From assembly GCA_040357565.1 (NCBI GenBank), contig JBDODJ010000073.1: a stretch of 57,540 bases of DNA; one strand, 5' to 3'. Shown in pieces: positions 1-57,540 of the stretch. Both the position numbers and the translations under genes were made by a program. Under the pieces are notes generated by a model. It was not told the DNA's origin, made no database searches, and saw only the letters and a program-made list of their open reading frames with translations. The DNA is from Cercozoa sp. M6MM (Eukaryota > Protista > Endomyxa: Ascetosporea). How positions within the stretch are numbered: position 1 is the stretch's first letter; the number at the start of each line of letters is the position of its first letter.

Positions 1-1009
1 CCCCCCCCCCCCCCTCGGACAGGTGCAAGAGAAGCAAGCGGCGCAGTCGTTCGACGCTGAGATCACTGCCATCGCCGAGGCCGATGCGGTACCCTTAACC
101 AATAATAAAGCACCCCCTTAACCAACGTACACGCTGCCCCTTAACTAATAAAACAGGCCGTTCAAGCCGAGTCGATCTCGTACAACCGACACACGCTGCT
201 GAACCGCAATGCCGTCGAAATCCAGCGCACCGATTACGCCGCCTTTTTGGCCGCCAAGCACGACAGCATCGCTGCCGGTAGCTGCTTTACCTCCTTGCCC
301 CCTGCCCCTGCCCCGTTTACCCCCCCCCCCCCCCGTGGGAGAGGGGGAGGCCAGNNNNNNNNNNNNNNNNNNNNNNNNNNNNNNNNNNNNNNNNNNNNNN
401 NNNNNNNNNNNNNNNNNNNNNNNNNNNNNNNNNNNNNNNNNNNNNNNNNNNNNNCCCCCCCCCCCCCTGGTAGAGATCGAGCACGCCAAGCTGCGCGGTC
501 TCACGCAGGAGCAAATGAGCGAGATCGAGGAACAGTTCGTCGAGTTCGACAAGGACAACTCCGGCTCGCTCACTGTACCCCCTCCCATCCTACCCTATTC
601 ACCTTTACCCCCCCCCCCAGGACAAGGAGTTCCGCGCGGCCTTGTACTCGATCGGCTACGACAAGAGCAAGAACGCCATCGCTGGCATCATCGAGGAATT
701 CGCCTCGGCCGGCAGCATGGATTTGGAGGCTTTCAAGAACTGGGCCATCCAGGAGATGGTACCTTTACCCCGACCTATTCCCCTTACTCCCTTTACTCTC
801 TCCCCCTTTCCCAGGGCGCGGCCGAGACCAAGCCGCAGATCACACAGGGCTTTGTCGACATCAACCGCGGCGAGTCACTCGGCGACATTGAGATCTCGGC
901 CGACATCTTCAAGGCCGACGACCTGGACTTCATCCTGTCGACGGCGCCGCAGCCTCAGGACGGCAAATACGACTACACGGCTTGGGTCGACGAGATCTTC
1001 TCGCGCTAG
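1..1009 (+). CDS. Alpha-actinin-like actin cross-linker, C-terminal part (EF-hands); 5'-truncated, multi-exon
   Basis: Spliced exons read EIEHAKLRGLTQEQMSEIEEQFVEFDKDNSGSLT|DKEFRAALYSIGY...|GAAETKPQITQGF...DGKYDYTAWVDEIFSR*. This is the EF-hand plus Ca-insensitive EF tail typical of actinins. An N gap lies at 355-454. Confidence 0.75.
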
Positions 1010-1032
1010 CTTGGCCGACCCCCCCCCCCCCC

Positions 1033-1066
<34 letters not shown>

Positions 1067-1209
1067 CGTTTACTCGACTCTAGCTGAGTCCAGCCTGCCG
1101 ACGTTTGGAGTGTACTAACTTGACCGCAGACGAGCATACGCTATGTGCAGTTCACTCTCCTGCTGCAGCACCGATCAGATGCATGATTGGGTCAGGCACT
1201 GCAAAAAGG

Positions 1210-1291
1210 AGCCTCTTGCGGGTTTCGATCCCGCTACCTACTGTACCTCGTCATTAATCGCGACGTGCTCTGTCAATTTAGCCGATGCGAC
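1210..1291 (-). pseudogene. tRNA-like sequence (degenerate tRNA or SINE head)
   Basis: Minus strand has a T-arm GCGGG-ATCGAAA-CCCGC, an anticodon arm CGTCG-CGATTAA-TGACG and a D-arm-like GCTA-AATTGACA-GAGC, followed by T5 (Pol III terminator). The acceptor stem has mismatches; the D-loop GG and U33 are absent. Confidence 0.55.
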
Positions 1292-1419
1292 GATTGTGGA
1301 TGCATTCGGTTCGGTTCTTACGTTAACTTTGATCCGATCGGACCAAGTTGATATCAATGAATGTGACTCATACGGGAAGCGAACGTCATGCATACATTGC
1401 ACTTAAAGGTATTGCTCAG

Positions 1420-2319
1420 TCAATGAAACGGCGGTGCACTGCAGGCACAGGAGCAGCACGCCCACAATGGCATTAGACGTGCCCAGACCTGCAATGAATC
1501 CAACAAGATATCACTTCGTTCCCCGTCAGTACCGATCAATAAGATACCCTGCAAAATAACTGAGCACGCGTCCGAGACAGCGTGTCGCATACACAGACAC
1601 AGCAGCAGTGTGGCACACGTGCGCATCGTCAGGGCGGCCCAGTGGATGGCAGCGTGCAGCAGTGTGCGCAACCTCAGTTGGCCAAGCTTGCCGTGCAGCA
1701 GAAAGTGCAAGGCCTCCAGCAGCGACACCAGCTGCAGTGCAGACACGACGCGAGAGGCCACCTGCGTTGTCGACAAGGACTGCATCTCGATTGGCACGGC
1801 CGGTTGGACCAGAGAGATGCAGGGTGGAATCATGAGCAGGCTGCATCAACACGCACACCTTGAGAGCTACACCTAGAGTTTAAGGCTACGTACGCAGGTG
1901 GAAGCAGGTAAAGCCCTTTGCGCACTGTTTCTGTGTATTTCCTTGTCACGTACGAGCACACGCCAACAAGCAAAAACGCGAACAACCAGGCGCTGGTGTC
2001 ACCGCTAAGCGGCAGTATTGACCACGTGGTCTATGTTTGAAGACATCCGAGTGGATACAATCTTGGACGCAAACTCAAAAACCAGTACCAATGCACGCTG
2101 CGTAAACAAAGAAAACCACCCCGAAGAGGATGAGTTGCTCAGCAGGCTTTCCAACAAATCGTGGCTCGCAACCGATCCGCGCGGAAGGAGAATCGACTCC
2201 AAAAGTGACGTTGTCGATCTCGCGACAGTACGCACATCTGCCCTCTACATGTGCGTAAATACCAGAGTGTCAACACATTGTTGTAGCACTGTCCTGTACC
2301 TCGCGCAGCAAGTAGACAT
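1420..2319 (-). CDS. Hypothetical protein (multi-exon, boundaries uncertain)
   Basis: Exon-like, Leu-rich minus-strand segments separated by GT-AG introns. No recognised domain. Confidence 0.3.
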
Positions 2320-2512
2320 ACGAGAAAAAACACGCGCAACACAACAAGGCAGCGCTTCGAATAAGGCTTGTCCACATAGTCTACACTTAGATCTCGCACT
2401 GCGCGCAGCAGTGTGCTAATACTGCTAAACCAGCCTGGCACACGATTTAAAGCGCCCCTGTAAGCGCGTGTTCCAACAGATACACAACTTTCGCTACAGC
2501 AACCAAGGAGTG

Positions 2513-5500
2513 TTAGTTGCAGCAAGACGAGTCAACAATTTGCGTCTTGATCGAGTTATTGTCTGGAGCAACGTTGGTGTCCTGCTGCTGCTGTTTGCGC
2601 AGACGCTCCTGAAACTCGCGCGCCATCTGCTCCTGGAGCTGTCGGTCCTGTCGAATCTTTTCCAGCGACACTGGCTACAATCACGCAAGTCAGCCGGTAT
2701 ACGCACACACACCACCTATACATTATTCGTACCGGTGGAAGTTTCCAAGACGCAGCGTTGCTGCCGTCTAGCACTTCTTCTGGGTCCTCGCTGTTCTGTC
2801 GGAAGGCACCTCCGAACTTGGACTGGTGGCACCTGCGTCCAGAGCATGCACATCATCGAGACTTGATCGAGAGCAAGGAAAAGCTATATGGGGGGATACA
2901 AGTGATAACTCTCAAGTCGGCCTCCTGCGTTGATCACGGCCGAGTAGGTCAGTGCTCGCACCTACATTGTCGACAAAACAGGTCAAGAAACCACGAAACA
3001 GAGTTGCTGCCGCGAACACACCTTGCGGCGGGATCGAATACGACACATGCTCTTAAATGCCGGGATTTGGAACACTAGGCAAAACAAACGTTGTGTGGTG
3101 GCATAATCGTAGTGAAATCTCGATGCGTAAGCTACGTAGGTGTCGCAACACTCGCAACACCAGCACGAGCACGAGCAGCACCAACTAAGGAAAAACCCTT
3201 CTCCTCATAGCAAGTTCATTTATCAAACAACACACCACAGGAAAAGCTGCCTGTCGCAGCACACGGTCATGCAGTGCTTGCTTTTCGAGTATTCCTGTTC
3301 CGTAACTGAACTCTTCGGCGATGGCACTTATGATGTAAGCTGCAGACCATTCGTGAGTTAGGAGCAGTTTAGTCATACAGCTGACCAATTAAGACAATAC
3401 GGGGCACGAAAAGAGGTCGCATCCAAGGCGGCAGATCCGCAAAATCCTGTGTCGGTGACAGCAGGATGTAGGGTGACCCAAGTACAAACACAGAGACGGC
3501 CATGTGCACTGTTGCTGCCCTGCAGCAACGAAGCCATACTCTGCTGCGGCTTTAGTCAAAAAGATGTCTCTGTACCAAGTAAGCAGATCGAGGAACCACT
3601 CCGACAGTCGCTCGTCGAAGCGTGGCGGAGTTGCACACAGCCGGAACAGAGCGTACTGCTTGCGTTTACATGTCAGTCTCCCTTATTGTGGAACAGGCAG
3701 ATGTACCTTGTCGCACCAGTACATGCAGGTGAACGTGCAGGCACCGAGCAGATATAGCACTGGCATGCCCACACCGCCCACAGTCAATACGATCACACAA
3801 GCTGCTGCCGTCGCCTGTGTGCACAGCATATACACTGTGTGAACAGTTTGTTAATATCGGAGCACTCACAGCAAGTCTGTCGTCGATACGAAACCGAGGA
3901 GGACGCAGTATTCTGTGTTAAAAACAACATGTATAAAAGGTATCAAACAAGCTGCATTGCAAAATGTGCACTTTACTTTCGAATTTGCTGACTTGTGCGA
4001 GCTTTTTTAATGCGCTTCTCACGCATTCTTCGTCGGAACTATGCACACAAAATACACCGGTTTAATATTCACATGAACTCTATGGGATGGTACCGGTGCC
4101 AACACGAGAGGCAATGCATGTGGGTTGACGACATTCGCAAGTGCTGTCAGCAGGATACCGGCACCCACAGCCTTGAACCTGTTCACCCGGGTAGAGTGTT
4201 TTCACCACAGGGCAAGATTGAACGAAGAGTATTCACTATACCACGCAGGCTGCGTGATGTCATCGAACTCCCCGATGTCGATGAAGCCGAGATCCGCACC
4301 CAGGAGATCACTCCACTACCCACACGATGTAAGTCAACCGTACTTTTTCTTGTTTGTTAGGCTGAGTTACATTGGTATTCACAAACACTGCCAGGAAGGC
4401 AGTGTTGACGCAGAGAGCCAAAGTCAGTTTGCGTGCCACTTGAATCATTTGTGCCGTTGCGCTGTCCTTTCTCTCCACTCGCTATGGATCGGCAGTTGAA
4501 CGAAGACAACAAATTGTGCACACATGCCACTCTGTTTCGTCAGGTACCTCAACGAGACAGCGCATCAGTGTACGCAGCGTCAGATTTACAATAATCTAGC
4601 CAATAGCCGCGCAATGAAAGCAGTGTTTAAACCCCAAGTGATTGGAATACCACAGCCAGTGCCGTCAGTGCAACGAGAACCTTGGCTCGCACGACGTCCT
4701 CCAGCCACACAGTGCACAACACCTTGTCTTTATCATCGTCCGCCATCGTCCACAGCTCTGTCACTGTGTACGCATTCGAAGGGCACTTGAACAGTGCAAA
4801 TACTAGACAAATCATTCAGTATACCTCCGATATCGGAGCAGTAACATGCGTAAATGAGCGATGTCTCTGATGCGGCACTTGCCTGTGTACACGTAGCTTG
4901 GGAGTGTATGTTTGGGGTTTAGGTGTGTGTTTGGTACCTCTTCGTATGAGGGGTACAAGCCAACGCACTCTCCATCGGCGGTGCCTGTCGACGACGACCT
5001 GAAACGCACACAGATGCTCTCAGTGCCAATCAAGACAGTTTTTTGTTGATTCTACACTGTCCTACCGAGATCGAACGATTGAAGCAGCCAACATGAGGGT
5101 GAAACTCAAAGCCATTGCAAGCGTCGACAGTGTCTTCATATGCGCGTGTTTGAGTGAATTTTTTGTTACAACAGTACAATGCAAGACGAATGATACCGCA
5201 GTAGCGCATGAACGCATACGTCGTTCAGCATGCCGGAGACGCATCCGGAGGTTATCGAAGATAACGTTACTCGGCTCGGCCGCGCGGTACAACTTCACTC
5301 GTTTTCCCAAAAACCTGTTTGGTATATCAAAGATGTAAATTTATACAGCTAACACAACTACTGAACACAGCGCCGACTGTAAAAAAACCAATAAACCGCA
5401 GGTTCTTCGGCATAAACCAACGTCGCCACGGCGTCCAAGTCCACGCAGAGTTGCGGCCCTTGTACGCACGCAAGCAACGTTGCCGAGCTCCCTACGCTCC

Positions 5501-8056
5501 AGTACAAGTACTTCCCACCTTTGATAAATTCGGCTAGAGTTCATACCTGAGATTCGAACGTGACAAAGGCTACGACAGGCGAACGCAAGTTCTTTTTTGA
5601 CCGACGCGCGCTTGGTGAAACTCTGTCGCAACAGAAAGAGCACAAATGAACTTAAAGAAGAAGGCTAAAATGTGACGATACATGACATCAAGTTCTTCCT
5701 CATCATGGAGGTAGTTTTTTCGCTCTCGCGCCAACATCACCGCTCGTTTGGCAATCTCGCTGACCAGATACATCATTTAATGGCAGAGTCATTTGTGTAG
5801 AAAACTGCGCACAGAAATACCGTTTCAGCTTCAACACTTTGCGCTTCTTCTTGAGTCGGCGCTGTGCACGTCGCTTCTCGTCCAGGTCGCTGCCAACGAA
5901 ACAACAACTGCCACAAGCATTGATTGAAAATAGTTGGTGTACTAAATATCCTTGGCCGTCTGAGCGAACTCAATGTCTTCGAGGCAGATGAGAGCAACGT
6001 CGCGAACGGTACCGAACCTGCGGTGAGCGGGATATACAACATCGGTATAAGTTTACGTATGTGAAGAGATGGGCAAAGTACTGCGTGAAGTGATTGGCAA
6101 TGTTCTCACGTGTGGTGTGCTTGCTTCGAGGCAGAGCTTGAACCTCCACAGCAAAGTTCGCAGCCTGCAAAGGAAGATTTGAGTCTGTGTTGTCATCCTT
6201 GCAAAAATCGTACAGTGACAATTTTGCGCCGAAAGTCATGAACTTCCTTCTCGTGTCGTTTTCGCATGAAGCGAATACCCAGGAACCTGGGAAGGTACAG
6301 TAAATTACTAGCAGGAGGTACTGGAATTGATTGATGCGGAGAAGTGTACAAAATGAGAGTGCTTGCGACGTCGACACACGCAACAAAGAAGGCGAAATCA
6401 GCACGACTTACTTCGCTGACTCCGGCGACATCGATGCCAAAGGGAAACTCCAGTATATCGCTTTCCAAGTTGTCGGAAGTCGTCGTGTTGAGGTAGATAG
6501 CAGACGTATTGGGCTGTGCACCCAAGTGTCCCATGCTGAAGTACTCCACGCTGAAGGTTGAGTCTGCTCGCGCCAGTCGCTGGCTTCCGTTGTTGGCGTA
6601 CATCGCCAGGATTGGCCTGCCGTATGTTTGCACGTATACGTCACCACACAACCACAGTACTTAGGTAAAGTCTACAAAAAAAGTACAGATGCACGAGAGA
6701 CAGGATAGCGAATAGCATGGCCAGATGCTGGAGTGTCGTAAAGTACCTGCGTTGAGAGTATACATTGAAATTTAATAGCACTGAGTCAGCATTGATAACT
6801 GAAGAGTACAGGTAGATGCCGAGTCCGAAACGTCGAAAACGACGAGCTGCGAACTTCCAGATTGGCTGCACAAAAAGATAGACTTCGGGGAGTGCCCTGC
6901 AATAGCGCAGTAAGAAAACGTACAAATGGTCGTCCTTTGGAGTCGTGTGGCATCTGCCGCTTTCGTCGATTGAGTGCACGTGGCAGTATCACGTTCTGCA
7001 GAGTGTCCCCTCTAACACACACACACGAACGAAAGGAAACGTTTCAACTTAAACTTGCGTATGTCAGGAAAAGTACCTCTGCAGTTGCGGTTCGTCGTCT
7101 AGCTTGTCGGGATTCACGATTTCGTTTTTGATTTCTGTGGTGACTGCCAATAGGTCGGTGACGACGTTCTTGATCGAAGAGCGGCGCCGCTCCGAGTTGA
7201 TGGGAGACACCTAAACCCAATAGATATCGATATTGTACTGTAGAAGCAGGGTCCAGGAAGCAAGGTACTTCGGTGGTGTCGACGTCGCTAATCGCCAAGC
7301 GGCTCTCGCTCAAGCCGTCGTCTTCGTCGCCATCAGTATCGGTGTCAGTGTCACCGTCTGTACCGATGCCATCGCTTTCGTCTCCTTCATCGCTGGACGC
7401 GAAATGATCCGGCATTTCCATGACTGGAGACAGTCATTGCGGAGTAGTATACATTGTCAGTACTAGTTCTATCTTGGGATACCATTGGCGTAGTCGGCAT
7501 CCTGTGTATCGACCACAGTGTCGCCGAGTTCGTCGTGATCGCTCCCTTCTTGCTGACTGTGACTCGAGTCTCTGCGATCAGCGGACTCTTCGGCACTGTC
7601 ACTGTTTCTCACTACAACGGTGGTGCCTCGCTGTACGACACCATTGGCCAGTGTTGTCTGGTCGATAAAGTCCGTGGTTTCGGTCAGCTCGTCGAACACT
7701 CGACGCTGCAACCGTCGCACGTGCTCGTTGTTCACGTTCGTACTGAGTTTAGTGACAACATCGGAACTGCTTTCGTTTTTACTTTGGCCGTCTTCTTCCT
7801 TTGGTGGCGACCTTTCTTCCTCCAACTCGGCGTCGCTGGAGGAAGAGTCAATTGCAATTCGGAGAACGTCATCCTCGTGCGCATCGCTCGGGAGGTCAGA
7901 TTTGTGATCACTTTCGTCGTCACTGCAAGAATCTTGGTCACCCGAGCGGTCACTCTGATCATCAGACTGGTTGCTAGGGTCGTTTGAGTGATTTCCCGGG
8001 TCAGCGGAATGGTCACTCATGTCACCGTCGTGGTCAACTGGACTACCGTCGCTCAT
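2513..8056 (-). CDS. Multi-pass membrane protein of the OSCA/CSC1-TMC-anoctamin superfamily, with a long acidic N-terminus
   Basis: Exons give RRFGLGIYLY|FTTLQHLAMLF, FSMGHLG, AANFAVEVQALP, RAAEPSNVIFDNL (cf. APEPxDIIWENL), GEFDDITQPAWY, GMPVLY and YWCDK|YALFRLCATPPRFD. The N-terminus is D/E/S-rich (7469-8056). The last exon ends ...VDSSCCN*. Confidence 0.7.
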
Positions 8057-8446
8057 TTTGCCAGGTTGAGGGAACACGCGACTGCCTCCGCGCATCCTGA
8101 GCGACTGCAAACCTCTGAATTGAACAGGGGTGACGGTGGCAGTGTTTTCCTTGGCAACGGTTTTGACGCCAACGTTTCGCGTTTGTTCGAGCGCAGCGTT
8201 TCACACCACTCGATAATGCCGTTCCCGAGTTAGTCAGAGGACTCCTGGTGGCAGCTCAGTTCGCTTGAACATGCGACAGCAATGAATTCTACGACCACTT
8301 TCTGTAATTAAAGTTCTGGGTTTCGCTTGTACTGAACTTTTCTGCGCAACACCACGTCACTTTCTAAACTGCAAAATTCTTCGATAGCACCAATTTTCGG
8401 GTCTAGACGCGAGAGATAAATTTACCTTTCACAGTTGTGCCAAGAA

Positions 8447-9016
8447 ATGCTGACGCGCGTGCTCGTTGCAAGTGTGTGTCTAAGTTCCGCTTTCTGTCAC
8501 GGTTTGGGTGGTGGTCAAGTTTACTCCGACCACGACGAGGTATAAAGTGATAACTTTGCGACTGGAAGGTTGCCCAGAGATTGGTACCGTATCAGGATTT
8601 CGTGCAATCTAGAACCAAAGTGCGTCATGTTCCCTTGGCACCAGAATTCGCAACGCGATTCGGTCACTGAAAGTTTCACAGCCAACACCGCTCTCGGTAA
8701 AACTGACTCCAGGGTTCAAAGTGAGAGTTATAGATTTACTACGTCGTTTCGTTTGTCAAAACAGGCGCAGCCCTGGTGGTGCCACATGGGGGCATTTGAA
8801 ACACAGTCTTCCGTGATCGTCCCGCCTTGTTTAGGCACGCCTTGGACGTACGTCTTCCCAGCCGACGACGAGACAAGGTACTGTAAACTTACTACAGTAT
8901 TGATCCCGGGTCCTGTATCTAAATTTAGTTTACACCGAAGTTGTCTCCAGTTAAGTTGTCGCAGCGCTGCAACCGCAGTGGTGGAAGACGATTGCAGTCA
9001 TCGCATCACCAGGTAG
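8447..9016 (+). CDS. Putative small secreted hypothetical protein (3' end uncertain)
   Basis: The first exon MLTRVLVASVCLSSAFCHG... resembles a signal peptide. A 56-nt GT-AG intron (8540-8595) keeps the frame. Confidence 0.35.
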
Positions 9017-9366
9017 CTAGCAAGTGGACTTCAGTTCGGTGTCTGCCTGCAAGTTGAGTCGATCGCTACGATCAGTCTGATGATGTGCGGCAACTGGACA
9101 TTCGATTATTTATCGTATCGTTTTAATTCGTTTCGCTACGCGGACACTGCTACTTAAATGTACTGCACCCGACCATGCTAACTCCAAACTAAAGAAACGC
9201 TGCGAACATTAACGTAACGCGACAAAGGTTTCCGTCCGACTCGACTGATTCCGTCACGAACTGAAGAAAGATTCATTCCCGTCCGACGTCTTGCCGCCCA
9301 CGACGCCACGTCAGCCAGCTACCTGACCGCGGCACGATCGGCGCGGACTGTACACGCCGGCTGAGC

Positions 9367-10186
9367 CTAAGTGCGCAGATGCGGGTGCAGCAAAGGTGCG
9401 TCGTCATCAGGCAGCGAATCGAGACTCGGCTCTGGCTCATTGTCGAGAGCCTGCTGACGATCGCTGCGGCGACTTGATCGAATGGTGTTGCTGTTGCCGC
9501 TACTGGTTTCGTCTAAGCTCTCGCGATCCGCGTGAACACGCACAACCGGACGACCTGTCAGATGTAGAGCTGATACGACGAGTCAAGAGTACACTTGACT
9601 CTCAAGCAGTGCATCTCTACCGGAGTTGTGATGCCGAATGAAATCACGCAACCTTCTGTAGTACTCGATTCCGGCAACAAGAGGCAGGTTGTTGTGCCCG
9701 GCGCCAGGTACGCTCCAGTGCTCGCATACTGCGGTGCGTTCTACCAGGCGACGTGTGCAGCCAGGGGGCACTAGTTCGTCTGCAATACCTCATAGTTAAG
9801 GGGGAGCAGCAAATGAGACAGTGGATAGATACCGTCCTCGCCGGACACGAAAAGCACCGGCAGACAGAGTCGTGCGACGCGTTCGTCGCTGCGCCAGGCG
9901 TCGGCCACACAGATGTGCAGCAGGCCCTGTGCGCATGTATACAGTAGGTTAAATGCTACCTACTGTTTCTATACACAAGTACAGTCAGCGTGCCTTGAGG
10001 ATAATGCGTAGTGGAGCATGCGCAGTGAAGGTGTCGACCAGCGAATCGAGTCCGAGTTGGCGCAGAAGCACCAGAGCCATCGTGTGGATGTTGTCGAAAC
10101 TGTTCTCAACGATGACACCGCGCAGCTTGTCATGACTACAAAGAAGGACGACAGGAAGGGAGGGAAGTAAGGAGGGATAGGAAGAG

Positions 10187-10235
<49 letters not shown>

Positions 10236-10245
10236 NNNNNNNNNN

Positions 10246-10293
<48 letters not shown>

Positions 10294-11370
10294 GCAGAAT
10301 GACGTACTCTTGGTACTGCAGCGCACCGGCAATAGCAACGGCACCACCGAGTGAGCGACCCAGCAGGTACACGTTCTTGTACTCTACGCACATGTGTAAG
10401 TGTAAGTATGTCTATACAGCTGTATACAACATAAGTGTGGTAATGTACGGCGCTGTTGGCACACGTAGTCGATCGCAGCAGCGACATCGCGACGCAAGCC
10501 TCGTTCTGTCGGTGTCGCGTCGTCGCTGTTGCCGTAACCACGGTAATCCAGCACCTGCGAGTCAAAAGATCAAGCGGAGTAAACAGAGGGTGCAACAAAC
10601 GACAATCAAAAGGGCAGTGGAAAAACCAACCAGCAGATCGACAGGGATGTCGTGGAAAGCACCGGCGATCAGCGGCAGTCGCATCGCGGCGTTGCCAGCG
10701 TTACCGTGCAGGTACACGATGCACGTGTCCCTTCTGCCAGGTGTGTGTGTCACGTAAAAAGAGTCAATTTATCACAAGTAGCGTACTCAACTTGTCGATG
10801 ACGGAAGAGCCACGACGACACCGAAACATCGTCAGACGTGCCAAGCATCACTTCTTGCACTGAGGCTTCCGTCAGCTGGGGGTCACACATATCACAACTT
10901 TGGAGTATTGCCAGTGGCTACAATCATTTTGAAACAACAATGTGTACCTCGTAGTACTCTTCTGCATTATCGCTCAGTGGCAAACGGAAGCGGTAATCGC
11001 TACCACCTAAAAGAACAGCAAAGTTACAGTCGACAAACACAACCTCCAGTGTAAATGCAACGTACTGTCACAGCGGCGTGTCTGCTGCGAGTCTCTTTCC
11101 TGCCGCAATTCCTCGCCAAACTCACCTGGCAGGTAAAGTGCCTGACACAACTCAGTGCTAAGGTACACATACACATACATAAATACACAAAGGCTACCTT
11201 GCGAGACAGCTTCCTGGCCAGGTAAATCAATATGCACAGAAGCAATGCAACGACTTTCAGCGCTGCTCGGATAATACATACATATCAGTCACAACGACTA
11301 GGCATGTGTTGTCTGTGGTGGAAATACCAAAAACAAAGACGCCAACGACAAAGGCGAACATGTAACCCAT
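9367..11370 (-). CDS. ABHD13: ABHD13-like alpha/beta hydrolase
   Basis: Hydrophobic N-terminus, then CIVYLHGNAGN, the nucleophile motif LLGRSLGGAVA, GVIVENSF and the catalytic His motif GAGHNN. Confidence 0.85.
10188..10291. repeat. Intronic (CA)n microsatellite with an assembly gap. Similar intronic (CA/GT)n or (AT)n tracts lie at about 12847-12905, 13911-13943, 14059-14105, 17581-17672, 19761-19864, 23119-23195, 27463-27523 and 31425-31542
   Basis: Simple repeats visible directly in the sequence, all inside predicted introns. Confidence 0.95.
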
Positions 11371-11649
11371 CACCGATGTGTCCTCTGTCAATTCGAGCGG
11401 GCAGATCATTTTCGATAAAAATACCATAATAGTAAAACAACAAGTTGTTCACTAGGCGATCGGTACCATGGTCGCAGAGAGTGTCGGCCACCATTAGTGG
11501 CAACAAAGCGAACACAGGCGTACGCACATCCACAGGAGGAATCGCGTACAGTAAAAACCTATTATTTTACTGAAGTGGAGACCGGCGCTCATTGCAAGCT
11601 TGTTCTGAATGACTTCCCATCGTGCACGTGTGTTTGTTTGATCAGCGAG

Positions 11650-13907
11650 ATGTCCTTCTGGGTGCTAGGAAAGACCCCAGGTACACCTTCTGCAGCAAGT
11701 GCGTCACTGGAGCGATCTTTCGTGGCGCTTGAACCAGTTGTTGTTTGCTACTGGCTGGGCTCGACCATTTGAACCAGTTGTGTGAAATGCCATAGATGTC
11801 TCCTCTGTGTTTTTTTGCAGATATCTCCGAGTTCTACGAGCTCGGTGCGCAACTGGGTAAGCCCGGGCAATTCGGCGTCGCCCGTGAATGCGTGCACAGG
11901 TGGCGTTCTTGCCTGGAACCGGGCTTGTGTGGATTTGAGTTGTGTGAGAGTTTTGCGATGTATCTACACAGAGCAACGGGCGAGCGATGTGCCGTCAAAG
12001 TGATCGACAAAATGCGTCTGTACGCCACGAGCGATCCCGAACCGATGCTGCAAGAACTGTAGTTTTCCCACCAGACTCACTCAGGGTGTTGCTTTTGCAG
12101 CATGCAACCAGAGTATCCCCCAACTGAGCAGGCGCACCGAAATCGAAATCTTGCGTCGCTTGAGGCACCCCAACGTTGTTTCGTGTACCATTCTCTTAGT
12201 GCACATAATGTACAAATACAAATGCACTCTGCTTGTGTTGCAGTCTACGATGCCTTTGAGAGCGAGACGAAGCTGTACCTCGTGCTCGAATTGTGCCGAG
12301 GCGGAGAGCGTATGTTTGGGTTGCTTCTAAGCTTGGCTGTTGGGCTGTATTCCCAGATGCCTGTATGAGCAGTGTTTGATCGAATCGCTGCCAGAGGCAC
12401 GTTCAGCGAGGCCAACGCTGCCAACGTCATGCGCTCTGTATCTTGCAGTTTCTTATTTTTCTGGAGGAATGTTGGGAGTCCTGATGTCACATTGAACGCA
12501 GGTGCTCTGTGCTGTGAGCTACCTGCACGAAAACAGAATCGCGCACTGTGACCTGTACCCTTTTTTGATTGTCTATGTTTTATGTATTGCGAGATATATT
12601 GCTGTGGCTGCAGCAAACCAGACAACTTTATGTTCGTCTCAAAGGACGAAGATGCCAACCTCAAAGTGATCGGTACTTTGACCTTCCGTCCCTCAAAGTC
12701 TTCGCCCTGTAACTACTGCTGAGTGCGCTGCAGACTTTGGCATGAGCAAGCGCCGGCGACGCTCGCGACAGAAGTTCTCGCGCATGTGCGGCACGCCCGT
12801 AAGTTCCCTTTTTACCACGTTGGATATGTCCTTTCAGTCCGTGTTTGTGTGTGTGTGTGTATGTGTGTGTATGTGTGTGTGTATGTGTGTGTATGTGTAT
12901 GTGTGCAGTATTATTTGGCACCCGAAGTGCTCCGCGGCGAGTACAACGAATCGGCGGATCTGTGGAGTGTCGGCGTTGTTTGCTTCGTGGTACCCATCCC
13001 GCATGTTGTTGGTGCTGTTTTTGCATACTGGTGTTTGTCCTTCAGATGCTGTTTGGTTTCCCACCGTTCTTCTCAGACCCTCGAGTGACCACGGTACCTT
13101 TCTTGGCATGCAATGAGGGGAATATCGCTAGGTGTGCTATCTTGTAGGTCTCTCCGAACAAGCAGATCTTCCGCAAGATCGCGCGCGGCTTCTGTCCGCA
13201 AGTGCGACGCGGCTACGGCGCGTACCTTGAGCACATGCATCCAAGAGACTCTTTTTGCCCCCTTTACCGTGTGTGTGTGTGTGTGTGTCCCAGGTGGTTC
13301 CCGGAAGGTACGCCGGTGAGTGCGGCGGCACGCGACTTTATCTCGCGACTGCTCGTGATGGACACGGCTGCAAGATTGAGTGCCGACGAGGCGCTGGTGC
13401 ACCCATGGTAGGCACTAGGCATACCCTTCTTGTTGCCTATCTGCCTGTATGTGGCCGTGTGTGCCTGCGCACAGGCTAACGGGCGAGGCAACGACGACGC
13501 CGCTGCGCACGGTGGTGCTGAAGCAGCTGGTGCAGTTCAACAGCAAGTGCCGCTTCAAGATGGCCGTGGTGGCCTCTTTCACCGACGCACTCTCGGACGA
13601 GCAGCTGCAGGACCTGCGGACTACCTTTGAGCAAATGGATGCGGTATTGTCCTTTTGACCTTTGCAGATAATGTGTGTACTGTGTATGTGTGTGTATACA
13701 GGATGGTGACGGCACCATTACAAGGCAAGAAATGTGCGTGCACATGTAGCTACCTCTCCTGTCACTGGCAGTATGGATCAGTTGTACCTGCCCCTTTGTT
13801 CGCCACCTGACAGGAAGCAAGCACTGCAGCGGTCGCTGACCGACGCAGAGTTGGAGAAGATCTTCGCCAATGCCGACTTCGATGGCGATGGTGCTCTCAC
13901 CTTTGCT

Positions 13908-13947
<40 letters not shown>

Positions 13948-14058
13948 AGTATAGGTGGCCTCTCGTACGAGGAACTCTGCATGGTCTCGGTGGCACGCCG
14001 ACTTGAAGCCAAGGAGGACCGACTGTGGAGGGTACCTCTGTGCCCCCTTGTATCAATG

Positions 14059-14097
<39 letters not shown>

Positions 14098-14675
14098 TTA
14101 TATTTATGCGTGCGTGTGTGTTGGGCAGGCCTTCCGACAACTCGACGTCGACGGCGACGGCCGCATCTCGCCCGAGGAACTCAAGGCCGTGTGCAGCACG
14201 CAGTCCGAGTTCTCCGAGTTTGGGTAGGTTTAGGGGGCCGCCCGCCCCACCTTTGTATCATGCCGTGTTACCCCTTGTCATGTAGTGCGCAAGTGGAAGC
14301 ACTCGTAAAGGAAGTCGACACTGACGGCGACGGCTGTGTCAGCGTAGTCTTGCTCCCTTGCTACCCCAGACTACCTCCTCCGTTAACCCTCTGTTGTCCC
14401 TGCCAATCACTTCACAGTTCGCCGAGTTCTTGGAGGCGTTTGATCGCTCGTTTATTGATGAGGTACCCAATCAATCCTCCTCTGCCCACCCCTTGTATCT
14501 CTGCCTTCTATCAGGCCGAGGGCGAAGACTGGAGTGCTACAACGCCGCAACGGTCGCTCTCTTTGCGGTACACAAACTGTGCAGCTGATGTCCGATTGTG
14601 TATCCGTGTATGTGTGTCCGATTACCTTGATGACACAGGCAAAGCACGGTGCGAAGCGAGGCGGGCGATGTGTGA
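11650..14675 (+). CDS. CDPK: Calcium-dependent protein kinase (kinase + junction + 4 EF-hands), 22 exons
   Basis: Removing 21 GT-AG introns gives a continuous frame: LGKPGQFGVA, AVKVI, HCDLKPDNF, DFGMS, GTPYYLAPE, ADLWSVG. EF-hands: DADGDGTITRQE, DFDGDGGLSYEE, DVDGDGRISPEE, DTDGDGCVSFAE. Confidence 0.93.
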
Positions 14676-14834
14676 GCGTGCAGCGCAGCGTGTATCGATT
14701 GACTCCCGCGGCAGTGGACTAGACCACTGCAGGTTTTGAAACAATTTGTACTTCCGTTCAGTCAAGTTGTTTCAGTCGGCCACTGGATCATCGGCGATCT
14801 CTGTTCCTTTTCAATATTTTCTACTCTAACCTCC

Positions 14835-17611
14835 AGGCTGCGCAAGTAATTGTTCTGCAGCGCTTTTACGTAAACTACCCTGGACAAATCGCTGCTCACG
14901 TGGCCCAGACATCGTCTCCTTAAATGTAACAAGCGATCAGGCCGGACCGAAGAAACGGGCACTGTTTTGCTCTTGTTTGGCGCAGTGACGCTGCTGTGCA
15001 GACTTTTGGTGGCGCAAGGCCACACTTGAACAGTAGTGGAGTCCGTGCACCGGAAGGCGGTTTCTTCAGATGGGTAAATTTTGCTGCGGTACATTTTAGT
15101 TCAGCCATTGTCCCGTGCCTGCCTTTGCGCGCAGCCACGGTGGACGGCATCGTACGAGATTTCCGTCTTTGCGCCTTTGCTGTAGCTGTCGCTGATGGCA
15201 CACAAACCGACAAAGAGGTGCGGTGTTTTCTCGGTGTTTCTCCCCGAGAAGGAGGCACTCCTGTGGTTTGTGTGTGTTGCAGGGCAACCATCCTCTGCTG
15301 CTGATCAATGGCGAGCGCGGCATGGTACATTTCTTGCTGGGCAACTAGGTGAGTACTGTACCCACGTGGATATCACAGATGCAAACGGTGGCACGCGAGA
15401 GTGTTACGGCGACGATTAGTTTCTCCAACATTATGAGTGTGGTAATACAACTTTGATATGTGTCTTCTCGCTTGAAATAGTCCTTCCCTTACCAGGTGCC
15501 GAATGTGCAATTCAACGAATCCTTCTCAGTCTATATGAACGATGGTGCGTTCTCTCCCTTGAAAATGTCTGTTTTACAGCTTGGCACGTTTCATACTTGG
15601 GGGGGGGGGCAGGCAACACACCAGTGACGGTGACACTCGAGTCATCGATCGACCGCGACGAGTGCGTGCAATTGCTGCGTGCGCTACTCAAGATTCGGTA
15701 CGTTTCTCCGATTTCGCGCATCTTCTGTCTGATAGAGTGTGCTGGGAGTAGCAACACCGAGGAAGGCAATCCTTCCGACCTGGTCCCCGAGGTTGTGTAC
15801 GAGGGACCCACACGGAAGCGCAGTGGCATGTCGTGGAAGGAGGTAGTGCATCCCTTTACCCCCCCCCCCCGCCGTTACCTCAAGTCACCCCCTGTTACTC
15901 TCCAACAGCGATGGCTGGTGCTGCTGCCGACACGACTTTTGTGCTTCCGCTCGCGCGATGCGCACGTGCCGATCAATGTGTTGTCACTGTACAAGGTACT
16001 TCCTGACTACAGGCACTGCCTTGTCAGTACCTAACCTGGACGGTATTGTGTGTGTGTGCAGTACATGCCGGCAGTGTCTGGCTCGCACAAACGCACCGTC
16101 AAGCTCACTCATAGGTAGGCTCGCCTTCGTACTACCCCCCCCCCTCCCGGGGTGCAGTATGTCTTGTATGTAGCACCAAGAACTACCTGTTTAAGTTCGC
16201 GACCGACGAGAACCGCGCCGTGTGGAGCAACGCTCTGTCCGAGTCGGTACAAACCGGGATATTCTCCCTGTACTGGACTTAACCTGTCTGGGTGTGATCT
16301 GTACAAAAACAGGACGTGAGGTGCAGCGACATCGTCGGTTGTGAATCGGTTCGTTTGCGCAACGTGGACACGGAGGATCGCGCTGATATCAGGTGCGTGG
16401 TGAACATGTCTTACCTAACGCCCATAGAGACAGTGTCTTTGTTGCACAGTGAGCGACTTCGTGAGATCCTGGCTCTGGCTGCTCATGAGGCGGGCCACGA
16501 TGCTGCTGACTTCGATGAGGTATCTACTGTCTATGCAAGTGTCATGCAAGTGACCCACCCCTACCTTTCTGGTCCACAGGATGACAGCACGGATGCGCCG
16601 GCGGAAGTGCCGCCGCCGCCACCAGACGCGTCGTCACTCGTCCACCCGGAAGAAGACTTCGGCGCGGCGCCGCCCATGCTGACCGCGTTTAATCGGTACT
16701 CGGCGGGTGTCTCTTTTGGTGTGCTTGATCCCTTTACCCCTCCCCCTGTGTAGAAGGGCAGCCGAGTCAACCAAGGTGTTTTCCTGGGGCCAGGGATCGC
16801 AACTGCAGCTGTGCAATGGCAGCTCGCGCTCCTTCGACGACCCGCAGCCTGTAGCCACTTTATACCCCCTCCTGTGGTACTTTCTAGCCTTTAAACTTTG
16901 AGTACAGGTCGGTGCCCTGTCGGATGGCAAGCGGCAGTTTGTCGACCTGTGCTGTGCTACGTCTGGTACTGAGATTTCACCCTAAGCTCATTCTTATCCT
17001 ACTTCTCCTGTTCGTTTAGCTCCTTGTGCCTTTGCCGTATCGCGCGGTGGCAAGGTGTACTCGTGGGGCACAAGTCCGCTGCTCCTAGGTCTTGGCGTGG
17101 CTGCTAGTGGCCACCCACGTGTCTCAGCGGGCACGCCCTCGCATATAAGGTACACAGTGGCTCAGATATATCAACACTTGCGTACCGTTAGACTCCGACA
17201 CTACTGGATAGTTCCTTCCCTGGCGAGATGCCGTTCGTGTCGATGAATGATCGCGTGCCGCCTGCTGTCCCGCAGCGCGTTCGAATCGGGTACTCGTGCT
17301 TTAGCAGTCCTGGTGTACTGTAGCACAATGTGAACTCTGTGTGTGCTGCACAGACAAGTCGTGGCAGGCGAACGACATGCACTGGCTCTTGCGGCCGGTC
17401 CCTTCGTGGTACTGCCAAAACTATCCGTCTGGACTCTGGAATGGCATCATTCATTTTGTTTCAGTATTTCTTAAGAGTATTTTGTTAAGGGTGCGACGGA
17501 AAGCCGTGTGCCGTGCTGTGTGTTTGCGTGGGGCGATGCCGCCCTCACAGGTAGTCGTTTTTTGCTCCTTTTTAATCTCCCACACCCACACACACACGCG
17601 CGCGCACACAC

Positions 17612-17657
<46 letters not shown>

Positions 17658-19759
17658 GCACACACATACACACTCTCTTTTTATGTGTGGCCTATCTGCA
17701 GGTCTGGCACGTGACGTGCACTCGCCGACCCCGCTGCGTTTCTTGGCCAAGACAATCGTACGTTTGGACAGTCCAGTCTAGGGTCCATCTGTGCCCAGGT
17801 ACCTTGTTTTGATCGCAGGGTGAGCCAGTGACGCGAGTGAGCGCGCATGCCTCGCATTCGCTCGCACTGTCGGCGTCGGGTCACGTGTACTCGTGGGGAC
17901 TGCCCGGGTACAACACCTCCCCTTGTCCATCTGTACTCCATCTGTACTCTGTATGAACATATGGACGGTACACGTAGACCGTGGCTGGGCGGCGACACCA
18001 CGATGCAAGGTGAAACGTGTCACGTCGCTGCCGTTGATGTCGCCGAGCGCGTCCGATCGTAGTCGTTGCCTTTGCCCCATACCTTTACCCCCTTGCCCCC
18101 GTTTGCCTCCCTCCTTACCTCACCCTCACTACCCGAACATAGTGTGGCGTGTGGTCGCGAGCACTCGGTGGCCGTGACGTCGTCGGGCAGCGTCTACAGC
18201 TGGGGAAGCTCTCCGCGCGGACAGTGCGGTCACGGTGACACGCGCACCGTCAGTGTTCCGAAGGTGGTGCGCGCTCTGTCGAATCAACTGGCGGCTGAAG
18301 TGGTTTGCGGCGACGAGCACACTGCGGTATTGCCCACCCACCCATTTTACCCCATCCCCACCCCTACCTTCCCCCATCAGGTACTGACACGCAGCGGCAG
18401 GGTGTTTGTTTTCGGCAGCGGCGACGACGGTCGACTTGGACTGGTGCACTCTGTGTGTACAGTTGTACCGTCCATATCTACACATGTGTGACTACACCTG
18501 CAGGACCATATGGACGACGAGTTGTCGCCGGTGGCTGTGGCGGCACTGAGTGGCGACGATTTTGCGCTCGTGGCGTGCTCGCAGAGGTTTTACCCCCCCT
18601 CCCTTTTAACCCTCATCTTTACCCCCCCCCCCAGAGCGACGTTCTGCGTCAATACGCGCGGTGCAGCAGTGGCATGTGGTCACTGGCGACCACAGCAGCA
18701 GCAGCAGACTGGATGGTACCTTTTGTGACTCACTGGGGTGGTCATCCTATTCCCCCCCCCCCCCTCCTGTGCAGGAGTGATCTCGCCGGTGAATTGGATG
18801 GACGTCGCTGCTACTCGATTAGGTAGGACAGATCTAGCTTTCCTTCCACCACACTTTTATCCCCCCCCCCCCGTGTGGTAGTGGCGGCACGGACTTTGCA
18901 TTGGCGCTGACGCAGCTGGCCGAGTTGGACAGCGACGTGCTGCCGGCGCGCGTCGAATTCGTTAGCGAGGTTTGCCCTCTCCCCCACCCACCACCCCCTA
19001 CTCACCCCCCTCGTTGATACAGGCACCGTCGGCAGTTCCGCCGGCACCGCCGTCGATTCTGAACCATGTATCATCGGTGTAGCCACCCCTACTCCCTGCC
19101 TGGCTGACTATGTGCACAGGACATTCCGCCTCCGCCGCCAAGTGAACCTGCGCCGGATGCAGGTACCCTAATTAGAGCTCCATGAATTAAGACTCCCTTA
19201 ATTAAGACTCCTTTAATAGGAGCCACAGTGGACTCGTTGCTGCAGCGACTGCAGCAGGCCCGCGCACTGGTGTCGGCGACGCCGCCGCCCGAGGAGGTCC
19301 CACCGCCGCCTGTGTCGGCGCCCACGTCGACCAGTGGCACCGTCAGTGGCACCTCCAGCGGCACCGTCAGTGACCCGCAGACACCTGTATCAACCCACAC
19401 ACATACCATGTGCCCACCTGGGAGGAAGGGTTAACTGGTGTGTGTATCAGCAGGCACGTGCTCCGAAACTGAAGCTGCGAATCTCGCGTCCGGCGAAGCG
19501 CACGCCGCCTTCGTCCGGTATGGGTTTAAGGGGTGATAGGATAGAGGGCTGATGGGGGTAGGGTAAAGGGGTGATAGGGGAGTAAGGGGAGTAAGGGGAG
19601 AGGTTAAATGTGCTGTGTGCCCCAGCAGGCAGCGCAGGCGAGCGATTGCTCAAGGTGCGACTCGAGAACGGTATCGCACTCGGCTTCCTGCAGCCGCGGA
19701 CGCTCGTGCTCGCTGCTTTGCGCTCGCAGATCACGCAGGAACTGGTAGCACATACATCC

Positions 19760-19807
<48 letters not shown>

Positions 19808-19817
19808 NNNNNNNNNN

Positions 19818-19865
<48 letters not shown>

Positions 19866-20168
19866 CCCCAAAAGACCTGTGGAGGACATGTTGGTGTGCA
19901 CAGGACCGTGTGCCGCGTGCCTTCTGCTTCGTGTCGAACGGCGTGCCGATTGGCGTCAGGCAAGAGGCCTCGTGGACTGTCGATGCCCTCGGTAGTTTAG
20001 GCTAGCTTGGGCTTGTATCTATGTGTGTCTCTGTGTGTCTGTGTCTGTGTTTGTGTGTGTGCATGTTTATGTATGTGCATGTTTATTTTATGTGCATGTT
20101 TATGTATGCATGTGTATGTGCATGTGCGTATGACAGGCACGGCCGATGTCGTTTTGCGTGCCTTGTAA
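14835..20168 (+). CDS. PH-domain + RCC1-repeat protein with Pro-rich linkers and a small C-terminal domain (start uncertain)
   Basis: PH: YEGPTRKRSGMSWKE|RWLVLLPTRLLCF...FKFATDENRAVWSNAL. RCC1 repeats: VFSWGQG, VACGREHSVAVTSSGSVYSWGSSPRGQCGHG, VVCGDEHTA|VLTRSGRVFVFGSGDDGRLGL. Confidence 0.8.
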
Positions 20169-20296
20169 TAACGTATAGTCCACGACTGACTTTCGGACTC
20201 GGAGTCGATCCATCGTCAGTTTTAATTAACGTCTGACAGCCAGCGATGTTTTTACACTAAAAATTAAAGAAATCTGTCAGTCCTGGCTGAATACCC

Positions 20297-21512
20297 ATGG
20301 AGTCTAAGTAACTATAACAGACTGTAAGTTTGTAGAGCATGGCTAGAGATATCAAAACGCCTGGTTTTAGAGTGCTCACTTCCGTCGATTTTGCATCTTT
20401 GGAGAAAACGGTGCCCTTTTTGCTCTGTCGTTGCAAAATATGTACTCGTGATGGTTTGTTGGGATGGTATCACAGGAGAAGCCAGAGTGCGAAGAAGTAC
20501 TCGACAATGTGTCATTTTACGTCCGCCACCAGGTGGCCAGGTAGTTTGCTCTTCCCCCTACACCTTACCTTCTACCCCGGGGGGGGCCGCCGGTCGACGG
20601 CACGCCAAGGTGAGCGAGGAGATCGAAAAGACGGCGAAACCGATTTTGAAATGCGCCAAAATGCAGCGGCGACTCATTGGTGACGCCAGCGAGGACGAAC
20701 TGTCGTACAGTGTCTCTCACTGTCGTGTGTCCTGACTGGATCTATCAGTCTGGTGTATCGACGCACTGTGTCCAGAGTACGACAGCCGCGTGTGCCGGTG
20801 AGTGTGGTGCGAGTGCCCGTGTACACGAGTGTGACCTGGGAGACTGCGTCTCCTGACACTGAGCACAGCAGACATTCCAGCAGACATGACCATAGCGGAA
20901 GCGACACCGACGATACCGATGAACATGAGACTGGTGGTATGTCCAGTCAGTGACATCTTCTGTGGTCGATGTCCCCCATTGCAGACACTCAGAAACACCT
21001 GCACGGAATGCCGCTTGTTGTGGCCGAGCCCTTCTTGTCGCTGCCGATTGGAAACGAGTCGAGCGACGTCATCATTGGCGTGCCTGTGCCGACACCCGAC
21101 GAGATCGCACTCATCGAGAGTCGCAAACGTCACCGCGAACGTCTCGATGTAGCTCCTGTCGTTTATCCCCTTTACCCCTTGACCCATATCCTTTACTACA
21201 GGAAGAGGAGACTAAACGGATCGAACTGCAGCTGCAGGAGTGGCAACGTCACGACCGGGCGCGATACAACGAATGGTTCGGCCTGGATGCCGTAGCTTTT
21301 TTTTTAAGCGTCTGACAAGTGTAGCTGCTGTCATGTTAGTTCCTGACTGTGCACAGGCCGGCAACTACGTGGAACCACCGTCTCCCCCTCCGCCCCGCAC
21401 GGTACTTCTGTAATACACTACCCAATTACCCTGGCATGTTCGGAAATGGACACAGAAGAGGAAACTACGACTACGCCGAAAGAAACCAGCTAAAGAAACT
21501 AGCCCCAAATGA
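20297..21512 (+). CDS. Hypothetical protein (multi-exon, basic C-terminal tail)
   Basis: Exons bounded by GT/AG give a plausible continuous frame ending ...RLRRKKPAKETSPK*. No recognised domain. Confidence 0.45.
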
Positions 21513-21759
21513 TTGTTTTTATTTAATGTGTTTGCTATAAACCCAATCAAGTGCCTCTAAGCACGACAAAACGACTACTGTACCATGCATATTTTTAATC
21601 TTTTGGCGGCTAGCATTAGACACACTGTGCTACGACTTGCGCGTGGCCCTGTAGTTTAATCTTGGCCCTTGCATTGCCTGTTGGCATTAACAGTCACGGA
21701 AGGTGACCAAAGATTTTTGTTGAAATGAATTGTGCATTTTGTATTTTTCTGGCAGGAGC

Positions 21760-23995
21760 ATGGAGGCGCGCGGACGCTCGGGCAAGATCTCGGCGCCATT
21801 GTACTCGCTGATTGCCCGACAGCTGCGTGATGACGGCTTCGGTGAGCTGGCACAGCAGGTAGATCGGCTGGTTTCAACTTTTACTTGCCCCTCCGTGCAA
21901 CCTTCCTTTTTCGGTTTGTCTAGTTGTGTACCGAAACAAGCGTCTCTCTCGACGACAAGTTGGGCGTACTTCAGTTCATTTGTAACGTTCATCGCATCTG
22001 AAGTGTGTTGTGTTTTGTCTGCGCGCAGAACAGGAAATTGCAGTCCATTGTGGACAGGTAGCTAAACGCTGTGTCAGTATGGTACATCACCTGTCACAAT
22101 GTGGACTGCATGCAGTGGCAAGGCAGCGCAAGAGAAGGAGCGATTGGAGCGCGATGCCGTGCAGTTTCCGAGCATGAAAGTGAACTACTCAAGTTCGTTC
22201 AAAAAGTCGGCACGTGCAGTTGCCTTCTCTGCCGATGGCAAGGTACCAGAGTCTGTAGCTTGTTACACAACAGAGGCCACGTGTTTGCATGGCCCAGTTG
22301 TGTGCTGCGGGTGGTGGCGACGGCGTGGTTCGTGTATTTGACGTCAATCGCATGCACCTACTCAACGTAATGCTCCCGCTGCAACACCAGGGGCAGTTCA
22401 CCATATGGTTTATGCATATGCAATGCTCACAGGCCTCGCGTCGCAGTCAGTCGGAAGTGTCACGCTGCGTGCGCAAAACCGTCTCTGGCAGTTCGGTGTG
22501 TTGGCTCGCTGACTGCACACTGAACAATGATATGGTTTGAGTAACTATCTGCATGCTGTGTTGCAGAGTCTCGTCAGGGCAGTCGCCTTCCAGCCGCGCG
22601 GAACGTTGATGGCGACGGCTTCAGACGACTGCGCTGTCCGACTGGTATACACCAGTCCATTTGCACCTATGAGTGTACTTGATTCTGACTGTAGTACGAC
22701 ATCGCTGCGGCAGGTCGAACGCGACGACCGGATGCCACGTTGCCAGAGTACCACAAGGTAGTCCTTGCTGACCAGTCTGTTGAGTGCGTTTTACTGGGCG
22801 GAACTGGGGGGTAGATGCGCTGCTTGAGTTTCCACCCGACGGGTGAGTGGCTCCTGGCCGGCGGTGCACACGCTTTCTTGCGTCTCTACGACACCGAGAC
22901 CATGCAGTCCTACTCGCCGCGTTCGATGAGTTCACAACACAGTAGTCTTCCTTACCTGCCGCTTTATCCTGGCCCTGCTGTGTTTGTGTAGCGCCCCCCC
23001 CCCCCCCCCCCCGCGCGCTTGCTTTACCCCTGCAGCAAAAGACGTTAACGACGTCACCGTCAGTCGGCAGGGTGATCTTTGGGTTACTGCCGGTGAAGAC
23101 GGTACCTCTTGTTTCCACTGTGTGTCTGTGTGTGTGTGTGTGTGTCTGTATGTCTGTGTCTGTGTCTGTGTCTGTGTCTGTGTCTGTGTCTGTGTCCGCG
23201 TGGACATACTGGTGTGATAGGTGACGTTCGAATTTGGGACGGTGCGAACTGTCAGTCCACGACCACTCTGCCACGTGCGCACGGTATTGTTGTGTACACA
23301 CTCGTTTGGGACCACTTTGTAAGCAGCACGGGACAGGTGGCACGCCTGCGATCTCGGTGAGATTATCGTCAGATTCGCGAATGCTCGTGACTGTACTCTT
23401 TGGCCTCTCTCAGCCATCATTGTATTCTGAGGGTGCCTGTAATGTGTTTGCTTGCACAGGCCGGTCTCGACGATCGAGCTCTGACCTGGGACATGCGCAA
23501 ACTGGACTGTACATTTTGCATCTGACTGTACCCTTCCTGTCCACCTTGCAGACACTGATTGAGTAGCCCCGGTGCACGAGTTCACTGGCGCCCGCAGACG
23601 AAGCCGAGGTACCGAGTGCTGTTGGCTCCCTCCTCCCTGCTAAACTCACTGTACCCACTGCCTTGCACAGGTGTCGCCGCTGTATTCTCGCACGACGAGC
23701 GCTTTGTTCTGTCTGCCTGCGAACGCACCGGCGACGTGCACGTCTGGCACGCGCAGCTCGGTCACTCGGCTAAGGTCATTAAGGTAGTCTGCCCTGTGTA
23801 TTTGCATGTGCCTGCATGTGCACGGTTTTTTGTTTCTGCCTCACTCAGACCTCGGGCAGTCGTATCAACGACATTGCGTGCTCGCCGAACGAACTCGTGT
23901 TTTTGTTGGCCTGCAACGACGGCAAGAGTCGCTTCTACGCGCCCGCTGAGTCCGCTGGTGCTGCTTCGAGTGGCCAGATGGTCGACCATGATTGA
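21760..23995 (+). CDS. CSTF1: Cleavage stimulation factor 50 kDa subunit-like WD40 protein
   Basis: N-terminal LYSLIARQLRDDGF resembles the CSTF1 dimerisation helix. WD40 repeats follow: KKSARAVAFSADGK|LCAAGGGDGVVRVFDVNRM, VRAVAFQP, VTAGEDG|DVRIWDG, FSHDERFVL. Confidence 0.75.
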
Positions 23996-24165
23996 AATAA
24001 CTGGCGTGGCAGCGCGTGGACGATAGCGTAGCTGCTCAGCTACTCGTACTGGACTAATAACCGTTAGTTTAATCGAATTAGACTGCCCGTCACAGTTGAG
24101 TCGTCGTAGCTAGGTAGGGAGGTTTTTTTAATTTACTGAGCGCAGAGAGCAAGAAGCTACCGTTC

Positions 24166-25765
24166 ATGCTGACGAGTCTTGACTCGGCAGTGTGCTACCG
24201 TCGCGTACGGTACCGGCGCGGTCGGGTTGCGTTGCCAGTTGATTCTGTCTGCAAGGACGGGAACGGAAATGATAGTGAAACGCATGTGCTGTAAAATTCG
24301 GCGCAAGTGCGAAAGCCCGACTGAAGTGGCGGGCGAATGCAAAGCTTGCAGGGTTTCACGTCAACGACAATCATCAGTGGGGAGACTGGAGGCAAGAGAG
24401 CACTCAAAGTAGACGCATGCCCGTGCTTTTGACGAAGCTGCTTCTTTTCGTAAGACGTGTTTTGATCTGCGTGACAGTTGCTCTCGTTTCGAGACGTCCG
24501 TGCAGTATCTCAAGTCGCGTGCTTTCTTCATTGGTGTAAATCTGTGTGCACAGTCGTATGTGTTGTGTTGGCTACACTGCACTGCGGCGTCAGGTAGCGC
24601 TACGTCGGATGTTCAAGTTTGCCGACGGCAGTGTATGCAGTTTAGCCCTGCTAAACGTGAGCCTGTTACTGTGCCGTGCGAACAGGCTCGGCGCCAGTGC
24701 GTGCGTCTACTAAGATCACAGATATTGAGATGCAACTCAAGTCTCCGAGGAAGGTGCCATGGATCTTGCGACCGCCAGAGCAGTCACATTCGACGGTAGA
24801 AGTGCTTCTGAAGGTAAACCCTCGTTGCGGGCAGTTTCTTTCGCCGTTGGTGCCGTTTCATCTCGTGTCACTGTCGTTGTGCAGAACATGGCACGTCAAG
24901 AAACAGCAGCGTTCGACGACGGTTTGTTTCCTAAACTGGTAGGTTTACGGCAAACTAGTATGCAGATGGTCAAACAGAGCTGTAATTTACGCGTATAGGT
25001 TCTCGGCTACCAAACGGCCAAAGGCGTTCACGAATACATACTCAAGGGTATGCTGTAGTTGCAGGCAGAGCTTTACCCCAATAATTCATGAACGATGTTT
25101 ACGAAAGCGTAGTGTCTAACTTCTTGCACTTAACCAAGACGACACAATTGCTGGCATGCTCGATCTTTCATCGATACCTCGGAGAGAAGCTGTAAGTTTA
25201 TCAACACCGTTGACTCCAGAGTACGTTTCGTTTGCCACCCTAGGAAAACGAGGAACGAGTGCGACCTAGCGTCAGAGGTGGAGAGTGTCGCCGTTGTGTC
25301 TCTCATTGTTGCCGTAAAGTTTGAGGTACGGCCTGCCAAGACCTGTGTCGAACGGTACCTGCACATGGCTGGTAGACACAGAATTCCTTGGACGTCGACC
25401 AAGCAAGTAACCTTACAAAGGCACATGTTCGAATTTGGTTTCAACGGGCACTGAGAGTGCAGAATCGTTGACCCAAGGTCGGGTCACCATCGCTACTGCC
25501 CAAAAAGTCGAGCTCGACATCTTATGGACGCTTCAATTTCGCTTGCACATACCGACAGCACAGTACGATAAGAACTCACATTGATCTGCGTACGCTCACT
25601 AAGGTCGAGGCTTGTTTTTCAATGTGCGTTGTGTTCAGCGACCTGGTCAGTCTGTTGCTATGCGATGTTGACTGGCAGGCCATGGACATACCGTCCCGGC
25701 GAGTGGACGAACTGTTGCACCCACGGCGATTTCTGGGCACCGACGCCTCCTCGTACCTGTATTAA
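24166..25765 (+). CDS. Hypothetical protein (multi-exon, boundaries uncertain)
   Basis: Short exons flanked by GT/AG, e.g. EVLLK|NMARQETAAFDDGLFPKL|VLGYQTAKGVHEYILK. No recognised domain. Confidence 0.35.
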
Positions 25766-25817
25766 TTGTCCAACTTAGGTTGTTTAATTCACTTTGTATT
25801 CATGCGTATTTGATGTC

Positions 25818-26848
25818 TCACTGCAGCGCAATCGGGCGTAAAAGACCCAAGGAACTTGCCGTATGTGTCTTGCATTTGTACTGTTTGGGATGTACCACCG
25901 ATGCGTATACGTGGTACTGATGCAGATTCAAGTTATTGAGCACATAGCGTCCGAGTTCGACCTCGACATTAGTGACAGTGTTATTGGACAGCGACTTGAG
26001 TTGTTGGGTCGATTGAGTGCGTGATCGACTCAAAACTGCGTTGTTTACTTACTAGAAATTCTATTCGGTTCTCTTAACACCTTTCTGATTCCTACGTTAG
26101 TATCGACCTGGTGGAGGCGAGCTTGAGTTTGTCGTTGGTCCCATACCTCGCGGATACACCAAATGCCGACCTGCCGAGTCAACATGCTCCTACAGATACA
26201 TCGGCGGTGTAGCAGTGTATCGATATGTTGATGTGAATATACACCTGTACCTCAGTGTACACGTATCGTCGGCACAAAAATGAGAGAAGCACGAAAACTG
26301 GCCCACCGATAGCAAAGAAAGCGCCCACCACAATGAGCGATACACCGAGCATGAGAGTGGAATTCTCGTCCGAGTTGGTGGCTGCCAGAGCAATGCCTGC
26401 GCTCAGCGACGCCAGGCCTAGCAAAATCGCAACCACCAGCAGCACGTACTTGACTGTTGTTCGACCTTCAGGTGTCCTGCGGTGCAACATACCATCGTTG
26501 TGACAGTACTCTAAATATAACATGATGAGATACTCGGCACGGTGACTGCAGACACTGACAGGCTGTAAAGGTGGAGCAATCGGGTATGATGCCGCGTGTG
26601 CGGGCGAGTGCACCGGAACTGGCACTCCTTGCGCACTGAGATGTTCAACATAAAAGACAGGAAGGATCAATAAAGTTTGAGGCTTCAGTAAATGCATACC
26701 TGAGATCGGCGTACCAGGGAACTGATGCACCGTACGCCATCCCAAAACGCACCGATGGCAAATGGGAGTATCGATACTTTGCGAATGTCGTTGAGCTACA
26801 TACTTTAGGTCTCTTTAACCGCTGACGCAAAAAGTTGCGGTAAGGCAT
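25818..26848 (-). CDS. Hypothetical two-TM membrane protein
   Basis: Two hydrophobic helices (YVLLVVAILLGLASLSAGIALA; LMLGVSLIVVGAFFAIGGPVFVLLSFL) within a spliceable frame. Confidence 0.5.
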
Positions 26849-27004
26849 GTTCGAGACGGGAACTCGCAGTGAACCGAAACACGGGGCCTACCCCTAAATA
26901 AATAAATTGAGAAAAAAGCTCGGTTTTTCCGTTTCGGCACGAACTGAAACGCGACATTGCTCGGCGTTTTTAACAAGCTCTAAATTTACTTACTTGACTG
27001 CCAA

Positions 27005-27478
27005 ATGCTCAGACTTCATCATCGAGCTCGTCACGCGGCCAGGCCTGCGACAGTGCCGCCAACTTAAGCGCTTCAGTGCCGACGATGGATTTGGCGTTAC
27101 TCTGTGTGCTTGTGCTCGTAGATTTCTGGTCAAAGCGCTTCCACAGGCGATGCATTGTCCAACCCCAACAGACCGCGAACAGTGTCCACGTGATCACTAC
27201 GGAAACAGTTTTGTGCTGACTGATAAATGTGGTGTGACGTGCGTACCATTCAGCGCAGTGACGGCAGCAATCAAGCCATGTCCGTGTGCGATGGTTCGAA
27301 GGAACGACACAAGTCCGACAGCAGACTGGCCGGGACCTACTCAAGAGAAGAAACGTACTGGGTTTCAGTTCAAAAACATCATAGGTTCGTCTACCAGCAA
27401 CGATGGCGCACACAGAATACGCAAGGATAACACCGGACAAACTGTAGGTACAGCAAATCATATACACACTCACTCACA

Positions 27479-27525
<47 letters not shown>

Positions 27526-29012
27526 CATGTGTCAATGTAAACCACCTGATCCTGTTAGTATCGACTCGTTGCGATCCGATGAGAACCAAATCATCGTGTC
27601 GAACGACCTCGCTATCGACCTGCTGGCCAATGTTTTCTCGTTGGTAACCCCTCCCTTTGTTCCCCTTCACCCTCTCTTACCCTCCCCTTGACCCCTCTGT
27701 GCATGTGTCTTGTTGCAGGGCCTCGTGGTCAACGTGTACCTGCTGCAGAAACTCGGTTTTCCGACCGACGCGGAAAGGCAGATGCGTCGCGATACTCACG
27801 CGCATGTGCAGGCCTCGCGACGCTCGCAAATACATGCGGTAACTACCCCCCCCCTCTGCAGCCCCTTCGCCCTTTACCTCTTTGTTCCACAGGGCCTACA
27901 CACACCGGCACTGCAAGCGACATCGCCGGTGCAGCATCCGGGCTTACACATCGAACTGGCTCACTCGAGCGACAGTCGCACGCAGAGCAGCGAATTGTGC
28001 GCGCACCTCCACGTGCCTGTACTGCCTGCTGACTCATCTATGGGGGGAGGGGGGGTAAGGTATGTTTGTATGTAGCGATCCGTTCCGCAGAGTCGTCGTG
28101 GTAGCGCGCTTTTCGCGTCGTTTGCGTCCTACGTACGTCGCAGGTACAAGGTCATCTGTACCCAACTTTTTGTTTTTATTGTGTCTGCGTGTGGACACAG
28201 CTCGCTGTTCCGACGGCAGGCCAACATACCCGAGGACGGTCTGCTCACTGGCAGTGGTACCCGTGATTCCCTGTCTGACTCACTCGACTAAAGCATCTGT
28301 ATGGGTGGGCAGAAGTGAGACAACAACAACTGCAGCGACAACTGGAACAGCGGTTAAGACAACAACGGCAACAACAAGGAAAACAACAACAACAACAACA
28401 ACAAGGAAAACAACAAGAAGGAAGACAAGAAGGAAGACAACAACAGCACACAATGTCAAGTCAAGGCAGTGCGCGGAGTATACACATCGATATGCATGGT
28501 ATGTCTTCCCTCCAGTACACACGTCTCGTGTCCCCATTAGTACCCCCCCCCCACCTCGACTTTTCAGACGACTCCTCGAGCGACATCATCGAAGAAAACG
28601 AAGTCGCCGACGACAGCGATCTCGGCGCTCCGTCAGTTCCGTACACGGTGCGTTTCTCTGATCTGACGCTGCCTGTCTTGAGTTTGATCCGCCCTTTGTA
28701 CTTACAGGTACCTCACGTGATCGCGCTGCCTCGATGTCTTAGCGAGAGCGACGACGACGACGACGGGGACCTGCCTAGCAAGGCTGCACCGGAGCGAACT
28801 CACTCACCGCGGGACACGCAGCGGCCGCGCAAGACACCAACGGCACACGATGACTTTGCCCGTCTCGTCGGCCCGCGTGTGCGCATGGGTACCATTCCTC
28901 CCTTGTTTTTTTTTTGGTCGCACATGTGTGTTTGTCGGTCTTGGCCAGGCTCGAGAAGTGCCTCGGTTGGTCGCTCTGTCTCAACGCGCCGTCCCAGCAG
29001 AGGCAGGACTAG
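27005..29012 (+). CDS. Hypothetical protein with Q-rich and acidic low-complexity segments (start uncertain)
   Basis: Multiple GT-AG introns. The exon near 28315-28498 encodes poly-Q (CAA repeats); later exons are D/E-rich. Confidence 0.4.
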
Positions 29013-29232
29013 ATCTTTGCGCCGCCGCTCCACCCAATCGGCTCAATTGCGCTGATTGGAAACGATAGCCCAACTGCGCTCGGGTTTGCTTGATTTATTG
29101 TTCAGTTACGTTACTTTACGTATATTTTCATATCCGATCGTATACGATCCACGTGAAGAGAAACTTGAAACGACGCGAGTCGAGTGTGGGCGGAAATGTG
29201 CGAATGAAATGTGCGAATAAGTCGAATCGAGT

Positions 29233-30179
29233 CTACTCGGCCTTGATCGGCAGGAAGGTGCCCTCCGGGTGCTTGCTGGACACAAGCGGCTTGCCCGGAC
29301 GCCACATGTACGTCAAGGCAAGCGCCAGCACGGCCGGGATGATCGCCGCCGGGATCGAACGCTGGGCCTGCAGAGGTCTCCATTATCATCTAACCAAAAG
29401 GTGCAAAACGACAGAGGAAACGCACGACAAGCTTGTGGTTCTTGAGCGACATCGGCATGCTCTCCCAGAACATGTGACGCAGACCGGCGTACGAGTGGTA
29501 CGTGAAGCCGAACAGCAGCAGGAAGCGCAGCGGCGACCACTGGCCAACCTGAGCAACACGCGAAACCACATCCCTTATCTCCCCCCGCTGTACAAGAACG
29601 CAACTGTACCTGCGTGGCAATGTCGATCGTGTCGTACTCCATAACGTTGAGAACGAGGCCAAGCGAGAAAGCACCTACGCAACGCGCACAAGGCCACTCG
29701 ATTCCCACTAAACCCGGACAAAAAAAACAGTACCAGCAAGGGCGACGCCAGCAATGCGGAAGGCGATCGACGCAATGGCAGTGTGCGGGAACTTGTAGAT
29801 CGTCACATGCGGCGAGATTGGCCGGCTACAAGCAACGCAACTCAACAAGGTATAAAACTACGCGCTGTGCGAGTGCGTTGTACCGCTTGGCGGCCTTAGC
29901 CAGCGTGGCAGCGGCCTGCTCCTGAGACACCGTCGTGATTGAAACCTGTCGGGCGCACGAGCGCGCTGCGAAACCACAAAATCCATTCACCACCAAAGTT
30001 TTCACACTATGGTTTCCAATGGTGGGTCAGACAACAAATGCTGAAAATGCAACGCAGGCATCGATTTGTTGGGCATATGCAAGAGCGTGCGCTCAGAACA
30101 AGCCACAAAACGCTTCTGCATTGCAAAAAAGAAAAAACAGCAAGCACATCTTACCGAGACGAGCGGCACGAGTGAACAT
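29233..30179 (-). CDS. SDHC: Succinate dehydrogenase cytochrome b subunit (SDH3/SDHC), nuclear-encoded with a mitochondrial presequence
   Basis: RPISPHVTIYKFPHTAIASIAFRIAG and FGFTYHSYAGLRHMFWE are SDH3 signatures. The first exon MFTRAARL is presequence-like. Confidence 0.88.
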
Positions 30180-30623
30180 TGTATCTTCACAGAGAGAACG
30201 CCGTGGAGAACACTAGACGCGAACGTCCTCGGTAATCAGTTTATCGGCTCACTCGGTTCATTTTGAGCCCATTGCGTAAAACAGCTTTTCCCGCGTTCTG
30301 TATGCATTAGCCGAGACTGCGTCCAGAAATCGAACTTTTCATTGAATGAAAAACAATCTTTGGAGTTCGGGAGCCGTTAAAATTCTGCCTTCGGACTTCG
30401 ACGTCGGCACGTGCTGACCTGAAGATCTTCAAGTGAATTTCCAGTGCGAGAAATCGCCTGCTAGGGCTTTGTCAACCAAGTTCTGGTACGTTTGTGAGTC
30501 TACAAATTACGTGACATTGACCGGACTCGACCACATTGGTTTTGGCTTGGCGCTTTTCGCGTTTTGAGTTTGTCGCTCTTTTTTTTGGCGTAGCCTCTGT
30601 TCAACCGTTTTCGCGTGCGTAGG

Positions 30624-31476
30624 ATGGTCGAAACTGTGATGATTGACGTTCAAATAGACGAAGACGTTATGTCTGCCGAGTTAGAATTTGCTCCTCCGAC
30701 AGAGGAAGAACTGACAGTGCCACCAGACCGGACAGAAGAGCCGAACAGTCGCGATGCGCTCTTTTCCGATACAGAGATTCCGGCCATGGTAATTGCATTT
30801 CCTCAGTTCCGTGTGTTCAAAGCACACTACACTCATGCATTGTGCTTGTGCAGAAAGAAGAAGGAGGCAAGAAGGAGAGCGCCAAGAAACTCGTCTTGCA
30901 GGCCAAGAACTACTTGGTAGCTTTGTGTGTCTTCGATTTTTGTGCACTAGACTAACACTAATATTGTTAGACCGATGCCTGGCACGCCGACCTGCAAACC
31001 GACAAGAAGTCGATGGCGCTTCTGCGAGTTATGCGCACACTCGCACTGACAGCGCCTGCGCTTGCGTACACTTAAGTTTAGATTTAACTTGCCATGTCTG
31101 GTGTAGTGCACGCACAGTTCATTGGATATGTCTGTTCACTGTGTAGCACATGGAACATCCTGTGTCAGACACTGCTGTTGTTTGTGGTTGGCGAAGTCGA
31201 TGCCGCTGCCGGTTTCGTGGTAAGCTACTTGCATTATCTAGCTTTGCTCGCGTCTTTGTATTTCTCCTGAATTATGCCTTGCACAGTGGTCGATCGTGAC
31301 GGGTCTGCTGTTTGCAATGGGTTCCTTGGCGGCATTCAATGCGGCTCGCGTGTGTCTGCAGACTCGCGCGTCGGCCGCCACATGGATCAAGTTCTTTGTG
31401 TACCTTACCTTTATGCAAACAGTGATATATATATATATATATATATATATAGATTTATAGATGTGTGTGTGTGTGT

Positions 31477-31546
<70 letters not shown>

Positions 31547-31642
31547 GATGGCCAGGAGTGCCGTGGCGTCGGCAAAGACAGCGCCGGCGAGAGATACGTT
31601 CTGCTGCGCAATGTCGCTGATGACGTGTCGTGCCACCGATGA
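30624..31642 (+). CDS. Hypothetical membrane protein (acidic N-terminus, ~2 TM segments)
   Basis: MVETVMIDVQIDEDV... first exon; hydrophobic exons ILCQTLLLFVV and WSIVTGLLFAMGSLAAF; GT-AG introns. Confidence 0.4.
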
Positions 31643-32835
31643 CGTCGGCAAGGCGTGCGCTGTGCCTGTACAAACGAGTCCCTTCTTAAGGCTGCGTCCA
31701 GTCCAGTGTGCGTCCACTTTTGGTTAAGGGTACGACGCATGCGTGCTGCACTGCCCAGGAAGGCGGCGGCCACGACGATCAGCTCGGTCGAGTAGAGCAG
31801 TTGTGGTACCACTGCACCACACACACATGCGCATTGGAGGAGATGAAAGGGGGTAAAGAGGGGGCAAGGAGGGGAGTAAGGAGAGGCAAGAAGGGGGAAG
31901 ACGGGCAAGGAGGTGTCCATTCGTACAAGCACGGTCGTCCTCCGCGTGGTAGATCGCACGCAGAGCTATGTGCAAGCACGCCGACACTAGCGTCCATACC
32001 TGCCCATACGGGGAGGGGGTGTAAATTACGGTTACAGGTAGTAACAGAGAGTGACAGGGAGTAACGGGGATTGGGTAACAGGGAGGGGGGAAGGGTAAAA
32101 GGGGAGTTACGTAGACCAGATGAAACTCAAAGCGCGAGAGCGAGCGCGGCGTCTGAATGTCACTCGTCATGGCGTACCATTCGGCCACGACCAGACTGTT
32201 CAGTCGTAGAAATAGACCATCTGGCCGTACAGAAGGACTGTATAGATGGACCGTACAAGAGCGAGGACGTGCGTAGCACAGCATGTGCCGTCCACAGGTA
32301 GGCACCAGTCCGGCGCAGCGAGTGCTTGCGGTCTTCGTCCACGCGGTCGTATTTGACCACTGTGAGAACGACACTGTAGGCCAGCAGGCACAGCAGTGCG
32401 CACACCAGTGTCAGAGCCACTGCGATGGAAGTGACACGGAGGTAACAGGAGGAGGGTGAAAGGGAGGTAAGGGCATGTACCAACACTACGCAGCTGCAGT
32501 GCTCGTAACCGCCTACACAGCACCGCATTACAAAAGTCAAAACAAATTTAATCCAAAGCACCTCCATGCCAGCACACGCCGCCAGCCGTGTTCGCTTTGA
32601 GAGACACGGCGCACGAACAGCAGCAGCAAAGCCTACTCAAACATACTCATACACACATATACTCACACACACACTCACCTACACATACACACATACACAT
32701 AATCACACAGATACGGATTTGTACAGTAGGAGAGGGGAGGGTACCACAACGCATACGAGTTGTTGCACGTATCTGGAAAGCACAAACACGCACACATTGA
32801 TTGTGATCTTTTACATTGAGTGACCAAAACGGCAT
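31545..32835 (-). CDS. Hypothetical multi-pass (GPCR-like) membrane protein; 3' end uncertain
   Basis: Cys-rich N-terminal exons, then several TM exons (IAVALTLVCALLCLLAYSVVL; LNSLVVAEWY; VWTLVSACLHIAL; ELIVVAAAFLGSA). Confidence 0.4.
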
Positions 32836-33093
32836 GATACGCGAACGGGGCTAGGTGACTCATTTTAGAGACTGGCACCGGCCAGTCACTGTGGGTGGTG
32901 TTTGCACGTGCCTGGTCTCGCGCCCAATGTCCAAGCAGTAGCGTAGATGATCGATCTTGCACTGTCTTGCGAGGCCGGCACTCCGATGTCAATGAAAATA
33001 AAAGACCGCTTTCTTGCGTCCCTCTGTCGCTCCGTGTGGTGCTGGTGTGTCCTTGTGTTCCTGAAACCCGGAAATACCGACTAAATCTTCAAG

Positions 33094-33654
33094 ATGGTAC
33101 ATTCCAAGGTCATTGTTTGTTCTGGTTGGGTTGGGTATTTTGGGACATGATGGTGAATGCAGGCCCAGGCAGAGAAGCTGTCGGTGCGTTCGCAGCTAGA
33201 GCACCTCGCCATGAAGGAGGTGGGCACTGGTCACCCGGAAATCACGCAGTTGTACCGAATTTTATCGATTGTTTTGCTGGTCTGGAGAAGGAAAATTAGG
33301 TTTGGTGCGCAGTGAGTGGGTCACCAACATTCACCGCGATTCCTGTGCCTCCTACATTGGACACGTGCCCATCCTTTCCTACATGGCTGCTGTAAATTAC
33401 CACTCACTTGTCTCAGTTTTCTCCTTTGAGTGGGGTGTATGCACAGGCCGACGGCATGTCGCAAGAGCGCATGCGATGCGAAATGTTCCGACGCATGGTC
33501 CGACCTTGCGGCATGAGACCGGTAGACTCTTGGCTTTAATCGTGTGTAGGTGTTTGTGCTTATGTCCTTGGGTGAGTAGAGAAACCTTTTGGACGCCGAA
33601 GAGGACGAGGACGAGGAGATGGCAGACGAGCAAGTTGGTGAATCGAAGCAGTAA
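33094..33654 (+). CDS. SF3B5: Splicing factor 3B subunit 5 (SF3b10)
   Basis: Spliced SQLEHLAMKEVGTGHPEITQFEWVTNIHRDSCASYIGH...RMVRPCG matches the SF3B5 motif string. The start is either an ATG-only exon at 33094 or the ATG at 33157. Confidence 0.9.
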
Positions 33655-33771
33655 ATGAAAGCGAAGTAACGAATCGCCTGTCTGAATGCACGACGCGCGA
33701 AGTCCCGACTCGAACTCGACTCGTACTGTGATCTCGTCTATGAGAACTCGATTCAGCTTTCTTGACGTCCA

Positions 33772-34038
33772 GTTAGTTAGTTGAGTCTTCTCGAAAACCA
33801 ACTATCGTATGTAGTTCCCCTGCACCAGTCTGGGGTGGGGAAACGAGAGCATGGCCATGTCTACCGCCCGCTTAGGGTAGGACCATACAACTCACCTTTT
33901 GACGTTCCCCAGACATTGAAGTCGACTTCATGGTTGGTGTAGGTAGCGGGCTACAAGTAGAGAGGCGTCGCAGGCGGCGTAGGATCGTCCCGTCGTCGTC
34001 CTCCCGTCTCTCCACTCGATAACTAAACAAAACAAACA
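33772..34038 (-). mobile_element. Short non-LTR retroelement insertion (5'-truncated LINE or SINE) with a (TAAC)n tail
   Basis: Flanked by 15-bp direct repeats ctttcttgacgtcca (33757-33771) and cttccttgacgtcca (34039-34053), 14/15 identical. The minus-strand 3' end is CAACTAACTAAC. The last ~100 bp recur at 39533-39624. Confidence 0.65.
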
Positions 34039-34110
34039 CTTCCTTGACGTCCACTTATTAACTAATAAACGGTTATTACAATACATACAACTATAGGTCA
34101 GGGCCGAGGT

Positions 34111-37100
34111 TTAGTCCGAGAAGCCACGGAGAAGGGCATGGGCATGATCCCCCTTTGTCATCTCTTCACTTGAGAGCTGACGTCGCGCTTGAGCTGTTCC
34201 GACGTCCGGTGCTTCTGAATTGACTTGAATGTCTTGCCTAAAATGTGTCACCTAATTTATTGAGTTTGGTTATAAAATCTCAATATGCTAATAATACCAG
34301 TCTGGCGGAAGTCGCAGCTCACAGCCAAGGCAATCGAGCTCAATTTTGATGTGACACCGAGAACGGACACTACACCGTAGTGACCATAAGATCAAAACTC
34401 TGCGGTAACCTCAGACTGTAGGATACCAAACAACAGGGTAGAAGCGATACACATCACTTTTGGTCAACGTAGTGGCATTGTCGTCGCGCATGGGAAGAGT
34501 CGCCACAACCTTGTTTCCCGACTTACTCTTGATCAGCTTCGAGTTTTTGAAGATAGATACGGCACCTGGCAAGAAACATCCGGTAAAGAACAGTTGTAAG
34601 AAAGGGAAAAATTTGGACTGCACCAGACTCCTGATCCAAAAATATGCCGAAGCGGTCTCTGCAAGGATTCCGGCGTATTGTTTTAAACGCAAAACAAGCT
34701 AGCTTGCATCCGTTGTCTAGAAAACCAACTCCGGTACCCGTTGCGAATGTGAGTTCCAGTGGATACAGCACATCCCGAGCGAATAGCTGCGCCTGTAGAA
34801 CAACAAAAGCCAAACGACGGAATCATCGAGGTGCCTCCAACGAATGCGCTTGCGTTGGCGTAGCAGACGTCTACCATCACATTTCGACTTTGCCGTATAC
34901 CTTTTCATCGTTTCCCTCGAGTGGTTGTACCAATTCCTCTGGCAATTCCCAAGATGCAGATCCGGCTTTCCGCCACGGTTGGGTAGTACGCCTGTGACAC
35001 GTGTCCTATACACCAATCGGTAAAGTGTAGCTTCAGTTTAAATCTGTTTTCTTGAACTCAACCAGAGAGATACCTAAGCCTTCGAGAATTCTAAACTCAA
35101 AGTAGCTGTGGTTCCCAATCAATGGGTTCGCGGCTGTATTAAACACACACAGACTTGTCGAAGTATTGCACAGGAAAAACGTAGCGTCAGTGTAAATTTA
35201 CCTCTAACAACGCTCCAACCATTGTCGGGTCGGCATCGCATTGCCACCAAGTTGGCGTTGTCTACGGAATGCACGGAACCAGTGAGCCCACCGCTGACAC
35301 CTTTCGTTCGACAGGTTGCAGACCAGTAGTTGCCCAGTTTTGAGGTCTAAAAAAAGATAATTTGTCGGAAAAATCAAAGGTTAGAGTTCACTGAAAGGTG
35401 TAAAATAACTCCATCATTTACCTTTTCTTCGTGCAGAGTTTGAGCCATTGCACGGCTCTTTGTGATCGCATGCAAACGCTGCTTCGATTCCACGGCGGGC
35501 AAGATGCGAACAGCAGCCCCACATCCTGTCAGCGAAACCGCGAAACACAAGGAGCCGCTGATGTTTGAAAAGGCGACACCTGCTTGCAGCGGGGCACCGC
35601 AAAAAAGGGAATTCAATATAAAGTATCTAATTTTTGTGGCATAGGGACTTGAAAGCACCTTGCGTCACGCCGTTTTTGAAGAATTCAATTGTTTTGTTGG
35701 GAAAGTCAAGACAAACCCCGATGACATCACCGGTGGTGTAGCTATCGCCGTAGGGGTGATCCTCGGTTCCAGCGTACACTTTGTTGCCCGAGGCAACGTA
35801 GCCCCAGCTTTGATTTCCTTTGCCTACCCTACGGATACCCCCGGGTTTGTGATATCCGAATACTTCACTTGTTTTCATCCCATCCGTTGAGTGAAACACT
35901 TTACCAAACCGTCCGTGCTTCTACAAACCCAAACTAAGTTGCACCAATGTTAGAGCGGAAACAGGAACACCGATCTCGAAATCCGTTGGTACAACCCCGA
36001 TAACCGCTCTGCGAAATCGGTATACCCAGTAAATGACAGTTCCGAGAAGGACCAGCTTTGCAGGTACACTGTTGAAACACCTCCATGTATTCGAAGTAGA
36101 CGCATCATTGGCAATCTCTACACCACTTAAAGTCAAAGATAAAAACTGAAATCCTCATTCAACTTTTGTTGTTACCAAACTCAACAAAGTGTCTTCCGGA
36201 AGAGCAGCTGCGAGCTGACTTCGCCAAGGTCCACCTGTCCTTACACCCTTCGTTCACCGCAACGGTAGGAGCCGAAAGAAACGGATCCGACATGACATCG
36301 GTCAGGGTTTTGCCTTCCAACTGAGGGTATCGGAGGGAAGTGGAGTGCTTGTTTGAGAATATTGGGTCAAAGAAGTGGTGCTGCGTTTGTGTAAGCAGCT
36401 GCTCTTGTGCATGGTGGAATTCATGCAATGCAACAAGTGCACAGCAGTCCGTCTGGCGCCTTTCCAAGAGTCTTTGTGCAGCAACACGATGCACTACAGT
36501 TGGTGGAACTTCGTGCACGATTTCGTAGAGCGAGTTGTCCCCTAAATATGAGAAATGGAAGGGAGGAAGGGCAACAGTAAACGATGTTCGTAAAGGAGAT
36601 ATGGGTGATGCGGGAAGGGGGAAGGAGCAGGAAAAACAGTGCTGCAAAAACGAACCTGTCTATTGAACTAATTTACCAGTGCAGGAAACGGCAGGATAGA
36701 ATCGAACACGAGGAATTTTGTCGAACGCGACGCCTTGTGATTTGCCATTCTTAAAGAATTCAATTGAGCGATCTTCGTAGTCGACCTAAACGGGAAACAC
36801 GCTTCATGTAGTATTGATTCATAGATCTTTGTTGGTTAACCTATTAGGTTCCTGGGACCGAATACACTGGTAATAAAACCTACCAGACAGCCGATGACAT
36901 CGCCTTTGGCATATGGCTCGCCGTACCGCTCGTGCCTGTTGCTTGAGTTAACTTTACCTCCGTTGCCAGAGATATATCCATAAGAGTTGCCAGTCCCGAC
37001 CCATCTTCTGACACCTATCAGGGATTTAGAATAGATTTCTATTCTACAAAACCAGAAGTGCATGCTCAAAACTGAACTGAATTGTACCCACAAGATCGAA

Positions 37101-37577
37101 GCTTTCTGGAACAACTCCGATAACAGATCTCCACGTGTTGTTGGTTGGGCCATCTCGAAGGATTCGAACTGCAAAGTACGAGCATCCGGCCGGTTCGAAA
37201 GGCTTAGATGCGCGGAACATTGCCCAGTGATTGTCGTGTCCCTGATGTAGTGCGAGTGTTCCGTTTTCTTGGATTTGAACTGCTTCTGTTACTTCTCGGA
37301 ACTCCCATGTCCGATACTGCTCTTGCTGAAGTTCAAGGTAAAGTCTTCGAACGTTGCGGCTTTTGTGGTGACTGACCATCGTTTGTGTCCCAAATCTTGA
37401 GTCAACATTGGAGCTTCGCTTCGAAGAGTTCCCTTGCGATTTCGGCACTGTGTCAGGCAAGAGAATGGTGTCATCTGTAAAACCTCCCGCGTTGTCCATG
37501 TTAACGTAGGGGCTCGAGCTTTGCGATTTAAAGGAAAATCTTCGGCGCAAACGCTCGCCGAGGTTCCTCAGCGACAT
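34111..37577 (-). CDS. Protein with three tandem SPRY (B30.2/RanBPM-like) domains
   Basis: SPRY motifs: YGYISGNGGK...YGEPYAKGDVIGCLV|D...IEFFKNG...FYPAVS; WGYVASGNKV...YGDSYTTGDVIGVCLDFPNKTIEFFKNG; a third, diverged copy VSIFKNS...RFYPVV. Confidence 0.8.
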
Positions 37578-38214
37578 TGGATTCGATCAGACAGAGCAAC
37601 TTGGCAACTGACAAGAAAGTGAATGCAAACCAAACACGAGATCGCTCCACTTTACTCGACAGTGTGTACCCGAGAGGTATTTAGATGATTTGTGGCCAAA
37701 CAATTTAGGGCTTTTCACGTTGCACACCATCAGGTCGTGTTTTTGAAGATCGTGCATACCCGCGGAAGTCCTGGGGGCGTTGTGAGCCCTTGCCAATGAC
37801 TCCGGAGAAACTGAAATTCGTCATGACTCGGTGGCTGCCAGGTGAGCGGTAGCTCTCTCTCTCTCTCTATCTCTCGCACATCCATCTTCTGAGTGATTGC
37901 GCGTTCAAGTTCCGAAACGTTGCACACAGTAGCATACAAAGCAGTTCGGAGAAAACGCAACTTCTCACGTGCTAAAATAAGTATCGAAAGGCCCGTGCAG
38001 ATGAACCCCCAACTAGGTCGCACAGCGTCGTGTTAGAATACGTAAACGATGCAAAGAGGCGCACTGGACAATGAAATGCAAGGTTCCCCCGTGGTAAACA
38101 AACGGAAGTCTCCTGTAGAACTCGCGTTGTTGCATCTGTTTTTTTAAAATATATTTCTAGGGCTTTCCACCTTCGGTCCCTCCTACGCCCTTCCAAACGG
38201 TTCAAGTGCCCCCA

Positions 38215-39223
38215 ATGATGTCGGCGCACTTAAACAGTCGAGGAGTCTGCGCAGCTCAACCATGCGTTGCATCTCCGTACAGCACTGCTCCATGTCCAGT
38301 AATTCCCCGCCCTCCTGCTCGTGATTCGCCGAATCGGTACGACAAATGCTCGCTGTAAAAACGTACTGTGGATGAGGTTTGATTCGAACAGCCCAGCAAA
38401 CTGCAAACGCAAATACCAGTGCCTCGCGTTACTGTTTTGCTTGCTGTTAGTGGCTTTAGGGCTAACCCTAGGCCTCGTGCTTGGACTTGATGGTGACGAC
38501 GATAGCCCGATTACGCTGACTTTGACCACTAGCCCCACTCCTACGGTACAAATTTCATTCGGCTGTTTTAAATTATTTGACGTTTGAGATAATCAATTTT
38601 ATTAGTCATTGAACCTCACTGATAGCCAACACCTACGCCAACACCCACGCCAACACCGACACCAACACCGACGCCAACACCGACGGGCACGGGGACGCCA
38701 ACTCCATCACCCACGGGCACGCCAACTCAAACTCCCTCTTTAACAACTTCTTCAACGCCTTCGTCAACGCCTTCGTCAACGGCTTCACCAACGCCTTCTT
38801 CAACAGGCTCGCCGACTCCTAGTGCAACAGCCACAAACACTGCCACCGGCACTGCCACGAGTACTGCGACCGGCACTGCTACAAAAACCACCACGCCCAC
38901 GCAGTCAGGCACTGCAACGGGAACTCCCACACCCACACAGTCAGGCACAGCTACGGGAACACCGACACCCACGTCTACGCAGTCAGTCACAGGTCACAAA
39001 ACTTGCACTCCCGCACCTTTACCTTCAAGTTAGATACAAGTGTGACAACAGGAACTTCAACGATAACAACGACGGTCACTGGGTCAGGCACAACGACAGC
39101 GACACCGTCTCAGTCTCCCTCACCGACGTCGACTGCAAGTAAGTTGTGTCTTTACATCCTTCAGTTGGGCTTGCCTTTGGTAAATTCCGTTTCGTGTAAG
39201 CAGCGCCTACACCCTTGCGCTAA
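38215..39223 (+). CDS. Type II membrane mucin-like protein with a Thr/Pro/Ser-rich stalk
   Basis: Single TM (LALLFCLLLVALGLTLGLVLGL), then (PT)n and TATG/TPTPTQSG repeats. Four GT-AG introns keep the frame. Confidence 0.65.
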
Positions 39224-39532
39224 ATGGCATGTCGCATCAACAGCTTCGACTTTGCTTCTTTCAGTGTGAAGTCGATCCCATTCCAGTCGCTCGACTTACG
39301 GGTTGCGGCCATGCTCAGGCCAGCTACAATAGTTTGATTGCTTGCCTCGTATCCTAACCGCTCAGCTAAACTGAACTAAATGAGAAGCTTAAGCGAGCTG
39401 CCTCCGTCGTTAGATTGAAGGCATCGTACGGTACATGTCGCCGGTGATGCACAGCGCAGCGACCAACACGACAGCATGCACGACAGTGAGCGAAGGAGTA
39501 TCTCGTCCGATCGTACGTGTTATGTAAATTTA

Positions 39533-39624
39533 CAGTTAGTTAGTTGAGTCTTAAATGAAACCATCTCTGTAGTTCCCCTGCACCAGTCTGAGTCACAAGA
39601 GCATGGTCGTGTCTACCGCCCGCT
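39533..39624 (-). repeat. Second, diverged copy of the retroelement 3' end
   Basis: Shares three blocks with 33770-33872: cagttagttagttgagtctt, tgtagttcccctgcaccagtctg and gagcatggYcRtgtctaccgcccgct. Confidence 0.8.
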
Positions 39625-39916
39625 GCATTCAATGTTACAGCATGATTTACTGTATCCGCGCGGAAGCCGCTTTAGGACATACAAAATAAAAATTTAGCTC
39701 AAGAGAGGTGTGGAAGATTTTGACGTGTGTTAACTGGTATCCTGCGCTGACCTCAATTTACGTTACCAAAGCCTAATCCCTATCTGAGAGGACTGCGGTA
39801 ACATCAACGAGTGCGCATGTCAACTACGTAACCTAGGCTACGCTAGCGGTACGCGACGCGACGGCCCAATCAACCGAATCCGTTCTCGTCTCGCCGCGCT
39901 GGAGCCGCTTTTCCCA

Positions 39917-41846
39917 TCATTCCGCCTTGTCGCCAGCAGCGTCAAAGAGTTGCTGGAACTCCGCATCAGAGTCGTCATCATCGATAGAAGCTGCAATCTG
40001 TGCGACGAAAACACAAGGTACACAAAAAGAGGACCCCTGTGTGCATATAAACCCAGCCACCTCAAGCGAAAAAGCGCGGCCCAAGAAGTCGGAAATGATG
40101 TCAACCGGCGACTCGAGGTGACGTAGCTGCTTGGTGCCTTCTGTCAGTGCGTGCAAGCCTTGCGTTGGCAGCGATGGCGAGTGAGCCAACTGCAAAGCAC
40201 AAGTGACACGAATGCCAAAGCAGAAAGGATCTTGAATCGTACCTCGTGAACTGCGACACGGTTGGGAGAAAGAAGTTGCGCCTCAAAGATGCCGGCGTAC
40301 TGCAGCGCACGCGTCACGAAAGCCGCAGCAGAGCTAATTGGTGCTGCACAACAATGCACGCAGGCACACGTAGAAACACCAAGTAATAGCAAGAAACGCA
40401 CCGTCAACAACAGTTTCCTGTTCGTCACCGTCTAAGCACACGAGAAGCAAACGTTGCAAGCTCAATCCACTCACGGTGCAATGGTAGAGTACCCTGGTCC
40501 ATTTCAGTCATGTGACGTGCAGACATACGCAGACGTCGCACACTGTTGCGCTCGGCGTAGGTTGGCGAAGGACTGTTCGCCTCCTCGAGCGCACGCCAGA
40601 CGATTTGAGCGTCGTCGCTGCAGAATGTCAGTGCGTAAAACAGAAAGCCAGCGGAGAGAGACAAAGTACTGGCGTTCCGTGCTGACACCGCGATTGAGCA
40701 GAAAGTTGCGCAATTCGCCGTTGGGCAGATACTGTCGGAAGAGACTGTTTTCACGCTCGTTCACTACAGCCAAACAAACATTAGTTACACATTAAAGGCA
40801 AGATGTAGACTAACGATACGCTTGTGCAACAAGTAGACGGATCGTTTTTCGTGAGGCAACGGCGACAAGTATTGTTTCAACGTTTCTTTCAAGGAAGCAC
40901 CCTCAGCAAAGGTGCCGACCAGCTCAGTGAGCTCCTTTTCCTCGGCAGACAGATCGTCGTCTTGCGACACGCCCGGCAGCGAAAATCGACCTCGGTCGTC
41001 GCAGTGTCTGGCCACAAACTCGGCCAGCTGGATAAGTCGCTCTTCGCACTCGTTCGTCAGACCCGGGAAGGACGGCACCTGAGCTCGCTCCGAGACGCCG
41101 CCTTTCCGCACAGCAGCACGCTGTCTCTCTGTCAACATGGCCATTGAACGCTCGTTGATCTGCTCGCCACTCGGCGGCTCCAGCAGCATGAGGCGCCGCA
41201 AACCGAGACCGGCCGACGTGCTACGCACCAGTCGCTCGTCCAGCGGCCGGCAGCGTACACCACCGTGCGTGCACTCGAGCAGGTAAGGCCAGTTCTCTTG
41301 TTCTGGCAGTCGGACTACAATTCCTACGGCGTCGTAGGCACGCTGTACGAGAGAAGCAATGCATTTCTTTCTCAAGCACAAAGCAAAGGCGCTGAAACAA
41401 GTGAAAGCACCTTCCAATCGACATCGCGCTGTGCGGCCTTCTGCTGCAAGGCAGTTGCAATGCCACGGGAGACCTTGAACGGCGAGAAACGCTCGCGACG
41501 GAAGAACACGAGATCGCCTGTTTGCACTTCCTTCACCAACAACGACTCCTGCGACGAGTCATCGAGCACACTGAAGCGACTCTCTTGCCAGTACTTCTCG
41601 TCAAGAGCTTTTGCACACACCAAACATGCATCAGTTCCAGCCACCGGACTTGATTTAGCGGACAACAATACTCTCACTAAGTGCGTCAAGGCCGAGGATG
41701 CCGGTAAGGAGGCCAAGCGCAGCGAACAGAGCGATTGACTGGTCACCTGCCTGCTGCGGAGAAACGCCAGCAGCGGCAGTTCTTCGACCTGACTTCTGTA
41801 TGCGCACAGCGCGTCCAAAGACCTGGCGCCTAACGCCGCCCAACAT
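39917..41846 (-). CDS. Permuted papain-like (NlpC/P60, YaeF/YiiX-type) protein, probably catalytically inactive; putative mitochondrial presequence + TM
   Basis: EVQTGDLVFF, YDAVGIVVR, PYLLECTHGGVRCRPLDERL and SSAAAFVTRALQYAGI. The N-terminus is Arg-rich and acid-free, followed by a hydrophobic helix. Confidence 0.55.
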
Positions 41847-42084
41847 TATAAGCACACACCGTTGCGCTCAGTATGATCGCTCAAGAGCGAGCGGACAAAT
41901 TGTTATCACCCGGCGTCACAGCCTTAACAAATCTAGCATGAGCAGCTTTCGATTTTTTAACATAAAAAGAGGTGCAGCAAAGCATTACTTCTGCCTTGTG
42001 ACTGGTAGAGAACCAAAAACACGTTATCGTTTGGTTGCAGATATTGCACCCACCACGACGCTGATTTTATGACGTATCGTTGGG

Positions 42085-43876
42085 ATGCGTGTTGAAGCGG
42101 ATCCTCGGGCCCGTGTGCCTTCTCTCTGGCAAGGAGTGGCCGATCGGGTAAGGTTTTCACAGTGCAGGTGTGCAGATGTAATGCAGGATGTATACGTGTA
42201 CAAATCGCTGTGCAGCCGGCTTTCAAAGTGATACGCCGAGACTGGACGAAACTGCTGCTGTTGTATGTCGCGCTGCTGTCGCTGTCGTCAGTACCTCTGT
42301 TGCTGCCTCCTCACCGTTCAACTGTCGTCTTTGTGATTTGTACTTTGTGCCATACACACAGGTGTCTGTCCTGTTTCTGGACTGTGTATGGACTGTACTG
42401 AGTTTGTCTACACGGCAGGTGTCGTTTGCATGGGTTTGGCCCCACGATTCGCGAGGTTCTTGCGTCCTGCTTTGCCGTTTCTCAAGGTATGAGCCACGAG
42501 ACATCACTACTTTCCGGTTTTGTGTCTTACGTACCTATTCCATCTAGCCTTTCTTCGATGCACCGCCGGTGATTTTGGTGGCGTCCATTGGAATACTACT
42601 TGGAGGTAGTGTAGTGTGGTATACCCTCGACTCTCACATGTATCCGTATCACTTTGAGATAGGAGTCGTGGCAACCACGGAAGGTCGGTTTCAGTTGCAC
42701 CGACTGCGAGCCATGGCGGTGCGATCAATAGCGTCACTGAGTGAGATCGATGTGGAGCAACCAGGCACGCACACTGTCAATGGTGGTATTATGTATCACT
42801 ACCGCAGTGACAGCGACAGTGCGCTCACTAGTGACGTGGCCGAGACACTGGACACTTTGGTGCGTGTCACCACCGACAGCGACGGCGACTCGGACTACTT
42901 GTACCTGTGTGTGGCTCCCTTGCGCGATACTGCGACCAAGAAGACCACCGACAGTGCTGTCACAGTGCTGTCGGTGACTTCGCATCGACGCGACTCGACT
43001 CGCTTCCAGCGCACCTGCAATGCGTAGCACTCGATCTCTCACTTGTCTCCTTGTTCAATGTGAACTGTTGTTGCTGCAGTAAACACGTTCCAAAGACGCT
43101 CAGAGAGGCCACACTCGTGCCGATCGTGCGTTTTCTTCCTTTGACCCCCTGAACCTTCACCCCCCCTCCCCCGGTAGGACATAGGCGACCCGTCGTTGCA
43201 GCCGAGTGAACTCGCTGTGGCCACACGGAGCTTTCGCCGACCGCAGTATCTGGTGAAGGTGCATGCCTATACGGTATTTTTCTCGTCTTCAATGTGCTTA
43301 GTTGCCCCCCCCCCCGCGCGTATTATGCATGTGTATGTTACAGCCAGAGGAAGTGATCGGTCACCAGTTGGTACACTTTGGTTGATGTAGCTTTTGCTTT
43401 CTTGATAAACTAACCTAGTCAATGCTTGCGGGGATAGCTTTTCATGCGACTCGGCATCGTGGCAGTGTTTGCCTGGCCGATTCCTCTGTTGTTGGCGCTC
43501 GTCGTTGCTGCCACTCGGTGCACTGTCACTCGTGTCCTAATCTGTCGGTGTTGTTTGTGCATGTGTTGCCATTGGACTGAACTCAGACTGATGAAGCCGA
43601 TCTTTGACCTGCAACGCAATGCCGCACAGCGCGCTCGCGTGGCCGAAGTACTCATCGACACACTCGGGCAGCGCAAGGACGCGCCCTGCGATGACGTTAT
43701 CGCAGAGATCCTTAGCTTCCGTACTCACATGCATCTTCACTTACCGTGCCTAAGGAAAACCTTGATCTACTCTTACTCTGGCAGTGGGCACCAACTGCGA
43801 CATTGACGATCCTGTGGAGCGAAGACGAGCCGATGCGCGACTCGTCCAGCTCGTGCGAGCTGCCAGTACATCATGA
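42085..43876 (+). CDS. Hypothetical multi-pass membrane protein
   Basis: Several hydrophobic exons (KLLLLYVALLSLSS; VILVASIGILLGGSVVW; LGIVAVFAWPIPLLLALVV). The C-terminus has an F-box-like DDVIAEILSF|L segment. Confidence 0.45.
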
Positions 43877-44192
43877 CACGACTCCTTTTACTCGACTGAC
43901 TGACTGACTGAAACCGCCAAATGTTTGGTTAAAATCGGCATTCTAACCACACGGAACCACTAAAGCGAGCAGTTTACTCCTTCGAAAACGATTCGACACG
44001 TCATTTCACCTTGCGTGCTGGCACTGTGGTCGACCTTGGGTCGATTGACTGACTAGATATACGATTGATTGACTAGATATACCGGGCTTTATCTTCCGTT
44101 TTACCGCATATTGTTGTAATTTTTGTGTAACATCCCAAGGCTCCTAAACAAGCTAGAAGAAGTAGACGAAAGGCGTGGGGGTGCGCGGTAGA

Positions 44193-45088
44193 TTAACGCG
44201 GCTTGTCCTTCTTGCCAAGGAAGAGGGCGCGAAGCGAGGTACCGGCGACCTTGACGACCTTGAAGCGGACACCCGGAATGTCACCAACGGAGTGACCCGA
44301 GCGGCCGAAACCCGACACGAGCACCTCGTCGTTGTCCGAGATGAAGTCAAGGCAACCGTCGTTCGGCACAAAGGCCTGCACAGCAACAGAACGCGAATAC
44401 AAACACATTCAACAGCGTACTTGTGCAGATGATGTGATGTTTTCGTTGTTGTTTTCCGCGTGTTACCGTGATACGCTTGCCGTTCTTCACGAGCTGCACA
44501 CGGCAGCACTTACGGATGGCAGAGTTCGGCTGCTTGGCCTCAATGCCCATGCGCTCCACAACGAAGCCCTTGGCGTGCGAGGCGCCCTCGAACGGGTCCG
44601 AGCGGAAGCGCGTGCCAGAGTGAGCCTTCTTGTACTTCTTGTTGGCCCAGCGGTTGACACGACGGATGTTCTTCAGCTTACGGGCGGCGCGAAGACCGCG
44701 CGGCTTGCTGCGCACACAAACTCACGCATCACACAGCACAAAACACGCATTATGAACACCAAAAACGCCACAACATCACAAACAGCGCAAACTCGAACTA
44801 AAAACGCCAACACACACGACAAACGCCACAAAAACGCCGCCCACGGGCCAACAACAAGCCAGCACCCCAGAACCGCCAGCAGATCATTGTGCACGTGGAG
44901 AAAACTCTCGCGGAACGGCAAGATATTCTACACTGGTGCAGCCCAATGACTGGCTGGCACTGGGGCGCTTTGCGGCTGATGCTGACACGCGGCTCGCGTC
45001 TCAGGCGGTCTCGACGGGCGATACGCGAAAAATCTCACAGAGCGCAGGGAAACAGCGCGGCGTGCAGGGTGACTTACTGGGAACCCAT
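44193..45088 (-). CDS. RPS23: 40S ribosomal protein S23 (uS12), 3 exons
   Basis: MGSH|[11 protein letters not shown]...[14 protein letters not shown]...KNGKRIT|AFVPNDGCL...[14 protein letters not shown]...KKDKPR*. Intron 1 is 44708-45077. Confidence 0.97.
44885..44975 (-). ncRNA. Candidate intronic H/ACA snoRNA in RPS23 intron 1
   Basis: Hairpin (CCCAGTG/CATTGGG), box H AGAATA (44929-44924), short hairpin (GAGA/TCTC), then ACA + 3 nt, inside an unusually long ribosomal-protein intron. Confidence 0.3.
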
Positions 45089-45687
45089 GTTTGAGAGCTC
45101 GGGAGACGAAAATCACAAAGTTCGGTATTTTTTGTTCTTTTATTGTTTCGGCGCAGTCCGTCGCTCCGCTGAGAAGACTTGTGTCCACATCAAGCATTGT
45201 AACAAGTGTGTAAGTGTGTAATGCTTAGCTATGTTAGTGTGGCTTTGTTGAATGCGCTTTAAAAGCCAGGAGTACGATCGAAGTGATTTTTGACAGCAGC
45301 TGACTTCACTCACCCGGTGATTGATTGACTTCTTCGTCTCGACAGCAAAATGTTAGATACAGCATGCTGGTGCACTGACGGCCTCGTTTGCGTTTCGAAT
45401 CAGGTAAAATGCTGTGCTGCAAGACGGCATTGAAACTACTTCTTTGTACTGTTATCTTCTACTTTTCGAAGGGTCAAACTGGCCGGGCAGTCCGAGCTTC
45501 GGTTTTGACTAAGGTTGTACTCTTAACCCTGAATAATACTCTCGACATTGATCGGAAACTGATGTAGCGATACCAGCGGCAGCACCGAGCAGTTATTATT
45601 ATTTTTTATAACAACAAAACCAGCGCTCCGGAAAGTGAGGCCCAGGCCTCATTAGCCGTTTTGCTGTGTGCAGACGCAGATCTAGTC

Positions 45688-48544
45688 ATGGGGTCGAATC
45701 TAGACTTGCTCCATGAGTGGATTAACGAGCTGCCGGAGGACAATGATGAATCGGTTCACCAAATTGTCACAAGTTTATTCGCGAATGTGTTTGGGCAAAC
45801 TGAGTGCGTTGCTGTAGGTCCGTTGGACGCCATGCGAGCCAGATGAAAAGATAGGCTTGCACCTACCATTGTAAGAATCGTTTAATGGGCTTGGAAGCAG
45901 CAAGTACAGGTGAGTCACGTGGCCACAGGGACACACTCAACAAGGTCGGCCATGGCACCTTCGGTGTTGTCATGTGCGGCAGTCTCGACGACCCCAGTGG
46001 CGTAGTTTTTACTCTTCACGCCTTCCTTTTAGCCCTACGGGCACCTTATATACCGCCTCCCGCAGAGGAAACCTGCTCAGATGGTGGCCGCCAAAGTGAT
46101 TGCGGCCACACTCGACTCGGACACCTCCGAAGGTAGTGTTTGGTCACTCAGACACGTGTGTGTGTGTGTGTGCGTGTATGTGCACGTGTGCACTGAGTGA
46201 CTGAGTGACTGACGTTGCGCAGGCATGCCAGTGACGACGGTGCGCGAGGTGGCGATTCTCAACCGTGTGCGGCACCGCAACATCGTGCGACTGCTCGGCG
46301 CCTACTGGAACTCGCCGCTGCATCCCTTCATAATGGATCCCATACAGGTACTCGTGTCCTTAAACCCATAGGACACATCAAACGGTGCATTTGGACTGAC
46401 GTCTGGACTGTACTTGCGTAGGTACTGGACCCAACGGACGAGGACGTGACGGCGCACGTGCAGCAACAACTGCGCGACCGGTCACGTGTGCACCCTGGTA
46501 GCTTTCTGTGATCGATCACACTGCTCCTTCCAGTGAAACGCGCGCTTATGTGACCGATCAGACGGTGACCAGTCACTCAAGATGACACTGCTGTTCGAGT
46601 ACTGTCAGCACGATCTCGCCGGTCTTGTAAAACGACACGGCGACAACCCGCCTTCGCGAGGTGCCTTACCTCCTACCGCCTCACCGCCTTACCCCTTACC
46701 CTACCCCTTACCCCCTTCACTCTACCCCTCTTTAGGGCCTTTGACACTGCCGCTGCGGCAACACATCGCGCGCGACATTTTGCGCGGACTGCGCCATCTG
46801 CACGAGCGCTGCCGCGTGCTGCACCGCGACATCAAAACTGCTAATGTCCTCGTTGGAAAGGGTTTCTACATCTTTACCCCTCCCCCCCCCCCCCACCCCT
46901 TTACTTCACCCCATTTCCCCTTTCCCCCATTCACCCCCTCCCCCGTATAGACGGTGTCGCCAAACTGTGCGATTTCGGTCTGGCGCGTCCGTTCAGCAAC
47001 GTCAGCTTCGTGGCCGTAGTTTACCTCATTCACAATTCACATTCACCCCACGCACACACACCTTGTTTTTCTTCGCGTTTCTGAACAGTCGAAACTGCGT
47101 TGTTTTTCGGAGATGTGCGGAGCAGGTCAGATTGACTGTGTTTGTATTTGTTGATATTTGTCTGGTGCGACTGACGTACTGATTGGTGACCTGCAGGAGA
47201 GGACACGACCCTCGCGGACAAGGAGGAGGCTCAAGAAGAGAAGGCGGAGGAGGAGAAGGAAGAGACAAAAGCAGAGACACCAATGCAGGATGACGGTGAT
47301 GATTCGGTCGACATGGACCAGGATGACAGTACCGACAGTGTTGCCGACGATGACACTGAGAACACTGGGTGTGTCCACTTGTACCTGTACAGATGTACCT
47401 ATGGTATTTGTACATATGGACAGGGGGGACAGTCCATACTATCAGCCGTGTGCTCTCAAGATGGAGGAACGACTCAGCACTGCACTGTACGAGTCCTCTC
47501 CTGACTCTCAGGTACCCTGTGTCCTCTGGGTCTCGGATGCTATACTGTACCGACTGACCCCTCTGTGTCTGAGTAGCTCAAGATGCACTCGGCGTGGAAC
47601 GAGTTGACACCGCGCGTGGTGACGCTGTGGTACCGCTCGCCAGAACTCCTGTTGCTCGGTGACGACGACGCCATCTACGACGAGCGCGCCGACATCTGGA
47701 GTTTCGGCTGCGTCATGCTCGAGATGTGGCTCGGCCGACCACCCTTTCGGGGTACGCTACCCCCACCTACCTTAACCTACCGCTATCCTACTCCTTGCCC
47801 CCACCCTACCCCCTTGATCAGGCGATGAACCAGTCGCCCAGCTAAACAAAATCATCGATCTGCTTGGCAACGACGGCATCTTCCGACACTCGCTCTATCT
47901 GTACGTCCTTCCACTCTACCTTTACTCTCCATACCTCTTGCCCCTTATCCCCTGCCTCCCTTCCGTGTGCGCAGAGGCAGGAAACTACCGTTCGATGCGA
48001 CGAAAATGCAGCCGAAAAAGAGCCGACTGCACGAGTTGTACGGCAGCAAGATCGAACCGTTGGCTCTTCAGGCACCTCCTCTTCCTCTGTCCTTCTGACA
48101 GATATCTGCATATCCCTCGTCTTTCTTAGGTGATTGAGGCTGCACTCACATTGGACCCGCACAAACGACCAACAGCCAAGGCTCTCCTGGCAATGTCGTA
48201 CTTCATGCTCATGCCCGAGCGACCGAAACTGTACACACTCCTTATTCCTGCACCTGTCTATCTATGCTGCGTGTGTGTGTATGACTAACACAGCGACATT
48301 CCGGATTCGCACGAGCACAACTTCCGACGCACGCAGGATCAAGTGCCGCACGCAGAATTGCGTTTCCGTGCATCGACTGCGTACCCATTTATACACCACA
48401 CACACACGCGCCCGCGCACTCACGCACACGCACACACACACACACACCTCTTACTTCTGCCCGTGTATGTTTAGTGGCAGCGTGAGTGGCACGACATCAA
48501 CATCATCTCAATTTCGGCCGTCGGTAGCAGTGCGGCTACAGCAA

Positions 48545-48577
<33 letters not shown>

Positions 48578-48895
48578 CATCCACACATGCAGCAAGCACC
48601 TCCACCGCACATGCATCCGCAGTACCCACCTCACCCGCCGCATGTACCAGTGCCGCAATACGGTGTTGTCAACTTGCCGTTTAGTGCATACCAGCAGCCT
48701 CACGCACACTACTCGCAGCACCCTCATGGCCAACAGTCGCACTCTCAACACCCACCACATGGTCAGCAACAACATGGTCAGTATCCGCACGATCCACAGC
48801 ACTCGCACGTTGCACCCCACGCTCCCAACCACAGCTCCTACCGCCGTCCAAATGACGCGTATTATGACTCATATCAGCGTGGGTCGTACCGATAG
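45688..48895 (+). CDS. Cyclin-dependent kinase, CDK9/CDK12/CDKC-like, with a large activation-loop insertion and a Q/H/P-rich tail
   Basis: VGHGTFGVV, VAAKVI, EGMPVTTVRE (PITAIRE-like), FEYCQHDLAGL, HRDIKTANVL, DFGLAR, TPRVVTLWYRSPELLL, DIWSFGC. Confidence 0.88.
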
Positions 48896-49799
48896 TACCC
48901 TGCACGTGCACGTGGTTTTCGTTCGTTTCATTTGCTTGTCGCGATCGTGCGCCGTCCGGTCCGGTCCGGTCGCGTCGGTCGGCAGTTGTTCGTTGTTTGC
49001 GTCCACGTCACGTCAGTTCCTTGTTACTACGCTACGCTACGTCGCTTCATGCATGAAGACGACTCGACGGACGACTGCGCGGCGAGACGACTCGACGCCG
49101 CGGACTTCTCGTATACGCTAGCGCTACCTCCAGCCGCGCGCGCACCACCTGTAGTACCTGTGTTAACGCATGCGCAACCTCAAAGAAGATACTCTGGCCG
49201 GGACTGTTGCACCATGCGCTTGTGCCACAGGACAGGGGAAAGACACAGTTGGTTTCTTAAAATAGTAGACTGAACTAATAAACTCGCTAGTACGTCACTT
49301 CGTACGCGCTAACCTAAAGTTTTACTTTCTGCCTGCTTGCAAGCTAAATTTAGGTTGCCGATGTTTTACATGTCGCACCTCCGACGAAGATCGGCGGAGA
49401 GACTTGCATTGTTGCATTCGTATCACGCACCGGGGGCGGTTAGATCAAACTCAACTACTTTGGCCACCGAAACAGTGACTCGGAGTTCTCGTGCCAATCT
49501 CTGTCTCAGATCGTTCGGGCCTGCTTCCACGGATGCAAGGCGCGAAACGATGCGTACCCAACAATGGAGCCACGAAGCGGTGAAGGGAAGTTTCCAGCAG
49601 GCACGTCACTCCTCGCCTGTGGCGTGCGCTGCGCTGAGGTGCTCGGGAATGGGGGTATCTGCCCTACCGGCAGGATTCGCAGAACCTTGCGCTGGCGAGT
49701 TAATCGCGCGAAACGAACGAAATCCAGACCTACTTTCATGTACGTGTACACGTCGACAAGTTTCCAGTTTTCTCCAGTCCGACAAGAGTGAAACTCAGT

Positions 49800-52700
49800 T
49801 TACACGCGGTCCGGTGTCTTTTTTGTTCGGGCAGTCTTCCGATCAGGCCCAGGCACGGTTTTAGACTTACTGCCGACAGTCGATATCATCACTTTGATGT
49901 TCTCGGTTAGCGAGTGTTCTTCGTCAGGCAAAGAGCCTTCGCTGAGCGGCGATAGATCCTCATTCATCATTTCGTCGCCTTCGTCGTCGGACAGAGCCTT
50001 GAGGTTACCGCTACTGCCACGTACAGTCTTACTAGGGCGCATGGCGTTTCGTACAAACTGCGAAATCGAGTTGCGTCTTGCTAGTTTCAGCGAAGCTTCC
50101 TCTTCTAGCACTGTGAGCAAGTAATGCTACACTTAACTGTAACATGATCTTCAAAGCAATTAGCGCAATCTTACGACAGTGATCACGTCGCACTCGTGCG
50201 GACACCAACGACGCATGAAGCTCTTGTTGGGCATCTACAAAGTGCTGAGACTCTCTATTCGACGCAGAAGAGAGAAGGAAGGGAATTACGGTAGTTTTTC
50301 TTCAGTTGCGCGACTGCAAACTTGTCGATGCTTGGGCACAGTTCACCGGCGAGTTCAAAAATTGGCGATACGATGTAGCGAATGAACTGTATTTGCGACA
50401 GCGCCCGCTCTTCGTCTAGATTTGGAACGGTGTCGTCCATAAACTTCGACACTGGACGGACTGCTTCCCGTTCTCGTGCACCCTGCATGTAGAACTCGCG
50501 AGTGATGCGATTTGCCCACTTGCATGACAGGCGATCGCATTTGGCGGGGTTTCCCACGTCGGCACATTTGATGCAAAGGGCGAGCAGCAGGTCCTCATGT
50601 CCTTCGGTGAGTCGTCGATGTGGAGGCTTTGGTGCATTTAAGTCAGGTCCTAGGTGTTCTGATGCTGACGAAAAAATAGACACGGTGGACAATCGGAGTG
50701 GCGCACCGCCTGTGGTCGGGACGTGCAGCCGCTCGACTTGCAGGTCAGACCCTGGCAACGGTAGCGACTTGGCACTGTGCTGGGACTCAAGCACTGCGTT
50801 GTCGTCCGGAATCTCATGTGAGCCAGCAACGTCTATCGCTTCAACTCGTATCGTACGTGACTTGACTTCATCGATGAACTCAAAGTGTGTGCTTAGGTTC
50901 GTCGATAACACCAAGTCAATCACGCGAGCTTTGACCGCAGGGTATTTGTCTTCAGGAATCGACTCGAGAATGCACATCTTTGGGTGCCGCAGAACGGAGA
51001 AGGCAGCCAGTGCATGGTAGTTTTCGAGCACTTTGTCGTTCTTGAACAATCTAGCAATCTGATCGCACGAGCTCACCAAAAACTCGTTCGAAAGCCCAGG
51101 ATGGCGAAAGTCATGGATGACTCCTGCGAGCAGCAGACAGAAGAGGTCGAGTGCCTGAGGCTCCCAATCGGTGTCTTGTTCGAGTGCTCGCGCGAGCACA
51201 AGACTTGATTGTGCGACATCAGCAGCGTGCATAGAGTTATGATACGGGTTGCCCTTTTCATTGTACCCTGCCTCGACGGTGCGCAAAAATTCTACGCACT
51301 TGAGTTCATCGATACCGAGACGCTCGAACAAGTTGAGCCGGCTAAACAGGCAGTATCCCATGAAAAGCAGCGGCATTCCCTCTGTGTTGTCATTGAGCAT
51401 GAACAGTGAGAAGTTCCAGTCGTTGGAAAAGCGAAACAGATTGCGGGCAGCATTGAGATGCGACAGTGTCAAACGAGCGATTGGTGGCACGCTCTCACCT
51501 GTGTGTTGCCGTTCAAGGGTGTCAGGGGACGATAGATATGACAACGCCATCTCGATTTCTTGGGTTTCTGAAGCAATACTCTCGATGTCAATGACACTCG
51601 TGGCGTACCGCAGCACTTTCTGCAAACTCAGTTGCTCTTGTTTCCATGGTGTCTGCTGCAAGTCGTCGAACTCCTGTTCGAACGGAAGCACCTCGCTCAG
51701 ATCGTAAGAGAAGCCTAGGTCTTGCGTCAAAAACGCCAAGTCACTGCTTGTCATGCGCAGCGTCGACACGATTGACTGCGACAGCTTTGGTGGTCCCTCT
51801 TCAGTCACACTTCGCGAAGGTCTGCGCAACGACGAGATCTCTGTACGTAGGACAAGTGACAGATAAAGATATGTCTTTACCCTGCGATATGGATGCTTTG
51901 TGTCATTGACACGAGCGGGGCGTGTAAACTGATGGTTCTTGCAGCGGTGTCATGCACGTGGTGCATGGACAAAGTACAGCACGAGAGTAATCGCTTCCAC
52001 CAAGACCGTCGTCGCTCGATGCCGGCCTCCTCTTCGTCGAGCGTGTCTTCGTGAGCACCGAGTTGACGGTGCCGTATCGCGATTTCAGAAAACACCACGT
52101 GGTCAGGGTACACTCTAAAACAAGCAGGACGTAATATGGCTTTGGGAGCATATGAATTACAAAAAAGAAGGAAAGCTGGATTTGTATAGACATACTGCTC
52201 AAGATAGTCCGCGATGGCAGAATGCAGTTTGCGCCGCTGCTTGAACAACATCAGTTGGTAGACGCATTCGCGCATGAAGCCGTAGGTGAAGGAGTAAAAC
52301 CGATTCTCAGCTGCACCGGCAAGGTCACTGTCAGTGCGTTCGGCCGTGGCGAAGCTTCTCAACCTGATGTCATCTCGGCTGCCACTTCGAGCCATATTTC
52401 GTTTGCTCGCAGTGCTCACCACGCTAACTCCTGTCGTGTCTATGTCCGGTTGGTGGACAAGAAACGGTCGTTGCTCCGTTCGAACGAGAAATCCCAAGTC
52501 GACAAGTAACTGAGCATCGGCGGCGAGCCTTTCCCAGTTGCGGTACTTGCTAATTGGGTGAACCTCCTTCAGCATGCTCAAATCAAACGTGTTTGAGCAA
52601 AGTCCCTCCGCAACGCACATACATGAAGCCACTCGCAAAATGAATTGGTGCTGGGGCTGGATGCGGTCCAAGTGTTGTGCAGCGATTCGCCAAACTTTGA

Positions 52701-55566
52701 ACGGCACAGGAAACTCGACGATGAACTGCTGTTGCTCTAGTTCCTGCTCTAAGACCACTCCCACGGCATCCGGACTCGAGTGACTATGCATCAGCAATTC
52801 GGGACCGACCATGTGTATCACTGAGTTGCGCAAGTGGCGTCGCGACTCAGCGATCAGCGGCAGCCACGAAATGCCCGAGTTTGTGCGAAGGGTCTTGTTG
52901 AAGGCAGTACCACTTGGACCTGCTTTCGACTCTGTGATGATTTGAAGGACATACGTCGCCAAGCCGCAGTTCACTGCTTTTTCGAGTAGCAAAGGACGAC
53001 CTCCGGACATCTCGTGCAGAATTTGCGTCGCTTTGGCTGAGACGTCCTGCGTCGATGTGAGTGCTTTCACAAAGCTCTTCGAGTCCTCGGGCGAAAGGGG
53101 AGGAACGTTGAGATTCGCGACAATGGGAGCTCGTAAGATGTTCGGGTCACTACCAGGCTCGACATAGACGCACATTCTTTTGAGCTTTAAGTAGCCGATT
53201 GGCACAGCAGACCAAGGATTGGGCAGGTAAATCGGGTTGGACAGCGGTCGTGTGTTGATAATCATCGCAACGGTGTTGCTCGCAGAGATCATGTACTGCA
53301 TCGCCGGAGCCGAAGGATTCACCGACTGTCTTATGAGGGAAGTGAGATGCAACGCGAGCAGCCAGTCGATGTGAGTCATGAACTGCGCATCGTCAACTGA
53401 AAGGAGCAACGACTGCGAGTACTTTGACGTAATGCGCCCAATGACCACGAAAACCATCTTCGCCAACGCTTCAATATTTGTGGCGTCATCGACGGGGAAG
53501 GATTTGTCACCAAGTTCAAGCCAATCTTCTGCAGATGAACGACCTCGAGGGCGTCCCCTCGCCTCGGATTCTTCTGCCAGCTTGATAACAGCCTCGCGTG
53601 TTACTACCCCTTCGGGAAAAGAGGTGCCAAGAAGAAAGTTAAGCAAGTAGAGACGGTTGCGGCAGTCGGGAGCACACCGCTCAACTGCCCGGAGGATCCA
53701 CTCCTCTGGGTAACATCCGCCAAACGGACGAAAAGCGGTAAACAGTCGTTCGAACAGCATGCGAAACACTTCGAATTCGGACGGCAGGGCTTGTGTCGTC
53801 GACACACCGGAGACGGAAATTACCTTCATTGCTCGTGCACACTTTCTTTCGATCTGCTGTGACATGTGACTCTTTCCACAGCCCACATCCCCATCCAAAA
53901 GCAACACAGAGCCACTAATCGATCTCGGAAGGTCTGAGGCAAGAAGAGACAGTGTCCTTTCAAAGTCCTGTCGCACGAATCGATGTGACATGCCAGAGAT
54001 ACGCGCGGCGTGAGTGTGCGAGACGATCGAAGCCAGTGTAGAGCGGTCATACTCTTCAACTGCTGCTGTTTGCTGCCAAGCAGCGGCAGTATTGCGTTCG
54101 TTTGACCCCTGAGATATCCTTGGGCGTTCCAGCGAAGACACCATTGTCGCGAAAGCTTTGCGCGGAGCGTACACCGTGACCTTTTCCTTCTTGCCTTTCA
54201 CTGGGATAGGTTCTAGCTCTTCAAAATCAATCAGCTGAGAGGCACGAGAGGTCTTTGACGAAACGACATTTTGCGTGGCTCTGTTGCACAAAATCTTGTA
54301 CTTGTCTGACCTCATTGCAGCCTGCATCAAACGTGCCGATAGGTTCACTGTGTCGCCAAGCACAGTGTATTCGCGACGTGTAGATGTCCCGACAAGCGAA
54401 CAAAGTACGAAGCCGCTGGTGATGCCGATCGCAGAGGGGACTCCAACTCGCCTCAACATTGCTTCAAGCTCGATTGCCGCGAGAGTTGCACGTGCAGCGT
54501 CGGCGAAGTCAGAGTGCGCGAGAGGAGCCAAGCCAAAGACAGCAAGGATGATTGAACCTTTGTCGTCCACATTGAACTTGTTTAGAGAGCCTTCAAACTT
54601 GTAGATAGCCTGCTGAATCATCGACGTCACCATCTGCACCTCTTGCATCGCCTCCTCGGTCACCACTTCACACTTATGCAGGTTGCACTTGAACTGGATG
54701 TTGATGAACATTATCGTGATGTTGCGAAGCTCGGCGGCCCAAATGTTCTGATTAACTGCAAAGTACGGCACAACCGCTGCCGGGATGTACTGCTGCATGG
54801 TGCTTCGGAAGTTCTGCATGTGCGCATTTTTCATGAATGCCTTGCCAATACCAGCTTGCTTGACTCGCTTCAGACACGCTTTGATGCGAAAAAAACCGGG
54901 ATGCTCAGGAACTTCTTCGGCTTCGAAGTGATCTTCGATGCGACGGTATGCTTCTTCAGAAAGGACGACATCCCCCGCGTGGCAGGCTGCTTCGGCGGCG
55001 TACGCTTGGTTCAAAGGTTTGCCACATGCCAGGTACTCGACTCGTTTGTACTCGCCCCCGACGTGCAGAATGATCGCAGTACCAACACCGATCCCAAGTT
55101 TGACACTGAGGAACACCTCTTTCGCCAACTCTGCGTTGTGCATCTCTTCCTGGATTCCGAGACAGCACTGAGTCGCTCCATGTAGCATGTAAGCGAGGTC
55201 CTTCGCAGTCGGTCGCGCCTTTGGCGGAGGCCACAGGATCAACATCGCGTCTCCAGCAAACTTAAAGACGTCCCCTCCTCCAGCACCGACGTATCGCACC
55301 AACCTCTCAAGGTATCGATTCAAGTAAAACCCAAGCAACTCAATCCCTTCGGGACCTCGTGCTTGCAACGACTCCGACAGCTTTGTGAAGCCTGAGACAT
55401 CCGCAAAGAGAGCGACTGTCGTAACCTCTTGCATTTCCGGCACAAAGGGTTCATCGTCAGGCAAGCCTTCAGGCCTGTCAAGGATGTGTTGCTTTATGAC
55501 GACGGGCAGCAGCGACGCCATGCGCTTTGACATCGCGGCATCTTCTTCGATGCTCACTGATTTCAT
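49800..55566 (-). CDS. Soluble-type adenylyl cyclase (C1+C2) - P-loop/STAND NTPase - class I cyclic nucleotide phosphodiesterase, predicted as one fused gene (ends may extend by extra exons, e.g. to 49606)
   Basis: Cyclase: LFADVSGFT, KFAGDA, NKFNVDDKG, REYTVLGDTVNLSARLM. Walker A GDVGCGKS; Walker B LSVDDAQF. PDE: NPYHNSMHAADV, IHDFRHPG, LENYH, IKCADVGNP, EFYMQG, SQIQFI. Introns 52115-52195 (81 nt) and 51822-51880 (59 nt) join the two long ORFs in frame. Confidence 0.8.
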
Positions 55567-56308
55567 TCTTTCGTACCACACTGCCCCACACCCGGTGTTC
55601 TTGGAGCCGACGGCGAAGCTATGCTCAGGTAAACGTCACGAAGATTTGGTCGAGAGGTGCGGCGACCAATTGCCGCCCCCTGGGAAGCGAATGAAAACAG
55701 AAAATGAGCTTCAATTTTGCACGACAACAGAATGAACAAGATAGGATACCCACAGTTGGAAGTTGCAGTTTATTCCTTGCTTCTACGAAGGTACAGCGCT
55801 ATCACAGTGACCAGAGTCCTATCAGATGTCAAGACGTGACTTCCGCGCTGAAGCGAAACTGATTCAATTCTGTTGCACGCTCGTGGCAACTTGCGCCGGG
55901 GCTTCTTGAAGCTCACTGCTTAGACAAGAGACCTGACGAAGCGGTAAACAGCGTTGCTACGTTGATCGTTCCAGTTTTCGACGGCAGCCAAAACCTTAAA
56001 TGGCGCTGAATCGAGTTTCGAGTTATAACACAAACCTCGCGTTCTTGGCGCTTGGATGGTACCAACCTTCCCCGCGACAAGTCGTGTGTTCGTGAGTGAG
56101 TGAGGTGCTTAGTGGTCTTGGTTTCTACGTCGGCGGAAACTATCACAACTGGCTGCCGTCGTCGATGAAACCAGCATTCGCATACCCGGTGCAAGAATGT
56201 AACTGAAAATCATTCATTCTCTTGTTCAATAACGGAACACAACGACTTTTGGTTTCGCTTTAGTTCACAAACGAAAAGCGTACACGCCTCCTCATCCCGA
56301 CAAGCAAA

Positions 56309-57540
56309 ATGCGAACTTCCCACCAGTCATGTAAATTCGCTCATCCTCTTAGAAATTGTACCAGGTCGAGTCTTATTCACACTCGTGTCGCTTTTTGACG
56401 AATCTGATGATAAAGCAGATACGACAGCGGAGTAATGCTTGGTACCCCAAAAGTTAATACAGGCGATATCACACGACGATCATCCAAGTGAAGGCGCTTG
56501 GCCGCTGACATTTTAACCACGTAGACTGGGCACGCAAGGACACGAAGTACGATAGTCTGGCCGTCCGGCACCTGACGCCTTCTTTGTGGAAATCACTGTC
56601 GAAGAAAAAAACGGCCAATGGGGTAAAACTCCACCACCTCATACGCAGGTAGGTCCCATCCTGTAAATTGGAACCGATCATTTCCCTCCAGATAGAACCT
56701 CTCGTTTGCACTTTGACCAGTGGGGTCGAGCTTCGTGGAAGTCGTGTGGGTATATACGCGGGCGATGCGGAGAGCTACACTGCGTTTGAACAAGTCTTTG
56801 AGCCTGTGATCGCCGACATTCACTCAGTTCACCGAAAGGTCGATTCAAGCACGGTGCAAAAGTTTGATGTGGATCCGAATCACCTGAAATCACCCAAAGA
56901 AAATGTACCTTCGTACCTATTCTTTTTGTGCCAAGGTGGAGTTGGGTCCCTGTTGCACTAAGCAGTTTGCGTACTACATCTAATGCACAGTGGCTGAAAC
57001 ACGTAGAGTCAGTTCGTATTCGTGTGGTCCGAAACCTAGATGCGCCTTTCACAACCACACAGTCTCGGTGCGAACGACGCGAAACTGAAGAGGTTATATT
57101 TATCCTCCCTGCGATTGAGTTGTCACCTAAGTCGATAGAAGTGTTTTCGCGTTTTCACAGATTCTAAAGAGCGTCTTTTCGAGCCTACCTGCCAGTTTGT
57201 CCGGTGAATACACTTCGCTGGCTGATATGAGTGGAGACGAACAACTGTACCTTGCCCACAAACACCTGCTTTACAATCTGCGCGACGATTTTCTCCTTAG
57301 CGTACGTCCACTGCCTCTGTTATAAACTGTTTTCTGTCACTCTTCGAGAATGAACACGGTTATGTAAGTTTAGGCCGGTGCAGAGGATCACTGGCCAGCG
57401 GGTCGAGGTGTTTTCCGCGTGAAAACTGAAGGAACCGAAGATGGTGGCAAAGGCGATGTGTTGAATCTCAGCGCCTTTGTGGGGCATGAAGGTATAAATA
57501 CTTAGCAGTGCTTAAAGAGTTCTCTTCAGCTTTTTTTTTT
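56309..57540 (+). CDS. ATP:guanido phosphotransferase (arginine/phosphagen kinase), 3'-truncated, start uncertain
   Basis: CTLTSGVELRGSRVGIYAGDAESYTAFEQVFEPVIADIH, VESVRIRVVRNL, LSGEYTSL and HWPAGRGVF are phosphagen kinase motifs. Confidence 0.85.

What the first reader, a model, noticed from the sequence alone, without database searches (positions are those of the whole stretch)
49800..55581. Predicted bifunctional cAMP enzyme: soluble-type adenylyl cyclase + NTPase fused to a phosphodiesterase
Seen: the 1234-aa cyclase ORF stops inside a GT donor (…GCA GG|GTAAAG at 51880). A 59-nt intron ending TTGCGCAG at 51822 is the typical size and acceptor type for this genome and joins it in frame to the PDE ORF (…IHIAG-PSRSVTEEG…). 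The PDE ORF starts only ~50 bp downstream, leaving almost no room for its own promoter. Both catalytic sets look intact. Cyclase: metal Asp residues (ADVS, AGDA), ATP-specifying Lys/Thr (NKF, EYTV) and N/R (VNLSAR). PDE: YHN..H, HD, CAD and the invariant Gln (SQIQFI); the usual TD motif reads TN. Known: ADCY10/sAC normally continues after the NTPase with helical/TPR-like regions, not a PDE, and plant CAPE proteins have the opposite order (PDE then AC) with no sAC NTPase module. The bicarbonate Lys (KFAGD) is kept, but by eye the position of human R176 appears to be Tyr. Inference: one polypeptide that both makes and degrades cAMP, possibly switched by the NTPase, producing local cAMP pulses.
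Basis: partly seen in the sequence, partly recalled or inferred. Interest (0 to 1): 0.85.

Follow-up and report, generated by a model that had tools for sequence, protein, structure and literature searches.

The report
Fused cAMP cyclase–NTPase–phosphodiesterase gene
A marine amoeba gene most likely encodes one long protein that carries both the enzyme that makes cAMP and the enzyme that destroys it, and it belongs to a widespread, apparently undescribed protist family; the exact splice that joins the two halves is still unproven.

Summary
A 1234-codon ORF carries two class III cyclase domains whose best solved match is human sAC. It ends in TAA at 51879-51877, and a 524-codon PDEase_I ORF starts 47 nt downstream.

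The window comes from Cercozoa sp. M6MM (Lemnamoeba sinaloensis). GenBank already annotates the two halves as one 1713-aa "hypothetical protein" (MHM6MM_002917).

No reads could be obtained, so support for the fusion is comparative:
- 16 of the 150 closest sAC-like cluster representatives carry a C-terminal PDE.
- The two nearest cyclase relatives also carry the nearest PDE domains.
- One metagenome contig encodes cyclase-NTPase-PDE in a single uninterrupted 2442-aa ORF.
- The middle module folds as a STAND/AAA+ NTPase.

All cyclase and PDE metal and catalytic residues are kept. The sAC bicarbonate Arg is Tyr/Phe family-wide. The PDE "TD" Asp is Asn/Ser/Ala across most of the window's clade.

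Verdict: a real fused gene (about 0.8) and a new variant of known cyclase-PDE fusions (CAPE, diatom GC/PDE). Other first-stage notes (s1-798456, s1-799883) cover this same stretch.

The parts
52196..55566 (-). Exon 1 of the public model, from ATG 55566: cyclase C1+C2, NTPase and helical domain (P0001 residues 1-1124)
   Evidence: P0001 maps exactly to 55566..52195/6
54901..55446 (-). Cyclase C1 domain, with metal Asp residues (FADVSGFT, KFAGDA)
54157..54804 (-). Cyclase C2 domain (NKF Lys, EYTV Thr, VNLSAR Asn/Arg)
53869..53892 (-). Walker A motif GDVGCGKS of the NTPase module
   Evidence: the fold of residues 481-1123 matches Cdc6/ORC, MalT, Avs3 and CED-4
53386..53412 (-). Walker B-like motif SLLLSVDDA
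   Evidence: aligned to CFDQA / IIDEG of the homologues; consensus IDxA
52115..52195 (-). In-frame, stop-free 81-nt intron of the public model (GTATGT..TTTTAG) inside the long ORF
   Evidence: removing it restores collinearity with P0071; GC 0.35-0.40
51877..51879 (-). TAA stop that ends the cyclase ORF
51822..51880 (-).
   Evidence: It is the only in-frame candidate of typical length (50-95 nt) that has both a GTA donor and a YAG acceptor
51841..51929 (-). Intron of the public model: 89 nt, GTTTAC..TACAG, in frame. The donor has T at position +3
   Evidence: no GTT donor among about 23 sampled introns
50258..51821 (-). PDE exon (starts at 51840 in the public model): about 190-aa linker followed by the PDE catalytic domain
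50318..51244 (-). PDEase_I catalytic domain with a roughly 90-aa insert. H-N-x-x-H, HD, E..H, CAD and Gln are all present
50897..50902 (-). Thr-Asn in place of the usual PDE Thr-Asp
   Evidence: N/S/A in 10 of the 11 fused members of the window's clade
50111..50289 (-). Possible 179-nt intron (GTAATT..CACAG). Unverified and absent from the public model, which stops at TAG 50257-50255
49803..50110 (-). Possible extra C-terminal exon (about 103 aa, acidic, low complexity). Codon-usage score is similar to the two long ORFs
   Evidence: no Pfam match

Best explanation
This is one minus-strand gene of Lemnamoeba sinaloensis M6MM (GenBank MHM6MM_002917). It encodes a protein of about 1,700-1,850 aa with this order of parts: (1) an sAC-type tandem C1-C2 class III adenylyl cyclase, (2) a P-loop STAND/AAA+-like NTPase with helical and winged-helix parts, (3) a poorly conserved linker, and (4) a class I cyclic-nucleotide phosphodiesterase. 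A short intron removes the TAA between the two long ORFs.

The gene belongs to an unnamed but widespread, eukaryote-like family of cyclase-NTPase-PDE fusions.

Inferred mechanism (not shown): the cyclase makes cAMP and the tethered PDE hydrolyses it, so the protein acts as a self-limiting, spatially confined cAMP source. The nucleotide state or oligomerisation of the central STAND module probably sets the balance of synthesis and hydrolysis. It is unlikely to be bicarbonate-gated like mammalian sAC, because the Arg176 equivalent is missing.
For: Domains and organism:
- Two cyclase stretches and a PDEase_I domain match Pfam.
- The best solved matches are human ADCY10 for both C1 and C2 (7e-34), and PDE4/8/1/7 for the PDE.
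- The public model joins the halves into one 1713-aa protein. That annotation pipeline used RNA-seq (PMC11069148, PMC13746701).

Comparative evidence:
- An exhaustive HMMER search with the cyclase ORF, followed by a local PDE scan, found a C-terminal PDE in 16 of the 150 closest cluster representatives.
- P0071 and P0072 are collinear with the window protein across cyclase, NTPase, helical region and PDE.
- They are the nearest relatives of both the cyclase and the PDE half (PDE 214 and 197 bits, against 182 bits for the best PDE-only protein found).
- On the cyclase-domain tree the window protein sits in a 96% SH-aLRT clade of 14 rows, 11 of them fused. The fused label is clustered (8 changes against 17.5 in shuffles, 0 of 500 shuffles as low).
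- Contig L016 holds cyclase x2, AAA_16, PH, C2, GYF and PDEase_I in one uninterrupted ORF at 62..7390.

NTPase module:
- The AlphaFold model has pTM 0.74, and Foldseek matches Cdc6/ORC, MalT, Avs3, CED-4 and a STAND-TPR protein.
- The closest homologue passes the AAA_16 cut-off.

Catalytic residues and pathway context:
- All catalytic and metal residues are conserved family-wide.
- The genome encodes many cNMP-binding domains, so effectors are available.
Against:
- The junction is ambiguous, and in-frame GT..AG pairs are expected by chance.
- The genome is very compact (median intergenic distance 162-176 bp) and the PDE ORF has its own ATG at 51754, so a tandem gene pair is physically possible.
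- Pfam AAA_16 is below threshold in the window protein itself (E 0.003).
- The PDE 'TD' Asp is Asn, and the effect on activity is unknown.
- The PDE-only comparison set was limited by length filters, so closer stand-alone PDEs of 455-942 aa may exist.
- No enzymatic activity has been measured for any member of this family.
Confidence: 0.8

Rival explanations
1. Gene fission. An ancestral fusion has split in this lineage into two adjacent same-strand genes: a cyclase-NTPase that ends at TAA 51877, and a PDE that starts at ATG 51754. They are transcribed or translated separately.
For: - There is a real in-frame stop.
- The PDE ORF has an ATG 123 nt downstream of that stop.
- The genome tolerates very short intergenic spacers (PMC13746701).
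- In-frame splice solutions arise by chance.
- The lowest-GC core, 51880..51841, is bounded by GT..AG but is out of frame.
Against: - The public RNA-informed model fuses the two halves.
- All nearest relatives of both halves are fused.
- A 40-nt intron is shorter than any of about 23 introns sampled in this genome, which range 53-87 nt.
- The best consensus splice pair in the region is in frame.
Confidence: 0.12
2. The gene is fused, but one half is not a working enzyme. In particular, the PDE domain (TD changed to TN, with a 90-aa insert) could act as a cAMP-binding feedback sensor rather than a hydrolase.
For: - The Asp of the near-universal PDE 'TD' motif is N, S or A in 10 of the 11 fused members of the window's clade.
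- There is a large insert between the TD helix and the CAD motif.
- In one relative, P0131, the cyclase C1 residues are degenerate, so half-dead fusions do occur.
Against: - His/His/Asp/Asp metal ligands, the acid His, Glu, Thr and Gln are invariant or kept.
- The PDEase_I score is 184 bits.
- In the CAPE precedent both halves are active (PMC5159850).
Confidence: 0.15
3. Assembly indel. The two ORFs are really one continuous ORF, and a 1-nt error in the short-read assembly created the stop. The PDE frame is already open from 51949, so it overlaps the cyclase ORF by about 70 nt.
For: The open frames overlap between 51949 and 51880. The draft is a short-read assembly (PMC13746701).
Against: - There is no long homopolymer in the overlap.
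- A GC dip typical of introns lies exactly at the junction.
- Illumina indels are rare.
- The annotators modelled an intron here.
Confidence: 0.03

Closest known systems
Mammalian soluble adenylyl cyclase ADCY10 (sAC)
   Same: - Tandem C1-C2 class III domains in one chain; it is the best solved-structure match for both domains.
- Equivalents of metal Asp47/Asp99, Lys334, Thr405, Asn412 and Arg416 are kept, and so is Lys95.
- The cyclase is followed by a P-loop NTPase-like and helical region.
   Different: - The bicarbonate-binding Arg176 is Tyr here, and Phe or Tyr in every fused relative.
- The protein ends in a class I PDE, which sAC lacks.
- Sequence identity is modest.
CAPE (COMBINED AC with PDE) of Marchantia and other streptophytes with motile sperm
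   Same: A class III cyclase and a class I PDE sit on one polypeptide. Both activities have been shown in vitro, and the protein has a role in sperm motility (PMC5159850, PMC8115329, PMC11032487).
   Different: - The order is reversed (PDE at the N-terminus, AC at the C-terminus).
- It is described as having one AC catalytic domain at the C-terminus rather than a C1-C2 tandem.
- No NTPase module is described for it.
- It occurs in a different lineage, so it is probably an independent fusion.
[quoted passage not shown]
   Same: A cyclase and a PDE are fused in a protist protein, and the genes are induced by sex pheromone (PMC8027222).
   Different: - It is described as a membrane protein with an extracellular stretch, and as a cGMP enzyme.
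- No sAC-type tandem cyclase or STAND NTPase is described for it.
Oomycete FYVE/PH adenylate cyclases and bacterial cyclase-AAA_16-TPR proteins
   Same: They share the same sAC-like cyclase plus AAA_16 core. Oomycete proteins P0002, P0004 and P0005 fall in the same 100%-supported eukaryote-like cyclase clade.
   Different: They carry FYVE/PH or TPR modules after the NTPase and have no PDE.
Bacterial GGDEF-EAL proteins
   Same: The logic is the same: the synthase and the hydrolase of one second messenger are on one chain, and they are often reciprocally regulated (established knowledge).
   Different: The folds are unrelated and the messenger is different (c-di-GMP). This is an analogy only.

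Membership tests
sAC-type (ADCY10-like) class III adenylyl cyclase | Two class III catalytic domains (C1, C2) in tandem on one chain | tested here: met
   Pfam PF00211 matches in 2 stretches. ADCY10 chains match both domains at 7e-34. Both domains are also found in the genome scan.
sAC-type (ADCY10-like) class III adenylyl cyclase | Catalytic set: two metal Asp residues in C1; Lys and Thr (ATP specificity), Asn and Arg in C2 | tested here: met
   Residue-by-residue alignment to 4oya and the family alignment.
sAC-type (ADCY10-like) class III adenylyl cyclase | Bicarbonate site: Lys95 plus Arg176 | tested here: not met
   The Lys is kept, but the Arg176 position is Tyr here and Phe or Tyr in all 19 fused proteins.
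sAC-type (ADCY10-like) class III adenylyl cyclase | P-loop NTPase (AAA_16/STAND-like) module after the cyclase | tested here: met
   - Walker A and Walker B motifs are present.
- Pfam AAA_16 is only E 0.003 in the window protein, but reaches 36 bits against a 32.6-bit cut-off in the closest homologue P0071.
- The predicted fold matches Cdc6/ORC, MalT, Avs3 and CED-4 at E 3e-5 to 1e-3, with low TM-scores of 0.25-0.5.
Class I cyclic-nucleotide phosphodiesterase (PDEase_I, HD superfamily) | Pfam PF00233 above the gathering score, with a complete domain | tested here: met
   184.5 bits against a 24.8-bit cut-off, covering profile positions 1-234 of 238.
Class I cyclic-nucleotide phosphodiesterase (PDEase_I, HD superfamily) | Metal ligands and acid His (H-N-x-x-H, HD, D of the CAD motif), Glu, and the substrate-clamping Gln | tested here: met
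   Aligned to PDE4A. Apart from the clamp Gln, these residues are invariant in the 19-protein family alignment. The Gln is kept in the window protein and its clade but is Ser or Gly in the TD-retaining subgroup.
Class I cyclic-nucleotide phosphodiesterase (PDEase_I, HD superfamily) | Asp of the conserved 'TD' motif | tested here: not met
   It is Asn here. In the window's clade it is N, S or A (Asp only in P0131); in the second fused subgroup it is Asp. The functional effect is unknown.
Cyclase-NTPase-PDE fusion family (unnamed; P0071, P0072, L016 and others) | Collinear cyclase, NTPase, helical region and PDE on one polypeptide | tested here: inconclusive
   This is met in the relatives: L016 has a single ORF, and the alignments are collinear. 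In the window it depends on an intron that no reads could confirm. The public model does fuse the halves.
CAPE | PDE N-terminal to a single C-terminal AC domain | tested here: not met
   The order here is AC(C1-C2), NTPase, PDE. The CAPE architecture is taken from PMC5159850.
Diatom GC/PDE | Membrane topology with an extracellular stretch, and guanylate specificity | not tested
   No transmembrane prediction or sequence comparison was run. Lys/Thr specificity residues argue for ATP as substrate.

The most novel reading that the evidence does not exclude
The sAC-type cyclase-STAND NTPase-PDE protein is a self-contained cAMP pulse or micro-domain generator. Ligand- or nucleotide-driven switching of the central STAND module would reciprocally gate synthesis and hydrolysis. 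This device would be an ancient one, conserved across several protist lineages (at least 16 sequence clusters), and has never been described or assayed.
Probability: 0.3. Interest if true: 0.75.

Novelty: new variant of a known kind. Interest (0 to 1): 0.55.

Why it matters
How cells confine cAMP signals in space and time is usually explained by scaffolds that bring separate cyclases and PDEs together. Here the two enzymes are joined covalently, with a STAND-type switch between them, and the arrangement recurs in many uncultured eukaryote-like sequences. That makes it a natural minimal system for testing how tethered synthesis and degradation shape a second-messenger signal. It would also be a second or third independent invention of cyclase-PDE fusion, after CAPE and the diatom GC/PDE. 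Finally, it shows that the sAC lineage in protists has been wired to inputs other than bicarbonate.

Tried and rejected
- **Transcript fragments:** the last homologous-protein search used the first 260 aa of the PDE ORF, in the hope of finding transcript-derived fragments across the junction. It returned only two unrelated short PDEs. P0001's 90% cluster has one member.
- **De novo exon finding by hexamer or codon usage:** too weak to use. It overfitted, and this genome has little codon bias.
- **Homology across the junction:** the linker is not conserved in P0071 or P0072, so homology cannot choose between the splice models.
- **Paralogues:** the other sAC-like cyclase (contig C26) and about 5 other PDE loci are not adjacent to each other. 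There is no second fused copy to compare.
- **Literature:** I found CAPE and the diatom GC/PDE, but nothing on sAC-type cyclase-NTPase-PDE fusions. One search failed on syntax.
- **Joined model:** Exons were searched separately by reference, and the only joined sequence I used was the public protein P0001.
- **40-nt GT..AG core (51880..51841):** rejected as the main intron because it is out of frame and shorter than every sampled intron.
Full report
**What is in the sequence**

The feature lies on the minus strand.
- ORF A (55581..51877, first ATG at 55566) encodes 1234 codons.
- ORF B (51829..50255) encodes 524 codons.
- ORF A ends ...ATC GCA GGG TAA, and the G GTAAAG overlapping the stop starts at 51880. 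ORF B's frame is already open from 51949.
- Pfam finds Guanylate_cyc in ORF A in two stretches (2e-19) and a complete PDEase_I in ORF B (3e-54, 184 bits).

**Organism and public annotation**

A protein search returned MAG protein MHM6MM_002917 of Cercozoa sp. M6MM (P0001, 1713 aa, Pfam PF00211+PF00233). It sits on a 57,540-nt contig, which is this window. M6MM is a marine amoeba of the Apofilosa (Rhizaria), now named Lemnamoeba sinaloensis (PMC11069148, PMC13746701). It was annotated with Funannotate using RNA-seq.

Mapping P0001 back to the window gives three exons: 55566..52196, 52114..51930 and 51840..50258. So the fusion is already in GenBank as a "hypothetical protein".
- It has an in-frame, stop-free 81-nt intron at 52195..52115 (GTATGT..TTTTAG).
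- Its junction intron is 51929..51841 (89 nt, GTTTAC..TACAG).
- It stops at TAG 50257-50255.

The 81-nt intron is credible. It coincides with a GC dip, and removing it restores collinearity with homologue P0071.

**Is the fusion real?**

No transcript-derived protein fragments were found. The case therefore rests on comparison with relatives.

1. An exhaustive HMMER search of 1.84 billion cluster representatives with ORF A residues 1-1200 listed the 150 closest sAC-like proteins. A local phmmer scan with ORF B found a C-terminal PDE in 16 of them.
2. The closest cyclase relatives are P0071 (51% identity over the cyclase) and P0072. Both are collinear with the window protein through cyclase, NTPase, helical region and PDE.
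3. The same two proteins carry the best PDE matches (214 and 197 bits). The best PDE-only protein found scores 182 bits. The PDE-only set was limited by length filters, so this comparison is not exhaustive.
4. On a cyclase-domain tree, the window protein lies in a 96% SH-aLRT clade of 14 rows, 11 of them fused. The fused state is strongly clustered (8 changes against 17.5 in shuffles; 0 of 500 shuffles as low).
5. At the DNA level, metagenome contig L016 (7746 nt) holds one uninterrupted ORF at 62..7390 (2442 aa). It contains Guanylate_cyc x2, AAA_16, PH, C2, GYF and PDEase_I.

The architecture is therefore real and inherited in the clade where this cyclase sits. Two adjacent ORFs in the same order, separated by 47 nt, are most simply one gene.

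**Which intron?**

An in-frame solution is not evidence in itself. There are 37 in-frame, stop-free GT..AG pairs of 30-200 nt here, 8 of them 50-95 nt long.

I sampled this genome's introns by two methods:
- spliced alignment of cyclase and PDE paralogues;
- exon-by-exon Pkinase matches, for which I fetched the junctions.

The sample shows:
- Lengths cluster at about 53-87 nt, and none is near 40 nt. The published mean is 82 nt.
- Donors are GTA in about 19 of 23 introns, GTG in 3, GTC in 1 and GTT in 0.
- Acceptors are CAG or TAG.

The annotated donor, GTTTAC, is atypical at position +3. It may nevertheless reflect RNA evidence that I cannot see.

The low-GC core 51880..51841 (40 nt) is out of frame and shorter than any sampled intron.

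My rough odds are:

| Junction | Odds |
|---|---|
| Annotated, 51929..51841 | 40% |
| Another junction, or both used | 15% |

It is absent from the public model and is not conserved in relatives.

**Domains and residues**

*Cyclase.* Alignment to human ADCY10 shows that the equivalents of Asp47, Lys95, Asp99, Lys334, Thr405, Asn412 and Arg416 are kept. The bicarbonate-binding Arg176 is Tyr. In all 19 fused proteins this position is Phe or Tyr. Bicarbonate gating of the sAC kind is therefore unlikely.

*NTPase.* Walker A (GDVGCGKS) and a Walker B-like motif (LLLSVDD) are present and conserved. Pfam AAA_16 is below threshold here (E 0.003) but above the cut-off in P0071. An AlphaFold model of residues 481-1123 has pTM 0.74, with 297 residues at pLDDT 90 or higher. 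It matches Cdc6/ORC, MalT, Avs3, CED-4, an NLR and a STAND-TPR protein (E 3e-5 to 2e-3, modest TM-scores). This is an AAA+/STAND-class switch module.

*PDE.* The closest solved structures are PDE4, PDE8, PDE1 and PDE7. H-N-x-x-H, HD, E..H, the Thr of the TD motif and the Asp of CAD are invariant across the fusion family. The clamp Gln is kept in the window's clade but is Ser or Gly in the second subgroup. The Asn in ADVGNP aligns with the PDE4 Asn of ADLSNP. From my own knowledge of PDE families, that residue contacts adenine, so I infer a preference for cAMP.

The Asp of "TD" is Asn here. It is N, S or A in 10 of the 11 fused members of the window's clade (P0131 keeps Asp), and Asp in a second fused subgroup that also carries PH and C2 domains. 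This is a lineage trait, not decay of this one gene. Its catalytic effect is unknown. A roughly 90-aa insert separates the TD helix from the CAD motif.

**Genomic context**

The genome has only a handful of cyclase loci and about six PDE loci. None of the others are adjacent to each other. It has many cNMP-binding domains, including some next to a kinase on contig C373. Cyclic-nucleotide effectors are therefore available.

**Mechanism**

- Shown: the domain order, the intact catalytic residues and the conservation of the fusion.
- Inferred: both halves are active, as in CAPE (PMC5159850). The protein makes cAMP that its own PDE removes, which confines the signal. The STAND module's nucleotide state or oligomerisation sets the balance.
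- Not testable here: activities, regulation and localisation.

**Comparison with what is known**

Cyclase+PDE fusions are known in two forms:
- CAPE in streptophytes, with PDE then AC and both activities shown (PMC5159850, PMC8115329, PMC11032487);
- membrane GC/PDE in diatoms (PMC8027222).

I found no paper describing an sAC-type tandem cyclase plus STAND NTPase plus C-terminal PDE. I therefore class it as a new variant of a known kind. It is already present in databases without a name.

**Procedural notes**

Exons were searched by reference, and the only joined protein used was the public P0001. Other first-stage notes (s1-798456, s1-799883) cover this same stretch.

Noticed in passing
window 52115-52195 (-): The public model places an in-frame, stop-free 81-nt intron (GTATGT..TTTTAG, T-rich, GC 0.35-0.40) inside what looks like one continuous 1234-codon ORF. 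The 'intron-poor island' therefore probably has at least two introns.
   Followed up: partly
G000:C26:100954-102425 (+) (L004/L006): A second sAC-like tandem cyclase gene, interrupted by introns of 83 and 73 nt (GTAGGA.., GTAGTT..). No PDE match was found on that contig.
   Followed up: partly
About 23 introns sampled on other contigs (L004, L011, L095-L112): Donor position +3 is A in about 19 of 23 sampled introns, G in 3, C in 1 and T in none. Lengths are about 53-87 nt. Donors are therefore not 'consensus-free' at +3, as earlier first-stage notes suggested.
   Followed up: partly
L097 (G000:C15:17004-17057) and L111 (G000:C57): Some kinase-gene introns consist largely of CCCTTAA-like (telomere-like) repeats or long C runs. 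This matches another first-stage note about C(n)TTA-filled introns.
   Followed up: no
L016:62-7390 (+): In this environmental relative, PH, C2 and GYF domains lie between the NTPase and the PDE. Its PDE keeps the TD Asp, and (inferred from its PH/C2 architecture, shared with P0060; L016 itself was not in the alignment) it probably has Ser or Gly at the usual clamp-Gln column, like the second fused subgroup. That subgroup may have different substrate handling.
   Followed up: no
P0131 (fused relative): The C1 metal-binding motifs are degenerate (FADVSGF becomes QIKIVGF; AGDA becomes ASHE) while the PDE stays intact. This is a possible cyclase-dead member of the family.
   Followed up: no
G000:C373:10417-12545 (+): Three cNMP-binding domains lie directly upstream of a protein kinase domain on the same strand. 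This is a PKA/PKG-like fused effector that could read the cAMP made by the gene studied here.
   Followed up: no
window 49803-50110 (-): An acidic, Ser-rich 103-aa ORF lies just downstream of the PDE stop. Its codon usage is similar to that of the cyclase and PDE ORFs. It is either a last exon missed by the public model or a separate small gene or UTR.
   Followed up: partly
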